Positions 1 to 64,000 of a stretch of 64,000 nucleotides of DNA are shown here, piece after piece. Each line of letters opens with the position of its first letter. Positions within the stretch are counted from its first letter, which is position 1. The DNA comes from Bacteroidota bacterium (GTDB lineage Bacteria; Bacteroidota; Bacteroidia; Flavobacteriales; Weeksellaceae). A program made the translations under genes and the position numbers. The notes beneath the pieces are model-generated. The model was not told the origin of the DNA and did not search any database. It worked only from the letters and a program-made list of their open reading frames with translations. The stretch covers positions 662 through 64,661 of the forward strand of contig JAFDZI010000014.1 of assembly GCA_018266955.1 (NCBI GenBank), given 5' to 3'.

Positions 1-218
1 TTCAATTGCTCAACCACAGCCGTAGCAGCAGCGATTAATTTAGCTTCTTCTTCTTTTCTAGCTTCCAAAGTAGCTTCCAAAGCCGCTTTGTTTTTTGGTG
101 TAGCTAATAATGCAAATCCTTGAGGGATAAGGAAGTTTCTAGCATAACCAGGTTTTACATTTACAGTATCAAACTCAAGTCCTAAGTTTTCTACATCTTT
201 TTTTAGGATAATTTCCAT
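1..218 (-). CDS. rplI: 50S ribosomal protein L9, N-terminal part (gene runs off the window start)
   Basis: Own translation from ATG at 216-218 (minus strand): [36 protein letters not shown]..., a typical L9 N-domain. It follows rpsF-rpsR as in the conserved operon. Confidence 0.85.
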
Positions 219-347
219 TGTTGTTGTCTTGTTTAGATTTTAGAAGTTGATGTTTGGTACACCAACAATCCAAAACAGTTAGAATTAATTGATTGATTCA
301 GCAACAAAAAGCCAAAAGCAAGTGCTCATGGCTATTTGTAATTTTTT

Positions 348-650
348 TTACTTTAGTAAATCTGCTACATAAGGCAACATAGCCAAATGTCTTGCTCTTT
401 TAATAGCGGCAGATACTTTTCTTTGGTATTTCAAAGAAGTTCCGGTATATCTTCTAGGAAGAATTTTACCTTGCTCGTTTACAAATTGCAATAAGAAATC
501 AGCATCTTTGTAATCTACATGCTTGATACCGAATTTCTTAAATCTACAATATTTCTTTTCAGATTTTGTATTGATGTCTAGTGGTGTAAGGAATTTTACT
601 TCAGATTCTCCACCATTAGAGGCTTGTTTTGCCATATCGTCTATTGCCAT
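348..650 (-). CDS. rpsR: 30S ribosomal protein S18
   Basis: ORF track. [50 protein letters not shown] is the S18 core. Lies between rpsF and rplI. Confidence 0.95.
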
Positions 651-677
651 GTCTTTTCTTTTTTAATGGGTTAATGA

Positions 678-1019
678 TTAAGCTTTAGCTGCTTTTAGTT
701 TTGCTCTTCTAGTTACAGCGTACTCTACAGCGTGTTTGTCCAATTTTGTAGTCAAATAACGGATTACTCTCTCGTCTCTTTTGAAAGCAAGTTCCAAATC
801 TGCTACGATAGTTCCTTCTCCTTTAAATTCGATTAAAGTGTAGAATCCATTTTTTTTCATTTGAATTGGATAAGCCAATTTCTTAAGTCCCCAATTTTCT
901 TTGGCAACGATTTCGCAATTGTTTGAAGTCAATAGATCTTCAAATTTTTTCACTGCTTCCTCCACCTGCGCGTCAGATAGAACGGGAGTTAAAATGAAAA
1001 CAGTTTCGTAGTTGTTCAT
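678..1019 (-). CDS. rpsF: 30S ribosomal protein S6
   Basis: [21 protein letters not shown]... is an S6-type N-terminus. Operon context with rpsR and rplI. Confidence 0.93.
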
Positions 1020-1099
1020 AATGTTACTATTTTAGTTAAAATTTCGAGGTGCAAAGCTAGTGATATTTTAAATAATATACAAGTTTGGAGGAAATAAAA

Positions 1100-2932
1100 T
1101 TATTTTACTGTCATTTTAAATGTTTTCAGTGTTGTTTCTTTTTCATCCTTAATGTAAAGATAATATACGCCAGAAACCAATATCCCTTTCATATCGAACT
1201 TTTGAGTTTTGTTTTTTTCTAATTTTTTATTGGAAACCAATCTTCCTGCACTGTCCAAAATCTGAAGTCGGCAGTTTTTCTTTTCCAGCGTACTACCGAA
1301 TAGGGTGAAAATACCATTGTTTGGATTGTCATACAATATCAAATCCGAAACATTTTTAGTGTCGTTTACTGCCAATTCGTGTTTGGTAAATTTAGTTAGA
1401 AAACCAAATGTATTGCCTCCCGGTGCAGGTTGCAGTGTGGTATTGTAATAACCATTGGGTGTAGCAATGCCCGTCATCGCAGTAGTATATCCAAAAAGAT
1501 ACAGGTTACCAGCGTTGTCAAATGAAGTGTTGATAAACGAACCCGGAATAATCTCCGCACCACCAAAATAAGAACAATACATGAGGATGCCCGAATCTGG
1601 TCTGAATTCAGCAAAATACATATTGCCTTTGCTTGGAGGATTGGCGGGAGAAGTAAGAAATGCCCCGGGAGTTGCCATATTTTCCGAACCGTAATTAATG
1701 CTTGCGATTGCAATACTATTATCGGATAACCCCATAGTAGTAGCAGACCAATAATCTTCATCTCCATTCCCTCCAAAATAAGTTGCCCAAATCCGGTTTC
1801 CAGAAGTATCAAACTTACTGAGGTGCAAATCCCCCTCTCCTTTCATCTGAGGTTGGTAACATCCCGGTGTTGCATAGTAGCCATCGTCGCTGTTATTTGG
1901 CATCACATATCCGAGAACATAGATGCCGGATGCATTCACTCTTATTTCCCGAATATCCTCTAAAACAGCATACGACAAGTTCTGGTGTCCATAAAATGTA
2001 CCCCAAACCCGCTGTCCTGTACTGGTATCAAATTTCATTATCATATAACGGGCAGGTGATGACGGTTGAAATGTTCCTGCCGTCGTTGGAACAACAGGAC
2101 AGTTAGCAGAATATTGGGCGATAAAATAAAGCCCACCATCATCGTGAATCCGGAGTCTGGTAATACTTGAAGGAAAATAGGTGCCCCAAATTTTCTGACC
2201 ACTGCTGTTCAGTTTTACAATATAAGAATTATACCAGTTATTGCCCCCAGAAATATAATTGATCAAATGCTCCTGATACACACCCGATGTTCCAATTTCC
2301 TGTATGTCCGAACGGGTACTTCCATAGAGATAGATATTGCCGGTGGCATCCGTTACCAAACCCGTCAAATAACCATCGTCCGGATTGGGAAGATAGGTTG
2401 TCCATATTGCATTTCCAGAGGCGTTGTATTTGGTTAGCACTCGAGTATATATTGCAGATGTTTGAGAGAATGTAGCATTGGTAAACGCCGAAAGCCAGAC
2501 ATTGGATGTTGAAAGATTACTGACCAAACCTGTAATATTTTTTACCACATAGCGGTTTCCTAATTTGTCAATATGCATTAAGTGTTCTCCAGTGTTATAT
2601 ATGTCCCAGTAAGCCGAAGCCGTCAATTGTCCGCCGGTAGAAAATTCGGATGTAAAAATATTATAATTATTGCCCATTATAAACGGATTGGAATTGGAAG
2701 AAACAACAAACTGATTATAATAATTTAGATTAAAACCAGAAACAGGTCTTACCGTTCCACCTACTACCACCTTATCATTTGAATCAAAAAGTATCCCACC
2801 ATCTATATTATTACTTATTTCCTTAATATTTGTTCCCGCTCCTCCAACATAAGTTCCCCATTCCTGAGAGTAAGGAAAAGAGGATTGGGCGAAACAACTT
2901 ATCCAACTTACAAGAAGTATTGATAAAATCAT
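1100..2932 (-). CDS. secreted repeat (beta-propeller-like) protein with T9SS C-terminal sorting domain
   Basis: N-terminal signal peptide (MILSILLVSWISCFAQS). Many G/Y/N/T-rich repeats. C-terminal ~80 aa ends ...GVYYLYIKDEKETTLKTFKMTVK, typical of Por/T9SS type A sorting domains. Confidence 0.7.
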   Translation of the reverse strand: MILSILLVSWISCFAQSSFPYSQEWGTYVGGAGTNIKEISNNIDGGILFDSNDKVVVGGTVRPVSGFNLNYYNQFVVSSNSNPFIMGNNYNIFTSEFSTGGQLTASAYWDIYNTGEHLMHIDKLGNRYVVKNITGLVSNLSTSNVWLSAFTNATFSQTSAIYTRVLTKYNASGNAIWTTYLPNPDDGYLTGLVTDATGNIYLYGSTRSDIQEIGTSGVYQEHLINYISGGNNWYNSYIVKLNSSGQKIWGTYFPSSITRLRIHDDGGLYFIAQYSANCPVVPTTAGTFQPSSPARYMIMKFDTSTGQRVWGTFYGHQNLSYAVLEDIREIRVNASGIYVLGYVMPNNSDDGYYATPGCYQPQMKGEGDLHLSKFDTSGNRIWATYFGGNGDEDYWSATTMGLSDNSIAIASINYGSENMATPGAFLTSPANPPSKGNMYFAEFRPDSGILMYCSYFGGAEIIPGSFINTSFDNAGNLYLFGYTTAMTGIATPNGYYNTTLQPAPGGNTFGFLTKFTKHELAVNDTKNVSDLILYDNPNNGIFTLFGSTLEKKNCRLQILDSAGRLVSNKKLEKNKTQKFDMKGILVSGVYYLYIKDEKETTLKTFKMTVK

Positions 2933-3552
2933 TTTTTTTTGTTTTCATGTGTATATTTTTTATTGTTTTTTAAAGGTCATATGCAATCGTCCAATCTTCA
3001 TTGGTGTTGATTGCAAATTTGTTAATGGCGATTTTATAATTGGATTTTTTATTTTTGATAAAGATAATGTTTTTTTTTTGACAAATTCAAAATAAAATAT
3101 TAGATTTCTTACGAACCACATAACAATTTACCAACAACGAAGAAAATGGGTTGTAAAACCCTATTTTGCTGTGTTTATAGAAATTGGGAAAAATAATTTT
3201 ACTGAATCATAGCAAACTCATCCACCTGAAAAAAACCTCCGAAAAGGAAAAAACAAAATTCACCAAGGGATATTTACTTTTTATCTCTCAAATATTTTAC
3301 ACCATTGTTGTCCAATAAATAGCTCAAACAGATTGATAAATCCAATGCTTATAGGATCAATTGACGAGTCACTCCTCTGTAGTTTTCTTTTCGTGAATGT
3401 ATTTTTTTCTACTAACAGAAAACTCAAATCGGTCTTAATTCAGCTCCGTAGGAGCGACTTCTTAATAGAAAATAATTGTTAATAGATTTAAGTTCCGTAG
3501 GAGCGAGCTGTTAATTTTATCTTAGTTATTTTCGGAAAATAATTTCACATCT

Positions 3553-4038
3553 TTAGTTAAAATTGTTCTGGGCGAGTATATTCACTTGCTTTTCGGTAAG
3601 TCGGTACACCGTCCATTCGTTCATCGGTTGTGCGCCCAAAGATTCGTAAAAATCAATAGCAGGTTGGTTCCAGTTGAGTACGGACCATTCCATTCTGCCA
3701 CATTTTTCTTGATGAGCAATTTGGGTTAAAGCCAGTAATAACGCTTTACCATAGCCTTTTCCACGAAAGTTGGGGTCAATGAATAAATCTTCCAAGTATA
3801 AACCTTTTTTGCCTACAAAAGTAGAGTAGTTGTAAAAGTATAAGGCAAAGCCAATGATTTTTTTATCTTCTTCTGCAACCAAGGCATGGGCTAGTTTTTT
3901 ATCAAAAAGTGTTTCTTTCAGTTGTTCGGCGGTGCTTTCTACTTCGTTTTCCATTTTTTCGTACACGGCAAGTTGTACGATAAGGTCGTATATTTTATCG
4001 GAATCTTCTATAGCGGCTTTTCTTATGTTGAATGACAT
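3553..4038 (-). CDS. GNAT family N-acetyltransferase
   Basis: 161 aa. DPNFRGKGYGKALL matches the acetyl-CoA binding motif (R/Q-x-x-G-x-G/A). Confidence 0.8.
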   Translation of the reverse strand: MSFNIRKAAIEDSDKIYDLIVQLAVYEKMENEVESTAEQLKETLFDKKLAHALVAEEDKKIIGFALYFYNYSTFVGKKGLYLEDLFIDPNFRGKGYGKALLLALTQIAHQEKCGRMEWSVLNWNQPAIDFYESLGAQPMNEWTVYRLTEKQVNILAQNNFN

Positions 4039-4062
4039 GATTTTTATTTTTTTTTTACAAAT

Positions 4063-4090
4063 AAAAAAGCCTCCGAAATTAGTCGGAGGC
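4063..4090 (-). terminator. Rho-independent terminator after the acyltransferase (E2) gene
   Basis: GCCTCCGA / TCGGAGGC stem (4069-4076 / 4083-4090), followed on the minus strand by a T-run (A-run 4063-4068 on plus). Confidence 0.7.
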
Positions 4091-4100
4091 TAAGTTTTCA

Positions 4101-5414
4101 TTAGATTTCAGTTTCCAAATCCCAGTTTTGGAGATAATCGTGAACATGTTTTAGGAACATTCCTCCCAAAGATCCATCTACTACTCTGTGGTCATAAGAA
4201 TGCGACATGAACATCAGTTGTCGAATGCCAATAAGATCGCCTTCAGGGGTTTCTACCACTGCTGGTTTTTTAACAATCGCTCCAATGGCCAAAATAGCCA
4301 CCTGAGGTTGTGGTATAATAGGGGTTCCCATTAGGTTTCCGAAACTTCCCACATTGGAAATGGTGTAGGTAGCTCCTTGGGTATCTTCTGGTCTTAATTT
4401 CTTGTTTCTAGCTCGGTATGCCAAATCGTTGATGGCTTTTGCCAAACCAGAAAGAGACAATTGGTCGGCGTTTTTAATGACTGGAACTATGAGGTTTCCA
4501 TCTGGTGTAGCGGTAGCCATACCAATATTGATGTTTTTCTTTTTGATGATTTTATCTCCATCTACAGAAACATTAATCATTGGGAAATCCTGGATGGCTT
4601 TTACTACGGCTCTCACAAAGATTGGCATGAAGGTTAGTTTCTCGCCATCTCTTTTTTCCAAGATATTTTTATTTTTATTTCTCCATTTTACTACATTGGT
4701 TACATCGGTTTCTATGAAAGAAGTAACATGAGGAGATATTCTTTTGGAGTTGACCATTGCATCGGCAATAATTTTTCTCACTCTATCCATTTGGATAATT
4801 TCGTCGCCAGAACCTACCGTTACAGGAACTGGAGTAGGAGCAGGTGTTGATGCTGGAGTTGCTGTTGGAGTAGGAGCCGAAACTGGAGCTGCTGCCGGAG
4901 CAGAAGATCTGTTGGCAACAAACGCCAAAATATCTTCCTTGGTAATTCTGTTTTCTAGTCCACTACCTTTGATGGTTTTCAGTTCGGCTTCGGAGATATT
5001 TTCTTGTGCAACAATGGATTTTACCAATGGAGAAAGATATAAATCTCCAGAAAAATCCGAAACATCTACCTTTTGTAAAGGTTGTTCTAGTTCTTTTATT
5101 TCTTGAGCAGATACTTGTGGAGTAGGAGCTTCGGTTTTTGCAGTTTCAGGTACCGATGGACTTGCAGCGCCGCCTTCGGTTTCCAAAATAGCAATGGCTT
5201 CGCCCACTTTGGCTACTTCATCTTTATTTTTTAAAATCTTAACAATTTTTCCCGAAACTGGGGTCGGAACATCGGAATCTACTTTGTCGGTTGCAATTTC
5301 TACTACCGAGTCGTCCTCATTTACAGTATCACCTTCTTTAAATAGCCAGCTGATAATTGTAGCTTCCATCACCCCTTCTCCCATGGATGGGAGTAATAAT
5401 TTGTATTCTGCCAT
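4101..5414 (-). CDS. 2-oxoacid dehydrogenase E2 component (dihydrolipoamide acyltransferase), one lipoyl domain
   Basis: Lipoyl motif EIATDKV, Ala/Pro-rich linker, E3-binding segment, catalytic DHRVVDG. Start probably MAEYK at 5414; the ORF track extends to 5444. Confidence 0.85.
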   Translation of the reverse strand: MAEYKLLLPSMGEGVMEATIISWLFKEGDTVNEDDSVVEIATDKVDSDVPTPVSGKIVKILKNKDEVAKVGEAIAILETEGGAASPSVPETAKTEAPTPQVSAQEIKELEQPLQKVDVSDFSGDLYLSPLVKSIVAQENISEAELKTIKGSGLENRITKEDILAFVANRSSAPAAAPVSAPTPTATPASTPAPTPVPVTVGSGDEIIQMDRVRKIIADAMVNSKRISPHVTSFIETDVTNVVKWRNKNKNILEKRDGEKLTFMPIFVRAVVKAIQDFPMINVSVDGDKIIKKKNINIGMATATPDGNLIVPVIKNADQLSLSGLAKAINDLAYRARNKKLRPEDTQGATYTISNVGSFGNLMGTPIIPQPQVAILAIGAIVKKPAVVETPEGDLIGIRQLMFMSHSYDHRVVDGSLGGMFLKHVHDYLQNWDLETEI

Positions 5415-5472
5415 TTTTAATTTTAGATTTTCACAAAAGTACAAATTTTTTATAAAAAAGTAGGACTTATTT

Positions 5473-6303
5473 CTATTTAGAAAATTCTATATAAATTTTT
5501 TCTCCCACATCTAATCCCAGTAAGTTGCGGGCACCATTGTTGAAGCTTCCTTTATAAATGGCGATTTCTAAATAGTGTACATCATTAAATAATGCCATTT
5601 GTTTGCCATAATACTTAGGTTCATCTTGGTAGTTTTTGATACAATCGGTATAGTTTTTATAGATCTTTTTGACTTTTAAATTTCTGAATTTAATTACAAA
5701 ATCTTTATTTTTTGCACTATGGGTTTCAAATAATTCTTTGGTAATATTGGCTACAGCATTGCCGAAATGATCGATATAGATGATTTCACCCAAAATCATG
5801 TTTTGTGCTTCGGCATAGTAGGCCTTAGGAAGAGAAAGTTCTTTGGGGTCTTTGATTTTTCTACCAATTACTTCGGGAACTCCGCCGTTTATTAAATGGT
5901 TGGCAACGGGTACGAAAATATCTCTAGTAACGCATTGTACTTCATCGTCAAATCGGTTATTAATGGTGATTTCGTACACCGCAGAGGCTTGAATTTCCGG
6001 AAAAGTAATGGATAAAAGTCCATTGTCTGCTGATAAAAAATAATGACCATCAATCTCAAAAAGTAAAAATCGTCTGTCGGGATGGTATAAACTATCGATG
6101 CTGATGAGATGAATCGTCTTTTTTGGGAAATGATGGTAAGCATTTCTAATAATATAGGATGCTTGAAGTAAATTATGCGCTTGAATTTGATGACTAATAT
6201 CGACAATCGAAATTTGAGGATTTAGACTAAGGATATTGCCCTTTATTGCGGCTACTCTGTAGTCTGTGTTTCCAAAATCGGATGTGATGGTTATAATTGA
6301 CAT
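5473..6303 (-). CDS. SAM hydroxide adenosyltransferase / DUF62-family (chlorinase-fluorinase fold) protein
   Basis: N-terminus ITITSDFGNTDYRVAAIKG matches the T-D-F-G...D-x-Y-V-x-x-x-K-G signature I recall for this family. Length 276 aa fits. Confidence 0.6.
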   Translation of the reverse strand: MSIITITSDFGNTDYRVAAIKGNILSLNPQISIVDISHQIQAHNLLQASYIIRNAYHHFPKKTIHLISIDSLYHPDRRFLLFEIDGHYFLSADNGLLSITFPEIQASAVYEITINNRFDDEVQCVTRDIFVPVANHLINGGVPEVIGRKIKDPKELSLPKAYYAEAQNMILGEIIYIDHFGNAVANITKELFETHSAKNKDFVIKFRNLKVKKIYKNYTDCIKNYQDEPKYYGKQMALFNDVHYLEIAIYKGSFNNGARNLLGLDVGEKIYIEFSK

Positions 6304-6441
6304 GAAAATTCAAGTGTATTTTTGAGTTTTTGCAAAAGTAAATGAAAATTAATGGAAATAAAAAGGTTTCATAGTAAAGAATTTCCTCATAGAATTAAAA
6401 AAAAGTAATAACTTTAGAATTCAAAATTTAACACAGTTATT

Positions 6442-7401
6442 ATGTACGAATTGAACTACGAGCTAAAAGATATTGATACTAAACTTTTTTATGGGGTACA
6501 AAATCAATTTTTTAATTTAATCAAATCCTCGTTTCCAACACTAAAAATTACCGGAAGAGATCATTTTATTTTCGCTATGGGCAATCAAGAAACCCTAGAT
6601 GTCCTCAAACATAAACTGAATGATATCGTATTGTTTATTTCCAAAAATAACCAAATGACCATAAAAGATTTGGAAAGTATTTTAAAAATAAAAGATGAAT
6701 CTGAAAAACAGTTGGTTTTTGACCAAGACATAATTGTAAAAGGTGTAAATGGTAAAATCATCAAAGCTAAAACGACTAATTTGAAAAAATTGGTGAAAGA
6801 AGTAGAGAAGAAAGATATGGTATTTGCCATTGGACCTGCCGGAACAGGAAAAACTTACACTTCGGTTGCCATGGCAGCAAGAGCCTTGCGAGACAAGGAA
6901 GTGAAACGAATAATTCTTACCAGGCCAGCTGTGGAGGCTGGAGAAAGTTTAGGATTCTTGCCGGGAGATTTAAAAGAAAAGCTAGATCCTTATTTGCAGC
7001 CTTTATATGATGCGTTACGAGATATGATTCCGTTTGAAAAATTAGAAGGCTATATCGAGAAAAAAGTGATAGAAGTGGCACCTTTGGCATTTATGAGAGG
7101 GAGAACCTTGGATGAAGCTTTTGTAATTTTGGACGAAGCACAAAATACCACTCATTCTCAGATGAAAATGTTTTTGACTAGAATGGGGATGAATGCCAAA
7201 TTCATCATTACCGGAGATCCCAGCCAAGTGGATTTGCCTTTGAAACAAAAATCCGGACTCAAAGAAGCCATGAGGATACTGAAAGATGTGGACGAAGTAG
7301 GTTTTATCCATTTAACAGAAGAAGATGTAGTGCGCCATCCTGTGGTTAGGAAAATCATCAACGCATACAGTAAAGAAGAAAAAAGATTGCGAGAAGAATA
7401 A
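6442..7401 (+). CDS. phoH: PhoH-like ATPase
   Basis: Walker A GPAGTGKTY, then ILTRPAVEAGESLGFLPGDLKEKLDPYLQPLYDAL, which is characteristic of PhoH. Confidence 0.9.
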   Translation: MYELNYELKDIDTKLFYGVQNQFFNLIKSSFPTLKITGRDHFIFAMGNQETLDVLKHKLNDIVLFISKNNQMTIKDLESILKIKDESEKQLVFDQDIIVKGVNGKIIKAKTTNLKKLVKEVEKKDMVFAIGPAGTGKTYTSVAMAARALRDKEVKRIILTRPAVEAGESLGFLPGDLKEKLDPYLQPLYDALRDMIPFEKLEGYIEKKVIEVAPLAFMRGRTLDEAFVILDEAQNTTHSQMKMFLTRMGMNAKFIITGDPSQVDLPLKQKSGLKEAMRILKDVDEVGFIHLTEEDVVRHPVVRKIINAYSKEEKRLREE

Positions 7402-7655
7402 AATTTAATTCATATTTTAAAATTGGTTAAAGTTTTTATAATGCAATACATTGCTTTGTAATGGAGGTTTTAAACTAATTTGTTGTTGGATTTCCGATTG
7501 AAAACATTATTCTATTTTTGTAGCCTACTGATATACAAATGAATGGAAATTAAATTAAGGTTAAATTTTGTTTAAAAATAAATTGTTAAAAATTTGTTAA
7601 TTAAAAAAAAGTTTTTTACATTTGTTTAAGGTTTAACAAAATAAATTACAAAATC

Positions 7656-8153
7656 ATGAAAAAGTTATTATTATTAGGTGCCTTTGCACTTTTCGGATCA
7701 ATGAATGCTCAGTCTGGTTTTAAACTGGGAGCTCATGTAGGATTGCCTCTAGGAGATGCAGGTGATTTTTACTCTTTCACATTAGGTGCCGATGCTGCAT
7801 ACTTGTGGCCAGTTGCAGATAATTTTTCTGCAGGTATAGCTACAGGATATTCTGCTTGGATAGGAAAATCGGTTAATGTTCCTTATTTAGGAAGTGTTAA
7901 ATATGATACAATGAGTTTAATTCCTATTGCTGCCACAGCCAGTTATAGAATTGCAGAGAATTTTAACCTAGGTGCAGATTTGGGTTATGGTTTTATGATG
8001 GTTTCAGGGGCTAACGACGGAGGATTCTACTACCAGCCAAAAGTATCATACACCATTGGTAATGGAGAAGTGGTTCTTGGATATCAAGGTATTTCTAAAA
8101 GTGGAACTTCATTTAGTGCTATTAATTTAGGATACAATTTTTTCTTAAAATAA
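7656..8153 (+). CDS. small outer-membrane beta-barrel protein
   Basis: Signal peptide ending NAQS, alternating G/aromatic beta-strand pattern, C-terminal aromatic-rich strand (NLGYNFFLK). Confidence 0.6.
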   Translation: MKKLLLLGAFALFGSMNAQSGFKLGAHVGLPLGDAGDFYSFTLGADAAYLWPVADNFSAGIATGYSAWIGKSVNVPYLGSVKYDTMSLIPIAATASYRIAENFNLGADLGYGFMMVSGANDGGFYYQPKVSYTIGNGEVVLGYQGISKSGTSFSAINLGYNFFLK

Positions 8154-8174
8154 ACGAAAAAAAATTATTGTATT

Positions 8175-8204
8175 ACCGCTTCAATTTTTTGGAGCGGTTT
8201 TTAT
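8175..8204 (+). terminator. Rho-independent terminator
   Basis: ACCGCTTC...GGAGCGGT hairpin followed by TTTTTATTT. Confidence 0.6.
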
Positions 8205-8299
8205 TTATACTAAATCTAAACAAAGAGAATCTGATTTTCGTCATTTTTTTTAGAAAAGCCCTACTGTACCTTTGTTCTACAAAATTTAGATAAGAAATT

Positions 8300-8899
8300 A
8301 TGAAAAAATTATTCATGGCTGCAGCTATTGCAGTATGTGGTTTAGCTTCTGCTCAATCAGGATTCGAAGGAACTTCATTTATTACAGGTCAAGTGCAATA
8401 CAACCGTGTAGATAACAAAGCTGCAAACACTACAGTAGATACTTTTGCAGTATTGCCAGCGGCAGGTACTTTCATTACACCTACTATTGCAGTAGGAGGT
8501 GCTTTGGGATATCAATCAGCAATTCAAGAAAGTACTTTGGGGCCAATTACCAGCAAAACTACTGATGGAGCGTTCGTAATTATGCCATTTGTAAGAAAAT
8601 ATTGGGGACTAGGTGAGAAATTATATTTCTTCGGTCAATTAGATGTTCCTATGGCATTTGGTAAAGTTAAAAATGAAGTTACAGGATTAGGTTCTACTTC
8701 TACAAATTACTCAGCTTATGGTGTTAACATCAGACCGGGATTGGATTATTTCGTAAACAACAATTGGTCTTTCGAGGCTACTATTGGTCAGTTTGGTTAT
8801 AACACAGCTAAGCCAGAAGGTGGAAAAAGCACAGATAACTTCGGATTTGGTTTGAACTTAAGCAGCATCACTTTCGGTGTTAAATATTTATTCAAATAA
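8300..8899 (+). CDS. outer-membrane beta-barrel (porin-family) protein
   Basis: Signal peptide (ASAQS). Beta-strand periodicity. Ends in ITFGVKYLFK with a terminal aromatic-x pattern. Confidence 0.6.
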   Translation: MKKLFMAAAIAVCGLASAQSGFEGTSFITGQVQYNRVDNKAANTTVDTFAVLPAAGTFITPTIAVGGALGYQSAIQESTLGPITSKTTDGAFVIMPFVRKYWGLGEKLYFFGQLDVPMAFGKVKNEVTGLGSTSTNYSAYGVNIRPGLDYFVNNNWSFEATIGQFGYNTAKPEGGKSTDNFGFGLNLSSITFGVKYLFK

Positions 8900-8922
8900 T
8901 AATCAATGCTCTATTGATATTA

Positions 8923-8955
8923 GGATCCTGAGAAAATTTCTCAGGATTTTTTTTA
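8923..8955 (+). terminator. Rho-independent terminator
   Basis: ATCCTGAGAAA / TTTCTCAGGAT stem followed by T8. Confidence 0.75.
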
Positions 8956-8986
8956 TCCTTACTTTTGTTTTTATTTTTTGAAAATT

Positions 8987-9394
8987 ATGGATTTTAACAT
9001 ACATCATTTAGAAGAATGGCCATCGGTAGTCCAAGCGATTTTGCCAAAACTTCGACACAATATTTTAGTATTAAAAGGGAATTTGGGAGCAGGAAAAACA
9101 ACATTTACCCAATTTTTACTTCAGCAATTAGGAAGTACCGATGTGGTTTCTTCTCCTACTTATGCCATAGTAAATGAGTATTCATCGCCTAAAGGTAAAA
9201 TTTTTCACTTTGATTTGTACCGTCTCAATTCAATAGAAGAAGTATTGGATATCGGGATTGAAGAATATTTGGACTCTGCCTGTTTATCCATCATTGAATG
9301 GCCGGAAATTTACCAACAAGAACTCGACTATTTAGATTATCACGAAATGACAATTGAGAATGATGGGAGTCAAAGATTGATTCATTTTCAATAA
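8987..9394 (+). CDS. tsaE: tRNA t6A37 biosynthesis ATPase TsaE
   Basis: GNLGAGKTTFTQ P-loop, SPTYAIVNEY, HFDLYRL and IIEWPE motifs. ATG at 8987 is preferred over the TTG at 8978 used by the ORF track. Confidence 0.85.
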   Translation: MDFNIHHLEEWPSVVQAILPKLRHNILVLKGNLGAGKTTFTQFLLQQLGSTDVVSSPTYAIVNEYSSPKGKIFHFDLYRLNSIEEVLDIGIEEYLDSACLSIIEWPEIYQQELDYLDYHEMTIENDGSQRLIHFQ

Positions 9395-9562
9395 GAAACA
9401 AAAGAAATTATAATTGGGATGGATTTTAGATTATATACCTATCAAATAGAGGAAAAATAGAGAGATTACCATAATTTCCCAACAGATTATTGATTTATTT
9501 TAATTCATAAAACTAGAAACATCCGTATCTTTGTTTTTTGATAATGGATAATAGAATTTACC

Positions 9563-10756
9563 ATGAGTACAACCAATGTTTTTACCCCTTTTTCCGAAAA
9601 AGAACTCATTCCAAAAGAAGAAAAATTGGAAGTGTTGAAAAAAGGTAAAAAATTTAGTATCGGCATTCCCAAAGAAACATGTCTTAATGAAAGAAGAACT
9701 TGTATCACTCCAGATGCAGTGCAAGTTTTGGTCTGTAATGGGCATTCCATTATCATAGAGGCCGGTGCTGGAGCTGGTTCTTTCTTTACAGATATTCAGT
9801 ATTCCGAAGCAGGAGCCCAAATTGTGCAAGATGCTACTACTGCTTTTCAGCAGGATTTGGTACTCAAAATTAACCCTCCTACTTTAGAAGAAATAGAATT
9901 GCTGAAACCCAATACCTATTTGGTATCGGCGTTACAAATTAATCTTAGAGACAAAGAGTATTTCGAAAAATTAGCAATTAGTAAAGTAAATGCCATCGCA
10001 TTTGAATTCATCACCGACGAATACAAACAGCAGGCACTTGTAAGGCTAATAGGAGAGATTGCAGGAAATATTTCCATCCTTTATGCATCGGAATTATTAG
10101 CGCTCTCCAATGGACTTATGTTGGGAGGAATTACTGGAGTTAGACCAGCAGAAGTGGTTATTATTGGTGCTGGAATTGTAGGTGAGTTTGCAACAAAAGC
10201 CGCTGTAGGATTGGGTGCAAGTGTTAGGGTTTTTGATAATTCTTTATCTAAATTAAGAAGACTCCATACACTGGTGGACAACCGTGTACCTACATCCATT
10301 ATCGATCCTAAAGAATTAACCAAAAGTTTGAGAAGAGCCGATGTGGTTATAGGATGCCTTCCTCGATTGAATTTTGCGCCAATCGTAACGGAAGATATGG
10401 TGATGAAAATGAAGAAAGGATCCGTAATTATAGATGTTACCATAGACAATGGGAAGGTGATAGAAACATCCGAACTTACAACTCAAAATAATCCCTTCTT
10501 TGTAAAACATGATGTAATCCATTGTGGTTTACCTAATTTAACTTCCAAAATGCCTAGGACTACTTCCAAAGCTATTTCTAATTTCTTTCTCAGTTATTTA
10601 TTAAACTATGATGAAGAAGGTGGCTTCGAAAACATGTTGATGAAAAATAGTGAAATGAAACAATCACTTTACATGTACAAAGGCCGACACACCAAAAAAA
10701 TATTATGCGATAAATTTGGTCTGACTTACCACGACATTAATCTGTTGATATTTTAA
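9563..10756 (+). CDS. alanine dehydrogenase/PNT-family NAD(P)-dependent dehydrogenase
   Basis: N-terminal IGIPKE..ERR motif and Rossmann motif VVIIGAGIVG, as in AlaDH / transhydrogenase alpha proteins. Confidence 0.7.
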   Translation: MSTTNVFTPFSEKELIPKEEKLEVLKKGKKFSIGIPKETCLNERRTCITPDAVQVLVCNGHSIIIEAGAGAGSFFTDIQYSEAGAQIVQDATTAFQQDLVLKINPPTLEEIELLKPNTYLVSALQINLRDKEYFEKLAISKVNAIAFEFITDEYKQQALVRLIGEIAGNISILYASELLALSNGLMLGGITGVRPAEVVIIGAGIVGEFATKAAVGLGASVRVFDNSLSKLRRLHTLVDNRVPTSIIDPKELTKSLRRADVVIGCLPRLNFAPIVTEDMVMKMKKGSVIIDVTIDNGKVIETSELTTQNNPFFVKHDVIHCGLPNLTSKMPRTTSKAISNFFLSYLLNYDEEGGFENMLMKNSEMKQSLYMYKGRHTKKILCDKFGLTYHDINLLIF

Positions 10757-10832
10757 TTGAACCTCTTTATTTTTTTTTAATGAAATAATTTTATTTCATT
10801 TAATATTTTAATTTCAAAAATTATCACGCTAC

Positions 10833-11198
10833 ATGAGAAAACTTAAATTCTTCTTTATCGGATTTATTCCGGGGCTTATATTGGTTTTATTTATTCTTAA
10901 TAAGAAAGGAGCTAGCTGCTCTTACTTTCCCAATGACAGGGTAAGAGCCGAAACCGCTACCAAAAAATTTGTATTTTCTACAGAGTTTCAACAGGCAATG
11001 CAAGAAAATAAAATAGACGAAAAATTTATTAAAGATTCTATATTGGTGAATGGAACAATCGATTTCGATAAAAGTAAAGCCCAAGCTGAACCATGCGCAG
11101 AATATTTACTGCTCTATCCCAAGAAAAATCCTCGCTTGGAAATTTATTACGGAAAATGTAAAGACGAAGCATTATTCAAAACCATGAAAAAGTTATAG
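10833..11198 (+). CDS. hypothetical membrane-anchored protein
   Basis: ORF with an N-terminal TM helix (FFFIGFIPGLILVLFIL). No recognisable catalytic motif. Confidence 0.45.
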   Translation: MRKLKFFFIGFIPGLILVLFILNKKGASCSYFPNDRVRAETATKKFVFSTEFQQAMQENKIDEKFIKDSILVNGTIDFDKSKAQAEPCAEYLLLYPKKNPRLEIYYGKCKDEALFKTMKKL

Positions 11199-11202
11199 TC
11201 AA

Positions 11203-11240
11203 ACAAAAAAAACGCTTCAATCTGGTTGAAGCGTTTTTAT
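11203..11240. terminator. bidirectional Rho-independent terminator (shared by orf121 and ffh)
   Basis: AACGCTTCAA / TTGAAGCGTT 10-bp stem, flanked by an A-run upstream and a T-run downstream. Confidence 0.75.
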
Positions 11241-11267
11241 TTCGGTGAACTTTGAAAGTTGTGCTTG

Positions 11268-11310
11268 CTTTCTCTTTTCTCTTTTCTCTTTTCTCTTTTC
11301 TCTTTCTTCT
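11268..11310. repeat. heptanucleotide microsatellite (TCTCTTT)x5
   Basis: Five perfect tandem copies counted at 11271-11305, plus partial units on both sides. Lies directly 3' of the ffh stop codon (11313-11315). Confidence 0.95.
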
Positions 11311-11312
11311 AA

Positions 11313-12680
11313 TTATCTTCCGAAAAGATTGCCACCCATCCCCGGCATATTTGGCATTCCTTTGCTCATCATCTGCATCAGTTGCTTGCCTTGCGGTCCT
11401 TGCATTACCTTCATCATTTTGCCCATTTGTTCAAATTGCTTCATCAATTGGTTTACCTCTTCAATTTTTCTACCACTACCTTTGGCAATTCTATTTTTTC
11501 TTTGGGTGTTAATGATGGATGGTTTTCTTCTTTCATCTGGTGTCATGGAGTGGATGATGGCTTCAATATGCTTGAAAGAATCGTCGCTAATGTCCACATC
11601 TTTAATGGCTTTGCCCACACCTGGAATCATTCCCATGAGGTCCTTCATGTTCCCCATCTTTTTTATTTGTTGAATTTGTTTTAGGAAATCATCAAATCCA
11701 AATTCGTTTTTTGCAATTTTTTTGTGGAGTTTTCTAGCTTCTTCTTCATCAAATTGTTCCTGAGCTCTCTCTACTAAGGAAACTACATCTCCCATTCCTA
11801 GGATTCTGTCGGCCATCCTTTCCGGATAGAAGAGATCCAAGGCATCCATTTTTTCTCCAGTAGAGATAAATTTAATCGGTTTTTCAACTACCGAACGCAC
11901 GGTAAGTGCAGCACCACCACGGGTATCTCCGTCCAATTTGGTAAGAACCACACCGTTGTAATCCAAAACATGATTAAAGGCCAATGCGGTATTCACGGCA
12001 TCTTGCCCAGTCATTGCATCTACGACAAATAAGGTTTCGTGAGGATTTATTGCTTGATGCACTCTTAGGATTTCGTTCATCATTTCCTCGTCTATAGCCA
12101 AACGCCCCGCGGTATCTATGATAACGACATCGTGGTTGTTTTTTTGAGCAAACTGAATGGCGTTTTGAGAAATTTCAACCGGATTTTTATTTTCAGTTTC
12201 TTTATAAATGTTTACCCCTACTTGTTCAGAAAGCACCGTTAATTGGTCGATGGCGGCTGGTCTATATACATCACATGCAACCAATAGAGGTTTTTTGCTT
12301 CTTTTTTGTTTAAGATAATTAGCAAGTTTTCCTGAAAAAGTTGTTTTACCAGAACCTTGTAAACCAGCAATTAAGATAATGGTTGGTTTTCCTGAAAGGT
12401 TGATTCCTTCTTGGCTTCCCCCCATTAAATCCACCAATTCGTCGTGAACAATTTTGGTCATTAATTGTCCTGGTGTAAGGCTTGTTAATACATTCTGGCC
12501 AATGGCTTTGTCCTGTACTCTTTTGGTAAGGTCTTTGGCTACTTTATAATTTACATCGGCATCTACCAATGCTCTTCGGATTTCTTTAACGGTTTCCGCA
12601 ACATTTATTTCAGTAATTTTTCCACGCCCCGAAAGGTTGTGTATCGCCTTGTCTAATTTATCTTGTAAACTATTGAACAT
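11313..12680 (-). CDS. ffh: signal recognition particle protein Ffh (SRP54)
   Basis: GLQGSGKTTFSGKLA, DTAGR and TKLDGD GTPase motifs. Met-rich M-domain at the C-terminus. Confidence 0.95.
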   Translation of the reverse strand: MFNSLQDKLDKAIHNLSGRGKITEINVAETVKEIRRALVDADVNYKVAKDLTKRVQDKAIGQNVLTSLTPGQLMTKIVHDELVDLMGGSQEGINLSGKPTIILIAGLQGSGKTTFSGKLANYLKQKRSKKPLLVACDVYRPAAIDQLTVLSEQVGVNIYKETENKNPVEISQNAIQFAQKNNHDVVIIDTAGRLAIDEEMMNEILRVHQAINPHETLFVVDAMTGQDAVNTALAFNHVLDYNGVVLTKLDGDTRGGAALTVRSVVEKPIKFISTGEKMDALDLFYPERMADRILGMGDVVSLVERAQEQFDEEEARKLHKKIAKNEFGFDDFLKQIQQIKKMGNMKDLMGMIPGVGKAIKDVDISDDSFKHIEAIIHSMTPDERRKPSIINTQRKNRIAKGSGRKIEEVNQLMKQFEQMGKMMKVMQGPQGKQLMQMMSKGMPNMPGMGGNLFGR

Positions 12681-12917
12681 ATTATTTATTTATGAAGCGC
12701 AAAAATAAGAATTTTTTATGAAATCACCATTAACAAATTGTTCTGCAAACGAATGCAAATGAAGATGAGCGATAGCTTATGATCAATTTAAAATATTAAG
12801 CTTCAATTACGAAAATGGCACACAAGCAATTTCTATTTTGTTGAAGTAAGAAAAGTTAATTTTTCATAGATTTTTTGTGAATTAAATTTCAATGGTCAGA
12901 AAATGAAAATATTGAAT

Positions 12918-12925
12918 TATTTTTG
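12918..12925 (+). promoter_or_regulatory. candidate Bacteroidota -7 promoter box (TATTTTTG) for the atp operon leader genes
   Basis: Matches TAnnTTTG, 17 nt upstream of the ATG at 12942. No clear -33 TTG was found. Confidence 0.3.
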
Positions 12926-12941
12926 CAAAAAAGAAAAAAGA

Positions 12942-13199
12942 ATGTCAGAAGATATAGACCAGTCTAATGATAAGCAGAAAAGGGAAGTGTCGCCCATGGC
13001 TCAGTATGGGAAGTATTCCGCTATTGTCACCCAAATGTTGGTTACAATGGCTTTTTCTTTTTGGGGTGGTAAAAAACTAAATGATTATTGGGGGATTTCT
13101 AATAATTTACTCACGATTGCTTTGGGGCTTTTGGGGATGTCTTTGGCTTTTTATAACTTATTACGACAATTAAATCAAATAGAGAAGAATGAAAAATAA
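12942..13199 (+). CDS. AtpZ/AtpI-like small membrane protein
   Basis: Two TM helices, located directly upstream of the atp genes. Start at MSED (12942) is preferred because the candidate -7 box lies inside the longer ORF (12903). Confidence 0.55.
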   Translation: MSEDIDQSNDKQKREVSPMAQYGKYSAIVTQMLVTMAFSFWGGKKLNDYWGISNNLLTIALGLLGMSLAFYNLLRQLNQIEKNEK

Positions 13200-13560
13200 T
13201 TTTTTATACATCGGATTGTATTTTTTGATGTTTGCTGTCCATTTCTTTTTGTTTCAGCATTGGGTAGGCTGTTGCGAAACAGAATTTATTAAGTATTATT
13301 TGTTTTTGAGTATCTTATTTATCATGGTGATTACCGTAATGTCTATTTTCAAAAATCTTTATCCTGAGTATTTAGGATTTGTTTTTATGGGTTTAGTTAT
13401 GTTAAAGTTGGCCATGATGTTCATTATTATGAATAAACTAAATTTAAGTAAAATACCACATTATAAATTTCATTTTATACTCCCGTATTTAATATCCTTA
13501 GCATTAGTCACACTGTATTCTGTAGGTTTAATCCAAAAAAGTGAAAAAAATCAGTCTTAG
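13189..13560 (+). CDS. hypothetical integral membrane protein in the atp operon leader
   Basis: Four predicted TM helices. Overlaps the upstream ORF by 11 nt. Confidence 0.5.
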   Translation: MKNNFLYIGLYFLMFAVHFFLFQHWVGCCETEFIKYYLFLSILFIMVITVMSIFKNLYPEYLGFVFMGLVMLKLAMMFIIMNKLNLSKIPHYKFHFILPYLISLALVTLYSVGLIQKSEKNQS

Positions 13561-13620
13561 TATATTTCATTATTTGAATAATTATAGTACTTTTGCAAAA
13601 CTTAAAAAAGAGAAGTATCA

Positions 13621-14730
13621 ATGCTTAAAAGAGTTGTCCTTTTAGTCGGATTTTTATCAACATTTTCACTTGCGGTAGCAAATGAAGGAGCCAATGCAGG
13701 TCATGAAGCGGTAGCAACTGCAGTTGTATCAGAGGCAGATCAAACCAAAAAAGAAAATCAAGAATTTATCAAGCATCACTTGATGGATGCGCATAGCTTT
13801 GATTTGATGGTTACCAAATCAGGAGAACATATTGGTTTTCCTTTGCCGGTTATTTTTTACGATCAGGAAAATGGAATTCATGCAATGATGAGTTCTGCAT
13901 TTCATCATGGTGAAGCGGTGGTAGAAAGCAAAGGTGCGCACTATAAATTGGTACACGAAAAAATTTATAAAACAGATGCTCAAGGGACGATTACTGAAGA
14001 TGAGCACCATCATCCAACCAATGAAAAAATGTTGGATTTGTCGATAACGAAAAGTGTTTTAATTATTTTGCTGACTTCATTTATCATGATTTGGATATTC
14101 GGATCAATGGCGAAGAGTTATAAAAAATCTTTGGTTCCTACTGGAGCAGCTAAGTTATTCGAACCTTTGGTGTTGTTTATTAGAGATGAAATTGCAAAAC
14201 CCAATATTGGGGCGAAACATGGTAAGTATTTAGGGTATTTATTAACGATATTCTTCTTTATTTTGTTCTTAAATGTTTTTGGTTTATCACCATTTGGGAT
14301 TAATGTAACAGGGAATATTGCAATCACTGCTGCTTTAGCTATGTTTACATTCCTTATTACGCAATTTACAGCCAATAAAAATTATTGGGGACATATTTTC
14401 TGGATGCCAGGATTGCCTTGGCCGATGAAAATAATCATGATGCCAATTGAATTGATGGGATTAATCATTAAGCCATTTGCGTTGCTTATTCGTCTTTTTG
14501 CGAATATGTCTGCTGGGCATGTTATTGTTATGTCGCTTATCGCAATGATTTATTTCTTCAAAAATGTAATTGCTGGTGTTGCATTTCCATTATTAACCTT
14601 AGTGTTGTATATGTTGGAAGTTTTGGTAGCATTTTTACAAGCGTACATCTTTACCATGCTATCTGCGGTGTATTTCGGTATGGCCAATGAGGAGCACGGG
14701 CACGAAGGTGAAGAAGGTGCTTTGCATTAA
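13621..14730 (+). CDS. atpB: F0F1 ATP synthase subunit a, with long His-rich N-terminal extension
   Basis: LIRLFANMSAGH contains the essential Arg motif. Operon context. Confidence 0.9.
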   Translation: MLKRVVLLVGFLSTFSLAVANEGANAGHEAVATAVVSEADQTKKENQEFIKHHLMDAHSFDLMVTKSGEHIGFPLPVIFYDQENGIHAMMSSAFHHGEAVVESKGAHYKLVHEKIYKTDAQGTITEDEHHHPTNEKMLDLSITKSVLIILLTSFIMIWIFGSMAKSYKKSLVPTGAAKLFEPLVLFIRDEIAKPNIGAKHGKYLGYLLTIFFFILFLNVFGLSPFGINVTGNIAITAALAMFTFLITQFTANKNYWGHIFWMPGLPWPMKIIMMPIELMGLIIKPFALLIRLFANMSAGHVIVMSLIAMIYFFKNVIAGVAFPLLTLVLYMLEVLVAFLQAYIFTMLSAVYFGMANEEHGHEGEEGALH

Positions 14731-14773
14731 GAATAAATAAAAACAAGAAAACTAATTTTTTAAATTATATATT

Positions 14774-14968
14774 ATGGAAATTCCAAAACTAGTAGGTGCA
14801 GGTTTAGTAGTAATCGGAGCTAGCTTAGGTATCGGTAAAATCGGTGCTGCAGCTCTTGAAGGTATGGCTCGTCAACCAGAGCAAACTGGAAAACTACAAA
14901 CAGCGATGCTTATTGCAGCTGCACTTGTTGAAGGTCTTGCGTTCGCGGCTTTATTTGCTGTAAACTAA
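14774..14968 (+). CDS. atpE: F0F1 ATP synthase subunit c
   Basis: 64-aa hairpin protein with ARQPE loop and the carboxylate in LVEGLAF. Confidence 0.92.
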   Translation: MEIPKLVGAGLVVIGASLGIGKIGAAALEGMARQPEQTGKLQTAMLIAAALVEGLAFAALFAVN

Positions 14969-14985
14969 TCGATCTTAAAACGGTT

Positions 14986-15028
14986 AACCACCAATCTACA
15001 ACGGTTGGTTGTCATTGGTGGTTTTTTT
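14986..15028 (+). terminator. strong hairpin plus T-run between atpE and atpF (intra-operon attenuator/terminator)
   Basis: AACCACCAAT (14986-14995) pairs with ATTGGTGGTT (15014-15023), then TTTTT. Confidence 0.6.
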
Positions 15029-15073
15029 AGAAAATTAATTAAAAAGAAATATTAAAGTATAACATAATTTATT

Positions 15074-15574
15074 ATGGGCGAGTTATTAGCACAATTTTCA
15101 TCAGGTTTGTTCATTATTCAAACAGTCATTTTTTTGGTATTATTATTTATATTGAAAAAATTTGCTTGGGGACCAATCGTAAATGCTTTAAATGAAAGAG
15201 AAGTATCTATTGTAGATGCGCTTAATCAAGCTAAATTAGCAAAACAAGAAGTTCAGAATTTGAAAACCGAAAACGAAAACATTATTCGTGAGGCTAAAAA
15301 TCAAAGAGATGCCATCTTGAAAGAAGCTAGAGAAATTAAAGAGAAAATCGTAAACGAAGCTAAAGAAACTGCAAAAGCTCAAGGTGATTTGTTGATAGAG
15401 CAAGCTAAAGCAAGCATTGTAGCAGAAAAAAATGCTGCAATGGCCGACATCAAATCTCAAATAGGTAGCTTATCTATTTCTATTGCAGAACAAATTTTAA
15501 AGCAAAAGTTAGATAATGCTGATGCTCAAAATGCTTTGGTAGAAAATATCCTTAACAAATCTAACTTAAACTAA
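15074..15574 (+). CDS. atpF: F0F1 ATP synthase subunit b
   Basis: One N-terminal TM helix followed by a long charged coiled coil. Operon position. Confidence 0.85.
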   Translation: MGELLAQFSSGLFIIQTVIFLVLLFILKKFAWGPIVNALNEREVSIVDALNQAKLAKQEVQNLKTENENIIREAKNQRDAILKEAREIKEKIVNEAKETAKAQGDLLIEQAKASIVAEKNAAMADIKSQIGSLSISIAEQILKQKLDNADAQNALVENILNKSNLN

Positions 15575-15575
15575 A

Positions 15576-16115
15576 ATGCTGACCTCTAAAGTAGCTAAAA
15601 GATATGCACAAGGTTTGTTGGAATTTACCACAGACACAGGGAATATCTCTACTGTTTTTGATGAAATGAAAGCAGTAGTTAAAATCATCGACTCTTCAAA
15701 AGAACTAAATGCTTTTTTTGCCACTCCTTTCATTGATGCAAAAAAGAAAGCCAGTGCTTCTGAACAAATTTTTTCTACCTTCTCTGAGGCCAGCAAGAAT
15801 TTTATTCAATTGGTAATCAAACAAGGAAGAGAAACTCAATTAAAAAATATAGCTCAGGAATTTATTTATAAAGTAGAAGACATACAAGGAGTACAAAGAA
15901 TTACGCTTACTACTGCAAGCGAATTGTCTCAAACTAACTTGGAAGGGATTCTGAAATCTACCCCTTTGTTTGATTCCAACAAAAAATATGATTTAGAAAC
16001 CATTATCAAACCCGAAATATTGGGTGGATATATTCTAAGAATTGGGGATCAACAAGTAGATGCTTCAGTAAAAACTAAACTGTCTAACTTAAGTAAAGAA
16101 TTTCAATTAAATTAA
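15576..16115 (+). CDS. atpH: F0F1 ATP synthase subunit delta
   Basis: VAKRYAQGL N-terminus and GGYILRIGDQQVDASV C-terminal motif. Operon position. Confidence 0.85.
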   Translation: MLTSKVAKRYAQGLLEFTTDTGNISTVFDEMKAVVKIIDSSKELNAFFATPFIDAKKKASASEQIFSTFSEASKNFIQLVIKQGRETQLKNIAQEFIYKVEDIQGVQRITLTTASELSQTNLEGILKSTPLFDSNKKYDLETIIKPEILGGYILRIGDQQVDASVKTKLSNLSKEFQLN

Positions 16116-16132
16116 GATAAAACAACCATACA

Positions 16133-17710
16133 ATGGCAGAAATAAATCCAGCTGAAGTATCAGCTATTTTAAAACAACAATTAGCCAATTTCGACACTCA
16201 AGCTAATGTGGAAGAGGTTGGAACAGTATTGACAATCGGAGACGGTATTGCTCGTGTTTACGGTTTAGACAAAGTACAATACGGAGAATTGGTAAAATTC
16301 AATTCAGGCGTAGAAGGTATCGTTTTGAACTTGGAAGAAGACAATGTAGGGGTGGCTCTTTTGGGAGAATCCAAATTAGTAAAAGAAGGTGATACAGTAA
16401 AAAGAACCAATAGAATTTCTTCCATCAAAGTGGGAGAAGGGATGTTGGGAAGAGTAGTAGATACTTTAGGTAACCCAATCGATGGTAAAGGTCCTATCAC
16501 TGGCGATTTGTATGAAATGCCTTTGGAAAGAAAAGCTCCTGGAGTTATCTTCAGACAGCCAGTAAATGAACCTCTACAAACAGGTATTGTGGCTATCGAT
16601 TCCATGATTCCGGTTGGAAGAGGACAAAGAGAGTTAATTATTGGGGATAGACAAACGGGTAAAACTACCGTGGCTATCGATACCATTCTTAACCAAAAAG
16701 AATTTTATGATGCAGGTCAACCAGTATATTGTATTTATGTAGCTATTGGTCAGAAAGCTTCTACTGTAGCTCAAATTGTAAAAACATTATCCGATAAAGG
16801 TGCTTTGGCATATACAGTAATTGTTGCGGCCAACGCTTCAGATCCAGTACCAATGCAAGTATATTCTGCAATGGCTGGTGCAGCTATTGGTGAGTTCTTC
16901 AGAGATACGGGAAGACCAGCACTTATCGTTTATGATGATTTGTCTAAACAAGCTGTTGCTTATCGTGAGCTTTCTCTATTGTTGAGAAGACCACCAGGTC
17001 GTGAGGCTTATCCTGGAGATGTATTCTACTTGCACTCTAGATTGTTAGAAAGAGCGGCAAAAGTGATTGCTGATGACGAAATTGCAAAGCAAATGAACGA
17101 TTTACCAGAATCCTTAAAACCAATCGTTAAAGGAGGTGGTTCATTAACAGCATTACCAATTATCGAAACTCAAGCGGGTGATGTATCTGCTTATATTCCT
17201 ACCAATGTAATTTCAATTACCGATGGACAAATTTTCTTAGAGTCAGATTTATTCAACTCTGGAGTTAGACCAGCGATTAATGTGGGTATCTCTGTATCTA
17301 GAGTTGGTGGTAACGCACAAATTAAATCCATGAAAAAAGTTTCTGGAACTTTAAAATTGGATCAAGCTCAGTATAAAGAATTGGAAGCATTTGCTAAATT
17401 CGGTTCAGACTTAGATGCGGCAACATTGTCCGTAATTTCTAAGGGTGAAAAGAATGTGGAAATCCTTAAGCAACCAGTAAACTCTCCATTGCCAGTAGAA
17501 AGCCAAGTAGCAATGGTATATGCAGGAACTGAAAATCTATTAAGAAATGTTCCTGTAGCTAAAGTTAAAGAATTTATGGTGGAATTTGTTGAGTTCTTAA
17601 AAACTAAACATCCAGACACCATGGCAGCCATTAAAGCAGGTAAAATTGACAACAATATTACCGATGTACTAAAAGCTGCTGCGACGGATATTGCTTCAAA
17701 ATTTAATTAA
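16133..17710 (+). CDS. atpA: F0F1 ATP synthase subunit alpha
   Basis: GDRQTGKT P-loop. Highly conserved alpha-subunit sequence throughout. Confidence 0.97.
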
Positions 17711-17778
17711 TAAAACTCTGTTGTTCTTTTGGTGGAAGATATAAAAATTCCACCTAAAGATAACAATCACTAGATCAT

Positions 17779-18636
17779 ATGGCAAATTTAAAGGAAATAC
17801 GAGGAAGAATTACATCTATTAGCTCTACAATGCAGATTACCAGTGCAATGAAAATGGTATCTGCTGCTAAGTTGAAAAAAGCACAAGATGCCATTGTAAT
17901 GCTTCGTCCTTATTCTGAAAAATTACAAGAAATTATTGAAAACCTCAATGTAAACCCGGATCAAAATATTGCTTCTCCTTATGCTGTGCAAAGAGAAACA
18001 AAAAAAATCCTTTTTATAACCATCACTTCCAACAGAGGTTTGGCGGGTGCTTTCAACTCTTCTGTAATTAAAGAATTAAATCAAAGAATTTCTGAAAATC
18101 CTAATGCAGAAATTGAAATTCTTACTGTAGGGAAAAAAGCTTATGATGCTGTAAGAAAAAGTAGAACAGTTTTTGAAAACCAAAGTGCTGTATATGATTT
18201 CCTAAGCTTTGAAGCCGTAGCAAAATTTGTTTCTTCCGTGATGAGAAATTTCAGAGAAGGTAATTTCGATAAAGTATATTTAGTGTACAATAAATTCATC
18301 AATGCGGCAACGCAGGAAGTTCAAACAGAGCAATTATTGCCTATTGCTATGCCAGAACAAAACCAAGAGGTTGTCACTGAATATGTTTTCGAACCTAATG
18401 CAGAAGAAATCTTGAATGTTTTGATTCCTAAATCCATCAAAACTCAAGTTTATAAAGCTATATTGGATTCTGTTGCTTCCGAACATGGTGCTAGAATGAC
18501 CGCCATGCATAAAGCTACCGATAACGCTCAGGCTCTTAAAAATGATTTGGTTATTTATTATAATAAAGCCCGTCAAGCTGCAATTACCAACGAAATCTTG
18601 GAAATTGTATCAGGAGCTGAAGCACTAAAAAGCTAA
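17779..18636 (+). CDS. atpG: F0F1 ATP synthase subunit gamma
   Basis: MANLKEIRGRITSISSTMQITSAMKMVSAAKL N-terminus and ITNEILEIVSGAEAL C-terminus. Confidence 0.93.
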   Translation: MANLKEIRGRITSISSTMQITSAMKMVSAAKLKKAQDAIVMLRPYSEKLQEIIENLNVNPDQNIASPYAVQRETKKILFITITSNRGLAGAFNSSVIKELNQRISENPNAEIEILTVGKKAYDAVRKSRTVFENQSAVYDFLSFEAVAKFVSSVMRNFREGNFDKVYLVYNKFINAATQEVQTEQLLPIAMPEQNQEVVTEYVFEPNAEEILNVLIPKSIKTQVYKAILDSVASEHGARMTAMHKATDNAQALKNDLVIYYNKARQAAITNEILEIVSGAEALKS

Positions 18637-18664
18637 ATTCAATCTGAAAATTGAATATAAACAT

Positions 18665-18691
18665 AAGCATCGAATTTTTCGATGCTTTTTT
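18665..18691 (+). terminator. Rho-independent terminator after atpG
   Basis: AAGCATCGAA / TTCGATGCTT stem, then a T-run. Confidence 0.75.
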
Positions 18692-18777
18692 GTTTTACAA
18701 ATCAGTTACTTCTATTATTTTTTTACTTTATTTCCTTAAATTTGTAAGATTTCATTTTTAGAACACAACAGTATTCC

Positions 18778-21609
18778 ATGAGCGTAAAAAAAGACTATAT
18801 AGAAGTTTTTGGGGCAAGAGAACATAACCTGAAAAATATTCATGTCAAAATTCCTAGAAACGAATTGGTCGTTATTACTGGACTTTCAGGTTCTGGTAAA
18901 TCTTCTTTGGCTTTTGATACCATCTTTGCCGAAGGACAAAGACGATATATAGAAACTTTCTCTGCCTACGCCAGGCAATTTCTTGGTGGACTGGAAAGAC
19001 CCGATGTAGATAAAATTGATGGACTCTCGCCAGTCATTGCTATCGAACAGAAAACCACCAACAAAAATCCTCGCTCTACCGTGGGGACGGTTACGGAATT
19101 GTACGATTTTCTCCGTCTTCTTTTTGCTAGAGTTTCAGATGCCTATTCTTTGCAAACCGGTAAAAAATTAACATCCTATAACGAAGAACAAATTTTAGAA
19201 GTCATAAAAGAACAATACAAAGGTGAAAAAGTAATGTTGATGGCTCCAGTTGTACGATCCAGAAAAGGACATTACCACGAACTCTTTGTGCAATTTGCCA
19301 AAAAAGGCTATTCACAAGCTTGGATTGATGGCTCTTTACAAGATATTGAATATGACCTAAAGTTGGATCGTTACAAAACGCATGATATCGATATTGTGGT
19401 AGATCGTTGGATAATAGGAGAGACGGCAACTGAAAATAGAATGGAAAAGTCCCTTCGTACCGCTTTAGAAATGGGCGATGGAATTATTGGAATCATTAAA
19501 TTAAATGATACACAAGTTAATTATTTTTCAAAAAAATTAATGGATACCGATTCGGGTCAATCCTTGGCATTACCCGAACCCAATTCCTTTTCATTTAACT
19601 CTCCTAAAGGAAGTTGTCCCCATTGTAAAGGATTAGGAACCATCAATAAGGTGAATACCAATTTTTTTGTTGAAAATCCTAAATTATCTATTGCACAAGG
19701 TGCGTTGTTGCCTTTAGAAGATATAAAAAGCAATAAATGGATACTGGCTCAACTTAAAAATATATTGGAACTCTTTGGCTTGGATCTTAATACTCCTTTC
19801 GAAAAAATACCCTCCGAAGCACAAGAAATGATGTATTTCGGTTTGCATAAAGAGGAAAATAAGGAACTAAAACATGCAGGTATTACCAAGAAAATCAAAA
19901 TTAATTTTGATGGTTTGATTGCTATTATTAGTCAAATAATTGACGATAAAGAAAGTTATGAAGCAACAGTGTTGGAAAGGCATTTTACCCAAGAGGAAAC
20001 CTGTCCGGATTGCCATGGAACCCGTTTGTTGTCTTCTAGTTTAAGTTTTAAAATAGATGGCAAAAATATAGCAGAAATTAATGCTTTAAGTTTGGCCGAT
20101 TTAAAAATATGGATTCAAGAAGTGCAACCTAAATTCTCCGAAAAAAATAAAATTATTGCTCATGAGATTTTAAAAGAAATAGAAACGAGATTGCAATTTT
20201 TATTGGATGTAGGATTGGATTATTTAAGTTTAAGTAGAAGCTCCAGAACCCTTTCTGGTGGCGAATCGCAAAGGATTCGTTTGGCAACACAGATTGGCTC
20301 ACAATTAGTTAATGTTTTGTATATTTTGGACGAACCTTCCATTGGATTGCACCAAAGAGATAATGAAAGACTCATTAATTCCTTGAAAAACCTAAGGGAT
20401 TTGGGCAATTCTGTTTTGGTGGTGGAGCATGATAAAGATATGATATTGGAGGCAGATGAAGTACTGGATATTGGTCCCAAAGCGGGTAAATTTGGGGGTG
20501 AAATTCTTTGGCAAGGCAGCCCGAAAGATATTACCAAAGCAAATACCATTACTGCTGATTATATCACTGGAAAAAGAAAAATTGAAATCCCCACCACACG
20601 AAGGGTAGGAAATGGTAAATCCATCCTTCTGAAAGGGGCGACAGGAAATAATTTGAAAAATGTAAACTTAGAAATTCCACTGGGTAAATTGGTGCTGGTT
20701 ACAGGAATTTCTGGAAGTGGAAAATCATCCCTCATCAATGGAACGCTGTATCCTATTCTGAACAAACATTTTTACAGAGCAGTACAAGAACCTTTACCTT
20801 ATAAAAAAATTGAAGGCTTGGAAAATATTGATAAAATTGTGGATGTAGATCAAACCCCTATTGGTAGGACTCCTCGTTCTAATCCAGCTACTTATACGGG
20901 GATGTTTACCGATATCCGAAACTTGTTTGCCGACTTACCCGAAAGTAAAATCCGTGGATATAAAGCCGGTAGATTTTCATTTAATGTAAAAGGAGGAAGA
21001 TGCGAAACTTGCCAAGGTGGTGGACTAAAAGTGATAGAAATGAATTTCTTACCCGATGTTTATGTTCATTGCGAAACTTGCAACGGGAAAAGATTCAATA
21101 GAGAAACGCTGGAGGTACGATACAAAGGAAAATCCATTTCCGATGTTTTGGAAATGACCATTGCCGAAGCAGTTGATTTTTTCGCTCCAATTCCTAAAAT
21201 TTATAATAAAGTAAAAACCCTAGCAGATGTAGGTTTGGGCTATATTACACTCGGACAACAATCCACAACCCTAAGTGGTGGCGAAGCACAAAGAATAAAA
21301 CTAGCAACAGAACTTGCTAAAAAACAAACGGGTAACACGCTTTATATTTTGGACGAACCCACTACTGGACTTCATTTTGAAGATGTGAAAATACTTATGG
21401 ATGCCATTCAGCAATTGGTGGACTTGGGTAATTCTTTCATCATTATCGAACATAACTTGGATGTGATCAAACTTGCCGACCACATCATTGATGTAGGACC
21501 CGAAGGGGGAAAACATGGTGGTGTTATTGTTGCGCAGGGGACTCCCGAAGAAATCATCAAAAATAAAAAATCAATCACTGGAACATTCTTGAAAAAAGAA
21601 ATGGAATAG
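18778..21609 (+). CDS. uvrA: excinuclease ABC subunit A
   Basis: Two ABC modules (GLSGSGKSSLAFDT, GISGSGKSSLIN), LSGGE signatures and Zn-finger CxxC pairs. 943 aa. Confidence 0.97.
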   Translation: MSVKKDYIEVFGAREHNLKNIHVKIPRNELVVITGLSGSGKSSLAFDTIFAEGQRRYIETFSAYARQFLGGLERPDVDKIDGLSPVIAIEQKTTNKNPRSTVGTVTELYDFLRLLFARVSDAYSLQTGKKLTSYNEEQILEVIKEQYKGEKVMLMAPVVRSRKGHYHELFVQFAKKGYSQAWIDGSLQDIEYDLKLDRYKTHDIDIVVDRWIIGETATENRMEKSLRTALEMGDGIIGIIKLNDTQVNYFSKKLMDTDSGQSLALPEPNSFSFNSPKGSCPHCKGLGTINKVNTNFFVENPKLSIAQGALLPLEDIKSNKWILAQLKNILELFGLDLNTPFEKIPSEAQEMMYFGLHKEENKELKHAGITKKIKINFDGLIAIISQIIDDKESYEATVLERHFTQEETCPDCHGTRLLSSSLSFKIDGKNIAEINALSLADLKIWIQEVQPKFSEKNKIIAHEILKEIETRLQFLLDVGLDYLSLSRSSRTLSGGESQRIRLATQIGSQLVNVLYILDEPSIGLHQRDNERLINSLKNLRDLGNSVLVVEHDKDMILEADEVLDIGPKAGKFGGEILWQGSPKDITKANTITADYITGKRKIEIPTTRRVGNGKSILLKGATGNNLKNVNLEIPLGKLVLVTGISGSGKSSLINGTLYPILNKHFYRAVQEPLPYKKIEGLENIDKIVDVDQTPIGRTPRSNPATYTGMFTDIRNLFADLPESKIRGYKAGRFSFNVKGGRCETCQGGGLKVIEMNFLPDVYVHCETCNGKRFNRETLEVRYKGKSISDVLEMTIAEAVDFFAPIPKIYNKVKTLADVGLGYITLGQQSTTLSGGEAQRIKLATELAKKQTGNTLYILDEPTTGLHFEDVKILMDAIQQLVDLGNSFIIIEHNLDVIKLADHIIDVGPEGGKHGGVIVAQGTPEEIIKNKKSITGTFLKKEME

Positions 21610-21677
21610 TGTTTAGATGAAATATAAAACTAGAATAAAATGAATATTTAACGATATTCCTTCAAAAAAAAATCAAA

Positions 21678-22202
21678 TTGAAACATAACCTAACTGCTAC
21701 AGACCAAAAGATACTTTCCTTTTCCATTAGAACAATGCAAGAGGAGGATTATCCTGCTGTTCTCGATATTTACAAGGACGGTGTCGCTTCTATGGAGGCT
21801 ACTTTTGAAACCGATACAAGTATAGTTTGTTGGAATGATATTCACTTGGACCACAGTCGTTTTATATTGCAAACGGAAGAGGACGAAATTATCGGATGGT
21901 GTGCATTGTTAAAGGTAAGTGATAAGCCTTATTACCGAGGAATAGCAGAAACCAGCATATACCTTCATCCAAAGTATCAAGGCAAAGGTTTGGGGGCGAT
22001 TCTTTTAGAAAAATTAATTTTGGACAGCGAAGAAAAAGGAATTTGGACTTTACAAGCTCAAGTTTTTTTGGAAAATACCAAATCTTTAAAACTCCACCAG
22101 AAATTAGGATTTCATTTGGTGGGAAAAAGAGAAAAACTTGGTGTGGTAAATGGTGTATGGAAAGATGTATGGCTCTTAGAGAGAAAAAGCCATAAAAAAT
22201 AA
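21678..22202 (+). CDS. GNAT family N-acetyltransferase (phosphinothricin-acetyltransferase-like)
   Basis: HPKYQGKGLGAILL acetyl-CoA motif. Probable TTG start at 21678, because the conserved N-terminal strand (FSIRTMQEED) precedes the first ATG at 21735. Confidence 0.7.
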   Translation: MKHNLTATDQKILSFSIRTMQEEDYPAVLDIYKDGVASMEATFETDTSIVCWNDIHLDHSRFILQTEEDEIIGWCALLKVSDKPYYRGIAETSIYLHPKYQGKGLGAILLEKLILDSEEKGIWTLQAQVFLENTKSLKLHQKLGFHLVGKREKLGVVNGVWKDVWLLERKSHKK

Positions 22203-22205
22203 TAG

Positions 22206-22239
22206 AAAACTCCAATATTGGCCAATATTGGAGTTTTTT
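22206..22239. terminator. bidirectional terminator
   Basis: CTCCAATATTGG / CCAATATTGGAG perfect 12-bp stem, flanked by an A-run and a T-run. Confidence 0.75.
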
Positions 22240-22252
22240 CTTATGTCTTGAA

Positions 22253-22567
22253 TTAAATTTTCACCTTCATCGGATTGAGTGAAGTGCAAAATAACAAAAC
22301 TTTAGTACCGAATTTTGCTGTAATCCTTTCTTCTAGGTTTACCAATTCGCTTTTTATAAATTGTTGGCGGATGATAGCATTATCAAAAAATAAAAGAAGA
22401 TTATAATTTTTTCCTTCTTGTATCATGTCAGACTCAATGTCGGAGAGGATAAATTGTTCCGCGTCCATCAGGTTTCCTATCATTTCCGATAGTTCATTTT
22501 TAAGATACATTTTCCATTGGCTAAGTGCATCTGCTTCGCAATGAAAAGTTAAACTCAATAAGGTCAT
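22253..22567 (-). CDS. small conserved hypothetical protein (DUF4286-like)
   Basis: ORF. Start at MTLLSLTFHCE (22567) is preferred, leaving a promoter region before the divergent gyrA. Family assignment is from memory only. Confidence 0.45.
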   Translation of the reverse strand: MTLLSLTFHCEADALSQWKMYLKNELSEMIGNLMDAEQFILSDIESDMIQEGKNYNLLLFFDNAIIRQQFIKSELVNLEERITAKFGTKVLLFCTSLNPMKVKI

Positions 22568-22711
22568 TTGATTGTAAATTTTATAGTTTTTGTGGATAAA
22601 ATACTTTGCAAAAATCGGTAAAAATTTCGTAAATTTACCCGTTATTTGATTTTGAAAATTCAAAAAATTGTTTCGCTTTAGAAGGCGACAATTTATTTAA
22701 TAAATTTATTT

Positions 22712-25297
22712 ATGCAAAAAGAAGGAGAAAGACTCATACCCATCAATATAGTTGATGAAATGAAATCGTCTTATATCGATTATTCCATGTCCGTAATCGT
22801 GTCCAGAGCACTTCCTGATGTACGAGATGGGCTGAAGCCAGTGCACCGAAGAGTACTCTATGGAATGTATGGATTAGGTGTTTTTTCGAATAGAAAATAT
22901 CTGAAATCTGCCAGAATTGTAGGAGATGTTTTGGGTAAATATCACCCACATGGAGACTCTTCTGTGTATGATGCCATGGTGAGAATGGCACAACCTTGGA
23001 GTTTGCGCTACCCCCAAGTAGATGGACAGGGTAACTTCGGATCCATGGATGGCGATCCACCGGCTGCCATGCGTTATACCGAAGCAAGACTGAAGAAAAT
23101 TTCAGACGAAATATTATCGGATTTGGATAAAGATACCGTCGATTTCCAAAATAACTTCGACGATAGCTTGCAAGAACCTACCGTAATGCCAACCAAAATA
23201 CCTAATTTATTGGTAAATGGTGCTTCTGGTATTGCAGTGGGGATGGCTACCAATATGGCGCCACACAATCTTACCGAAGTTGTTGATGGTATTTGTGCCT
23301 ATATTGATAATAGAGAAATTACCATCGACGAATTGATGAAGCATGTTATTGCTCCTGATTTCCCTACGGGCGGTATTATTTATGGTTATGATGGAGTGAG
23401 AGATGCTTTCCATACCGGAAGGGGCAGAATTGTTCTTCGTGCTAAAGTGAATTTTGAAGAAATTGGCAATAGAAATGCCATTATCGTAACCGAAGTTCCG
23501 TACCAAGTGAACAAGGCGGAAATGATTGCCAGAACCGCAGAATTGGTAAAAGATGATAAAATACCAGGCATCTACGAAATTAGAGACGAGTCGGATAGAA
23601 GCGGATTGAGAGTAGTATATGAGTTGAAAAATGATGCGATACCTAATGTAGTCCTTAATTTATTATACAAATACACCGCGCTACAAACTTCATTCTCCGT
23701 CAATAATATTGCTTTGGTTAAAGGACGACCAGAACAGTTGAACCTTAAAGATATTATCCATCATTTTGTGGAACATAGACATGAAGTAGTCATTCGAAGA
23801 ACAGAATTCGAACTGAAAAAAGCCAAAGAAAGAGCACATATTTTAGAAGGATTCATGAAGGTTATTGGTACTCAGGATTCCCTGGACAGAGCCATTGCCA
23901 TCATTCGTCATTCTGCCAATCCACAAGAAGCCAAAGAAGGATTAATTGCAGAATTTGAACTATCCGATATCCAAGCGCAAGCCATTCTCGATCTCAGATT
24001 GGCCCGTTTAACAGGAATGGAATTGGATAAAATCCGTGCTGAGTATGAAGAAATTATGGCGTTAATTAAAGATTTGGAAGATATCTTAGCCAATGAGTCC
24101 AGAAGATTCCAAATTATTAAAGACGAGCTTTTAGAAGTAAAAGAAAAATATGGCGACGAAAGAAGATCCGAAATAGACTATGCCGGTGGGGATATGTCCA
24201 TAGAAGATTTCATCCCGAACGAAGCTGTTGTACTTACCATTTCCCATGCGGGGTACATCAAAAGAACTTCGCTTTCCGAATACAAAATACAATCCAGAGG
24301 TGGCGTAGGAAATAGAGCCGCAACCACCAGAGACGAGGATTTCTTAGAATACATTGTTTCTGCAACCAACCACCAATACATGTTGTTCTTTACTGAAAAA
24401 GGAAGATGTTATTGGCTAAGGGTATTCGAAATTCCGGAAGGTTCCAAAACGGCAAAAGGTAGAGCGGTACAAAACCTCATCAATATAGATCCGGACGATA
24501 AAATTAAAGCTTATATCCGTACCAATGACTTAAAGGACATCGACTATGTAAAACAAATGTCCGTAGTGATGATTACCAAAAACGGAACCATCAAAAAAAC
24601 TTCATTAGAAGCGTATTCCAGACCAAGAACCAACGGTATTAATGCCATTGAAATTCGCGAAGACGATCAGTTATTAGGAGCGAGATTAACCAATGGGGAA
24701 TCCGAAATTATGATTGCTACCAAAAATGGTAAATGTATCCGTTTCCCAGAAGAAAAAGTAAGAGAAGTGGGAAGAGGATCCATAGGAGTTAGAGGGATTT
24801 CTTTGGAAGATGGTGACGAAGTTATTGGAATGATAGTGGTGAATGATGTGGAAAAAGAAACCGTCTTGGTTGTTTCCGAAAAAGGCTATGGTAAAAGAAC
24901 AGCCGTTGAAGATTACCGAATGACCAATCGTGGTGGTAAAGGAGTAATTACCCTAAATATCACTGAAAAAACCGGTCAACTTATTGCCATACAATCTGTA
25001 ACCGATGAAGATGGACTAATGATTATCAATAAATCTGGTGTAGCCATCAGAATGTCTATGGACGAAATGCGTGTCATGGGTAGAAATACACAAGGGGTAA
25101 AAGTCATTAACCTAAAAGGTAAAGACGAAATTGCTGCCATTGCAAAAGTAGAAATGGATAAAGAAGTGGAAGAAGAATTTGAAGATGAGGAAGAAAATAC
25201 GACTACTGACGGAACAAATAATATCATCTCAGAGAATCTTTCTACCGACAATACCTCTACAGAGGCTGATGAATTGACGACTAACGAAGAAGAATAA
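22712..25297 (+). CDS. gyrA: DNA gyrase subunit A
   Basis: [15 protein letters not shown] and [10 protein letters not shown] (active-site Tyr) motifs. C-terminal beta-pinwheel repeats and acidic tail. Confidence 0.98.
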
Positions 25298-25305
25298 TCA
25301 TATAT

Positions 25306-25332
25306 GGACAAGTTTTTGCTTGTCCTTTTTTT
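25306..25332 (+). terminator. Rho-independent terminator after gyrA
   Basis: GGACAAG / CTTGTCC stem, then T7. Confidence 0.7.
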
Positions 25333-25354
25333 CAATTAGAAACAATATTTAGTT

Positions 25355-26722
25355 ATGAGAAAAATAGTTTTAAGCGCATTAGTATTAGCTTTTAGCTTTT
25401 CATATGCACAAAAGAAAGAAATTCAATCTGCTTACAAAGCCTTAGAAAGTGGTGATGTGGGTACTGCAAAATCTAAAATTAATGAGGCTGCCAACCTTTT
25501 GGGATCCAAAACGCAATTACTAGATCCGGAAACTCTGGAGCAATATTATTTTGTAAAAGGATTGGAAATGGTGACCAGTGGTCAAATGGCTGAAGGAGCA
25601 ACTATGCTGTCAAAAATTGGCGATATGGCCAGACAAAAAGTGTATTCAGGAAAAGATGCTGAAAAAAATAAAGTCTATTTTTGGGGAGAAGAAGCAGCTA
25701 AAGCTTCTGGAATTTCCGGTTTAAAGGAAGATCGATACGCTCCAGTTACTTTACCTAAATTAGCCGCAATAATTAATCCTTATTTGCAAAAAGCCAATAA
25801 AGATGCAGTAGATGCTTACAATGGAAAAAAGTACGAACTTGCAGGAGATAAATTCAAAGAAACGGCTTATTTGCTAAAAGTAGGCGGACAAAATGGCGGT
25901 CAGTTCTTATACAATGCAGCATTGAGCTTTGCTTATGCCAAAAAAAATGATAAAGCTTTGGAAATTATGCAAGAGTTGGTAAATTCCGGATACACTGGAG
26001 TTGAAACCAATTATGTGGCAAAAAATAAAGAAGGAAAAGTAGAAAATTTCGATAAAAATACTTGGGAAATGTTGAAAAAATCAAGTGATTATTCGGATTT
26101 TAAAACTGAAACTACCAAGAGCATAGAGCCAGAAATCTATGAAGAAACCGCTCGATTGTTGATTGAGTCCGGAAAAAATGATGAAGCAATTGCCCTTATT
26201 GAAAAAGGAATGAAAAAATTCCCCAATAATTCTAGATTATCAGAATTGCAAGGCGTAGTGTTTTATAAGTCTGGTAAGACCGATCAGTTTATTGATAACT
26301 TGAAAGCACAAGTAGCCAAAAACCCGAACGACAAAACCAATTGGTATAATCTGGGAGTATTGCAAAGCAAAAACCCAAGTATGAGAGCAGATGCAGAAGC
26401 TTCATTTAAAAAAGCTTTGGAACTAGATCCTAAAATGAGCTCTGCTTTACAAAACCTCACTTACCTTACCATGGGCGATGATGAGGCAGCTGTAAAAGAA
26501 ATTGAAGTTGCAAGAAAAGCAGGTAAAACAGATTTGTTTAATAAATTATTACAAGAAAGAAGAAATCGTTTTGCAAAAGCTTTGCCTTATGCCGAAAAAT
26601 GGTATGAAGTGGATAGCCAAAACCCAGATGTAGTGGATTTGCTAAAAGGTTTGTACACCACAACCAAAAATGAAGCTAAAGCAGCTGAGTTTAAGGCTAA
26701 AGCAGCCGCACTCAACAAGTAA
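25355..26722 (+). CDS. secreted TPR-repeat protein
   Basis: Signal peptide (FSFSYAQ). Repeated A/Y/L-rich 34-aa helical units (e.g. NWYNLGVLQSKN...AEASFKKALELDP). Confidence 0.65.
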   Translation: MRKIVLSALVLAFSFSYAQKKEIQSAYKALESGDVGTAKSKINEAANLLGSKTQLLDPETLEQYYFVKGLEMVTSGQMAEGATMLSKIGDMARQKVYSGKDAEKNKVYFWGEEAAKASGISGLKEDRYAPVTLPKLAAIINPYLQKANKDAVDAYNGKKYELAGDKFKETAYLLKVGGQNGGQFLYNAALSFAYAKKNDKALEIMQELVNSGYTGVETNYVAKNKEGKVENFDKNTWEMLKKSSDYSDFKTETTKSIEPEIYEETARLLIESGKNDEAIALIEKGMKKFPNNSRLSELQGVVFYKSGKTDQFIDNLKAQVAKNPNDKTNWYNLGVLQSKNPSMRADAEASFKKALELDPKMSSALQNLTYLTMGDDEAAVKEIEVARKAGKTDLFNKLLQERRNRFAKALPYAEKWYEVDSQNPDVVDLLKGLYTTTKNEAKAAEFKAKAAALNK

Positions 26723-26740
26723 TAGTATATTTTAATTATT

Positions 26741-26776
26741 AAAAAAAAACAGAGTTTTTAGACTCTGTTTTTTTTA
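26741..26776. terminator. bidirectional terminator
   Basis: CAGAGT / ACTCTG stem, flanked by A9 and T8. Confidence 0.6.
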
Positions 26777-27424
26777 TACTTTCATTAGTAACTTTTCGCA
26801 AACCATGGCACTGAGGATTTCTGTTGAACCGTCCATTTCTATGGTCATGGATTGGTCGTATTTTTCAATTTTTTTTAGATGAATCAATTGGCCTAAGTGC
26901 AGTTTTTTTTCATTTAAATAAGTGAGAAAATCATCATCGGAAATAGTTACAGCCGAAAAAACATAAGTTTTACCCGGTTGGCATTGGCTTAGTTTAATCA
27001 AATCCTGAGCAATAATGTTTCCTTCCTTGTCCGGAATGGGTTCTCCATGTGGATCCACTTTGGGGTATTGGAGTATTTCGTCCATTTTATCGAAGAAAAT
27101 AGGGGAGTGTACATGCTCTAGCTGCTCGGCAATTTCATGCACGGTTTCCCAACCAAAGTTCATAATCTTCACCAAAAACATTTCGGTCAATCGGTGTTTT
27201 CTTACCACTAGGGCAGCCTCTTTTCTACCAGATTCTGTAATTTTTATCGGTTTATAACTTTCATAAACAATCCATTTTTTTTCTGCAAACTTCTTCATCA
27301 TATTGTTTACAGTAGGCATTTTCACTTGTAAAAATTTTGAAATTTCGTTGACAGCAACTTCATTTTTGTCATTAGCCAAATGGAAAAAAGCCTTGAGATA
27401 ATTTTCTTCAGTTAAAGTATTCAA
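26774..27424 (-). CDS. DtxR/MntR-family metal-dependent transcriptional regulator with C-terminal FeoA-like domain
   Basis: N-terminal wHTH, HRLTEMFL dimerisation/metal motif, ~70-aa C-terminal SH3-like extension. Confidence 0.8.
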   Translation of the reverse strand: MNTLTEENYLKAFFHLANDKNEVAVNEISKFLQVKMPTVNNMMKKFAEKKWIVYESYKPIKITESGRKEAALVVRKHRLTEMFLVKIMNFGWETVHEIAEQLEHVHSPIFFDKMDEILQYPKVDPHGEPIPDKEGNIIAQDLIKLSQCQPGKTYVFSAVTISDDDFLTYLNEKKLHLGQLIHLKKIEKYDQSMTIEMDGSTEILSAMVCEKLLMKV

Positions 27425-27481
27425 TTTGTTAGAGTTTTAAAAGAACAAATCTAACAAATACTTTTTGAAAAAAAACCTTTG

Positions 27482-28645
27482 TTATAATTTTTGTTTTTTC
27501 TTTGCCAAAAATTTTAGCAGTATGTATCCAGAAAAGCCGGAAATTACAGAAGCCAATAGGATGGCAAATTTAGCTTCGTCTTGTATTATAGGATCTTTGA
27601 AACAGATAACGGCAATAAATATGGACATGGTAAATCCTATTCCTGCCAAAAGTCCTGTGCCTATAAGATGAAACCAAGTACTTTTGTAGGGAAGTTGGCT
27701 AATTTTGAGTCGGATGGCAACAAAAGAAAAAAGAACAATACCCAATACCTTGCCCCAAAATAATCCTCCAATAATACCTAGGCTAAAGGGACTTGCCAAA
27801 TGATCGACCATACCTTTGTGAAAACTAATATTGGTGTTGGCCAATGCAAATAAAGGCATAATGATGAAATTTACCGGAATATGGAGTTTTTCTTCCAGCT
27901 TTTCTAAGGGCGAAATCTCCGTATCGGACTCGTTGGTTGGGATGGTCAACGCCAATAAGACTCCTGCAATAGTAGCATGTATGCCACTGTGATGCATGAA
28001 ATACCAAAGGAATAACCCAGGGATGATGTAAAAAATATGTTTCTTTACTTTACAATAATTCAACACCATCAATAAGATAAAAATGGCTAAAGAAAGAAGT
28101 AAATAATAGGTTTCTATTTTCTCTGAATAAAAAATGGCGATAACCAGTATGGCGCCCAAGTCATCTACAATGGCCAAAGCAGTAAGAAAAACCTTAATGG
28201 ATAAAGGGACTTTAGAGCCCAGCATAGAAATAATGGCCAAAGAAAATGCAATGTCCGTAGCCATTGGTATTCCCCAACCATTGGCATATTGAGTACCTTG
28301 AGTGAAAAATAAATAAATAAATGCGGGTACCAGCATTCCGCCAATTGCGGCTACTATAGGTAAAGACGCATTTTTAATATTAGAAAGTTCGCCTTCCAAA
28401 AGTTCTCTTTTAATTTCTAATCCAACCAATAGAAAGAAAATTGCCATCAATCCGTCATTTACCCAAATGCCAACAGAGTACTTGAGGTGGATGCTTTCCC
28501 ACCCAATTTCGGTGTTTAATAGATTCTGAAAGCCAAGTCCCAAACTAGAATTGGCAATAAGTAGCGAGATGAATACGCACAAAAGCAGCAGTACTCCAGA
28601 GGATTGTGAACTATGAAAGAAATTTTTAAAATATTGGCTGAGCAT
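27482..28645 (-). CDS. nhaA: Na+/H+ antiporter NhaA
   Basis: AIVDDLGAI motif (conserved Asp pair). ~12 TM helices. 387 aa. Confidence 0.9.
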   Translation of the reverse strand: MLSQYFKNFFHSSQSSGVLLLLCVFISLLIANSSLGLGFQNLLNTEIGWESIHLKYSVGIWVNDGLMAIFFLLVGLEIKRELLEGELSNIKNASLPIVAAIGGMLVPAFIYLFFTQGTQYANGWGIPMATDIAFSLAIISMLGSKVPLSIKVFLTALAIVDDLGAILVIAIFYSEKIETYYLLLSLAIFILLMVLNYCKVKKHIFYIIPGLFLWYFMHHSGIHATIAGVLLALTIPTNESDTEISPLEKLEEKLHIPVNFIIMPLFALANTNISFHKGMVDHLASPFSLGIIGGLFWGKVLGIVLFSFVAIRLKISQLPYKSTWFHLIGTGLLAGIGFTMSIFIAVICFKDPIIQDEAKFAILLASVISGFSGYILLKFLAKKKQKL

Positions 28646-28659
28646 ATTGGTGTTGTGTT

Positions 28660-30879
28660 TTAGGATCGGATGACTTTACTAATTCCTTCTACTTTTTTAA
28701 GTTGTTTAATGGTTTCTTCTAGTTGCATTTTGTTCTTCACTTCCAAATTAATGGATCCTGTGAAAATACCGTCGTTGGAGGCAATGGACATACTCTTCAT
28801 GTCTATACTCATGGCATTGGTAATTACTTGGGTTATGTCGCTTATCATACCCATTCTGTCCAGTCCTTCAATATCTATTTTAACTCTATTTTTAAAACTT
28901 TCGGCATTCACCCATTTGGCAGGAAGTACCCTATAGTCGTATTGTGCCCTTAGGTTAATGGCATTCGGACAATTGTCGTTGTGTACCTTAATACCTTCAG
29001 ATATGGTAATAAAGCCAAAAATTTTGTCCCCAGGGATTACAGTACAGCATTTAGCATAAGTGTAGTTTAGTTTTTCTTCATCTTTACCAAAGACGATCAT
29101 GTCTAAATTTTCTTTGGCTACCTCTTCGAAAACCGTATTTTTGGTTGGCGATTTTCTGATTCTAGTCCAAATATTATTCAGTACATTTTTGCTATGTTCT
29201 ACATATTTTCTAATGTCAGATGCATCCAAGCTTCCGTCTTGGAATCCCATAAATAGTTCTTGCGAGGTTTTGAATCCGAAGAACTTTTGCATTTTGTTGA
29301 TTTCCTTATCGTTGTACGATAGTTTGGCATGTCTTAATTTCCTTTGTAGAATTTCCTTGCCTTCGTTCACCAAATTGCTTTTTTCTGAATTCAAAAAGTT
29401 TTTGATACGGGCTCTGGCTTTGGAAGTGACTAAGAAATCCAACCAATCCATTTTCGGCTTTTGATTTTTAGAGGAAAGGATATCTATTTGATCGCCATTT
29501 TGTAATACATAGGAGATGGGAACTAATTTTCCATTTACCTTGGCACCCAAGCAATGCATACCCAAATCGGAATGCACCGAGAAAGCAAAATCCAATGCTG
29601 TGGAATTGGTAGGTAATATTTTTATTTCGCCTTTTGGGGTAAAGACGAAAACTTCTTTGGAATAAAGATTTAATTTAATATTATCCAATAATTCGGAAGT
29701 GGAAAGTGCTTGTTGATTTTCCAAAACTTCACGGATTTCGCTTACCCAAGATTCAAAGTTGTTATCGTCTGAATTTTGCCTGAAACCCTCTTTGTATTTA
29801 TAATGGGCTGCCACACCTTTTTCGGCAACATCGTCCATTCTTTCGGAGCGGATTTGCACTTCAATCCATCTTTTATCAGGTCCCAAAACGGTAAGGTGCA
29901 AACTTTCGTATCCTGTTGCTCGGGGTTGGGTAATCCAGTCGCGCATTCTAGATGGGTTACTGTGGTACAAATCCGTAACAATAGAATATATTTTCCAAGC
30001 GATAAATTTTTCGTTCTTAGCATCGGATTTATAAATAATTCTAATGGCGTAATTATCAAATACTTCTTCGAATGGAACTCCTTGTTTTTGCATTTTCCTG
30101 TAGATGGACGAAATTGCTTTGGCTCTTCCTTTAATAGTGAAATTTAATCCTTCCTCTTTTAGTTGTTCAGAAATTTCGTGGGTAAATTCATCTACATATC
30201 TTTGTCTTAGTTCCCGGTCGTGTTTTAATTTTTCGGTAATGTCTTTGTACACCTCTGGGTTATTGTACTTCATAGAGAGATCTTCTAACTCAGATTTAAT
30301 ATTGTACAATCCCAAACGATGTGCCAGAGGAGCATAGATGTAAACGGTTTCCGAAGCAATTTTCATCTGTTTGTCCGGTCTCATACTCTCTAGTGTCCTC
30401 ATGTTGTGCAAACGGTCTGCAATTTTAATCAAGATTACACGGAAGTCTTCGGAGAGCGTGAGTAGGAGTTTTCTATAATTCTCACTTTGTATCGAGATGT
30501 TTTGGTGGTTCATGATGGAAATCTTGGTAAGTCCCTGAACAATTTTGGCTATTTTTTCGCCAAAAATCTTTTCCAAATCTTCGTAGGTATATTCAGAATC
30601 CTCAATAACATCGTGTAATAAGCCACAGGCAATAGAAGTTGCTCCCAAACCAATTTCTTTGGCAACAATTTTGGCAACCGCAATAGGATGATAGATGTAA
30701 GGCTCACCAGTTTTCCTTCTTTGGTCTTTATGAGCATCCAATGCAATATCAAACGCTTTGCGAATAAGTTTGTTTTGCTCTTCGTCCAAAGTTCTGTAGG
30801 TGCTGGAAATCAAATCCTTATATCGTGCGAGAATTTCTTTGTTTTCTTTTTCTAAATCGTAGGCCATCTTCCGAAACAT
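28660..30879 (-). CDS. bifunctional (p)ppGpp synthetase/hydrolase (RelA/SpoT homologue)
   Basis: HD hydrolase motif (HDVIEDS), synthetase region (YESLHLTV), TGS and C-terminal ACT-like domains. Alternative start at 30867. Confidence 0.93.
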   Translation of the reverse strand: MFRKMAYDLEKENKEILARYKDLISSTYRTLDEEQNKLIRKAFDIALDAHKDQRRKTGEPYIYHPIAVAKIVAKEIGLGATSIACGLLHDVIEDSEYTYEDLEKIFGEKIAKIVQGLTKISIMNHQNISIQSENYRKLLLTLSEDFRVILIKIADRLHNMRTLESMRPDKQMKIASETVYIYAPLAHRLGLYNIKSELEDLSMKYNNPEVYKDITEKLKHDRELRQRYVDEFTHEISEQLKEEGLNFTIKGRAKAISSIYRKMQKQGVPFEEVFDNYAIRIIYKSDAKNEKFIAWKIYSIVTDLYHSNPSRMRDWITQPRATGYESLHLTVLGPDKRWIEVQIRSERMDDVAEKGVAAHYKYKEGFRQNSDDNNFESWVSEIREVLENQQALSTSELLDNIKLNLYSKEVFVFTPKGEIKILPTNSTALDFAFSVHSDLGMHCLGAKVNGKLVPISYVLQNGDQIDILSSKNQKPKMDWLDFLVTSKARARIKNFLNSEKSNLVNEGKEILQRKLRHAKLSYNDKEINKMQKFFGFKTSQELFMGFQDGSLDASDIRKYVEHSKNVLNNIWTRIRKSPTKNTVFEEVAKENLDMIVFGKDEEKLNYTYAKCCTVIPGDKIFGFITISEGIKVHNDNCPNAINLRAQYDYRVLPAKWVNAESFKNRVKIDIEGLDRMGMISDITQVITNAMSIDMKSMSIASNDGIFTGSINLEVKNKMQLEETIKQLKKVEGISKVIRS

Positions 30880-31363
30880 TTTGTATGACGAATATAAGAA
30901 AATGAATTGATTTTTCTAAGAATGTTTAAATTTTATTGCTAAAAATTTTTATAGCTATTTTGAGATGGATTTTTTGCTTCGTCTTTACAGATTTAGCGGG
31001 CTAAATCAAAAAAAGGAAGTGAAAAATAGGCTCAAAAGAGCATCAAAAGGTAGCAAAGATTATATTCAACTTCTATAAAATTAATTTCGGTAAAATTTTA
31101 AACATTCTCTAAGCAAAAGAGTATAAAATCAATAGTTAATTTTTGAAATTGTCATTAACAAGTTTTTGCAAATAATTAATAATCATCGACTCTTATTTAA
31201 AAATAAAAAAATGGAGATAAACACAGATGAAGCCTGGCGATTTTATTTGACCAATAAAAAACTGTAAAAATTTACAACTGAAAAATAATTAAAATTTGCT
31301 TAATCATATCGATAGTTTTCTGATGGTTCATTACATTTGTGCACCTAATATTAAAATTGACAC

Positions 31364-32560
31364 ATGAATAAGAAAACTTCGTTGTTGCTTTCGCTACTTA
31401 CAGTAGGGTCTATGGCCATGGCACAAGACAATTTGGTCAATAGTCTGAAAAATAATGTTTCAGAAAACCCAGATTTTAAATTTACCATTCTCAAAGAAAT
31501 TGGAAATACTTCGGTGAAAGACCAAGGTTCTTCTGGTACTTGTTGGAGTTATTCCGGAAATTCATTCCTTGAGTCTGAGATGATTAAAAACGGAAAACAA
31601 CCTGTAGATATTGCCGAAATTTTTACCGCTAGAAATGTTTATCATGACAAAGCCAAAAGATATGTATTGTTTGGTGGTGCTATCTCTTGGGGCGATGGTG
31701 GAGAGTTGCATGATGTTATCAATATGTACAAAAAATATGGTGCTGTCCCACAGGAAGTTTATACAGGATTGCCTTTTGGACAAACCAGAAATAATTTTAC
31801 AGAAATGCAAGCAGTGGTCAAAAATATGTTGGACACTTATGCTAAAAACCCTGCCAAAAAACTTTCACCTAATTGGTTGGCCAACATAGACAATGTGATG
31901 GATAGTTATTTGGGCGACTATCCTAAAGAATTTACCTACAAAGGAAAAAAATATACGCCACAATCTTTTGCTAAAGAAGTTGTCGGAATAAACCCAGAGG
32001 ATTATGTGGAACTTACCTCATACAAAGATTATCCATATTACGAAAAATTTGTAACGCCTATCCCGGACAATTGGAGCCATGATATGATGTGGAATGTACC
32101 CATGACGGATCTTACAACAATTATTGATTATGCATTGGATAAAGGATATACTGTTGGTTGGGCAACCGATGTATCCGAGCCGTATTTTTCTTATAAAAAT
32201 GGAGTTGCTTATGTTCCGGACATTAATCTGGAAGATATAGATGCAAAAACAAAAGCCGAACTTTTTAAAGGACCAAAACCTGATAAAAAAATTACTGAGG
32301 AAATGCGCCAAGATGGACTAAATGACCTTACTACTACCGATGATCATGGGATGCATATTGTAGGTTTGGCCAAAGACCAAAGTGGTAAAGAATATTATAT
32401 TGTGAAAAATTCTTGGGGCGTAACCAATGATTACAAAGGATATTTGTATGTATCTAAACCTTATGTACAATTCAAATCAACAGGTATATTACTGAACAAA
32501 AATGGTATTCCTAAAGATATTCTGAATAAATTAAAACCCAATACCAAAATAGGGTTGTAA
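31364..32560 (+). CDS. pepC: C1B-family cysteine aminopeptidase (PepC/bleomycin-hydrolase-like) with signal peptide
   Basis: QGSSGTCWSYS active-site Cys motif, DDHGMHIVG His motif, VKNSWG. Confidence 0.85.
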   Translation: MNKKTSLLLSLLTVGSMAMAQDNLVNSLKNNVSENPDFKFTILKEIGNTSVKDQGSSGTCWSYSGNSFLESEMIKNGKQPVDIAEIFTARNVYHDKAKRYVLFGGAISWGDGGELHDVINMYKKYGAVPQEVYTGLPFGQTRNNFTEMQAVVKNMLDTYAKNPAKKLSPNWLANIDNVMDSYLGDYPKEFTYKGKKYTPQSFAKEVVGINPEDYVELTSYKDYPYYEKFVTPIPDNWSHDMMWNVPMTDLTTIIDYALDKGYTVGWATDVSEPYFSYKNGVAYVPDINLEDIDAKTKAELFKGPKPDKKITEEMRQDGLNDLTTTDDHGMHIVGLAKDQSGKEYYIVKNSWGVTNDYKGYLYVSKPYVQFKSTGILLNKNGIPKDILNKLKPNTKIGL

Positions 32561-32579
32561 TTGTTTTTTAAAAATAATA

Positions 32580-32613
32580 ATCGGGTAGTAGAAAAGCTCA
32601 CCCGATTTTTTTT
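32580..32613 (+). terminator. Rho-independent terminator after pepC
   Basis: ATCGGGT / ACCCGAT stem, then T7. Confidence 0.7.
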
Positions 32614-32733
32614 CATTTGTAGCATTACATTCGACAAAAAATATTGCTTTGTAAAAGTGCAAATAGAGGAAATTTTCTAGTATTTATATTTGAATTATAC
32701 TAGAACTATAGTTAAAGTGAGTATAAATGGAAT

Positions 32734-32762
32734 AAAAAAACTCTGAACATTGTTGTTCAGAG
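32734..32762 (-). terminator. displaced native terminator of tRNA-Ala, now separated from the gene by the inserted element
   Basis: CTCTGAACA / TGTTCAGAG stem, followed on the minus strand by a T7 run. Sits 8 nt from the 15-bp copy of the tRNA 3' end. Confidence 0.65.
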
Positions 32763-32770
32763 TTTTAAAA

Positions 32771-32785
32771 GTGGAGAATACGGGA
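32771..32785. repeat. att core, distal copy (duplicate of the tRNA-Ala 3' end)
   Basis: 15/15 identity with 38409-38423. Identity stops on both sides of the 15-mer. Confidence 0.85.
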
Positions 32786-32921
32786 GTACAATAATGCAAA
32801 AATACCCTATTCTAAAAACAGCATAAATAAACGAAAACAAGTGTAAATACAATATACACAACTGTTTATAGGTGATTTGTTATTTTGTTTAGATTGATTA
32901 AAATTGAAATAGTTTTAAACT

Positions 32922-32961
32922 TACCGTACAATTACCGTACAAATTTATTATTTTTGTACAA
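32922..32961 (+). promoter_or_regulatory. candidate integrase arm-type sites (TACCGTACAA x2 at 11-bp phasing, plus GTACAA) overlapping the int promoter (-7 box TATTTTTG at 32949-32956)
   Basis: CGTACAA at 32925-32931 and 32936-32942, GTACAA at 32956-32961. The same pair with the same phasing is found at 38334-38351. Confidence 0.5.
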
Positions 32962-32972
32962 ATGATTATCAA

Positions 32973-34208
32973 ATGGCTACTATTAATTTTTTATATCGTT
33001 CGACAAAAGAAACATCAACACTTGTTTTAAGATTGTTATACAGACATAATGAAAAAGATTTTGTTCATGCTACAAAAACAAATCTACAAGTATCAAAACA
33101 TTATTGGGTAAAGGAACATAAGCAGAAACGCCCAAAAGATATCGAAATAAGCAATAGACAGCAAGAAGTAAACACGGAACTAAATAATATTAGTAACCAT
33201 ATCCTAAAGGCATTTGATGAAACTGATATTATAATGATAAATAAAGAGTGGTTACAAAATCAAACAGAACTATACTACAACCCACGACAAGAAAAAGAAA
33301 TACCTACTAATTTGATTAGTTACATAGATTTCTATTTGGAATATAGAAAACATGAGATAAAGCCTACTTCTATAAAGAAATACAATGTTATTAAACATAA
33401 ATTGGAGCGTATGCAGACCGAACGAAAAAAAACAATTTTAATATCAAACATAGATGAAAGTTTTAAAAATGAGTTTATAGCATACCAAAAGAAAAACGGA
33501 TATGCACAAAACACAATTCAAAGAGAAATAGCAATTATAAAAACTTTCTGTAAACATGCCCGATATTTAGGACTTGAAACAAGCCACCAATTAGACAAAA
33601 TAAAAGTTGATAAGGCAAAAGCAGAAAAAATCTATCTTGATTTCAAAGAATTAGATGCGATAGAAAAAACAGTATTTGAACATGACTTTTTAGAAAATGC
33701 AAGAGATTGGCTCATCATAAGTTGTTATACCGGACAAAGGGTATCAGATTTTTTACGCTTTACAAAAGACATGATAAGAACTGAAAACGGCAAACAGTTA
33801 TTGGAATTTACCCAAAAGAAAACAGATAAACTGATGACTGTACCTCTTCATAAAAAGGTACTTCAAATACTTGACAAACGAAATGGGGAATTTCCACGCC
33901 AAATTTCAGACCAACGATATAATGAATACATAAAAAAAGTTTGTGAATTATCAAAAATCAATAAAATAGTACAAGGCGGAAAACAAACCGAAACCGATAA
34001 TGGAATAAGAAAAGTCACGGGCAATTTTCAAAAATGGGAACTCGTTACATCACATATTGGCAGACGGTCATTTGCTACAAACTTTTACGGAAGTATTCCA
34101 ACTTCTTATTTGATATACATAACTGGACATAGTAGTGAAGCGATGTTTTTAAACTACATAGGAAAGAGCAATAAGGATTTAGCAATGGAAATAAGCAACT
34201 ATTTTTAA
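32973..34208 (+). CDS. int: tyrosine site-specific integrase (Bacteroidota type with N-terminal arm-binding domain)
   Basis: N-terminus MATINFLYRSTKE...LVLRLLYR is arm-DNA-binding-domain-like. Catalytic region has GQRVSDF (Arg), HIGRRSFAT (H-x-x-R) and GHSSEAMFLNYIG (Tyr nucleophile). Confidence 0.9.
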   Translation: MATINFLYRSTKETSTLVLRLLYRHNEKDFVHATKTNLQVSKHYWVKEHKQKRPKDIEISNRQQEVNTELNNISNHILKAFDETDIIMINKEWLQNQTELYYNPRQEKEIPTNLISYIDFYLEYRKHEIKPTSIKKYNVIKHKLERMQTERKKTILISNIDESFKNEFIAYQKKNGYAQNTIQREIAIIKTFCKHARYLGLETSHQLDKIKVDKAKAEKIYLDFKELDAIEKTVFEHDFLENARDWLIISCYTGQRVSDFLRFTKDMIRTENGKQLLEFTQKKTDKLMTVPLHKKVLQILDKRNGEFPRQISDQRYNEYIKKVCELSKINKIVQGGKQTETDNGIRKVTGNFQKWELVTSHIGRRSFATNFYGSIPTSYLIYITGHSSEAMFLNYIGKSNKDLAMEISNYF

Positions 34209-34219
34209 ATTTTTGATTT

Positions 34220-34966
34220 ATGAAAGATTTTGAACTATTCAGAAAGGAAAATGAAGATTTAAGTTTTGAGGAAGCAGTATTGAAGTTTATACAATTGGAA
34301 CACAAAGCCGAACCATTACGCCAAAAAATAAGAAAACCAATTGATTTAGGCAGTCATATTTTAATCCGATATAACACGGCAGAAGAATATAAAGAAGCGT
34401 TTTTTCAGGCGATAAATAAGCCTTATGCAGACATAGAAACCGTGAAGCAATCTTTTATTGATGAATACATTTACCCAGCTTTTAATCATAAACAGAGCGG
34501 TAAAATTTACAATGATATTAGAGCAGGGAAAAATATAAACAAAGAAGATTTTTCATATCAGGCGACAAAATACGCTTTATTAGAACTGATGAGGTTTGAA
34601 GGTTTTTTGAATAATAAAGAACCTCAACAGCCTGAACATAAAAAGACTGATGAGGTTAAAGAGGTTAAAAAAGAATTGCACAATCATATTTTTAAAGGTA
34701 ATGCTTTTGAAGTTTTTGAAAAGTATCATAAAAATTACAACTTAGCAGAAAACAGCAGGACGGATTTAAACTTATTATATCAATTATTCAAAAATGATAA
34801 CCTTTTTGTTGATACTGTTGAATTGAAACATTACATACAATGGTTAAATAATACTTATGGTTATAGTGTCACGGAATTAAGAAAAGTAGATATAAATTCA
34901 CGACCAAACATACAAAGAACAAACCGATATAAAGAATATAAAACCACAACCTTAAAACAACCTTAA
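34220..34966 (+). CDS. hypothetical protein (element cargo or regulator, unknown function)
   Basis: 248-aa ORF with normal codon and aa composition, 12 nt after int. No motif I can assign. Confidence 0.5.
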   Translation: MKDFELFRKENEDLSFEEAVLKFIQLEHKAEPLRQKIRKPIDLGSHILIRYNTAEEYKEAFFQAINKPYADIETVKQSFIDEYIYPAFNHKQSGKIYNDIRAGKNINKEDFSYQATKYALLELMRFEGFLNNKEPQQPEHKKTDEVKEVKKELHNHIFKGNAFEVFEKYHKNYNLAENSRTDLNLLYQLFKNDNLFVDTVELKHYIQWLNNTYGYSVTELRKVDINSRPNIQRTNRYKEYKTTTLKQP

Positions 34967-35040
34967 AATAGGTCAAATTAACCTTTTCATAGGTTAAAAC
35001 CCATTCAATCTTTGTGATATAAATTTTAATTATTACAAAG

Positions 35041-35310
35041 ATGACAAATTCAATTTTAATTCAAAATGTAAGCACCGAAGCATTAACGGCGCTAATTAAA
35101 GAAGCCGTAAAAAACGAGCTGAACAATCTACCAACTCATAATCCTGATGAGTTATTGACCCGTGAAGAAACTTGCAATTTTCTGCAAATTGATAGTTCAA
35201 CCCTTTGGCATTGGACAAACAAAGGCAAGGTAAAAGCGTATGGTATCGCCAACCGCAGGTATTATAAAAAAGCGGAATTATTAGAAGCACTTAAACCCCT
35301 AAAAAAGTAG
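35041..35310 (+). CDS. helix-turn-helix DNA-binding protein, excisionase/AlpA-like
   Basis: 89 aa. LLTREETCNFLQIDSSTLWHWTNKGKVKAYGIANRRYYKKAEL is the MerR-superfamily HTH_17/Xis pattern common next to Bacteroidota integrases. Confidence 0.7.
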   Translation: MTNSILIQNVSTEALTALIKEAVKNELNNLPTHNPDELLTREETCNFLQIDSSTLWHWTNKGKVKAYGIANRRYYKKAELLEALKPLKK

Positions 35311-35314
35311 AGCC

Positions 35315-35629
35315 ATGAGTACAAAACATACACACGACTCAAATATTCTTTTAGGTAGGAATATGAGCAAAGATACGCATTTTCAAGCACAAATGAAAAG
35401 GGTTTATTTAGCCTTATACAAGCAACCAAAAACAATGTTGATGGTTTCTGTTGAAACAGGAATTTTAAGAGCTAATATTTGCCGTTATATTGCAGAATGG
35501 AAGCGATTAAATTGTATTCATGAAGTTAAGACAGGCATTTGTCCAATTTCAAAACACCGAGCAGGGTTTTACACTACCAACCCCGAGATGTTTCCGTCTA
35601 TTGTTGAACTTTCAAAAACTGAAAAATAA
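35315..35629 (+). CDS. small hypothetical protein, possible winged-helix DNA binder
   Basis: 104 aa. Segment MLMVSVETGILRANICRYIAEWKR looks HTH-like. Its stop overlaps the start of the next gene (TAATG). Confidence 0.4.
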   Translation: MSTKHTHDSNILLGRNMSKDTHFQAQMKRVYLALYKQPKTMLMVSVETGILRANICRYIAEWKRLNCIHEVKTGICPISKHRAGFYTTNPEMFPSIVELSKTEK

Positions 35630-36657
35630 TGAGTACTATAATAAACCCCGATTTTTCAGACCTCAACAATCCTGATACAATTCTAAACCATTTTGAGGAA
35701 TTAAGGCAAGAATTTGAGCATTGGAAACAAGATAGTGATATAAATATTTTCAGTCCATTGAAGACAGCTAATAAAACAATTGAAGAAGCTAACAAAGAAC
35801 CTGACCCCGAATATTTATATCCAACTTTATTAATAGAAAACGAATTTACAATACTCTTTGCAGACACAGGGATTGGTAAAACGGTATTTGCTACCCAGAT
35901 AGGAAACTATATTGCCGAAAGAGGACGGAATGTATTATTGTTAGACCTTGAATTGTCAAAGAAACAATTTGAAAAAAGATATAAAGATGAGAATGGTAAG
36001 CTTTATAAATTTTCAGATAACTTTTTCAGAATTGATTTTGAGCGACTGAAAGAAGTTCCGAAAGACATATCTTATTTAGATTTCTTCATTAAATCATTAA
36101 CCAAAAGAATTGATGATGGTAATATTTCTGTTGTTATACTTGATAATTTGACGAAACTATCTGCAGGAAGCACAGACAATGCAAAAGACACGATACCCGT
36201 CATTGAAGCGTTGAATAAATTAAAATTTGAAAAAGACCTCACAATACTTGCACTGGAACATAATAAGAAAGTAACACCTAATAAACCAATTGAATTAAAC
36301 GATTTGCAGGGCAGTAAAATGAAGTCAAATTTGTGTGATAGTGTTTTTACGATAGGGCGACATTCGACTGATAAATATTTAAGATATATCAAACAAGTAA
36401 AGGTTAGAAGCGCAGAGCTTATTTGTGATACTGAAAATGTATTGAAGTGTGAGATACTTTCCGAAAATGGTTTTTTACACCTCAAAGAAATTGGATACGG
36501 TAGCGAATGGGATTTTATTAAAGAACCCACCGAAAACAACAAAAGCGACCTAATAATGCAAGTCAAAGAATTGAGCCAAAGCGGACATTCACAAAGGCAA
36601 ATTTCTAAAGATTTAGGCATATCGTTAGGAGCGGTAAATAAGTATTTAAAAAAGTAA
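35629..36657 (+). CDS. RecA-fold (RepA/DnaB-like) ATPase with C-terminal HTH, putative replication initiator-helicase
   Basis: Walker A ADTGIGKTVFATQ, Walker B VVILDNLTKL. C-terminal SQSGHSQRQISKDLGISLGAVNKYLKK is a resolvase/sigma-r4-like HTH. Confidence 0.7.
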   Translation: MSTIINPDFSDLNNPDTILNHFEELRQEFEHWKQDSDINIFSPLKTANKTIEEANKEPDPEYLYPTLLIENEFTILFADTGIGKTVFATQIGNYIAERGRNVLLLDLELSKKQFEKRYKDENGKLYKFSDNFFRIDFERLKEVPKDISYLDFFIKSLTKRIDDGNISVVILDNLTKLSAGSTDNAKDTIPVIEALNKLKFEKDLTILALEHNKKVTPNKPIELNDLQGSKMKSNLCDSVFTIGRHSTDKYLRYIKQVKVRSAELICDTENVLKCEILSENGFLHLKEIGYGSEWDFIKEPTENNKSDLIMQVKELSQSGHSQRQISKDLGISLGAVNKYLKK

Positions 36658-36663
36658 AAAAGC

Positions 36664-36766
36664 GTTCACACCGTTCACGATGTTCACGATATTTAAACCG
36701 TGAACACCGTGAACACCATGAACACCATGAACATCATGAACAGAAAAAAAAATGAACATGGAACAC
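36664..36766. repeat. iteron array, putative element origin of replication
   Basis: Three 9-bp units containing GTTCAC (36664-36690), a 10-nt AT-rich spacer, then five units NNNRTGAAC in the opposite orientation (36701-36743), A8, and two more TGAACA/GGAACA copies at the primase start. Confidence 0.7.
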
Positions 36767-38011
36767 AGATACCAATTAGAAAAAGGCAGTAAGAAACACC
36801 ATTGCCCACAATGTAATAAGAAAACATTTGTTAAATACATTGATACCGAAACAGACGACTATTTGCCCGAACATTACGGTAGGTGCGACCGTGAAAGTAA
36901 ATGTAACTATCATCTAAACCCTTATGCAGATGGTTACTCAAAAGCAATTTGGGAACAGGAACACGGTAATCGTTCAGAATTGCCAAAAAGTTGGAAACCT
37001 CAACAAAAAAGAGTTACACCAACGCCCGAACATCAACCCGTGTTTTTTGACTTTGAAACCTTTAAAGAAACCCTATCTAATTATGATAAAAATACATTCA
37101 TACAAAATTTACTTAATACCTTTAATCCTGATGAGGTTGCAAAGGTTATTGAGTTATACCGATTGGGAACTAACAACAGAGAGTATTTAAACGGTGCAAT
37201 ATCCTTTCCTTTTATTGATATTAACCAAAAGGTTAGAGCGGTACAATTAAAGCAATTTGATAAAGATAATCATACCATAAACCAAAACTGGCTACACTCT
37301 ATTATAAAGCCACAACCCGAATGGATTGAAGCTTATAAAAAAAATGATAAGATAGTATCGTGTTTATTTGGCGAACATCTTTTAAATAAATTCCCAAACA
37401 AACCAATCGCATTAGTAGAAGCACCCAAGACGGCAATTTATGGTTGGTTATACTTCAATAAAAGCAAAACATTTTTAAAGGATTGTATTTGGTTGGCAGT
37501 ATTCAACAAAAGCAGTTTTTCATTTGATAAATTGAAAGTACTACAAGGGCGTTTTGTGTATGTATTTCCCGACTTATCAAAAGATGGTAGTACATTCATA
37601 GAATGGGAAACCAAAGCCAAAGAATACGAAAAGAAGCTACACATCACACGGTTTATTTTTTCCGACCTATTGGAGCGTTTAGCAACTCAACAGGATAAAG
37701 ATAACGGTTCAGATTTAGCCGACATTTTAATAAAACACGATTGGCGAAAATTTAGAAAGCGAAAGCAGTACAGCGAATACACCAAAAGCGAAAGGCTACA
37801 ATTAGGATTGAGTATTTTTAAAATTGAAGCTTTAAAAGATTTGGTAAGCAGGATTTTTAAAGTAAAATCATCTTTTGATGTTTACGAATTGAAAGACCGT
37901 ATAAACGAAATAGAAGACGGATTGAGCAAAACAGATGTTGAAGATTTAACGGATATATTAATCATTAAGCAGTTAGTAACAAGTAAAGATTTTTTGATTT
38001 ATGAGAAATAA
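36752..38011 (+). CDS. putative DNA primase (Zn-ribbon plus Toprim-like domain)
   Basis: N-terminal HHCPQCNKK...(x23)...GRCDRESKCNYH zinc ribbon. ALVEAPKTAIY and VYVFPDLSKDG resemble the Toprim Glu and DxD motifs. Confidence 0.55.
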   Translation: MNMEHRYQLEKGSKKHHCPQCNKKTFVKYIDTETDDYLPEHYGRCDRESKCNYHLNPYADGYSKAIWEQEHGNRSELPKSWKPQQKRVTPTPEHQPVFFDFETFKETLSNYDKNTFIQNLLNTFNPDEVAKVIELYRLGTNNREYLNGAISFPFIDINQKVRAVQLKQFDKDNHTINQNWLHSIIKPQPEWIEAYKKNDKIVSCLFGEHLLNKFPNKPIALVEAPKTAIYGWLYFNKSKTFLKDCIWLAVFNKSSFSFDKLKVLQGRFVYVFPDLSKDGSTFIEWETKAKEYEKKLHITRFIFSDLLERLATQQDKDNGSDLADILIKHDWRKFRKRKQYSEYTKSERLQLGLSIFKIEALKDLVSRIFKVKSSFDVYELKDRINEIEDGLSKTDVEDLTDILIIKQLVTSKDFLIYEK

Positions 38012-38300
38012 TAATGGACAATTTAGCAAAGGAAATTCAGGCAGACCAAAAGGAGCGCAAAACAAGAACACCAAAGAATTAAAGCAATTGATAGGCAATT
38101 TTGTTTTTGATAATTTGGAAAGTATGCAGGGTAAATTTGAAGAATTGGAAGCCAAAGACCAAATAAGAATGATGATAGACCTCATCAAAATTATCATTCC
38201 GAAAAACGAACCCGAGCAAGAGGAAAGACCTCAACCAATGATTTTAAATGTTGATGAAATTATCCAAAACATGAGAAAACTTGAAACTGGAGAGGAATAA
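38001..38300 (+). CDS. small basic/acidic protein with N-terminal GNSGRPKG motif (DUF5681-like)
   Basis: 99 aa. Overlaps the primase gene end by 11 nt. The motif FSKGNSGRPKGAQNK is one I associate with phage-borne DUF5681-type proteins. Confidence 0.5.
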   Translation: MRNNNGQFSKGNSGRPKGAQNKNTKELKQLIGNFVFDNLESMQGKFEELEAKDQIRMMIDLIKIIIPKNEPEQEERPQPMILNVDEIIQNMRKLETGEE

Positions 38301-38330
38301 AAAACGGAGATAAACGGTATAGAAATTTAC

Positions 38331-38351
38331 AACCGTACAATAATCGTACAA
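38331..38351 (+). promoter_or_regulatory. candidate integrase arm-type sites at the tRNA-proximal end (CGTACAA x2, 11-bp phasing)
   Basis: CGTACAA at 38334-38340 and 38345-38351, in the same orientation and spacing as at 32925-32942. Confidence 0.5.
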
Positions 38352-38367
38352 ACACAAAAAAATAGAA

Positions 38368-38404
38368 AGCGTAACAACCTAAAAATAAGGCGGTTACGCT
38401 TTTT
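38368..38404 (+). terminator. Rho-independent terminator closing the element operon
   Basis: AGCGTAAC / GTTACGCT stem, then TTTT, ending 5 nt before the att core. Confidence 0.65.
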
Positions 38405-38409
38405 GCTTG

Positions 38410-38483
38410 TGGAGAATACGGGATTCGAACCCGTGACCTTTTGACTGCCAGTCAAACGCGCTAGCCAACTGCGCCAATCCCCC
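38410..38483 (-). tRNA. tRNA-Ala (anticodon GGC)
   Basis: Hand-folded 74-nt cloverleaf. Acceptor GGGGGAT/ATTCTCC with the G3:U70 Ala identity pair. D stem GCGC/GCGC. Anticodon stem TTTGA/TCAAA with loop CTGGCAG. T arm ACGGG-TTCGAAT-CCCGT. Discriminator A. CCA is not encoded. Confidence 0.9.
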
Positions 38484-38541
38484 GTTTTATTTTGACTGTG
38501 CAATAATAGAACTTTTTCGTTGAACAACCAAAAAATAAATC

Positions 38542-38586
38542 AAAAAAAATGATGCAATGTAGAAAGAAAATTTCTAGCATTGCATC
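38542..38586 (-). terminator. Rho-independent terminator after the efflux operon
   Basis: GATGCAATGTAGAAA / TTTCTAGCATTGCATC long stem, followed on the minus strand by T8. Confidence 0.7.
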
Positions 38587-38602
38587 CGTTGAATTATTAT
38601 TA

Positions 38603-40015
38603 TTATTTCCAACCTCCTCCTAAAGCTCGGTAGAGTTCTACCCCTGCATTGAGTTTGGTATATTGGGCATTGGCAATATTGAGTTCAGCATTCAATCGAC
38701 TAACATCGGCATTCAGTACTTCCAAATAATTGGCCATTCCGTAGTTTACCAATTCTTGTGCATATTGTACCGAAAGTTGATAGGCTTGCAGCTCTTTCCT
38801 TTTTAGGTTGATAAATTCATCTTGTATGCTATAAACCGCTAATGCATCAGAAACTTCTTTGCCTGCAGTGATTAAGCTTTTCTTGAAATTAAGATAGGCA
38901 ATTTCTTGATTGGCCTTGCTCACTTCGAAGTTGGTTTTAATTTGCCTTTTATTAAAAATAGGCTGAGCAATACCTGCGATAACATTGGCAAAGAGTGAAT
39001 GAGCAGAAAATAACTGATCCAGTTGAAGACTTTGTAAGCCTCCACTAGCCGTAAGTTTTAAACTTGGATAAAACTGAGCTTGTGCAGCTTGTGTCATTTC
39101 GAAGGCGTATCTTAAGTCCCATTCGGCTTTTCTAACATCGGGTCTGTTGGCCAATAGCTGCGCAGGAAATCCCAATTGTATATTATCCGGTTGGTGTTGT
39201 GTTGCAAGGCTGGTTCTTTCTACAGAATTGGGACTTTCTCCCTTCAAAAGAGATAGGGTGTTTTCCAAAATCTTTATTTGAGAATCAATATTTAATAGAG
39301 AACTTTTAGCATTATACACCAAGGCTTCACTCTGTTTTACGGCAACTTCGGTAAGTGTTCCTGCTGTTTTTAAAGCTAGGGTTGTTTCAAGATTTTTCTC
39401 TCGAATGCCTATTGTTTCAGAAATTATTTTCTTTTGTTCGTCTAACGCAAGCAATTGATAGTAAGCACCAGCAATGGTTGCAATAAGATTACTTTTCACT
39501 TTCTGATGGGTAGCTACCGAACTTAGGTATTGTGCCATTTGTGCTTTTTCCTGCGACTTTAGTTTGCCCCAAATATCTATTTCCCATGCAATATTGGCAG
39601 TGATGTCAAATTGGTTAATGAAGACTCTGTCGTTTAGGTTTTGCCCAGCATTAGAATTTAAAGAAGGAGAAGCCATCGTGTAATTTGCTCCCACAGAACC
39701 CGTTGGGAAATAGGAAGCTTTGGCTTGATTAAGGTAGGCTTGTGCAGCCACCATATTTTGTACTGCAGCTCTGATGTCTAAATTATTATTCAAAGCCTTT
39801 TCTATATGCGACTGTAGAGCAGCATCGGTGAAAAATTCTTTCCAAGAAATACTGGCGATATTGCTGCTGTCTTGTGCTATTTTATCAGTACGGAATAAGG
39901 ACTCTTGATCCACCATTTCCGGTCTTTTATATTCTTTTCTGGCCATACAAGATCCTAAGCTTATTGCTAATGCTACAGGAGTTATGGTTCGATGGATTGT
40001 ATATTTAAAATTCAT
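38603..40015 (-). CDS. TolC-family outer membrane efflux protein
   Basis: Lipoprotein-like signal (LGSC). Two repeated alpha-helical/beta halves. Ends ...LYRALGGGW, typical of RND outer-membrane factors. Confidence 0.88.
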   Translation of the reverse strand: MNFKYTIHRTITPVALAISLGSCMARKEYKRPEMVDQESLFRTDKIAQDSSNIASISWKEFFTDAALQSHIEKALNNNLDIRAAVQNMVAAQAYLNQAKASYFPTGSVGANYTMASPSLNSNAGQNLNDRVFINQFDITANIAWEIDIWGKLKSQEKAQMAQYLSSVATHQKVKSNLIATIAGAYYQLLALDEQKKIISETIGIREKNLETTLALKTAGTLTEVAVKQSEALVYNAKSSLLNIDSQIKILENTLSLLKGESPNSVERTSLATQHQPDNIQLGFPAQLLANRPDVRKAEWDLRYAFEMTQAAQAQFYPSLKLTASGGLQSLQLDQLFSAHSLFANVIAGIAQPIFNKRQIKTNFEVSKANQEIAYLNFKKSLITAGKEVSDALAVYSIQDEFINLKRKELQAYQLSVQYAQELVNYGMANYLEVLNADVSRLNAELNIANAQYTKLNAGVELYRALGGGWK

Positions 40016-40045
40016 TGTTCAATTTTGTTTTAGGTTGAATTCCGA

Positions 40046-43000
40046 CTACTCGGCAGTATTGATTGGGTCAAAAACCACAGGTTTTATTTTTTCCTGAAGG
40101 GTTTGGAAGATAACATAGAGAACAGGAATTACAATAAGTCCCAATATTGTCCCTATGAGTAAACCAGTAACCGCTCCGGTGGCAATACTTCTGTTTCCAA
40201 CTGCACCAATGCCAGAGGCCATTACCAGAGGCATTAATCCAAAAATGAAGGCAAAGGAAGTCATTAGAATTGGTCTTAATCTAGCTTTAGCTGCATTGAT
40301 GGCTGACATGACAATGGTTTCGCCATGATGTCTTCTTTGTACTGCGAATTCAACAATTAATATGGCATTTTTTGCCAATAAACCTACCAGCATGATTAGG
40401 GCAATCTGAAAGTAGATATTATTTTCTAAACCAAAAAGCCATTGTCCTACATAAGCACCCATTACCCCGAGTGGTAAAGAACAAATAACGGTAAGTGGTA
40501 GAATATAACTTTCATATTGGGCAGAAAGAATAAAATAGACAAATACCAAACTCAAAGCAAAAATAAGCAGCGTTTGAGATCCGGATGATAATTCTTCTTT
40601 GGAAAGTCCGGTAAATTCAACATCATAGTTTCCTCCTAATGTTTGGTCAGCAACTTCTTGTACGGCTTTAATGGCATCACCAGTACTGTATCCTGGGTTA
40701 TTGGCTCCAGTTACCTTTACAGAAGTAAACAAGTTGTAACGATTTACAGATTGAGGACCATAAGTTTTGTCCAAAGTAACAAATTGAGAAATAGGAGTCA
40801 TTGCACCCGATTTGGATTTTACATAAATTGAATTGAGGTTTTGTACATTTTCTCTGTATTCTGGTAGGGCTTGTACCATTACTCTAAATTGCTTTCCATA
40901 CTTGGTGAAGTCTGCCGTGTACACACCACCAATGTATCCTTGCATGGTGGATAAAATATCCGATACCGATACCCCCGATTGCGTTGCCAAAGGAACATTA
41001 ATGTTCATCTGATACTGTGGATATTTGGTGTTGAATGATGTTTGGGCAAATTGGATTTCTGGTCTTTTCATAAGAGCACCAATAAGTTTTTGAGATTCGG
41101 CATCCAATTGCTGATATTCGCTACCTGCTTTATCCAATAGTACCATTTCAAAACCTGCGCTGGTACCGTATCCAGGAACGGAAGGTGGTTGGAAAAATAC
41201 AACTTTGGCATCTTTCACTTTTGCGGCGGCACCAAAAAGCATTCCTGTAATAGCATCAGCCGAAAGACCTTGTTTGGTTCTTTCATCAAAGGATTTAAGT
41301 CGAACGAAAGCCAAACCATTGTTACTCCCAGAACCGGAAAAGAAACTTCTTCCAGCGGATATGGTCAATCCTTCTACGCCTGGCACTTTTTCAACTTCTT
41401 TTTGCAATGCCTTCAAAGCATTGTAGGTTCTTGCCATTGAGGCACCGGGAGGAAGTTCTAAATTAGTAAAGATGATTCCACGGTCTTCATTGGGTACAAA
41501 ACCAGTTTTCATACTCTTGTTGGACCAAAACAAAATAACGCCAACAACGGTAAATATGGCTAAGGTAATCCATTTGTGTCGGATAAGATAGACAAATGCA
41601 TTCCCGTATCTTTCGGTAGTTACATGAAAAGCAATATTGAATTTATGGAAAAATTTTTGAAGCCAATTTTTCTCTTCATAAGACTTATCATGATGTCCAC
41701 TTGTTAGGAATAATGAACAAAGAACAGGGGATAAGGTAAGTGCATTAATGGCAGAAATGAGAATGGCTACAATAAGCGTTACCCCAAATTGTTGATAAAA
41801 AACTCCTGTGGGACCTTTAATGAAAGTAACAGGGATGAAAACGGCAGCCATTACTAAGGTAATAGAAATAATAGCACCGGTTATTTCTCCCATGGCTTCT
41901 GTGGTTGCCTTTTTTACATCGGTAATTCCGTGTTCCATTTTGGCATGGACCGCTTCTACCACTACAATGGCATCATCCACAACAATACCAATGGCCAATA
42001 CCAATGCAAATAAAGTAAGTAAATTGAGCGAGTAACCAAATAAATTTAAGAAAAAGAAAGAACCCACAATGGATACCGGAACCGCAATGGCCGGAATTAA
42101 TGTAGATCTAAAATCCTGCAAGAATATATATACCACGATGAATACAAGGATAAATGCTTCTATCAGCGTATGTGTCACCTTGTCCATAGATGCGGTTAAG
42201 AATTCATTGGTATCGTAATTTATAATGTACTTTACTCCTTTAGGAAAAGTTTTTTCGGATTCCTTTAAATACGCTTGAATGTTGTTAATGATTTGTTGCG
42301 CATTAGAACCTGGTGTCTGGAAAATCCCCATACTTACAGCAGGATTGTTACCACTTTCTGCCAAGCCTGTGTAGGATAAAGCATCTAGTTTAACAGTAGC
42401 AACATCTTTAAGTAATAAATTTTGCCCATTGCCTAATGCTTTAATGACAATATTATCATACTGCTCCTTGTTGTTGTATTTACCGACATATTTAATAATG
42501 TATTCAAAAGAAGTTGCTGCATTCTGACCCAAAGATCCAGCGGCTGCCTCTCTGGACTGTGCATTTATGGCATTGGTAATATCCGAAGGTTCCAAGCTGT
42601 AGGCTGCCATTTTTGCAGGATCAATCCAAATACGCATAGAGTAGGATTTACCTCCCATTACATTGGCATCTCCTACACCAGAGATTCTTTTAATTCCAGG
42701 TACTATATTAATGTTCATATAATTTTGTATAAAAACATCGTCATAATCTTTGTTTTCAGAATAAAAAGAAAGGTACATTAATGCCGAAGTCTGTTGTTTT
42801 TGAGTAACAACACCTGAACGGGTAACTTCGCTAGGCAATAATGGGGTTGCACGGGATACCCTGTTCTGTACATTTACAGCAGCAATATCAGGATCAACTC
42901 CTTGTTTGAAAAATATTTGAATCTGAGCTGAACCATCATTTCCGGCAGATGAAGAAATATAGTCCATGCCTTCCACTCCGTTTATTTGCTCCTCCAACGG

Positions 43001-43189
43001 AACAATAACGGATTTCATTACGGTTTCTGCATTGGCACCGGTATAGTTGGCAGAAACATTCACCGTGGGAGGTGCTATATCAGGATATTGGGTTACCGGT
43101 AATACGATAAATCCCAAAATTCCTAAGATAACGATAAGTATAGAGATAACCGTAGATAAAACCGGTCGGTTAATAAAATGCTTTATCAT
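40046..43189 (-). CDS. RND (AcrB/HAE1-type) efflux permease
   Basis: 1047 aa. MIKHFINRPVLSTVISILIV N-terminus, 12 TM helices, two large periplasmic loops, VDDAIVVVE motif. Confidence 0.95.
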   Translation of the reverse strand: MIKHFINRPVLSTVISILIVILGILGFIVLPVTQYPDIAPPTVNVSANYTGANAETVMKSVIVPLEEQINGVEGMDYISSSAGNDGSAQIQIFFKQGVDPDIAAVNVQNRVSRATPLLPSEVTRSGVVTQKQQTSALMYLSFYSENKDYDDVFIQNYMNINIVPGIKRISGVGDANVMGGKSYSMRIWIDPAKMAAYSLEPSDITNAINAQSREAAAGSLGQNAATSFEYIIKYVGKYNNKEQYDNIVIKALGNGQNLLLKDVATVKLDALSYTGLAESGNNPAVSMGIFQTPGSNAQQIINNIQAYLKESEKTFPKGVKYIINYDTNEFLTASMDKVTHTLIEAFILVFIVVYIFLQDFRSTLIPAIAVPVSIVGSFFFLNLFGYSLNLLTLFALVLAIGIVVDDAIVVVEAVHAKMEHGITDVKKATTEAMGEITGAIISITLVMAAVFIPVTFIKGPTGVFYQQFGVTLIVAILISAINALTLSPVLCSLFLTSGHHDKSYEEKNWLQKFFHKFNIAFHVTTERYGNAFVYLIRHKWITLAIFTVVGVILFWSNKSMKTGFVPNEDRGIIFTNLELPPGASMARTYNALKALQKEVEKVPGVEGLTISAGRSFFSGSGSNNGLAFVRLKSFDERTKQGLSADAITGMLFGAAAKVKDAKVVFFQPPSVPGYGTSAGFEMVLLDKAGSEYQQLDAESQKLIGALMKRPEIQFAQTSFNTKYPQYQMNINVPLATQSGVSVSDILSTMQGYIGGVYTADFTKYGKQFRVMVQALPEYRENVQNLNSIYVKSKSGAMTPISQFVTLDKTYGPQSVNRYNLFTSVKVTGANNPGYSTGDAIKAVQEVADQTLGGNYDVEFTGLSKEELSSGSQTLLIFALSLVFVYFILSAQYESYILPLTVICSLPLGVMGAYVGQWLFGLENNIYFQIALIMLVGLLAKNAILIVEFAVQRRHHGETIVMSAINAAKARLRPILMTSFAFIFGLMPLVMASGIGAVGNRSIATGAVTGLLIGTILGLIVIPVLYVIFQTLQEKIKPVVFDPINTAE

Positions 43190-44379
43190 TAGAATACGGG
43201 TTTTATGGATTGTACAAGACTGTCAAAAGAAATTGGTTTTGGGATAATTTGTGTGTCCGGTTTTAGTCCGCCTATTCCGGTAGCCACTACTTTGTCCCCT
43301 TTTTTAATTCCAGATTTTACAATGACCATGTTGTTGACACGATCTCGAACTTGTATTACTTCATTTTTTACTTTATTGTCTTTTCCAACGATATAAGTAT
43401 AAACAATGCCTTGTTGTTCATAGGTAGCACTTTCTGGGATTACGATGGAATTGGCGTATTCAATCGGAAATTTGATGGAACCACTGTTGCCATTACTTAA
43501 AATTTTATGAGGATTGGCAAAGCCTGCTCTAAACTGAATGGTTCCTGTGCTGGCATCTATTTGTCCGGAAACGGTTTCTATTTTTCCTTTTTCGCTGTAG
43601 ATACTTCCATTGGCAAGTTCTAAATCTACAGTGGGAAGATTTCTTAATTTTTCAGGTACCGTAGCTCCTTTTATTTTTTCCAAGAAGTTAAGATATTCCT
43701 TTTCATTCATGGAAAAGTAAGCATAAACACTGGAAGTATTGGATAGGGTAGTAAGCGGAGTGGGATCTGCCGGTCCTACCAAGCTTCCAACTTTTAAAGG
43801 TAATTTTCCTACAACTCCAGAAATAGGTGCTCGGATGATGGAGTAGTCCACATTGGCTTTGGTACTTTTGTAATTGGCAATTGCCTGTTGATGGGCTGCT
43901 TTAGCTTGCGAAAGCTGTGCTTGTGCTCTGGCTACATTGGCTTGAGCTGTTTGTAGTTGTACAGCACTGATGATGTTTTTCTGCACCAAAGGTTGTATTT
44001 TATTCACTTCAACTTGGGCAGCGTTTACAGCAGCTTGTGCTGCGGAAATATTCGCTTGTGCTGCTGCGATTCCGGATTTTGCTGCATCTTCGTTTTCACT
44101 TAATACATTGGTTTCCAAACGAAAAAGCGGTTGCCCTTGTTGTACCATTTGTCCTTCATCTACCAGAACTTGGGTGATGTAACCTTGGATTTTTGCACGG
44201 ACATCATTGTTTACAATTCCTTGTATCGTAGCGGGATATTCTATGTAACCGATAAGATTTTTTTCTTCCACAGTAACAATCTCGAATGGCTTAGGACCAT
44301 CATTTTTCATCATTTCTTCTTTCTTACAAGAGGTTAATGAAATGGCAACCATAGAAAGTATAAGCATTTTATTTTTCAT
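43189..44379 (-). CDS. RND efflux periplasmic adaptor (membrane fusion protein)
   Basis: Lipobox LTSC, coiled-coil hairpin rich in A/Q, beta-barrel domains. Its stop overlaps the RND start (TAATG). Confidence 0.9.
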   Translation of the reverse strand: MKNKMLILSMVAISLTSCKKEEMMKNDGPKPFEIVTVEEKNLIGYIEYPATIQGIVNNDVRAKIQGYITQVLVDEGQMVQQGQPLFRLETNVLSENEDAAKSGIAAAQANISAAQAAVNAAQVEVNKIQPLVQKNIISAVQLQTAQANVARAQAQLSQAKAAHQQAIANYKSTKANVDYSIIRAPISGVVGKLPLKVGSLVGPADPTPLTTLSNTSSVYAYFSMNEKEYLNFLEKIKGATVPEKLRNLPTVDLELANGSIYSEKGKIETVSGQIDASTGTIQFRAGFANPHKILSNGNSGSIKFPIEYANSIVIPESATYEQQGIVYTYIVGKDNKVKNEVIQVRDRVNNMVIVKSGIKKGDKVVATGIGGLKPDTQIIPKPISFDSLVQSIKPVF

Positions 44380-44540
44380 ATGTAGGTATTTATTTTTTAT
44401 GGAATTAAGTTTTCGTTTTTTAGTTTTATTATGAATTTACAAAGTAATTTAGTTGTTAGTAATGATTTGAATAATTAAAATTCAATTTTGATTACAATTA
44501 GTGTAATAATAAGAATTTTAAGTAAAAATATTGAAAATAA

Positions 44541-44993
44541 TTAGAGTTTATCTAAGGTGTCTTCAATGTTTTTTATATTGCCACTAAGCAATGATTTGTA
44601 AATCTCGAATGGATTGTTGGGTTCTTTTTTAGCGTTGATAAACTGGCTTAATGAATTTAAAATATCCATTTCTTCTTTCATCATCATGATTATTTTTTGA
44701 AATCGGTATTTAATATAACCGTCATTAAAAATGAAATATCTTTTTCTGATTTCTTTTTTGGTAATATCCTTGATGAGGTTGGCGTGCAGTAAAAGATTGA
44801 TGTTAGTAGAAACCGAACTTTTGCTAGCAGTATAATATTCTATAATTTCTTCAAAACTAACTCCAGTTTTTTCCGTATCAAATAACAACATAGCATATAT
44901 TTTGGCTGCCAAAGGTGGCAAACCAAACAACTCACCATAAAAGCTGGCCAATCGATGGTGGATTTCGGTATCTATGTTAAAATTTAAATTCAT
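44541..44993 (-). CDS. MarR/GbsR-family transcriptional regulator
   Basis: 150 aa. wHTH segment FEEIIEYYTASKSSVSTNINLLLHANLI. Lies upstream of the efflux operon. Confidence 0.65.
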   Translation of the reverse strand: MNLNFNIDTEIHHRLASFYGELFGLPPLAAKIYAMLLFDTEKTGVSFEEIIEYYTASKSSVSTNINLLLHANLIKDITKKEIRKRYFIFNDGYIKYRFQKIIMMMKEEMDILNSLSQFINAKKEPNNPFEIYKSLLSGNIKNIEDTLDKL

Positions 44994-45062
44994 TAAATTC
45001 TATTTTATGCAAATGTACTAAGTTCTGAACAAACCGAACCAAAATCATAGCGATTAAAAATA

Positions 45063-45590
45063 TCAATGATGATACTTTCTTAAATATTTTTCAAAAGCCA
45101 ATCGTTCGGATCCTCTGAAATATACTTTCCCACAATATTGGTAGTCCATTTTCTTAAAAAGCTTAAGCATGGCTAGGTTATCATAATTGGTGTCGGCTTT
45201 AATGCTATAAATATTCTGTTGCAAAGCAAGGGTTTCAATATATTTAAAAATTAAATCAGCATAGCCTTTGCCAATGGCTTTATCTTCTAAAGCCAAACGA
45301 TGGACTACAAGGTAATCTTCTTGGCTTAGCCATTCTCCGATGATGGTATCATAAGCAGGTTCAGCATTTTTCTTGATGGCAACATAGCCAATAATTTTTT
45401 CTTCGAATATTAGAACAAAGGCAGCATTTTGTTGTAAGTCATTTTCTAAAACCAACTCGTTGGGATAGCCATCTTGCCATTGTTGGCTGCCTTCTGCTTT
45501 TCTTCTTGCAATTGCTTGCTGTATGATTTCCCAAATGATAGGTAACTCTTTTTTTATAGCTAATCGAAAAATGGTGTTTTTATGATTCAT
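45063..45590 (-). CDS. GNAT family N-acetyltransferase
   Basis: LEDKAIGKGYADLIF acetyl-CoA binding motif. 175 aa. Confidence 0.75.
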   Translation of the reverse strand: MNHKNTIFRLAIKKELPIIWEIIQQAIARRKAEGSQQWQDGYPNELVLENDLQQNAAFVLIFEEKIIGYVAIKKNAEPAYDTIIGEWLSQEDYLVVHRLALEDKAIGKGYADLIFKYIETLALQQNIYSIKADTNYDNLAMLKLFKKMDYQYCGKVYFRGSERLAFEKYLRKYHH

Positions 45591-45684
45591 GGTTTGGGTT
45601 TAGATGAAAAAAAACCGGAATTTTAATAAAAATCCCGATTTCCTAATAGTAAAATTTAAAATTATGATAGAAATTATTTGGTGT

Positions 45685-45903
45685 CTATGTTGGAGTTGAA
45701 TTCAAATACTCGTCAATGCATTCAAAGGCTTTAGCTTCGTCTTTCAATGATACAATTAAATGGAAAATGTTACTTTCTTCATTTTCAATATCTTGCTTTT
45801 CTACATCAGAGGGAATTTGAAGTTCGTTTAGTTTTTGTTGTAGTCTTACAATTTCTTCTTTATTATCGCTTTCAAAAACAGTTGCTTTATTTTTCCTTTC
45901 CAT
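45685..45903 (-). CDS. small acidic hypothetical protein
   Basis: 72-aa ORF with plausible composition. Function unknown. Confidence 0.4.
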   Translation of the reverse strand: MERKNKATVFESDNKEEIVRLQQKLNELQIPSDVEKQDIENEESNIFHLIVSLKDEAKAFECIDEYLNSTPT

Positions 45904-46265
45904 ATTTCATTTTCATAGGATAAAGATATGAATTATTTTCATAATGACAAAAATATTTGAATTTATTTATAAAATATTTTTAAATATTACTATTTTAACA
46001 TATTTGATTAAAATGAATTATTGCTTGGTTTTTGGCTATTGTTTTGATTTTCTTAAAGTTATAAAATTGAGTATTTACATTATTTTAGTTTTTTTTCTTT
46101 AGGTTTTTTTTGGTTCTTTTAATTAATGAATTATATCAAAAATGAAAATAGTGACTAATATGAGTGCTGATGATTTCGTAATTTTTATAGAAATAAATAG
46201 GAGTGTTTTGTTATTTTGTTTAGGAAATACGGTATTTTTGCAGAATAATATTAAATGAGTAGAAA

Positions 46266-47531
46266 ATGAACAGAGATAAAATTAAAAGAATACATTATTT
46301 AAAATTGATTTTAATCTCTATCGTTATTGCTTTTTGTTCCTCAGCTTTGGCTTATTCTTTAAAGTTTCTTACAGAGAAATGCGAAGAGTATATTTATCAT
46401 ACAGCTTTTACTAATGCCTCTTGGATGTTGGTTTTATTACCTACCATAGGGATTACCAGTATTTATTTTTTAAGAAAATATGTTTTTAAAAACAGAAAAA
46501 ATAAAGGAATTGCTGAGATTTATAAAACGGTAAATTTAAGAAAGGATCATTTGCCATTTTTTAAAATTCCTTCTCATTACATCAATGGTTTTTTAACAGT
46601 AATATTTGGTGGTTCTACGGGGATAGAGGTTTCAACGGTGGTTGCTACAGCTACAGTGGGAAATGTTTTTTATAAAAATAATTTTTCTTCGAATGTTTAT
46701 AAATTAGAGTTTATTTGTGCTGGGGTTTGCGCTGGAATTTCCATTCTTTTTGGGAGTCCTTTGGTGGGCTGGTTATTTGCTTTGGAAGTAATTGCAAAAA
46801 AAGTAAATAAAAGCCTTATCATCAGTTGTACTTCGGCTGGGCTTGTGTCTTATTTGCTTCTGTATTTTTTTCCGTTGCCACCCATTATTTCTTTACCCAT
46901 TGGAGATTGGAATTGGTATGCCTTGCCTCTGATGTTGTTGCTTAGCTTGTTTTCGGGTTTGCTTTCTGCTTATTTCACACTTTTGGTTGTGCATATCAAG
47001 GATTTTTTCAACACAATTGCAAATAATTTTGTGCGCGTAAATTCTGGCGCTTTACTTGTTGGGATCATGTTGTTTGCTTTTCCTTTTTTGTATGGCGATA
47101 GTTATCATTCATTAAACGAATTGTTCCGCAATCCTGGTCATTTCTCCATTTTATTGCTTTTGGTATTGGCAATAATCAAGCCTTTGGTATCATCTTTAAC
47201 CTTGGGTGCGGGTGGCGATGGAGGAGTTTTTGCGCCCAGCATTGTGGCGGGAGCATATTTAGGTGCTGCTTTTGCAATGATATGCAACGAGTATTTTCAT
47301 ACAGATTTAATCGTCCTTAACTTTGCATTAATTGGAGCTGCTGCTATGTTGTCCACTTCTATTTTTGCACCAATTACTACGGTGTTTTTGATTTGTACTA
47401 TGGTACCCAATGGCTTCAACCTTGTTTTTCCAATATTTTTGTCCAGTATTGTGGCTAAGGTTTTCACTCAGAAATTTGTGTTGCCTTATAATGTGTACAC
47501 TTACTTTACGGAGAAGTCAAGAGCTTCTTAA
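46266..47531 (+). CDS. ClC-family chloride channel/antiporter protein (no CBS domains)
   Basis: Multi-TM. GGSTGIEVS (divergent GxEG selectivity/gating segment) and GGVFAPS (GxFxP) motifs. Confidence 0.75.
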   Translation: MNRDKIKRIHYLKLILISIVIAFCSSALAYSLKFLTEKCEEYIYHTAFTNASWMLVLLPTIGITSIYFLRKYVFKNRKNKGIAEIYKTVNLRKDHLPFFKIPSHYINGFLTVIFGGSTGIEVSTVVATATVGNVFYKNNFSSNVYKLEFICAGVCAGISILFGSPLVGWLFALEVIAKKVNKSLIISCTSAGLVSYLLLYFFPLPPIISLPIGDWNWYALPLMLLLSLFSGLLSAYFTLLVVHIKDFFNTIANNFVRVNSGALLVGIMLFAFPFLYGDSYHSLNELFRNPGHFSILLLLVLAIIKPLVSSLTLGAGGDGGVFAPSIVAGAYLGAAFAMICNEYFHTDLIVLNFALIGAAAMLSTSIFAPITTVFLICTMVPNGFNLVFPIFLSSIVAKVFTQKFVLPYNVYTYFTEKSRAS

Positions 47532-47590
47532 AATAAAAATTCCACCTCTTTTTTCGAAGTGGAATTTAGCTGAACTATTCGTTTGGATTA

Positions 47591-48190
47591 CTATTTTTTA
47601 TTAGCATCCCATTCTATTTTTTTAGCTTCTTTCAGTTTTTCAATCATTTTATTGGTTATTTCTGGCTTGGCCACCTTTATAGGAACAACTACTTTGGCGT
47701 TTTCCCATTCTACAGTCATGTCCATTTGCTCGTCTTTGGTAGGATTAAGTTCAATGGTGAACCACTCAATAGGTTGATTTAATTTTTGTACAGGAACCTC
47801 TATTTCAGTAACATTAAGTTGTGCGTTGTATCCGAATGAACCCCATTGTTGGGAATCTTTGTTCAGTATGAGTTTCCATTGCTGCGCTTGTGGGATGATG
47901 AATAATGCATAAGTTCCAGCGGGAACATTTTTTCCTCCGAAATTTACTTCTTGTCCGAAGGTTATTTTGGTAGATGAGTTGGCGCCAGTTCTCCAAACTT
48001 CATTATAGGGAACCAGTTTGCCAAAGATTTCTCTTCCTTTTACACCAGGTCTTCCATAATCTACGGTGATTTTAGAAATAGAAAACTGATGTTCAATTTT
48101 ATGTCTTGGGCTTACTGCTGGTACAGAATAGTCTTGTGCAAATACCAAAGCTGATAAACAGAAACTTAGGCTTAGGATTATTTTTTTCAT
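47591..48190 (-). CDS. secreted DUF2911-like protein
   Basis: Signal peptide MKKIILSLSFCLSALVFAQ. YGRPGVKGREIFG...VPYNEVWRTGAN is the pattern I recall for DUF2911. Start 48190 is preferred over 48241. Confidence 0.6.
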   Translation of the reverse strand: MKKIILSLSFCLSALVFAQDYSVPAVSPRHKIEHQFSISKITVDYGRPGVKGREIFGKLVPYNEVWRTGANSSTKITFGQEVNFGGKNVPAGTYALFIIPQAQQWKLILNKDSQQWGSFGYNAQLNVTEIEVPVQKLNQPIEWFTIELNPTKDEQMDMTVEWENAKVVVPIKVAKPEITNKMIEKLKEAKKIEWDANKK

Positions 48191-48378
48191 AGGTAGATTT
48201 ATATTAATTTTTAAAGGTGATAAGCAAACGACGATTTTCATTGGTATTCGTATGCAAGGTCGATTGGTTCTTGCTGAATTTGTGATGAAGCTATTGTCTT
48301 TTATTATGTAACAAATGTATTAAGTTTTGTTGAATATGTACTTGGTTTATTTCTATTTTGTATTATGTAAATTAAAAA

Positions 48379-50502
48379 TTAAGCTTTAAATAATTTACTG
48401 ACAATTTCACCAATTTTTACATAATCATCATGATTGCTTACAAATTTATTGTCCATAAAAGAGGAATTATCATTGTATGGATAAATTAATAGATAGTTTT
48501 TGTCCATTAGGTACTGGTTCATCAATCGTGGGATATCATTGATCCCTGAAATAAATGAAGCGGCTTTGGTTTGCTCCATAAAGGCGATAAAACCTTGGTC
48601 TTTGTTAATTTCAGTAATAATTTCTTGGATGTTTCCCCAATCGTTCATTACCGTAAACTGACATTCGATATTTGATTTTTTTAGAATCTTTTCAAGAATT
48701 TCAATGGTTTTTTCGTTGGTAATGAAATTCATGGTGCAACCAGAATTTTTAGCAATGTTCCATACGCGTACTAAGGCGTGGTAAAAACCGCTGCTGTGCT
48801 GTGCTTGTGGCGGTATGAGTACGGAATATTTCTTGATGGTTGCCATGGGTTGTGCAGCATGATATACAAAAACATTGGTGTTGTTTTCATCTATTTTACT
48901 GTTGTACAAATTGTAAATGAAAGTTGGAGAAAAGCCTTTTTTGCTTTCTAAACCGAAAAGTACATCGCTTACTTTTAATTCTTTTATGACATGGTTAACG
49001 CCTTTAAGTACTTCGGAATCATATCTCTTTATAGTTTGTACTTTTGTGTCTGTAGAGGCGGCTAAAGTAACTGCCGTATGTAGAAGTTTCTCAGAGCTTT
49101 TGTCTGAATTTTCGTTGTTGTTTTCGCTGATGATGTTCAAGGCAAAAACCTGGTCTGTATTGTGTTTGCTTTTTAGAGATAAGGCTAAATTAACCAAGGG
49201 TTCTACGGTTTCATCCTTATTTAAAGTAAGTAATATTGCCTCTTCGAGTTGGTTGTCGTCTGCTAGACTTTCCTCGCTGTCCTCCAATGCTAGTTTTTGA
49301 CCTGTCGCTTGCGTGGAAAATGAAGAGAGGGTACATGATATAAGAATGAGAACAATACTTCCGTTCAGTACACTTTCATTTAGCAAACGAATGGGTTCGC
49401 CCATTTCGTTTTCACCGATGATGATGTTGTAACCCACCATTACTACGGCCAAAGTAGCAGCAGCATGGGAAACACTTAAACCAAAAATTAAATTTTTCTC
49501 GAGTTTGGTGAATTTGAATGTCTTCTGGGTAAAAACGGCGGCTAAATATTTTGCTAAAACCGCTACGGTCGTCATTAGTACAACTACTTTTATGGTTTCA
49601 AAATCTTTTAAGAATACCTTAAAATCAATCAACATTCCTACGGAAATCAAGAAAAATGGTATGAAAATGGCGTTCCCTACAAATTCTATTCGATTCATAA
49701 GAGCAGAAGTGTGTGGTATGAGTTTATTAAGGGCCAATCCTGCGAAAAATGCCCCAATAATGGCTTCTAATCCTGCTATTTCGGACAATAATGCAGCCAA
49801 ATAAATCATCACCAATACAAAGATATATTGGGAAATTTTATCATGTACTTTTTTGAAAAACCATCGTGCAATAATGGGAAATCCCCATAAAACGATAATG
49901 CTAAAGAGAGAAAAAGATACGAAAAGTTTAATCCAAAATGCAGAATTAACTTCACCTTGTGTGATGCCCACCACAATGGCTAGGATAAGCAATGCAAGTA
50001 CATCAGTAATCATGGTTCCACCCACAACAATATTTACAGCACGGTTTTTTACCAGACCCAATTTGCCAATTATTGGGTAAGAAATAAGCGTGTGTGTAGA
50101 AAAAATACTGGCAAATATAAAAGATGATAACATGCTGAAGCCAAGTATAAAATGAGCGAGTAAAACACCTAATAAGAGCGGAATACTAAAAGTATAGAGA
50201 CCAAAGCCTATGCTTTTCCATTTGTTTTTCTTGAAATCTCCCATGTCTATTTCCAATCCTGCCAAAAACATAATATACAACAGGCCAGTGGTGCCACTTA
50301 CCACAATGGAGGAATCCCGAGCCAAAACATTGAAACCGTTAGGACCAATAATAGCACCGGCTATGATAAGACCTAACAAATGGGGGACTTTTATCTTGTT
50401 GAGAATCAGAGGTGCTCCCAAGATAATAATCAACACCAATAAAAATTTTAGTACCGGATCTTCTATGGGAAGGCTAAGGTTTTGTATGCTGAGTAAGATC
50501 AT
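48379..50502 (-). CDS. cation:proton antiporter (CPA2-like) with ~300-aa cytoplasmic C-terminal domain
   Basis: ~13 TM helices with Na_H-exchanger-like sequence (LGLIIAGAIIGP, FLAGLE). Soluble C-terminal half. Confidence 0.8.
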   Translation of the reverse strand: MILLSIQNLSLPIEDPVLKFLLVLIIILGAPLILNKIKVPHLLGLIIAGAIIGPNGFNVLARDSSIVVSGTTGLLYIMFLAGLEIDMGDFKKNKWKSIGFGLYTFSIPLLLGVLLAHFILGFSMLSSFIFASIFSTHTLISYPIIGKLGLVKNRAVNIVVGGTMITDVLALLILAIVVGITQGEVNSAFWIKLFVSFSLFSIIVLWGFPIIARWFFKKVHDKISQYIFVLVMIYLAALLSEIAGLEAIIGAFFAGLALNKLIPHTSALMNRIEFVGNAIFIPFFLISVGMLIDFKVFLKDFETIKVVVLMTTVAVLAKYLAAVFTQKTFKFTKLEKNLIFGLSVSHAAATLAVVMVGYNIIIGENEMGEPIRLLNESVLNGSIVLILISCTLSSFSTQATGQKLALEDSEESLADDNQLEEAILLTLNKDETVEPLVNLALSLKSKHNTDQVFALNIISENNNENSDKSSEKLLHTAVTLAASTDTKVQTIKRYDSEVLKGVNHVIKELKVSDVLFGLESKKGFSPTFIYNLYNSKIDENNTNVFVYHAAQPMATIKKYSVLIPPQAQHSSGFYHALVRVWNIAKNSGCTMNFITNEKTIEILEKILKKSNIECQFTVMNDWGNIQEIITEINKDQGFIAFMEQTKAASFISGINDIPRLMNQYLMDKNYLLIYPYNDNSSFMDNKFVSNHDDYVKIGEIVSKLFKA

Positions 50503-50509
50503 AGAGTAG

Positions 50510-51073
50510 TTATTTGGAAGGTCGGTTAAATTCTACATTAAATTTAGCGTTGCACTTTTCGTCTAAAGTAACCACCGCAGTCCCTTTCATTTTATTGGCA
50601 CTTAGTTCGTTGAGGGTAACATTAATTTGCATTTTTCGTTTCGCTGTAGAATCGGTTTTGTAATCCAACAGTATTTCATCATTTTTGTATTCGGCATTGA
50701 AGAGTTTTATGCTTTTGTTGTGGGTAGAAATAGCATAAAGCTTTAGAGAGTCGCTACCAAATTCCCAATTTTCTATTCTATTATCCCCAATAATGTATTC
50801 ACTGCAACCCGATTCCGAACAAATGGACTTTCCGGACCAAATACCTTCAATATCTTTGGGCCATACTTGGATTGCTACACTATCTTTTTTTGCAAAAATA
50901 GAATCTTTCATTTTCAACAAGGCTTTGTAGTCTGCCTCTTTTTTGGAAAAAAGTTCTTCTTTTTCTTGTAATTCCTTTTCGCGAAGTTTAAGGAGTTCTT
51001 CTTTTTCTTTTGAATTACAAGCAATTATGGTTGTTGCGCCTATTAGGAGGAGCATTGTGGATTTTATTTTCAT
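50510..51073 (-). CDS. hypothetical lipoprotein
   Basis: Lipobox TIIAC after start MKIKST (51073), followed by a coiled-coil EKE-rich stretch. Confidence 0.5.
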   Translation of the reverse strand: MKIKSTMLLLIGATTIIACNSKEKEELLKLREKELQEKEELFSKKEADYKALLKMKDSIFAKKDSVAIQVWPKDIEGIWSGKSICSESGCSEYIIGDNRIENWEFGSDSLKLYAISTHNKSIKLFNAEYKNDEILLDYKTDSTAKRKMQINVTLNELSANKMKGTAVVTLDEKCNAKFNVEFNRPSK

Positions 51074-51388
51074 ATATAGATTTTTATTGTTTTTATTGGT
51101 CTTATGAATGGCGATTTTATTTTGTGTTTTTTTAATTGATATTGTAATGATCATTCATTAGATGTAGGAAATAATTGATGATGACTTCAAAAATAGGTTT
51201 TTTTTATTAAATAAGAAATTAGTATTGATTTCCATCGGGTGTAGGCGGCTCATGCTTTGGTATGGTTTTATTCATTTAAGTATCAGTATATCAGTGTTAT
51301 ATATATTAAAGTTAATGATGGAGCTTAGCAGGAGAATTCCTCTTTTTCTTTGACTCAATAATTATTGTGAATTTTAATACTAAAATGC

Positions 51389-51418
51389 TTGTATATCAAT
51401 TAATAATACTTAAATTTG
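51389..51418 (+). promoter_or_regulatory. candidate Bacteroidota sigma-A promoter of rpsA (-33 TTG / -7 TAAATTTG)
   Basis: TTG at 51389-51391, a 19-nt spacer, then TAAATTTG at 51411-51418 (consensus TTG-N19-TAnnTTTG). Confidence 0.45.
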
Positions 51419-51536
51419 CACCGCTTTTTGTGGGTAAGAATTGAAAAGCAAAAACAATATAAATAACAACTTCCGTATTTTTTAGTCCACAGGAAATCAA
51501 TTCATTAAGAAAGAAGGAATACAAATTTTAAAAATT

Positions 51537-53318
51537 ATGTCTGAATTTAAAGACGAGGTTCTAGTGAACCAAAATGTAGCACCTGAACAATTTGACTGGG
51601 ATTCTTTTGAGTCTGGTCTAGATGCTGAAGCAAGAAAAGAAAAATCTGATTTAGAAGAAATCTACAACGGATCTCTTAATAACTTAGATGACAATGATGT
51701 CCTTGTAGGTAAAGTGGTAAGACTTACAGATAAAGAGGCTATCGTGGATATCAACTTCAAATCTGAAGGTGTAATTTCTCTTAACGAATTCCGTTACAAA
51801 CCAGATTTAAAAGTAGGGGATGATGTAGAAGTAATGGTGGATAGAAGAGAAGACAAGTCCGGACAATTACAACTTTCTCACAAAAAAGCAAGAACACTTA
51901 AAGCTTGGGATAAAGTAAACGAACTTCACGAAACTGGAGAAGTAGTTAATGGTTTCGTTAAGTCTAGAACTAAAGGTGGTATGATCGTAGATGTACACGG
52001 TATCGAAGCGTTCTTGCCAGGATCTCAAATCGATGTGAAGCCAATCAAAGATTACGATCAATTCGTTGGTAAAACAATGGAATTCAAAGTGGTTAAAATC
52101 AACCCTGAGTTCAAAAATGTTGTGGTATCTCACAAAGCACTTATCGAAGCAGATATCGAAGATCAGAAAAAAGAAATCATCGCTCAATTGGAAAAAGGTC
52201 AAGTATTGGAAGGTACCGTTAAGAACATCACTTCTTACGGTGTATTCATCGACCTTGGTGGCGTAGATGGATTAATCCACATTACAGATCTTTCTTGGTC
52301 TAGAGTAAATCACCCATCCGAAATCCTTGAAGATGGACAAACAGTGAAAGTGGTTATCCTAGATTTCGATGATGAGAAAACTAGAATCCAATTGGGTATG
52401 AAGCAATTAGAAGCTCACCCTTGGGATGCACTTTCTGCTGACTTAAATGTTGGTGATAAAGTAAAAGGAAAAGTGGTTGTTCTTGCAGACTACGGTGCAT
52501 TTGTAGAAGTTGCTCCAGGTGTTGAAGGTCTTATCCATGTTTCTGAAATGTCTTGGTCCACTCACTTGAGATCTGCAGGAGATTTCGTAAAAGTTGGTGA
52601 TGAAATCGAAGCGGTAGTTCTTACTTTAGATAGAGAAGAAAGAAAAATCTCTTTAGGAATGAAACAACTTACTGAAGATCCTTGGAAAAACATCGCTGAA
52701 AAATATCCTTTAGGATCTAAGCATGTAGGTACTGTAAGAAACTTTACTAACTTCGGTGTATTCGTAGAATTAGAAGAAGGTATTGATGGTCTTATCTATA
52801 TCTCTGATCTTTCTTGGACTAAGAAAATCAAACATCCATCTGAATTCTGCGCCGTAGGTGATAAATTAGATGTTGTTGTACTTGAATTGGATACTGAAGC
52901 TAGAAGAATCTCTTTAGGACACAAGCAATTGCAAGAAAACCCTTGGGATAAATTCGAAACTAAATATGCAGAAGGTACTGTACACAACGGTACGGCTGTA
53001 GAAGTTTTTGATAAAGGTGCTTCTGTACAATTCGAAGATGTTGAAGTTGAAGCTTTCTGCCCTTCTAGATTATTAGAAAAAGAAGATGGTTCTAAAATCA
53101 AAAAAGGTGAAACTGCTGATTTCAAAGTAATCGAATTTAACAAAGAATTCAAAAGAGTAGTTGTTTCGCATACAGGACTTTTCCGTGACGAAGAAAGAAA
53201 GAATGTTAAAGAAGCTAGCGCTTCTAAGCCAGCTGCAACTTCTGGAGAGGAAAAAACTACCTTAGGAGACATCGATGTATTAGCTGAATTGAAAAAGAAA
53301 ATGGAAGGAGGAAACTAA
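51537..53318 (+). CDS. rpsA: 30S ribosomal protein S1
   Basis: Six S1 (OB-fold) repeats with recurring GxV...YGxFV.L..GV.GL.H.S. pattern. 593 aa. Confidence 0.96.
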   Translation: MSEFKDEVLVNQNVAPEQFDWDSFESGLDAEARKEKSDLEEIYNGSLNNLDDNDVLVGKVVRLTDKEAIVDINFKSEGVISLNEFRYKPDLKVGDDVEVMVDRREDKSGQLQLSHKKARTLKAWDKVNELHETGEVVNGFVKSRTKGGMIVDVHGIEAFLPGSQIDVKPIKDYDQFVGKTMEFKVVKINPEFKNVVVSHKALIEADIEDQKKEIIAQLEKGQVLEGTVKNITSYGVFIDLGGVDGLIHITDLSWSRVNHPSEILEDGQTVKVVILDFDDEKTRIQLGMKQLEAHPWDALSADLNVGDKVKGKVVVLADYGAFVEVAPGVEGLIHVSEMSWSTHLRSAGDFVKVGDEIEAVVLTLDREERKISLGMKQLTEDPWKNIAEKYPLGSKHVGTVRNFTNFGVFVELEEGIDGLIYISDLSWTKKIKHPSEFCAVGDKLDVVVLELDTEARRISLGHKQLQENPWDKFETKYAEGTVHNGTAVEVFDKGASVQFEDVEVEAFCPSRLLEKEDGSKIKKGETADFKVIEFNKEFKRVVVSHTGLFRDEERKNVKEASASKPAATSGEEKTTLGDIDVLAELKKKMEGGN

Positions 53319-53342
53319 TTCCCAATTCTATTTCTAAATACC

Positions 53343-53370
53343 AAACCACCGTTTCTAACGGTGGTTTTTT
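53343..53370 (+). terminator. Rho-independent terminator after rpsA
   Basis: AAACCACCGT / ACGGTGGTTT stem, then a T-run. Confidence 0.8.
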
Positions 53371-53378
53371 AGTTTTTA

Positions 53379-53405
53379 TTTGAGCTTGTGTGAATTTTGA
53401 ACAAA
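53379..53405. repeat. 27-nt direct repeat, copy A (TTTGAGCTTGTGTGAATTTTGAACAAA)
   Basis: 25/27 identical to 55739-55765. Confidence 0.85.
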
Positions 53406-53428
53406 ATTTAAAACAGTCTCTTAGATTC

Positions 53429-53911
53429 TTATTTTAATCGCATGGAATACAAATCAAACCCTTTGGCCCAATAATCCTTTTGTATTTCTATTAGTTCAAA
53501 CCCCATTTTCTCGTAAAATGGATAAGCAAGTTGGGATGTCCTTACACGAATAGTTAAAACCGAAGGAAAAGATTGTATCCTTTTTAGCCTATGTTTTAAT
53601 AAAATCTTTCCCAAACCCTTACCATGATAGTTGGGATCTACCATATCCCAACTGATGTGAGCACTTGTTTTCTCATGGTTGTAGTTAATGCCTCCACATG
53701 CAACTACTTTGTCATTGATTAAAAGGATATAATAATCTTCAACTTTGTTATCCAAATATTCGGAAAAATCAGCTTCTTCTTCTAAAGCAAAATACTTAGG
53801 ACTATTCATTCTTAGTAGGTCGATTACTTTTTCTTTGTATTCAGTATGGTAAGGAATTATAGTAGTCTTTATGCTTTCTATTTTTTTCATGATGATATTT
53901 TTAAACTTCAA
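53429..53911 (-). CDS. GNAT family N-acetyltransferase
   Basis: VDPNYHGKGLGKILL acetyl-CoA motif. Alternative start at 53890. Confidence 0.78.
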   Translation of the reverse strand: MKFKNIIMKKIESIKTTIIPYHTEYKEKVIDLLRMNSPKYFALEEEADFSEYLDNKVEDYYILLINDKVVACGGINYNHEKTSAHISWDMVDPNYHGKGLGKILLKHRLKRIQSFPSVLTIRVRTSQLAYPFYEKMGFELIEIQKDYWAKGFDLYSMRLK

Positions 53912-54103
53912 TTCAAATTATATTTACTGGTTTAGATGAGCCTATATTTATATTAATCACAAAAATAGTGTTTCAAATTTTGTTTTTGTTACAAATAATG
54001 TAAATATAACACAATAAGTAAAATTTTAATTGAAAAAAAATAATAAAATAGAGGTCTGCTTATATTTTTTTTATATTTTCGTGAATTGTAAATAATAAAA
54101 TAT

Positions 54104-55648
54104 ATGTCGAACATTTGGATTAAAAAACCCATGGAAGCTTATGAAGCAGACATCAAGAAAAGTCAGCTGAAAAGGGTGTTGGGTAAATGGAGTTTAACCG
54201 CTATAGGTATTGGAGCCATTATTGGAGGTGGTATTTTTGTATTGACTGGGACGGGAGCCTATTATAATGCAGGACCCGCATTGGCATTATCGTTTGTCAT
54301 TGCTGGTATTGCCTGTGTTTTTGCAGCTTTGTGCTATGCCGAATTTGCCTCAATATTACCTGTGGAGGGTTCTGCTTATGCCTATGCATACGGAACAGTT
54401 GGCGAAATATTTGCCTGGATTATCGGTTGGGGATTAATCTTGGAATATGCCATGGGATCTATGACAGTGGCAGTTTCTTGGTCCGGTTATTTTGGTAAGC
54501 TACTCAAGATGTTCGGTATTCATTTGCCCGATTGGCTAACGACAGATCCACAAACTTTTGCAGCAGCAGGAAATAGTGGTTTTGCCATGAATTTGCCCGC
54601 TTTTGTTATCGTTTTATTCGTTATCGGTATATTATTAAGAGGAACCAAAGGTGCTGCAAAAGCCAATAACTTTATCGTGATGTTGAAAGTCTCCGCAATT
54701 ATTTTTGTGATTATTGCAGGTTTATTTTTCATTAATACACAAAACTGGACTCCCTTTATTCCAGAAGCGACAACCATAGTAGAAAATGGAGTGTCGCATT
54801 CTGCATACGGAATTGGAGGTGTAATTGCAGGTGCTTCGGCCATATTTTTTGCCTATGTCGGTTTTGATGCCGTATCTACCCAAGCGGGAGAAGCGATTAA
54901 TCCTAAAAAAGATGTTCCTTTTGCCATTATTGCTTCCTTGCTTATCTGTACTTTACTTTATATATTGGTGTCCTTGGTTCTCACAGGAATGATGCATTAT
55001 TCAGATTTTAATCCATTAGGAAAATATCCTGATGCCATAAAAGCACCCGTAGCTTATGCCTTTGATATTGCTGGACAAGCTTGGGCGGGCTATATTATTA
55101 CCATTGCGGCCACAGTAGGTTTGATTTCTGTATTAATGGTAATGATTATGGGACAATCTAGAATTTTCTTAGGTATGTCCAAAGACGGACTTATTCCTGC
55201 AACCTTTTCTAAAGTAAATCCACTTACAGGAGTACCTAGTAAAAATTTAATCATTGTAGGAATAGTAATTGCAACAGTAGCATCCTTAACACCCATCAAT
55301 GATTTGGCACACATGACCAGCTTTGGGACTTTGTTTGCTTTTACCATGGTTTGTGTTGCGGTTTGGATTTTAAGAGTAAAGCAACCTCATTTGCAAAGAA
55401 ATTTTAAAGTACCTGCTCTGCCAGTTATAGCTATTGCTGGTATTTCTATTAATATTTATTTAATTTTTAACTTAAGCTCAGAAGCCAAAATGTATTCGGC
55501 TATTTGGATGGTTTTGGGAATCATTATTTATTTCTTGTACAGTAAACGAAATTCGAATCTACAGAAAAATGGTGGCTTTGGTGAAACCTTTAAGGCAGAA
55601 CAACAACCTTTAGAAGAAGTAGAAATTGACTTGGATAATAAAGATTAA
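54104..55648 (+). CDS. APC-superfamily amino acid permease (cationic amino acid transporter-like)
   Basis: 12-14 TM helices. GIGAIIGGGIFVLTG and FFAYVGFDAVST motifs. Confidence 0.88.
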   Translation: MSNIWIKKPMEAYEADIKKSQLKRVLGKWSLTAIGIGAIIGGGIFVLTGTGAYYNAGPALALSFVIAGIACVFAALCYAEFASILPVEGSAYAYAYGTVGEIFAWIIGWGLILEYAMGSMTVAVSWSGYFGKLLKMFGIHLPDWLTTDPQTFAAAGNSGFAMNLPAFVIVLFVIGILLRGTKGAAKANNFIVMLKVSAIIFVIIAGLFFINTQNWTPFIPEATTIVENGVSHSAYGIGGVIAGASAIFFAYVGFDAVSTQAGEAINPKKDVPFAIIASLLICTLLYILVSLVLTGMMHYSDFNPLGKYPDAIKAPVAYAFDIAGQAWAGYIITIAATVGLISVLMVMIMGQSRIFLGMSKDGLIPATFSKVNPLTGVPSKNLIIVGIVIATVASLTPINDLAHMTSFGTLFAFTMVCVAVWILRVKQPHLQRNFKVPALPVIAIAGISINIYLIFNLSSEAKMYSAIWMVLGIIIYFLYSKRNSNLQKNGGFGETFKAEQQPLEEVEIDLDNKD

Positions 55649-55680
55649 ATTCAAATTTTATCATTAATCGAACACTATAG

Positions 55681-55712
55681 AAATCCGACTTTTTCATAAG
55701 GCGGATTTTCTA
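55681..55712 (+). terminator. Rho-independent terminator after the permease
   Basis: AAATCCG / CGGATTT stem followed by a T-rich tract. Confidence 0.6.
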
Positions 55713-55738
55713 TTTTTGCATTAAAGTAAATTGTAATT

Positions 55739-55765
55739 TTTGAGCTTGTTTAAATTTTGAACAAA
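55739..55765. repeat. 27-nt direct repeat, copy B (TTTGAGCTTGTTTAAATTTTGAACAAA)
   Basis: 25/27 identical to 53379-53405. Confidence 0.85.
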
Positions 55766-56147
55766 GAATAGCAATAAAATAGATATTAAAAAATCGGTAA
55801 AATATTTAACAGGCTCTTCATGTATGTTGATAATTATTTCAATGTTGTTCGATAAATATTTCAATTGATTTAATGAATCTAATATTCATAGGCTCATTCA
55901 ATCTGTCGTACCTATGGGGCATAATTTTAGTGGATCTATTTTTTCAACGAACATAAAACCCTGATTGGTTCAATATAACTCTGTAGGGGCGACCTATGGA
56001 TGACATCAAAGTTTTTTAGAGTTATATTGATTCTATAATTTTTTTTGTTTTTAAATGTGAAAATAATTGGAAAAATCTAAAGAAATGTAATTAGGAATAA
56101 GTTAAGTATTATCGTACTTTTATTTTAATTTAATAAAACAACACTAT

Positions 56148-57170
56148 ATGAAGTTATATCAATTGTCTCTTTATGCTCTCTTTTTAGGACAAATTCTATC
56201 GGCTCAAAATATTGATTTAGAGACCATCATGGAGACACCAGTTAGTATTCGGGCTATTGCCGTTGAAGGGAGTAAAATTTGGTACGCCGGTACAGAAGCT
56301 CAGATTGGATTTGTTGATTATCTTAACCCTAAAGTAAATAATCGGGTTACTATTTCAGATCAAAAATTACAATTCAGAACTTTGGCGACAGATGCTCAAT
56401 ATTTATATACTATTCCCATCGGTAGTCCTGCTAGTTTTTTCAAAATAGATAAAACGACCTTAGAACCTGAGATTTTTTATACAGATGAAGCTCCAAATGC
56501 ATTTTATGATGCCTTGTATCTGGATAAAAACGAGTTTTATACTTTTTCGGACTCAGAAAATGACTTAAAAATGAAATGGTTTAATTTTCGTTTGGATGGC
56601 CCAGATTTCGTGTTAAATAATTTGGGTAAAGAAATTCTTTTACAAAAAGGCGAAGCCGCATTTGCAGCGAGTAATTCCAATATTGCTGCATCCAAAAATT
56701 ATGTGTGGCTAGCAACAGGAGGTCCTGCATCTAGGATATTTAGATGGGATAAAAATCTAAAGAAAATAGAGCAGTTCACTACACCTATAGTACAAGGAAA
56801 AACGAGCCAAGGGATTTATTCTATAGATTTTTATCAGAACTTCGGAGTTGCAGTTGGAGGAGACTATACCGCTCCAAAAGAAAATATTAATACGATTGCA
56901 ACAACCAAAGATGCTGGAAAAACCTGGTCAGTACGAGCTTCAGGTAAAAATGCAGGTTATATGACTTGTGTGAAAATAAAACCCAAATCTAAAGGCAAAG
57001 AAATGATTGCCGTGGGCGATTTGCATATTTCATATTCCAAAGATTACGGAAAAAGTTGGAAAGTATTGTCTCAAGAGAAAGGTTTATATACATGCGCTTG
57101 GGTTGACGATAATGTGGTGGTATTGGCAGGAAAAAATAAAATAATGAAAGGGAAAATTTCCAAAAAATAA
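56148..57170 (+). CDS. secreted beta-propeller (BNR/Ycf48-like) protein
   Basis: Signal peptide. Recurring S-x-D-x-G-x-T-W-type motifs (TKDAGKTWS, SKDYGKSWK). Confidence 0.6.
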   Translation: MKLYQLSLYALFLGQILSAQNIDLETIMETPVSIRAIAVEGSKIWYAGTEAQIGFVDYLNPKVNNRVTISDQKLQFRTLATDAQYLYTIPIGSPASFFKIDKTTLEPEIFYTDEAPNAFYDALYLDKNEFYTFSDSENDLKMKWFNFRLDGPDFVLNNLGKEILLQKGEAAFAASNSNIAASKNYVWLATGGPASRIFRWDKNLKKIEQFTTPIVQGKTSQGIYSIDFYQNFGVAVGGDYTAPKENINTIATTKDAGKTWSVRASGKNAGYMTCVKIKPKSKGKEMIAVGDLHISYSKDYGKSWKVLSQEKGLYTCAWVDDNVVVLAGKNKIMKGKISKK

Positions 57171-57491
57171 TATTTGAAATCTCTGCGTATTGCTAGCATT
57201 TTTTTTCTCTAAATTAAATTTATTTATCTGTCCTCGCATAAGGTGGAGTAGCGGCATCCTTTTTTTGATGGGCATTGGTAATGACAAAAAAAAGATAGAG
57301 CGGATACACCGACCCGGGCACAGGGTGTAGCCAAGGGAGGGATACGCCCAAATCAAAATTTGAAAACTTTTGGTTGTAAATAATATTTTTGAAGATAAGG
57401 AATTAGCATTTGAACATTGGCTGATGATTTTTTTCGGTTGCTTAATTGTATAAAAGGATTGGGTTCAGGAAAAAATACTTATTTTTGAAAC

Positions 57492-58154
57492 ATGATTATT
57501 GCAAAAAATATACATAAATACTATGGAGATCTGGAAGTGTTGAAAGGCGTAGATGTCCATATTAAAAAAGGTGAAGTAGTATCGATTGTGGGAGAGTCAG
57601 GTGCAGGAAAATCGACGCTTTTGCAGATTTTGGGTACTTTAGATTTGCCAACGCAACCACAGCAGTTTGCAACTGAAATATTGATTGACGGACAGTCATT
57701 TGTTAGAATGAAAGATAAAGAATTGTCCAAATTTAGGAATCAGAATATTGGTTTTGTTTTTCAGTTTCATCAGTTATTACCAGAGTTTACGGCTTTAGAA
57801 AATGTTTTGTTGCCTTCCAGAATTGCAGGAAATCAGGACAACCAACTGGAGAAAGCCTATTCCTTGTTTGAGGATTTAAAAATTATTGACCGTTTGCATC
57901 ACAAACCCAATCAACTTTCGGGGGGCGAAGCGCAAAGGGTGGCTGTGGCCAGAGCTTTGATAAACTCACCAAAAATTATCTATGCTGATGAGCCCACCGG
58001 GAATTTAGATTCTAAAAATGCGGATGATCTGCACCAATTATTTTTCGACCTTAGGGACAAATACAACCAAACTTTCGTTATTGTTACTCATAATCCTAAA
58101 TTGGCAGAGGTAACCGATAGAAAATTGGTAATGAAAGATGGGTTGATTATTTAA
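57492..58154 (+). CDS. lolD: ABC transporter ATP-binding protein (LolD/MacB-type)
   Basis: GESGAGKST Walker [16 protein letters not shown] signature, [12 protein letters not shown] Walker B. Confidence 0.85.
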
Positions 58155-58171
58155 CATGTAAAATTAATCTC

Positions 58172-58849
58172 ATGTCCATAAAATTTTTAGCTGAAGACGA
58201 TAGACCGAGAGAGAAATTTTTGCTTAAAGGCAAAAATAGCCTTTCAGATTCCGAATTGTTGGCCATCATTATGGGGAGTGGTAATAGGGAAGAAACCGCG
58301 GTGGAGCTGGCTAGGAAAATTTTGGATTCGGTACATAATAATTGGCACCAATTATCTTTACTTAGCATTAGCGATTTAATGAAGTTTAAAGGAGTAGGCG
58401 AAGCAAAAGCAATAGCCATTGCAACAGCTTTAGAAATTGGCCGAAGAAGAGCATCCCAAGAAATTCCTGAAAAAATTCAGATGAAAAGTGCCGACGATGT
58501 TTTTAAAGTTTTGCATCCGTTAATGGGAGATTTAAGGACAGAAGAGTTTTGGGTAATTTATGTAAACCATCACAATAAAATAATCGGCAAAGAGAAAATT
58601 TCTCAAGGAGGGATAAGTGGTACAGTAGTGGATGTTCGGTTGATTTTTAAACGCGCTTTAGAACATTTGGCCACAGGAATTTTTATTGCCCACAATCATC
58701 CCTCCGGTAACTTGAAACCCAGTGCCGAAGATTTAAAAATAACCAAACAAATAGCAGAAGCTGGACGAATAATGAATGTAACATTAATAGACCACTTGAT
58801 AATTACACAAGAATCGTATTTAAGTTTTGCAAACGAAAATTTATTATGA
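58172..58849 (+). CDS. radC: RadC-family JAB-domain protein
   Basis: LSDSELLAIIMGSG, HhH segment, and the JAMM motif HNHPSGNLKPSAED. Confidence 0.9.
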   Translation: MSIKFLAEDDRPREKFLLKGKNSLSDSELLAIIMGSGNREETAVELARKILDSVHNNWHQLSLLSISDLMKFKGVGEAKAIAIATALEIGRRRASQEIPEKIQMKSADDVFKVLHPLMGDLRTEEFWVIYVNHHNKIIGKEKISQGGISGTVVDVRLIFKRALEHLATGIFIAHNHPSGNLKPSAEDLKITKQIAEAGRIMNVTLIDHLIITQESYLSFANENLL

Positions 58850-59763
58850 TCCAAAAAATACCTTATTTATCAATAGATTTTCAAGAATATAACCGTTGTG
58901 TCCAACATTCATGTCAAAAGAAATATTCAGCAACGAGTGAATTTTTGGATGCATGTGCCGGAAAAAAACAATGGGAAATATTGGTGTACGGAAATTACGA
59001 AGCAGTAATGCCCATTCCATTTCGGAAAAAAATGGGACTAAAATGGGTGGTTCACCCTAAGTTATGCCAACAATTAGGTGTTTTTTCTACTCAAGACGAT
59101 CAGAAGCTAAACCAAGCTTTCTTGGATTTCCTCAATAAAAACTATAGAGTTTTATATTATGGTTTTAATGAATTTAACCAATTTGAGCAACCATTGTCTC
59201 GTAGGAAAAATTACATTATACCTAAACAAAATTATCAGGATGCTTTTAAACAATATTCGCCCAAGAGAAAGAGAAAGCTTCGTTTGGATGAAGAAGTGGC
59301 GCAAAATTCTGAAAAACGAAGCGTACAAGATGTAGCGTTAATAGAAGATTTTATAAGAAAAAATTCTAAAGGAGCCCACCACCCAAAAGATGTGGAAGAG
59401 TTTATAAGCATCTATATTTCTTTGTTCCAAAAGAAAAAACTTATTTTTTATGGTTTTTTTTATCATGAAAAATTGGTCAATTTATTGGCTATTCACCTTT
59501 CTGAAGACAGCGTAGCGCTATTGGGTACCTTTAATGAAAAGGAATATATAAAACTAAATGGTTCGTCGGTATTAGTAGATACAGTTATTCGGGATTTCGT
59601 ACAAGAAAAAGATTTTGACTTTGAAGGAAGCGAAGTGCCGAGTATTGAGGAGTTTTTCAGAGGGTATCGACCAGATTTAAGGCCATATACTTATTTTGAA
59701 AATTATTCAAAACGATGGAGTGCAAAATCATTGAGACTACTGAAAAAAATGATCGGTAGATAA
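58846..59763 (+). CDS. hypothetical protein, translationally coupled to radC
   Basis: 305-aa ORF. ATGA overlap with the radC stop. No motif I can assign with confidence. Confidence 0.5.
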   Translation: MIQKIPYLSIDFQEYNRCVQHSCQKKYSATSEFLDACAGKKQWEILVYGNYEAVMPIPFRKKMGLKWVVHPKLCQQLGVFSTQDDQKLNQAFLDFLNKNYRVLYYGFNEFNQFEQPLSRRKNYIIPKQNYQDAFKQYSPKRKRKLRLDEEVAQNSEKRSVQDVALIEDFIRKNSKGAHHPKDVEEFISIYISLFQKKKLIFYGFFYHEKLVNLLAIHLSEDSVALLGTFNEKEYIKLNGSSVLVDTVIRDFVQEKDFDFEGSEVPSIEEFFRGYRPDLRPYTYFENYSKRWSAKSLRLLKKMIGR

Positions 59764-59940
59764 ATAAACTGGATATTTATAAATTTTCACAAATTTGTAT
59801 TTACGGCTAATAATTGAACATTTAATTTTATGATCTACTGCTATTAATTGAATAAAATAGAACAAAGAATTCTATTTATAAATCATAAATTACAATTTAT
59901 CCTTATATTTGTCTCAATTAAAAAAAAATAAACTTTTACA

Positions 59941-60444
59941 ATGAAAAAAATTCTATACTTGCTTTTGGGTTTCACTCTATTATCCACCTCTACAGCTTGT
60001 AGAAATGAAGAAGAAACCGAAAATCCAGCATTATTTACCAACGCTGATAAATACATTAAAGACAGTGATGGGGAAAGATACCAATTAACCTCAGCATCAC
60101 TTACCGGAACCAAAGCCAAAAATACAACTGAAGTAAACCAATATGTCATCAACCTTTCGGGTACAGACAAAGGAGTAATGCGCAGTGTAGAATTGCATAT
60201 TGAATTTCCTTTTAATGATAAATTGGTAGGTGGGTATAGTACAACCAGTACCATTAGAAATCTAAGCAACTCCAAGTCAAAATTCATTAGAAATACAACG
60301 ACAATTACCGATTTTGATATGGGTACATTTAGCATCGAAGATTTGGATGCCCACAATTATAAAGTGATTTTTTCTTTAAAAACCCAAGGGGGTGAAATAA
60401 TAACTGGAACCTACCACGGTCAGTTTACCGTGAATGAAAATTAA
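59941..60444 (+). CDS. hypothetical lipoprotein
   Basis: Signal peptide plus lipobox (LLSTSTAC). 167 aa. Confidence 0.5.
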   Translation: MKKILYLLLGFTLLSTSTACRNEEETENPALFTNADKYIKDSDGERYQLTSASLTGTKAKNTTEVNQYVINLSGTDKGVMRSVELHIEFPFNDKLVGGYSTTSTIRNLSNSKSKFIRNTTTITDFDMGTFSIEDLDAHNYKVIFSLKTQGGEIITGTYHGQFTVNEN

Positions 60445-60471
60445 TTCTAAATAATTAAAAATAAAATAGTT

Positions 60472-60497
60472 GCCTCAAATTTTTGAGGCTTTTTTTT
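60472..60497 (+). terminator. Rho-independent terminator
   Basis: GCCTCAAA / TTTGAGGC stem, then T8. Confidence 0.75.
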
Positions 60498-60600
60498 GTT
60501 GAATGGATACAAAAAAAAATAAAAAGAGACGAATAATAAAAACTGAGGCTTTAGAAACACAAAGATTTTTCTTATTTTTGCTCACTAATTTCGATCAACT

Positions 60601-61605
60601 ATGAAAGAATTTTCCAAAGAAGTTTACCTAAAGTGGTATGCAGATATGACGATGTGGAGAAGGTTTGAAGATAAATGCCGTTCTTTATATCTGAAACAAA
60701 AAATCCGTGGATTTTTGCATTTATATAATGGGCAAGAAGCAATTCCAGCTGGATTTACCCATGCAATGGATTTGAGTAAAGACAGTATGATTACCGCTTA
60801 TCGATGCCACATCCATCCTATGGCAATGGGCGTAGATCCTAGACGAATTATGGCAGAATTGTGCGGAAAAGCAACCGGAACTTCTGGTGGTATGGGTGGT
60901 TCTATGCATATCTTTAGCAAAGAACACCGTTTTTATGGTGGACACGGAATTGTTGGTGGACAAATTCCTTTGGGAGCGGGTATTGCTTTTGCAGATAAAT
61001 ATTTTGACAGAAAAGCAGTGAATATTTGTTTCTTTGGAGATGGTGCTGCAAGACAAGGATCCTTACATGAAACATTTAACATGGCTATGAATTGGAAATT
61101 ACCCGTAGTATTTGTTGTAGAAAACAACCAATACGCCATGGGTACTTCCGTGAAAAGAACTGCCAATCACGAAGATATTTATAAATTAGGCTTAGGTTAC
61201 GAAATGCCTTGTATGCCTGTAGATGCCATGGACCCTGAAAAAGTTGCAGAAGTTGCTTATGAGGCTATCGAAAGAGCCAGAAGAGGGGATGGACCAACTT
61301 TCATAGAAGCGAGAACTTACCGTTACAGAGGTCACTCTATGTCCGATGCAGAGCCATACAGATCCAAAGAAGAAGTGGAAGCACACAAGCAAGAAGATCC
61401 AATAGAATTGGTGAAACATAGGATTTTGGAAAATAATTGGGCAACCGAACAAGACTTGGAAGCCATGGACAACGAGTCCAGAGCGTTTGTAGATGAATGT
61501 ATTGAGTTTATGGAAAATTCTCCATATCCTAATCCTGAAAAAATCTACGAATATGTTTATGCTCAGGAAGATTATCCTTTTCTTGATCAACTAGAAAACC
61601 AATAG
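60601..61605 (+). CDS. pdhA: pyruvate dehydrogenase (acetyl-transferring) E1 component, alpha subunit
   Basis: TPP-binding GDGA...N motif (FFGDGAARQGSLHETFNMA) and YRYRGHSMSD phospho-loop motif. Confidence 0.9.
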   Translation: MKEFSKEVYLKWYADMTMWRRFEDKCRSLYLKQKIRGFLHLYNGQEAIPAGFTHAMDLSKDSMITAYRCHIHPMAMGVDPRRIMAELCGKATGTSGGMGGSMHIFSKEHRFYGGHGIVGGQIPLGAGIAFADKYFDRKAVNICFFGDGAARQGSLHETFNMAMNWKLPVVFVVENNQYAMGTSVKRTANHEDIYKLGLGYEMPCMPVDAMDPEKVAEVAYEAIERARRGDGPTFIEARTYRYRGHSMSDAEPYRSKEEVEAHKQEDPIELVKHRILENNWATEQDLEAMDNESRAFVDECIEFMENSPYPNPEKIYEYVYAQEDYPFLDQLENQ

Positions 61606-61676
61606 TAAATCGATCAATAGTTGCTTGCAACATCATTCAAAATAATCATACAAATAATCATTTCAGATACAAAATT

Positions 61677-63266
61677 ATGGCAGAAGTAGTAACCATGCCC
61701 AGACTATCGGATACAATGACCGAAGGAAAAGTGGCAAAATGGCATAAAAAACTAGGAGATTCTGTAAAAGAAGGCGATATATTAGCAGAAATAGAAACCG
61801 ATAAAGCGGTACAAGATTTCGAAACCGAATGGAACGGAACAATACTTCATATTGGTACTCCAGAAGGAGAATCGGCTCCGGTGGATAGTATATTGGCTAT
61901 TATAGGACAACCTGGAGAAGATATTTCTTCACTCTTAGGTTCAGCTTCTGCAAATTCAAGTCCTGAAAAAGAAATCACTGCTCAGCAAGTAGCTGAACCA
62001 GCGCCTGTTTCAACTACAATAGTAATTCCTGCTGGTGTAGAAGTAATTAATATGCCTAGACTTTCGGATACAATGACGGAAGGTAAGGTAGCGAAATGGA
62101 ATAAAAATGTAGGCGATACTGTAAAGGAAGGAGATATTATTGCTGAAATAGAAACCGATAAAGCGGTGCAAGATTTCGAAACAGAATTTAAAGGTACTTT
62201 GTTGTACCAAGGAGTTTCCGAAGGAGATGCAGCACCTGTGGATAGTATCTTAGCTATAATTGGACCTGCTGGAACCGATATTTCTTCAATTTTATCTGGA
62301 GGAACAAAGGCGAACAGTGTTCAACCAACAGTTGCACAAGCCACAACCGAAATCAAAACACCAACAGCAAACCCTGTTCAAAGTACCGAATCAGATCGTT
62401 TGGCGATTTCTCCTTTGGCAAAGAAAATGGCACAAGATAAAGGAATCGATCTAAGTACAATCCAAGGAACTGGGGAAAACGGAAGAATTGTAAAAAAAGA
62501 TATTGAAAACTATCAACCTGCAAAAGTTCTTACAACTCCTACTGCTCAACCTGCAGCAGCACAAGTGTCCATGAATTTTGTTGCTGGAGAAACAACAGAA
62601 ACGGTTAATTCTCAAATGAGAAATGTAATTGCTAAGCGATTGGCAGAAAGTAAATTTTCGGCACCACATTATTATCTAATGGTGGAAATAGCTATGGATA
62701 AAGCTATTGAAGCTCGTAAAGAAATCAATACATTGCCGGATACTAAAATTTCTTTCAATGATATGGTTATTAAGGCAGTTGCTATGGCTCTAAGAAAGCA
62801 TCCACAAGTAAATTCTTCATGGGCTGGAGATAAAATTGTACACCACGGAAATATCAATGTAGGTGTTGCAGTTGCAGTTCCGGACGGATTAGTTGTTCCG
62901 GTACTGAAAAATACCGATTTTATGAATTACAACCAAATTTCGGTTTCAGTTAAAGATATGGCTTCTAGAGCAAAATCCAAGCAATTAAAAGCCAATGAAA
63001 TGGAAGGATCTACTTTCTCAGTGTCTAATTTAGGAATGTTCGGTATAGAAACTTTCACCTCCATTATTAATCAACCAAACGCTGCAATATTATCAGTAGG
63101 GGCAATCATAGAAAAGCCAGTGGTTAAAAACGGACAAATTGTGGTAGGTAATACCATGAAGCTTTCTTTAGCATGCGACCATAGAGTGGTAGATGGTGCT
63201 ACCGGAGCTGCGTTTTTACAAACATTGAGAACCTACTTAGAACAACCACTTACATTGTTACTGTAA
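61677..63266 (+). CDS. pyruvate dehydrogenase complex E2 dihydrolipoamide acetyltransferase with two lipoyl domains
   Basis: Two MPRLSDTMTEGKVAKW...EIETDKA lipoyl domains, an E3-binding domain (ISPLAKKMAQDKGIDL), and catalytic DHRVVDG. Confidence 0.92.
   Translation: MAEVVTMPRLSDTMTEGKVAKWHKKLGDSVKEGDILAEIETDKAVQDFETEWNGTILHIGTPEGESAPVDSILAIIGQPGEDISSLLGSASANSSPEKEITAQQVAEPAPVSTTIVIPAGVEVINMPRLSDTMTEGKVAKWNKNVGDTVKEGDIIAEIETDKAVQDFETEFKGTLLYQGVSEGDAAPVDSILAIIGPAGTDISSILSGGTKANSVQPTVAQATTEIKTPTANPVQSTESDRLAISPLAKKMAQDKGIDLSTIQGTGENGRIVKKDIENYQPAKVLTTPTAQPAAAQVSMNFVAGETTETVNSQMRNVIAKRLAESKFSAPHYYLMVEIAMDKAIEARKEINTLPDTKISFNDMVIKAVAMALRKHPQVNSSWAGDKIVHHGNINVGVAVAVPDGLVVPVLKNTDFMNYNQISVSVKDMASRAKSKQLKANEMEGSTFSVSNLGMFGIETFTSIINQPNAAILSVGAIIEKPVVKNGQIVVGNTMKLSLACDHRVVDGATGAAFLQTLRTYLEQPLTLLL
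61695..62292 (+). repeat. tandem duplication of the lipoyl-domain coding segment (period 357 nt)
   Basis: 61695-61935 and 62052-62292 align at both nucleotide and protein level (e.g. ATGCCCAGACTATCGGATACAATGACCGAAGG vs ATGCCTAGACTTTCGGATACAATGACGGAAGG). Confidence 0.9.
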
Positions 63267-63287
63267 AAAATTAAGTAAATTATTTTA

Positions 63288-63326
63288 TAAAGAGTTGTTT
63301 TTTAATTAAAACAACTCTTTTTTTAC
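63288..63326. terminator. bidirectional terminator
   Basis: AAGAGTTGTTTT / AAAACAACTCTT stem with flanking A-runs and T-runs. Confidence 0.75.
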
Positions 63327-63359
63327 GGTATTATTTAAAATTATTAATTTATCAAATGT

Positions 63360-63782
63360 TTAAAGATTTTCTGGAACTACCCAATTATTCTCAATGAGTT
63401 GCATAAGATATTCTGGACAAGTTGTAATCTTATTTTTTAAAGAATCTAGGAAATAGAGTGTTACAGTGGCTTCGGTTATTTTTTGTTTAGACTCATTAAA
63501 TATTTCATAATCAAAAATAATTCTTACTCCTGGTTTTTTCTTAATAAAAGTGTGTATTTCCAGCATTTCATCGTATAATGCGGGTTTTAGGTACTTTATT
63601 TTGTATTCAGATACGGGGAGCCAAATACCTCGTTTTTCTATTTCGTTATAGGACATTCCTAGTGTACGAAAGAGTTCTACTCGTGCAACTTCCAGATATT
63701 CAGCATAATTGCCGTAATATACATATTTCATCGGGTCTGTTTCTCCGTAACGCACTCGTAATCTGTGTGTTGTGTGTATCAT
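63360..63782 (-). CDS. acyl-CoA thioesterase (4HBT/YbgC-like hotdog fold)
   Basis: RVRYGETDPMKYVYYGNYAEYLEVARVE is the typical YbgC-type N-terminus with catalytic Asp. Alternative start at 63803. Confidence 0.8.
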   Translation of the reverse strand: MIHTTHRLRVRYGETDPMKYVYYGNYAEYLEVARVELFRTLGMSYNEIEKRGIWLPVSEYKIKYLKPALYDEMLEIHTFIKKKPGVRIIFDYEIFNESKQKITEATVTLYFLDSLKNKITTCPEYLMQLIENNWVVPENL

Positions 63783-63913
63783 TTTAAGTTTTTTCTTATA
63801 CATACAAATATATTTTTAAATAATCAATAGTGCAAAGATTTTTTTATCAATATTTTATTTAGCATTTTTGCTTTCCCGTTACAGATTACTCACCTTGTAA
63901 TTTTACCTTAACT

Positions 63914-64000
63914 ATGAATGATAATTTAATGTTGTTATGGGATAACTGCCTTCAGTTTATGAAGGATAATCTCAATGCTGCCGAAGAACAGTCTGATTTG
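63914..64000 (+). CDS. dnaA: probable chromosomal replication initiator DnaA, first 29 codons only
   Basis: Own translation MNDNLMLLWDNCLQFMKDNLNAAEEQSDL. The W-x-N-C-L-x-F-x-K-D-N pattern matches the Bacteroidota DnaA N-termini I recall. Truncated by the window end. Confidence 0.5.
   Translation, partial: MNDNLMLLWDNCLQFMKDNLNAAEEQSDL

Follow-up and report, generated by a model that had tools for sequence, protein, structure and literature searches.

A compact integrative element at a tRNA-Ala gene of Bacteroidota with a putative helicase-iteron-primase module related to that of Tn4555

A tRNA-Ala gene in a 64,000-nt stretch of Bacteroidota DNA (the window) carries a small insert, and this raises the questions of what kind of mobile element it is, whether it could replicate, and how it could move between cells. 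The initial annotation had described a 5.65-kb insert bounded by a 15-bp direct repeat at the tRNA gene, and this was confirmed. The insert (32771-38423) comprises 5,653 bp, and the flanking repeat GTGGAGAATACGGGA is exact and occurs exactly twice in the window (Table 1), whereas 0.01 copies were expected from dinucleotide-preserving shuffles and two copies were reached in 0 of 100 shuffles. The G+C content was 0.27-0.35 within the insert versus 0.36-0.40 in the flanks. In the host DNA just beyond attL, adjoining the 15-bp partial tRNA copy, a terminator scan revealed, on the minus strand, a 13-pair hairpin with a T-run behind it, and the insert now separates the tRNA-Ala gene from this original terminator. 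The terminator that had been noted just before the att core was also found. This second hairpin ends the operon of the element and gives the tRNA-Ala gene a new terminator; equivalents are present in the relatives L018, L022, and L023.

Table 1. Features of the insert and its borders, with positions counted in the window
Feature	Positions	Strand	Evidence
Terminator hairpin of the tRNA-Ala locus before insertion, now orphaned	32737..32766	-	terminator scan
attL core, 15-bp direct repeat duplicating the tRNA-Ala 3' end	32771..32785	.	sequence and shuffles
Left arm-type repeat pair ACCGTACAATTACCGTACAAA, 2 x CCGTACAA, 11-bp period	32923..32943	+	repeat searches
Int, tyrosine integrase, 411 aa	32973..34208	+	PF13102, PF00589; phrog_1 at 2e-29
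o248, orphan protein in the post-integrase slot	34220..34966	+	ORF call
Inverted repeat CTTTGTGATAT...ATTACAAAG adjoining the xis start codon	35010..35040	+	conserved in L018, L023
HTH_17 protein, 89 aa	35041..35310	+	PF12728 at 1.5e-9; excisionase PHROGs
o104, conserved small protein	35315..35629	+	same position in 32 loci
ORF5, AAA_25 helicase (RepA/DnaB-like RecA-fold) with C-terminal HTH	35629..36657	+	PF13481 at 1e-18
Putative origin, inverted iteron array	36664..36744	.	repeat searches
ORF6, Zn-ribbon (Zn_ribbon_16) and DUF6371 protein, 419 aa	36752..38011	+	PF21957 at 7e-25, PF19898 at 7.5e-40
o99, DUF5681-like small protein	38001..38300	+	family in 26 loci
Right arm-type repeat pair ACCGTACAATAATCGTACAAA	38332..38352	+	repeat searches
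Bidirectional terminator hairpin	38366..38402	.	terminator scan and folding, -21.5 kcal/mol, z = -4.6
attR core, 15-bp direct repeat, genuine tRNA 3' end	38409..38423	.	sequence and shuffles
tRNA-Ala(GGC), integration target	38409..38483	-	ARAGORN and Rfam

Each arm contains two copies of CCGTACAA, which are putative arm-binding sites of Int. The left pair was found at matching positions in L018 and L022, the integrases of which are 76-77% identical to Int, and the right pair is kept in the ~90% identical variants L069 and L070. In L023 (Int 70% identical), TGTGTGCATTT replaces the pair at both arms. The arm-type repeats co-vary with the Int clade. A ~90% identical variant, flanked by other host DNA, occupies the same tRNA-Ala gene in a second sample, which indicates recent mobility between hosts. 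A search for the circular attP and empty attB junction patterns in metagenome and viral contigs yielded 0 matches, but the same scan also missed a known attR on a 2.2-kb contig, and its power is therefore low.

These results bear on the possibility that the insert is what decay has left of a larger prophage, ICE, or mobilizable transposon and is now immobile, as could be suspected from its small size, its lack of transfer genes, and an ORF6 without the C-terminal DUF6965 domain that most relatives have. However, none of the seven tightly packed ORFs is disrupted, the att repeats match exactly, and intact arm sites have been conserved. In addition, the same compact architecture (5.3-9 kb between tRNA repeats) was seen again in at least 8 distant genomes, and the variant mentioned above resides in the same tRNA gene in another host background. 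The remnant explanation, which the initial annotation had listed among the outcomes that would refute its own reading, is therefore very improbable and was rejected.

The seven genes are all encoded on the plus strand, and the domain calls agreed with the earlier labels; no minus-strand ORF with family support is present in the element. The two overlapping junctions were verified, with overlaps of 1 nt at 35629 and of 11 nt at 38001-38011. The int gene starts 188 bp from attL, and Int consists of a SAM-like and a catalytic domain, preceded by about 110 N-terminal residues without assignment that are probably arm-binding. For o248, no match was found in Pfam, PHROG, NCBIfam, PADLOC, or PDB. Its C-terminal domain (residues ~130-248) is conserved and common to 240 representative clusters, while its N-terminus is variable; hhalign comparisons revealed no relationship to c6 or TnpC, and c6-like and o248-like parts are joined in L085. 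The HTH_17 protein is a recombination directionality factor of the Xis/AlpA class and/or a regulator, and the inverted repeat in front of its gene is a candidate operator/promoter of the xis-rep operon. The o104 protein probably has a winged-helix fold, with sub-threshold PDB matches to Z-alpha and MarR wHTH domains. As had been stated, the seven proteins gave 0 matches to relaxase, T4SS, capsid, portal, or terminase families in Pfam, PHROGs, NCBIfam, and PADLOC. Nevertheless, o248, o104, and o99 are without assigned function, and therefore, any of them could be an unrecognized relaxase or regulator.

The initial annotation had also claimed that the element has its own replication module with an iteron array between the ATPase and primase genes. 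ORF5 additionally matches DnaB_C and phrog_239/19, carries its HTH at residues 305-342, and is a putative initiator-helicase. The array, with a period of 9 bp throughout, is composed of 3 x GTTCAYnnn at 36664-36690 and, beyond a 12-nt A+T-rich spacer (GATATTTAAACC), five inverted copies at 36700-36744. By chance, 0.00 occurrences of the triple-unit pattern are expected; four were found, each of them within the iteron region. The layout at the helicase-primase junction recurs in most relatives, in which the helicase slot is occupied by three unrelated, interchangeable families (AAA_25, D5_N/DUF5906, and DUF3987); helicase swapping beside primases of mobile elements has been described (PMC5862659). 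The iteron unit tracks the helicase, being GTTCAC or GTAACA with AAA_25, TGGCAC with DUF3987, and CTACACTAT with D5, and within the AAA_25 group the sequence of the C-terminal HTH switches along with the iteron. This co-variation with the helicase and its HTH argues for a real replication origin and strengthens the claim of a replication module considerably. Arrays of short repeats that adjoin an initiator and are specific for it characterize iteron-type origins, and the architecture together with the co-variation points to a putative origin of this type. The array could, however, be an operator instead of an origin.

ORF6 is a putative Toprim-like primase, as suggested by its motifs and its context. 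Four cysteines, E223, D274, and D278 are invariant. In an hhalign comparison with E. coli DnaG, RFVYVFPDLSKDG was aligned to RFMFLPDGEDPD, but with a probability of <1%, which is insignificant. DUF6371 has no solved relative and yielded no PDB match, and the AF2 model of ORF6 was poor (pLDDT 48). A homologue is located in the replication module of phage csAssE-Sib, where it is annotated as DNA primase, and homologues on viral contigs adjoin DUF3987 helicases.

More than 2,400 relatives of ORF6 were found as protein clusters in metagenomes. Almost all of the 50 genome loci examined were assigned to Bacteroidota, and they have a common backbone of Int, a variable protein, an HTH_17 Xis, o104, a helicase, iterons, a DUF6371 primase, and o99, with or without c7. 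The element is a member of this large and unnamed family, which extends across the phylum Bacteroidota. Eight relatives of 5.3-9.0 kb are bounded by tRNA-derived repeats of 13-45 bp and target tRNA-Ala, Ser, Pro, or Met; a relaxase-sized gene is absent from all eight. One 7,848-bp contig (L060), taken as an extrachromosomal or tandem form, has identical 127-bp ends and a c7-to-Int junction, while the circularly permuted contigs mostly represented tandem arrays of non-identical elements, not circles. Close relatives in the form of autonomous plasmid records were not found: blastn yielded 0 matches, and the tblastn matches were Bacteroidales records with at most 34% identity, of which the inspected one (CP103138.1) turned out to be the circular form of Tn4555, deposited as a 10,057-bp circular plasmid.

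The comparison with Tn4555 revealed a kinship that the initial annotation did not mention. ORF5 and ORF6 are 38% and 31% identical to the respective Tn4555 proteins, and both elements have, in the same order, genes for a tyrosine integrase, a post-integrase protein, an HTH-type Xis, an AAA_25 ATPase, and a DUF6371/Toprim protein. The iterons of Tn4555 are also arranged as in the present element, with 3 x GTCCCA, 12 bp, and 3 x TGGGAC at the helicase-primase junction. By protein identity and iteron layout, the element and this classical Bacteroides mobilizable transposon have homologous helicase-iteron-primase cores, and the P4/PICI-like core that had been proposed is not such by descent. Int is only about 26% identical to the Tn4555 integrase and is tRNA-specific, o248 is unrelated to Tn4555 TnpC, and the element lacks the TnpA targeting protein and a cargo gene and has about half the size. 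Tn4555 encodes a Mob relaxase, whereas the element has neither a relaxase nor a mapped oriT, and o99 (with c7 in relatives) occupies the position of mob. For NBU1, the older literature reportedly regarded homologous genes as excision, not replication, factors. NBU1 excision needs a sizeable segment containing two additional genes, oriT, and a portion of the relaxase gene (PMC5704250). The NBU-type element MTnBf8 has the layout int...AAA...Toprim primase...mobN1...tRNA-Ser and, like the present element, is integrated at the 3' end of a tRNA, its int gene being at the end remote from the tRNA (PMC13597742).

This kinship would be in line with a relaxase-less IME. Once the element has excised, and has perhaps replicated transiently, a relaxase encoded by a co-resident conjugative element or mobilizable transposon of Bacteroidota would nick a cryptic oriT, and the T4SS of that element would mediate transfer, with o99/c7 as relaxosome accessory factors. 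Conjugative transposons of Bacteroides mobilize Tn4555, NBU1, NBU2, and Tn4399, and IMEs with an accessory factor but no relaxase are known, such as MGIVchHai6 and SGI1 (PMC5704250). The homologous excision and replication core and the location of o99 exactly at the mob position agree with this explanation, and the right-end hairpin could act as an oriT-type inverted repeat. On the other hand, an oriT was not identified, and arm sites, operator, origin, and terminator occupy the four non-coding regions (74-187 bp). The o99 protein has no similarity to Tn4555 Mob, and 0 homologues of Mob were found in 54 related loci. The 92 ORFs downstream of relatives are mostly housekeeping genes, and the 25 families listed for them include no relaxase or T4SS family. 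Moreover, a full helicase-primase-origin module would be unusual for a purely conjugative hitchhiker, and we consider this explanation doubtful. Consistent linkage of homologues to a relaxase had been named as an argument against a phage satellite; it was found only for distant relatives of the Tn4555 type (~31% identity), and relatives at 52-70% identity were not linked.

The phage satellite is the second explanation that has to be weighed. P4-like satellites encode psu, delta, sid, alpha (a primase-helicase), epsilon, alpA, and int, of which only int and an AlpA-class HTH are shared; no match to psu, sid, or delta was found in the element's proteins. SaPIs are int/xis islands with a primase and a helicase-initiator, the iteron origin of which lies directly beside its gene. 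The likeness of the element to SaPI/PICI in this respect is one of architecture and co-variation, not homology, and the order is helicase-ori-primase instead of pri-rep-ori. The element is half as large, its plus-strand arrangement leaves no Stl-type divergent repressor, and it lacks the packaging genes terS, ppi, and cpm, with no Pfam or PHROG match of its proteins to these or to capsid genes such as those of cfPICI. PICMIs are about 6 kb long, lack packaging genes, are packaged as concatemers, and are defined by int, AlpA (PF05930 or PF12728), and a primase-helicase (DUF3987 or DUF5906) (PMC10803314). In common with the element, they have six or seven genes, an int, AlpA/HTH_17-class regulator, and primase-helicase core, and no genes for capsid remodelling or terminase. 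Of the marker set it contains int and PF12728, but its helicase is AAA_25 and its primase DUF6371; relatives with DUF3987 or DUF5906 helicases would match the set. In contrast to PICMIs, which are restricted to Vibrionaceae and located next to fis, the element resides in tRNA-Ala of Bacteroidota, and members of its family encode the helicase separately from a DUF6371 primase and contain an iteron origin. Tycheposons of Prochlorococcus (bioRxiv 10.1101/2020.12.28.424599) and marine VEIMEs (bioRxiv 10.1101/2022.07.26.501625) are likewise tRNA-targeting tyrosine-recombinase elements, some with primase/helicase modules and without transfer machinery of their own, a likeness by description; Tycheposons differ in carrying large cargo. 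Experiments have established the helper, induction, and concatemer packaging of PICMIs, and recovery from virions defines VEIMEs, whereas the present element is known from its sequence, and its resemblance to PICMIs is one of architecture.

As a minimalist, PICMI-like satellite, the element would have its xis-rep operon induced by a helper phage, excise, and over-replicate into concatemers from the iteron origin; helper capsids would package these by headful, with o99 redirecting or marking the DNA. The similarity to the PICMI definition, the absence of a relaxase in over 40 loci, and the inclusion of elements integrated in Flavobacteria among the VEIMEs (bioRxiv 10.1101/2022.07.26.501625) speak for this explanation. 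Phage tail genes are the neighbours of a family-type primase (57-67% identical) in L072. Relatives of o99 match phage protein families, a DUF5681 gene is present in the temperate Bacteroides phage BF1-TP2, and a DUF5681 protein was detected in a virion proteome (PMC8954984). However, DUF5681 has no known function, and its gene in BF1-TP2 is not beside the terminase. The small packaging-redirecting gene of the initial annotation could not be upheld, since the o99 family gave only weak DUF5681/PHROG matches of unknown function (8 of 16 members matched PF18932, at best with 4e-8). The protein carries GNSGRPKG as an N-terminal motif together with a helical hairpin, and its AF2 model (pLDDT 65) was uninformative. 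Furthermore, the core is shared with, or descended from, conjugatively mobilized transposons, and neither a divergent repressor nor an identifiable pac or cos site is present. In contrast to the abundance in metagenomes, IMG/VR holds only 3 close relatives among 2.9 million contigs, and none was found in GenBank phages. Of the satellite reading proposed initially, the anatomy thus stood, but the satellite nature is unproven. The family is nearly absent from IMG/VR and GenBank phage records, and we consider this explanation doubtful.

Taken together, we consider it fairly probable that the insert belongs to the NBU/Tn4555 superfamily as a minimal, complete integrative replicon, in which the relaxase was lost or replaced; this refers to excision, replication, and helper dependence, not to the choice of the helper. 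Int would bind the paired arm sites and the 15-bp core common to the tRNA-Ala 3' end, an activity suggested by the observed anatomy. Together with the HTH_17 Xis-like protein it would excise a 5,638-bp circle, which could re-insert into tRNA-Ala(GGC). As the co-variation suggests, the AAA_25 helicase would bind via its C-terminal HTH to the inverted iterons directly after its own gene and may melt the A+T-rich spacer, the Zn-ribbon/DUF6371 protein would prime synthesis, and a host polymerase would copy the circle. The excised replicon could then persist or amplify. Genes for a relaxase, a mating pore, a capsid, or a terminase are absent from the element, and therefore, its movement between cells must use a helper. 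Phage particles, with concatemer packaging as in PICMIs, can be proposed tentatively; a conjugative element acting in trans is a somewhat doubtful helper, and other routes or no helper route are likewise a tentative option. For transfer of such a replicon between cells, o99, together with c7 in relatives, is the best candidate for a function that hijacks the helper.

The insert in the tRNA-Ala(GGC) gene is bounded by GTGGAGAATACGGGA, which is present exactly twice in the window at an expectation of 0.01 copies from shuffles, and its right copy forms the 3′ end of the tRNA gene. The insert and the coordinates proposed in the initial annotation were thereby borne out. The G+C content is 0.27–0.35 within the insert versus 0.36–0.40 in the flanks. 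ORF calls also reproduced the seven plus-strand genes with their overlaps of 1 nt and 11 nt, and profile searches confirmed the labels integrase (Int), Xis/AlpA-like HTH, ATPase with HTH, and Zn-ribbon protein. The remaining products, o248, o104 and o99, are orphans named by their lengths in amino acids. Recombination of the 15-bp core by Int and Xis, an activity predicted from the observed anatomy, would yield a circle of 5,638 bp. Several features listed in the table are new, among them the arm repeats, which co-vary with the Int clade across relatives. The hairpin outside the left end is probably the original terminator of tRNA-Ala, moved 5.6 kb away by the insertion, and the right-end hairpin of the element is a substitute for this terminator, which is stranded outside attL. 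A sigma-70 promoter scan, based on a model unsuited to Bacteroidota, performed no better than shuffles, and PADLOC found no defence system in the element, its matches being generic HTH and P-loop domains. A degenerate scan of metagenome and viral contigs for attP, attB, attL and attR junctions gave 0 matches; the power of the scan is low, as an attR known from a short contig escaped it as well. Blastn with the whole element found nothing in GenBank phages and PLSDB plasmids, and an ordinary plasmid was rejected on the lack of a PLSDB match.

Features of the element and its boundaries
Feature	Position	Strand	Description
Terminator hairpin	32737–32766	minus	Strong; directly adjoins the 15-bp partial tRNA copy at attL
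Left copy of GTGGAGAATACGGGA	32771–32785		
Right copy of GTGGAGAATACGGGA	38409–38423		
tRNA-Ala(GGC)	38409–38483	minus	
Arm repeat pairs, CCGTACAA	32923–32943 and 38332–38352		11-bp spacing; one pair per arm; new relative to the initial annotation
Inverted repeat			Adjoins the xis start codon; conserved; new relative to the initial annotation
Right-end hairpin	38366–38402	both	Terminator on both strands, z = −4.6; action on both strands new relative to the initial annotation
Int			Tyrosine integrase; PF13102 and PF00589 (profile searches)
HTH_17 protein			Xis/AlpA class; PF12728 (profile searches)
ORF5			AAA_25/DnaB_C-like ATPase with C-terminal HTH (profile searches)
ORF6			Zn_ribbon_16 and DUF6371, "PG0870-related" protein (profile searches)

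The iteron array described between the ATPase and primase genes was recovered, as a pattern of three units expected 0.00 times in the window was found 4 times, always at this site. It consists of three copies of GTTCAYnnn, a 12-nt A+T-rich spacer and five inverted copies, with a period of 9 bp throughout. Across relatives, the helicase slot in front of the DUF6371 gene is filled by three unrelated families, AAA_25 (RepA/DnaB-like), D5_N plus DUF5906 (SF3), or DUF3987. RepA/DnaB, D5, DUF3987 and VirE domains interchange next to the primases of mobile genetic elements, which has been taken as evidence for helicase function (Kazlauskas et al., PMC5862659). Most loci have inverted short-repeat arrays at the helicase-primase junction, with a unit that varies with the type of helicase: it is GTTCAC or GTAACA with AAA_25, TGGCAC with DUF3987, and CTACACTAT with D5. 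All eight AAA_25 proteins that end in SQRxISxELGISLGAVNKYLK are paired with GTTCAC, and both of those ending in TNxMKVKRTLDK with GTAACA. This pairing is as would be expected if the C-terminal HTH of ORF5 reads the iterons. Judged from the covariation, ORF5 would load at the iterons and ORF6 would prime, and the circle would replicate. The array is thus a putative replication origin; alternatively, it may be an operator.

ORF6 is a candidate primase. Its invariant residues, four Cys, E223 and D274/D278, resemble the Toprim motif set, and an hhalign comparison with E. coli DnaG paired its PDxxxDG motif with PDGEDPD of DnaG at an insignificant score. In csAssE-Sib, a 151-kb gut phage, an ORF6 homologue is annotated as DNA primase and has a "DNA replication factor" on one side and a DnaB-like helicase on the other, and in several IMG/VR contigs the homologue is followed by a DUF3987 helicase. 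AlphaFold2 modelling of ORF6 with 25 relatives of about 60% identity gave a pLDDT of 48 and an unusable model. The initial annotation had regarded the element as a phage satellite or an integrative replicon; the integrative-replicon reading is well supported, and the satellite reading is unproven.

The protein collection contains over 2,400 relatives of ORF6, mostly at 60–70% identity, and a scan of one genome per species yielded 50 loci, with record titles naming Flavobacteriales, Chitinophagales, Sphingobacteriales, Cytophagales, Bacteroidales and Saprospiraceae. Clustering the surrounding ORFs locally revealed a family backbone of Int, a variable post-Int protein (o248 or a second family, c6), HTH_17, o104, helicase, DUF6371, o99 and a further family, c7, with an optional first gene for a TnpA-like HTH_17 protein of about 190 aa. 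The o104 protein was found in 32 loci, the o99 family (70–200 aa) in 26, and c7 (about 195 aa) in 21. Eight relatives with sizes of 5.3–9.0 kb are flanked by 13–45-bp repeats of the 3′ end of a minus-strand tRNA, namely Ala(GGC) in three cases, Ser and Met in two each, and Pro in one. The closest full-length relatives, two from Moheibacter (L018, L023) and one from a Chitinophagales MAG (L022), have integrases that are 70–77% identical. L023 is carried by a cultured strain, Moheibacter stercoris DSM 29388, and a further relative, L016, by Epilithonimonas hominis DSM 22165, which is also in culture. In two other samples, a right-end variant of about 90% identity is present in the same tRNA-Ala gene, and one of these contigs (L070) runs beyond the tRNA into a host flank that differs from that of the window. 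Recent movement of the element between hosts follows from this, and a decayed fragment of a larger prophage or ICE, which the initial annotation had considered as a counter-explanation, is excluded. Membership of the P4-like satellites and of the SaPI-type PICIs was rejected as well.

Several relatives deviate from this pattern. The sub-family with the TnpA-like gene before int (L003, L015, L028, L030, L031, L037) lies directly downstream of mnmE (trmE) and not in a tRNA; the same gene is targeted by SGI1 in Proteobacteria. A relative with an 82% identical Int (L083, 8001–15377) is inserted at the 3′ end of tmRNA, and a single 792-aa orphan protein without a Pfam or PDB match replaces its helicase and DUF6371 genes. 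The otherwise Bacteroidota-specific element was also found in contigs binned into a Candidatus Paceibacterota MAG, a CPR bacterium (L020, L049), and into a MAG of the cyanobacterium Pseudanabaena (L021), where it is most likely a mis-binned mobile element and less likely a sign of a wider host range. In four metagenome and viral contigs (L001, L004, L059, L063), two different members stand head to tail, so that c7/o99 is directly followed by another Int, and the duplicated ends are 81–92% identical. These permuted contigs are tandem arrays of distinct elements, indicating repeated accretion at one att site. The 7,848-bp metagenome contig L060 (JGI 3300044940) contains each backbone gene once and a c7-to-Int junction, and its identical ends (1–127 and 7722–7848) fall in a duplicated 72-bp iteron unit (GTTTCC/GGAAAC). 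The identical 127-bp ends and the junction show it to be a circle or an identical tandem of a relative.

The main correction to the initial annotation is the link to the Tn4555/NBU elements. DUF6371 is named in the literature as a Tn4555 gene, and the circular 10,057-bp B. fragilis record CP103138.1, assembled and deposited as a 'non-mobilizable plasmid', is the Tn4555 circle, with the gene order TnpA, Int, TnpC, Xis, AAA ATPase, DUF6371, Mob, cfxA. Over 299 residues, ORF5 shares 38% identity with the Tn4555 ATPase, and ORF6 is 31% identical to the Tn4555 DUF6371 protein. Inside the 3′ end of its ATPase gene, Tn4555 has three copies of GTCCCA, 12 bp and three copies of TGGGAC (1007–1069 of the circle), the same inverted-iteron layout as in the window element. 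The NBU-type element MTnBf8, which is excised in about 6% of cells, has the order int, DUF3853, AAA, Toprim primase, mobN1 and attR-tRNA-Ser (PMC13597742). Sequence identity, iteron layout and gene order together show that the excision and replication core is common to the window's element and the classical Bacteroides mobilizable transposons. The iteron layout and the circular record suggest that Tn4555 contains an origin and could replicate once excised. For the predicted circle of the window's element, L060, the assembly of Tn4555 as a plasmid and the excision of MTnBf8 give indirect support.

In contrast to Tn4555, which carries mob, the family of the window element has o99 with or without c7 in that position. 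No homologue of Tn4555 Mob was found among 54 related loci, and hhalign found no relation of o99 or c7 to Mob. A Pfam scan of 92 ORFs located up to 5 kb downstream of the primase genes matched mainly housekeeping genes, and none of the 25 families listed was a relaxase or phage structural family, i.e., no such family matched at least two of these ORFs. Consistent linkage of homologues to a relaxase, which the initial annotation had named as speaking against its reading, was seen for distant homologues, whereas the close ones are not linked. In summary, the element is a minimal branch of the Bacteroidota mobilizable-transposon superfamily that has iterons but no relaxase; literature searches found no description of this branch. 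Three 'Bacteriophage sp.' scaffolds without annotation, from a study of human faeces in Mexico (MT837912, MT839118, MT836643) are Tn4555 or Tn4555-like, MT839118 being 100% identical to Tn4555 in TnpA, TnpC, Xis, AAA and DUF6371; mobilizable-transposon DNA has thus been filed as phage in GenBank.

Profile searches with the orphans o248 and o104 gave no match, and PDB sequence and profile searches with ORF6, ORF5, the o248 and o104 families and the 792-aa protein of L083 gave no significant one, o104 reaching only sub-threshold matches to winged-helix domains. The C-terminal domain of o248 is conserved across 240 representative clusters, its N-terminus is variable, and no Pfam or PDB relative was found. 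With hhalign, no relation was found of o248 to c6 or TnpC, or of c7 to other downstream proteins of about 200 aa. The post-Int region of one relative (L085, 1024–2349) encodes a c6-like N-terminal part (67% identical) and an o248-like C-terminal domain (80%); this fusion of two otherwise unrelated families suggests that the proteins of the post-Int slot are modular and share one function. A single-sequence word-index search with o99 retrieved only itself and one variant, and a profile search retrieved a family of 1,261 unnamed proteins. The only profile match of o99 was a weak one to DUF5681. Of the family members sampled, half match DUF5681 (best 4e-8) together with four PHROGs that lack an assigned function. 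The virion proteome of a Salmonella phage included a DUF5681 protein (PMC8954984). In the temperate Bacteroides phage BF1-TP2, the DUF5681 gene is near integrase and repressor genes and away from the terminase, and a tblastn search of phages with members of the o99 family gave a single weak match, to a DUF5681 protein that is not next to a terminase. The AlphaFold2 model of o99 (pLDDT 65) has a disordered N-terminus, which carries the GRPKG motif, and then a helical hairpin, and Foldseek found no neighbour with E < 0.03 in BFVD.

For the transfer of the element, a PICMI-like satellite route in phage particles is a possibility that we hold tentatively. The architecture fits PICMI, elements of 6.1 kb that require only int, alpA (PF05930/PF12728) and a DUF3987/DUF5906 primase, and that travel as concatemers without packaging genes (PMC10803314). 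In addition, o99 and the primase have phage affinities, as in L072, an 18.4-kb IMG/VR contig in which a family-type DUF6371 primase (66–1337, 57–67% identical) is no more than 5 kb away from phage tail genes (6045–10861), including one for a 1,398-aa tail protein (phrog_19846, E = 4e-193). The upstream context of L072 is cut off by the contig end, and it is either a phage using a family-type primase or an element beside a prophage. The near absence of the family from IMG/VR and GenBank phage records argues against the phage route, but weakly, since those collections capture satellites lacking viral hallmark genes poorly. Conjugation in trans fits the ancestry, and a precedent exists in IMEs that lack a relaxase (PMC5704250); we regard this route as slightly less likely than phage particles. 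Other routes, or no transfer at all, are held to be as likely as the phage route. It appears unlikely that the family is the Bacteroidota counterpart of the PICMI-type satellites and evolved from, or gave rise to, NBU/Tn4555 transposons by a swap of mob/oriT for a phage-hijacking o99/c7. As a corollary of that reading, the classical Bacteroides mobilizable transposons would possess a working helicase-iteron-primase origin and be copied once excised.

In gut, freshwater, marine-particle and wastewater communities, Bacteroidota are the dominant phylum. We know of no experimentally shown phage satellite in this phylum, literature searches found no described satellite family in it, and to our knowledge its mobilizable elements NBU1, Tn4555 and Tn4399 all carry a relaxase. 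The family has thousands of members throughout the phylum and has kept its genes for excision and replication without a transfer gene, and its transfer route is a well-posed question. Either the family represents a new hitch-hiker class, or it indicates that the NBU/Tn4555 superfamily has self-replication as its conserved core. The conserved helicase-iteron-primase unit may offer a compact, portable origin, and with it a possible cloning replicon for those Flavobacteriia and other Bacteroidota in which genetic manipulation is difficult. From the conservation of the putative origin it follows that replication after excision is also possible for the textbook mobilizable transposons of Bacteroides, and, given the iteron layout of Tn4555, cfxA may spread by way of a circular intermediate that replicates.

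What the first reader, a model, noticed from the sequence alone, without database searches (positions are those of the whole stretch)
36664..36766. Inverted blocks of 9-bp iterons between the ATPase and primase genes: putative origin of replication
Three units on one strand (GTTCACACC, GTTCACGAT, GTTCACGAT; 36664-36690) are followed by a 10-nt AT-rich spacer (ATTTAAACCG region). Then come five units on the other strand (TGAACACCG, TGAACACCA, TGAACACCA, TGAACATCA, TGAACAG; 36701-36743), an A8 tract, and ATGAACATGGAACAC at the primase start codon. The strict 9-bp period and the 94-bp intergenic location are directly visible. Two iteron blocks flanking an AT-rich core, next to the rep genes, is the classical layout of plasmid, phage and PICI origins. 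The C-terminal HTH of the upstream ATPase is an obvious candidate binder. Because the array overlaps the primase start region, it could also act as an operator.
Basis: partly seen in the sequence, partly recalled or inferred. Interest (0 to 1): 0.62.

Follow-up and report, generated by a model that had tools for sequence, protein, structure and literature searches.

The report
Iteron replication origin of mobile element
The repeat block between the helicase-like and primase genes of a 5.6-kb mobile element is real, and is most likely the site where the element's helicase-like ATPase binds to start copying the element, a known kind of origin in a little-studied element family.

Summary
Positions 36664-36743 hold nine 9-bp units in one register: three GTTCACnnn, one decayed AT-rich unit, and five inverted [G/A]TGAACAnn. 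The block starts 6 bp after the ATPase stop codon and ends 8 bp before the primase ATG. It is the only such array in the 64-kb window.

It lies in a 5.65-kb element (32771-38423) inserted in tRNA-Ala. One metagenome contig shows the empty site.

About 55 homologous helicase-primase modules across Bacteroidota carry an array at the same place, with different words. In the RecA-fold ATPase family the word follows the last ~45 residues (a helix-turn-helix), not the ATPase body or the primase. Two loci are 97% identical in the body and 45% in the tail, and have different iterons. A ~170-bp HTH-plus-iteron stretch is swapped as one cassette.

Two other helicase families (P4-alpha-like SF3, DUF3987) fill the same slot with their own words. 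Tn4555/NBU-like Bacteroides transposons have the same layout.

Best reading (about 0.72): a SaPI/P4-like origin bound by a self-loading initiator-helicase. Binding and replication are inferred, not shown. A central AT-rich core is not a conserved feature.

The parts
32771..32785 (.). Left att core (GTGGAGAATACGGGA), distal copy of the tRNA-Ala 3' end. It marks the left end of the 5.65-kb element.
   Evidence: Exact 15-bp direct repeat with 38409-38423. A metagenome contig joins 32770 to 38409 with 15 shared bases, which is the empty site.
32973..34208 (+). Tyrosine integrase
   Evidence: Pfam Phage_int_SAM_5 and Phage_integrase; PHROG 1 integrase, E 2e-29.
35041..35310 (+). Small HTH_17 protein, excisionase-like
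   Evidence: Pfam HTH_17, E 1.5e-9; PHROG excisionase families.
35629..36657 (+). RecA-fold, DnaB/RepA-like ATPase (AAA_25), 342 aa. Proposed initiator-helicase.
   Evidence: Pfam AAA_25 1e-18 and DnaB_C 4e-7. PHROG primase/helicase and DnaB-like helicase families. The AF2 model matches KaiC, DnaB, RadA and T7 gp4 at E about 1e-7.
36532..36654 (+). C-terminal three-helix HTH of the ATPase (residues ~302-342). Proposed iteron reader.
   Evidence: Pfam HTH_24 and Sigma70_r4_2 hits at residues 318-342. Helices 302-317, 322-329 and 333-341 have pLDDT 81-91. This tail, not the ATPase body, co-varies with the iteron word.
36664..36690 (+). Left iteron arm: three 9-bp units GTTCAC(ACC/GAT/GAT)
   Evidence: It starts 6 bp after the ATPase stop, as in relatives.
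36691..36699 (.). One unit-length AT-rich spacer (ATTTAAACC), probably a decayed unit. It is the only candidate melting point inside the array.
   Evidence: It keeps the 9-bp register. The homologous position in L054 is TTTCATATC. It is absent in L009, L014, L026, L027, L033 and L055.
36700..36743 (-). Right iteron arm: five units [G/A]TGAACA(CC/TC/G), the reverse complement of the left arm
   Evidence: Relatives have three units here; the window has five.
36744..36751 (+). A8 tract directly before the primase ATG. A role as translation-initiation context or flanking easily melted DNA is my conjecture and was not tested.
   Evidence: AT fraction is 0.75-0.8 in 20-nt windows here.
36752..38011 (+). 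Primase-like protein: Zn ribbon plus DUF6371 (DnaG/Toprim-like), 419 aa
   Evidence: Pfam Zn_ribbon_16 and DUF6371; NCBIfam PG0870_Nterm. The top PDB fold hit is the DnaG RNA-polymerase domain 5w33 (E 5e-3, prob 0.85), then Twinkle. E223, D274 and D305 are invariant and D278 nearly so. A crAss-like phage homologue is annotated primase/helicase.
38001..38300 (+). Last gene of the element, 99 aa, unknown function
   Evidence: ORF only. No family hit above noise.
38409..38483 (-). tRNA-Ala(GGC). Its 3' end holds the right att core (38409-38423).
   Evidence: ARAGORN; Rfam tRNA 67 bits; repeat.

Best explanation
The array is the replication origin of the 5.65-kb integrative element. It works like the origins of SaPI/PICI islands and of phage P4.

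Proposed steps:
1. The upstream gene encodes a RecA-fold, DnaB/RepA-like ATPase. Its C-terminal three-helix HTH, on a flexible linker, reads the 9-bp iterons (core GTTCAC).
2. Three units point one way and five the other. Two oppositely oriented oligomers therefore assemble head to head directly downstream of the protein's own gene.
3. They open the duplex at the decayed AT-rich unit or at the A/T-rich flanks, and load themselves as helicases.
4. They recruit the DnaG-like primase encoded immediately downstream. Host polymerase does the rest.

Shown here: the repeats and their non-random nature, the domain identities, the conservation of the layout across the family, and the one-to-one co-variation of iteron word with the DNA-binding tail. 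Inferred: physical binding, melting, helicase activity and replication.

Binding at this site may also damp read-through into the primase gene as a secondary effect.
For: (1) The array is real and unique in the window.

(2) 36 of 48 homologous loci have a 5-mer repeated three times at period 9 within 300 bp upstream of the primase core. Elsewhere there are 38 such events in 406 kb, and almost all of those are further iteron arrays inside primase genes.

(3) Word follows tail in the AAA_25 ATPases. 21 of 21 pairs with at least 60% tail identity share a word. 0 of 13 pairs with at least 80% body identity but under 50% tail identity share one. The window shares GTTCAC with loci whose ATPase body is only 40% identical but whose tail is 61-71% identical.

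(4) L009 and L025 DNA is 90-96% identical through the ATPase, 41-53% through the HTH codons plus array (about 170 bp), and mostly 81-100% again in the primase.

(5) The primase does not track the word. Classes are scattered on the primase tree (22 changes, shuffled mean 25), and its common C-terminus is shared across classes.

(6) Arrays begin 1-6 bp after the helicase stop in most classes, as in SaPIs, whose iterons lie immediately downstream of rep and point in opposite directions (PMC9371898).

(7) The same slot is filled by P4-alpha-like SF3 helicases (D5_N, DUF5906, Pox_D5) and by DUF3987 proteins, each with its own words. A PriCT-DUF3987 protein is an experimentally shown helicase (PMC11724360). 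P4 alpha has a C-terminal winged-helix DNA-binding domain (PMC2777425).

(8) In relatives, cognate arrays are written into coding linkers as different peptides: KVT, SDG, TPA and SEK repeats. The DNA is what is conserved, not the peptide, and not a promoter.

(9) Fold evidence supports a hexameric-helicase-like ATPase and a DnaG-like primase.

(10) The element is mobile: an exact empty site is found in a metagenome.
Against: - There is no experimental evidence for binding, melting or replication.
- There is no long AT-rich unwinding element. The central AT-rich unit is 9 bp here and missing in the closest relatives.
- No DnaA box lies nearby.
- No attP circle junction and no excess coverage were seen, but the contig data are unsuited to show either.
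- The ATPase has no sequence match in the PDB, and half of its model is of low confidence. Helicase activity is assumed from family membership.
- The distant relatives in NBU/Tn4555-type transposons are, as I recall the literature, described as non-replicating excised circles. The homologous genes there have been linked to excision.
- Several class-B relatives show only three direct units at the primase start, which by count alone is not above background.
Confidence: 0.72

Rival explanations
1. Assembly site for a helicase-primase complex that serves excision or conjugative transfer, as proposed for NBU/Tn4555-type mobilizable transposons. An example would be priming complementary-strand synthesis, or helping excision. 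On this reading it is not a vegetative origin.
For: Tn4555-like and NBU-like Bacteroides elements carry the homologous ATPase or DUF3987 gene, a 3+3 inverted array, and a DUF6371 gene next to mobilization genes. [quoted passage not shown]
Against: The window element has no recognisable relaxase or mob gene. Sequence-specific double-strand recognition by an initiator-helicase, with inverted site sets right after its gene, is the signature of origins (PMC9371898). This rival overlaps with the best explanation, because transient replication after excision would also look like 'needed for excision'.
Confidence: 0.12
2. Purely regulatory operator. The ATPase's HTH binds the array to repress or roadblock expression of the primase gene, with no role in initiation.
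For: The array ends 8 bp before the primase ATG. HTH-iteron co-variation fits any specific binding site. A metatranscriptome contig runs from the ATPase 3' end across the array into the primase gene, so transcription may pass through it.
Against: No Bacteroidota -7 motif (TAnnTTTG) lies in 36560-36760. Arrays are anchored to the helicase stop, not to the primase start; in L022 the cognate array is 118-171 bp upstream of the primase core. In relatives cognate arrays lie inside the primase ORF, 0.2 and 1.1 kb downstream of its start. A DNA-binding tail fused to three different helicase families is hard to explain as a mere repressor.
Confidence: 0.08
3. Partition (centromere-like) or packaging (pac-like) site, bound by the ATPase or by another element protein.
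For: Centromeres and pac sites can be iterated short repeats. The element has unassigned small proteins (248, 104 and 99 aa).
Against: The ATPase is DnaB/RepA-like, not ParA-like. The equivalent slot holds SF3 and DUF3987 helicases. The genes downstream of the primase are not conserved across loci, so no other constant partner co-varies with the word.
Confidence: 0.04
4. The functional form is a hairpin in single-stranded DNA or in the mRNA. Examples are a single-strand initiation signal or a translational control element. The double-stranded repeat array would then not be what matters.
For: The inverted arms fold at -19.5 kcal/mol as ssDNA, z = -6.1 against shuffles.
Against: The strict 9-bp tandem periodicity is not needed for a hairpin. 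Several relatives have only direct repeats at this position (L012, L037, L038, B1 loci). Words co-vary with an HTH rather than merely keeping complementarity. There is no Rfam match.
Confidence: 0.03

Closest known systems
SaPI/PICI Rep-ori modules (SaPI1, SaPIbov1, SaPI5) of Staphylococcus aureus
   Same: Short iterons lie immediately downstream of the helicase/initiator ORF, in two sets pointing in opposite directions. They are read by a C-terminal DNA-binding domain of a self-loading helicase. Specificity pairs with the cognate origin. The module sits on a small integrative element beside a primase gene (PMC9371898).
   Different: The helicase here is RecA-fold (AAA_25/DnaB_C), not an AAA+ MCM-like Rep. 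The gene order is helicase-ori-primase, not pri-rep-ori. The period is a strict 9 bp. The central AT-rich region is one unit long or absent. The host phylum is Bacteroidota, and no helper phage or packaging genes are known.
Phage P4 alpha protein with ori and crr
   Same: There is a DnaG-type primase, a helicase and a C-terminal DNA-binding domain that recognises iterons (PMC2777425). As I recall, the P4 type I iteron is TGTTCACC, which contains the same GTTCAC core; this is probably coincidence. Class-B relatives use P4-alpha-like SF3 helicases and have a second cognate array 0.2-1.1 kb away, reminiscent of crr.
   Different: Primase and helicase are separate genes here. The window's helicase is not SF3. 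The window element has a single compact array and no second site.
NBU1/NBU2/Tn4555-type mobilizable transposons of Bacteroides
   Same: The backbone is a tyrosine integrase, a small HTH/Xis, then an AAA ATPase or DUF3987 protein followed by a DUF6371 protein. The ATPase is 38% identical and the primase 31%. The same 3+3 inverted arrays lie at the ATPase/primase junction: GTGTCCCA/TGGGACA in a Tn4555-like record, TGTCG/CGACA-type in pBUN2.
   Different: The window element has no relaxase/mob gene, no cargo and is half the size. No origin has, to my knowledge, been described for those transposons.
Iteron plasmids (Rep_3/RepA-type: F, pPS10, RK2, R6K) and RSF1010
   Same: Repeated initiator-binding sites define the origin. 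RSF1010 RepA helicase, as I recall, is a RecA-fold helicase of the kind AAA_25 covers, and it works with a dedicated primase.
   Different: Plasmid iterons are 17-22 bp direct repeats, roughly in helical phase, bound by a separate winged-helix initiator. They come with DnaA boxes and AT-rich 13-mers. Here the units are 9 bp, inverted, and bound (by inference) by the helicase itself. No Rep_3 or RepC-like protein and no DnaA box is present.

Membership tests
SaPI/PICI-type origin (self-loading initiator-helicase plus iterons) | At least two short iterons on each side, pointing in opposite directions | tested here: met
   3 GTTCAC units and 5 GTGAAC/ATGAAC units.
SaPI/PICI-type origin (self-loading initiator-helicase plus iterons) | Iterons lie immediately downstream of the helicase/initiator ORF | tested here: met
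   The first unit starts 6 bp after the stop codon; the distance is 1-6 bp in most relatives.
SaPI/PICI-type origin (self-loading initiator-helicase plus iterons) | AT-rich region at the centre of the iteron sets | tested here: inconclusive
   The window has only a 9-bp ATTTAAACC. The arms abut with no spacer in L009, L014, L026, L027, L033 and L055. Class-C relatives do have a ~17-bp AT-rich centre.
SaPI/PICI-type origin (self-loading initiator-helicase plus iterons) | Helicase carries a C-terminal DNA-binding domain that sets origin specificity | tested here: met
   C-terminal HTH. The word follows the tail and not the body. This is comparative evidence only.
SaPI/PICI-type origin (self-loading initiator-helicase plus iterons) | Helicase is an AAA+ (MCM-like) Rep | tested here: not met
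   AAA_25/DnaB_C by Pfam; RecA-fold matches to KaiC, DnaB, RadA and T7 gp4. It works like a SaPI origin but the initiator is not homologous.
SaPI/PICI-type origin (self-loading initiator-helicase plus iterons) | Initiator binds and melts the origin, and the origin supports replication | not testable with these tools
   Needs EMSA/footprinting and a replication assay.
Phage satellite (PICI, PICMI, VEIME) | Helper-phage-dependent induction and packaging; packaging-redirecting genes | tested here: inconclusive
   No terminase, capsid or interference family was recognised. Size, int-xis-rep-ori layout and tRNA site fit. Only one homologue turned up in IMG/VR, plus a few 5-13-kb unverified 'Bacteriophage sp.' records. 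No helper is known.
NBU/Tn4555-type mobilizable transposon | Integrase plus HTH/Xis plus ATPase (or DUF3987) plus DUF6371 backbone | tested here: met
NBU/Tn4555-type mobilizable transposon | Own relaxase/mobilization gene and oriT | tested here: not met
   No relaxase or Mob family was found in any of the seven ORFs. oriT cannot be recognised from sequence.
Classical iteron plasmid oriV | 17-22-bp direct iterons, separate Rep_3/winged-helix initiator, DnaA boxes | tested here: not met
   Units are 9 bp and inverted. There is no Rep_3 and no DnaA box within 1.4 kb.
P4 ori/crr system | Single polypeptide with primase, SF3 helicase and winged helix; two separated iteron regions | tested here: not met
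   The genes are split and the helicase is non-SF3. There is a single array in the element. Class-B relatives come closer.

The most novel reading that the evidence does not exclude
The window array may be one instance of a pan-Bacteroidota modular replicon. In it, a single DnaG-like primase lineage (DUF6371, the PrmN1-like gene of NBU-type elements as I recall it) works with three unrelated initiator-helicases: RecA-fold AAA_25, P4-like SF3 and DUF3987. Each brings its own cassette of DNA-binding tail plus iterons. The iterons are exchanged by recombination and are often written into protein-coding linkers. Because Tn4555- and NBU-like transposons carry the same module, these classical 'non-replicating' mobilizable transposons would replicate after excision. 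The reported need for their primase region in 'excision' could then partly reflect replication of the circle.
Probability: 0.3. Interest if true: 0.65.

Novelty: new variant of a known kind. Interest (0 to 1): 0.45.

Why it matters
The result gives a concrete, testable origin and initiator for a very widespread but undescribed family of small integrative elements in Bacteroidota. The family includes the replication-like genes of the medically relevant NBU/Tn4555 transposons, whose role has been unclear.

The natural domain swaps provide ready-made specificity pairs for studying how a RecA-fold helicase is targeted to DNA. One example is an ATPase body 97% identical with different tails and different iterons. 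The pairs could also serve for building orthogonal small replicons for Bacteroidota genetics.

As a feature of this one window, it is a well-formed but expected part of a self-replicating mobile element.

Tried and rejected
- Rfam at permissive threshold over the element found only the tRNA.
- The sigma-70 promoter/terminator scan gave no more hits than shuffles and does not apply to Bacteroidota.
- The Bacteroidota -7 motif search found none in the gap.
- The DnaA-box search found none near the array.
- PDB sequence searches with both proteins found nothing usable.
- The crude statistic 'count of the commonest hexamer per 120 bp' separates the 6- to 8-unit arrays from background. It does not separate the 3-unit arrays of class B. 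The phased-repeat test is better.
- I looked for autonomous plasmids carrying the module as evidence of replicon function. Only Tn4555/NBU-like insertions or circular forms turned up.
- I looked for an attP circle junction or excess depth of the element in metagenome contigs. Only the empty site was found, and contig depths are uninformative.
- Primase as the iteron reader is rejected. Its core tree and its C-terminus are independent of iteron class.
- The short ORF starting in the right arm (ATG 36718, 24 codons by my reading) is rejected as a gene. The arrays differ completely in relatives.

Full report
**What is there**

Between the stop codon of a 342-aa ATPase gene (35629-36657) and the ATG of a 419-aa primase-like gene (36752-38011) lies a 94-bp gap, almost entirely filled by 9-bp units in one register:
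- GTTCACACC, GTTCACGAT, GTTCACGAT (36664-36690)
- one AT-rich unit, ATTTAAACC (36691-36699)
- GTGAACACC, GTGAACACC, ATGAACACC, ATGAACATC, ATGAACAG (36700-36743)
- A8, then the ATG

GTGAAC is the reverse complement of GTTCAC, so three units face five. Tandem Repeats Finder reports period 9 with 94% matches.

Five of the window's 15 GTGAAC hexamers lie here. The commonest hexamer occurs 7 times in 120 bp, against at most 4 in 2117 control windows. This is also the only place in 64 kb where a 5-mer recurs three times at period 9. Contigs from five independent metagenome runs reproduce the array exactly, so it is not an assembly artefact.

GAACAC encodes the conserved Glu-His of the primase N-terminus, and it is present in relatives that use other iterons.

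**Context**

The array sits in a 5.65-kb element bounded by a 15-bp direct repeat (32771-32785 and 38409-38423). The second copy is the 3' end of tRNA-Ala(GGC).

All seven genes are on the + strand: tyrosine integrase, a 248-aa unknown, an HTH_17 excisionase-like protein, a 104-aa unknown, the ATPase, the primase, and a 99-aa unknown.

A contig in one biofilm metagenome joins 32770 directly to 38409 with the 15 bases shared. That is the empty site, so the element is or recently was mobile.

The ATPase is AAA_25/DnaB_C by Pfam. Its model matches RecA-fold hexameric ATPases (KaiC, DnaB, RadA, T7 gp4; E about 1e-7). It ends in three confidently predicted helices (302-341, pLDDT 81-91) that hit HTH families.

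The primase has an N-terminal zinc ribbon and DUF6371. It has invariant acidic residues typical of Toprim. Its top fold match is the DnaG RNA-polymerase domain, followed by Twinkle. These matches are weak but point the same way.

**Comparative evidence**

The primase finds 50 loci across Bacteroidota genomes and one viral contig. The ATPase finds two closer relatives.

Nearly all carry a repeat array at the same place, usually three units facing three at 9-bp period, but with different words:
- GTTCAC: the window, L009, L014, L026, L027, L033, L054, L055
- TCGTAC: L007, L025, L029, L030
- TGTAAC: L015, L022
- TGGCAC: the DUF3987 class
- CTACAC/CTTCAC, AGTAAC, GTGACG and TTCACT: the P4-like class

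36 of 48 loci pass the phased-repeat test upstream of the primase. The 'background' of 38 events in 406 kb consists almost entirely of further iteron arrays inside primase genes.

**Who reads the iterons**

The slot upstream of the array is filled by three unrelated helicase families:
- AAA_25 plus HTH
- D5_N/DUF5906/Pox_D5, the P4-alpha-like SF3 type
- DUF3987; a PriCT-DUF3987 protein has been shown to be a 5'-3' helicase (PMC11724360)

Within the AAA_25 family nature has done the domain swap:
- L009 and L025 are 97% identical in the ATPase body but 45% in the last 45 columns, and use GTTCAC and TCGTAC.
- L009 and L015 are 92% and 26% identical, and use GTTCAC and TGTAAC.
- The window is only 40% identical to L009 in the body but 68% in the tail, and shares GTTCAC.

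In an unsupervised count, 21 of 21 pairs with at least 60% tail identity share a word. None of 13 pairs with at least 80% body identity and under 50% tail identity does. The only apparent exceptions come from a second, orphan array in L022.

At the DNA level L009 and L025 are 90-96% identical through the ATPase gene. Identity drops to 41-53% across about 170 bp comprising the HTH codons and the array, then returns to mostly 81-100% in the primase.

Iteron classes are scattered over its tree (22 changes, shuffled mean 25), and its common C-terminus is shared by all classes.

**DNA, not peptide or promoter**

Arrays start 1-6 bp after the helicase stop in most classes.

In the TCGTAC loci the primase ORF begins before the array, which is translated as LVPLVPLVQGTNGT. 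In L010 and L013 the helicase ORF reads through the array.

In class-B loci that show only three direct units at the primase start, the inverted cognate arm lies inside the primase gene. It sits at about +210 or +1070-1090 nt, in two linker positions. It is written as KVTKVTKVT, SDGSDGYDG, PTPATPATP or SEKGEKSE according to the locus's own word. This is reminiscent of P4 ori and crr.

In the window there is no Bacteroidota -7 promoter motif in the gap. A metatranscriptome contig spans the ATPase end, the array and the primase start. This fits co-transcription, though DNA carry-over cannot be excluded.

**Mechanism proposed**

The layout matches what is described for SaPI origins. Those have 6-12 short iterons immediately downstream of rep, with at least two on each side in opposite directions. 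They are read by the C-terminal DNA-binding domain of a self-loading helicase, which probably loads as two hexamers (PMC9371898).

I therefore read the array as the element's origin. The ATPase's HTHs occupy the two arms, two oppositely oriented oligomers assemble and open the DNA, and the adjacent DnaG-like primase is recruited.

The differences from SaPI are real. The initiator is RecA-fold rather than AAA+. The order is helicase-ori-primase. There is also no conserved central AT-rich region: in the closest relatives the triplets abut, and the window's 9-bp 'spacer' looks like a decayed unit (compare L054).

As pure speculation, the 9-bp spacing turns successive sites by about -51 degrees. 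That is close to the 60-degree step between subunits of a hexamer, which could explain three sites per arm.

**Rivals**

A purely regulatory operator, an excision/transfer assembly site, a partition or packaging site, and a hairpin signal are each considered in the Rival explanations section. The hairpin (z = -6.1) is a by-product of the inverted arms and is absent where arms are direct only.

The most serious rival comes from the distant relatives. Tn4555-like and NBU-like Bacteroides transposons carry the homologous gene pair with the same 3+3 arrays. GTGTCCCA x3 faces TGGGACA x3 inside the 3' end of the Tn4555-like ATPase gene. A Butyricimonas copy has six extra direct units. pBUN2 has DUF3987, an array, DUF6371, MobC and a relaxase.

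These elements are regarded, as I recall, as non-replicating circles. [quoted passage not shown] Either the module serves excision or transfer there, or those elements do replicate transiently. The sequence evidence cannot decide.

**Verdict**

The feature is a new variant of a known kind of origin. It is interesting mainly for the family-wide modularity and the link to NBU/Tn4555 elements. All biochemical steps remain to be shown.

Earlier notes from this scan on other genomes describe similar SaPI-like origins in Bacteroidota islands. I treated them as leads only.

Noticed in passing
window 32770/38409 (run X1): A 1789-nt metagenome contig joins 32770 to 38409 and skips exactly the 5638-bp element, with the 15-bp att core shared. 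This is the empty tRNA-Ala site. In the same run the right half of the element (35367-38325) is present but the integrase half is nearly absent, so the replication module may sit in another context there.
   Followed up: partly
window 32921-32961 and 38331-38353: Phased CGTACAA repeats lie just inside both element ends: TTACCGTACAA x2 at the left, AACCGTACAA and AATCGTACAA at the right. They are likely integrase arm-type sites.
   Followed up: no
L001:5084, L019:4213 and 5093, L009:2471, L025:4207 and 5089 (and many others): AAAGTTACT x3 arrays lie inside primase genes at about +210 and +1085 nt, translated as KVTKVTKVT or KVTGVTKVT. They are the inverted arm of the AGTAACTTT iterons of class-B1 elements. 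They also persist as orphans in primases now paired with other helicase classes.
   Followed up: partly
L012:5002, L037:4209, L038:5067: Second arrays of each locus's own iteron word lie inside its primase gene. They encode different peptides (SDGSDGYDG, PTPATPATP, SEKGEKSE) at the same linker positions, a P4 ori/crr-like split layout.
   Followed up: partly
L052 (CP103138.1) 1005-1070; L058 3190-3240 and 3385-3465; L057 3410-3470; L053 3235-3320: Tn4555-like and NBU-like Bacteroides elements, and a 5,996-bp unverified 'Bacteriophage sp.' record, carry the same facing arrays of three or four units at the helicase/DUF6371 junction. The words are GTGTCCCA/TGGGACA and TGTCG/CGACA.
   Followed up: partly
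L022 3830-3890 and 3935-4000: This locus has two consecutive arrays. A TGTAAC array cognate to its own HTH lies right after the ATPase stop. An orphan TCGTAC array lies before the primase. It looks like a recombination scar between two specificity classes.
   Followed up: no
L054 4042-5995: After a GTTCAC array, only the first ~10 codons of the usual primase (MNEHKYIL) remain. A different primase N-terminus follows, joined to the common C-terminal domain. This suggests a recombination hot spot just after the array.
   Followed up: no
window 36752-38011 versus relatives: The window's primase C-terminal ~80 residues differ from the 'LPTQPVKLNRCSTITDC...NNGKRTFLPYLNRL' domain shared by most relatives whatever their helicase family. 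Only L012 resembles the window. If this were the helicase-binding domain, it should track the helicase family, and it does not.
   Followed up: no
window 32737-32766 (- strand): A 13-bp-stem hairpin followed by a T run lies just outside the left att core. It is probably the tRNA-Ala gene's original terminator, displaced 5.6 kb by the insertion.
   Followed up: no
window 35618 to 32814 (run X3): One activated-sludge contig links 35618 to 32814 with 25 unrelated bases between. This hints at a rearranged or variant element.
   Followed up: no
window 36704-36734 (run X7): A short, high-depth contig matches only the right iteron arm and then continues into unrelated sequence. Other elements in that wastewater sample appear to use the same iteron word.
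   Followed up: no
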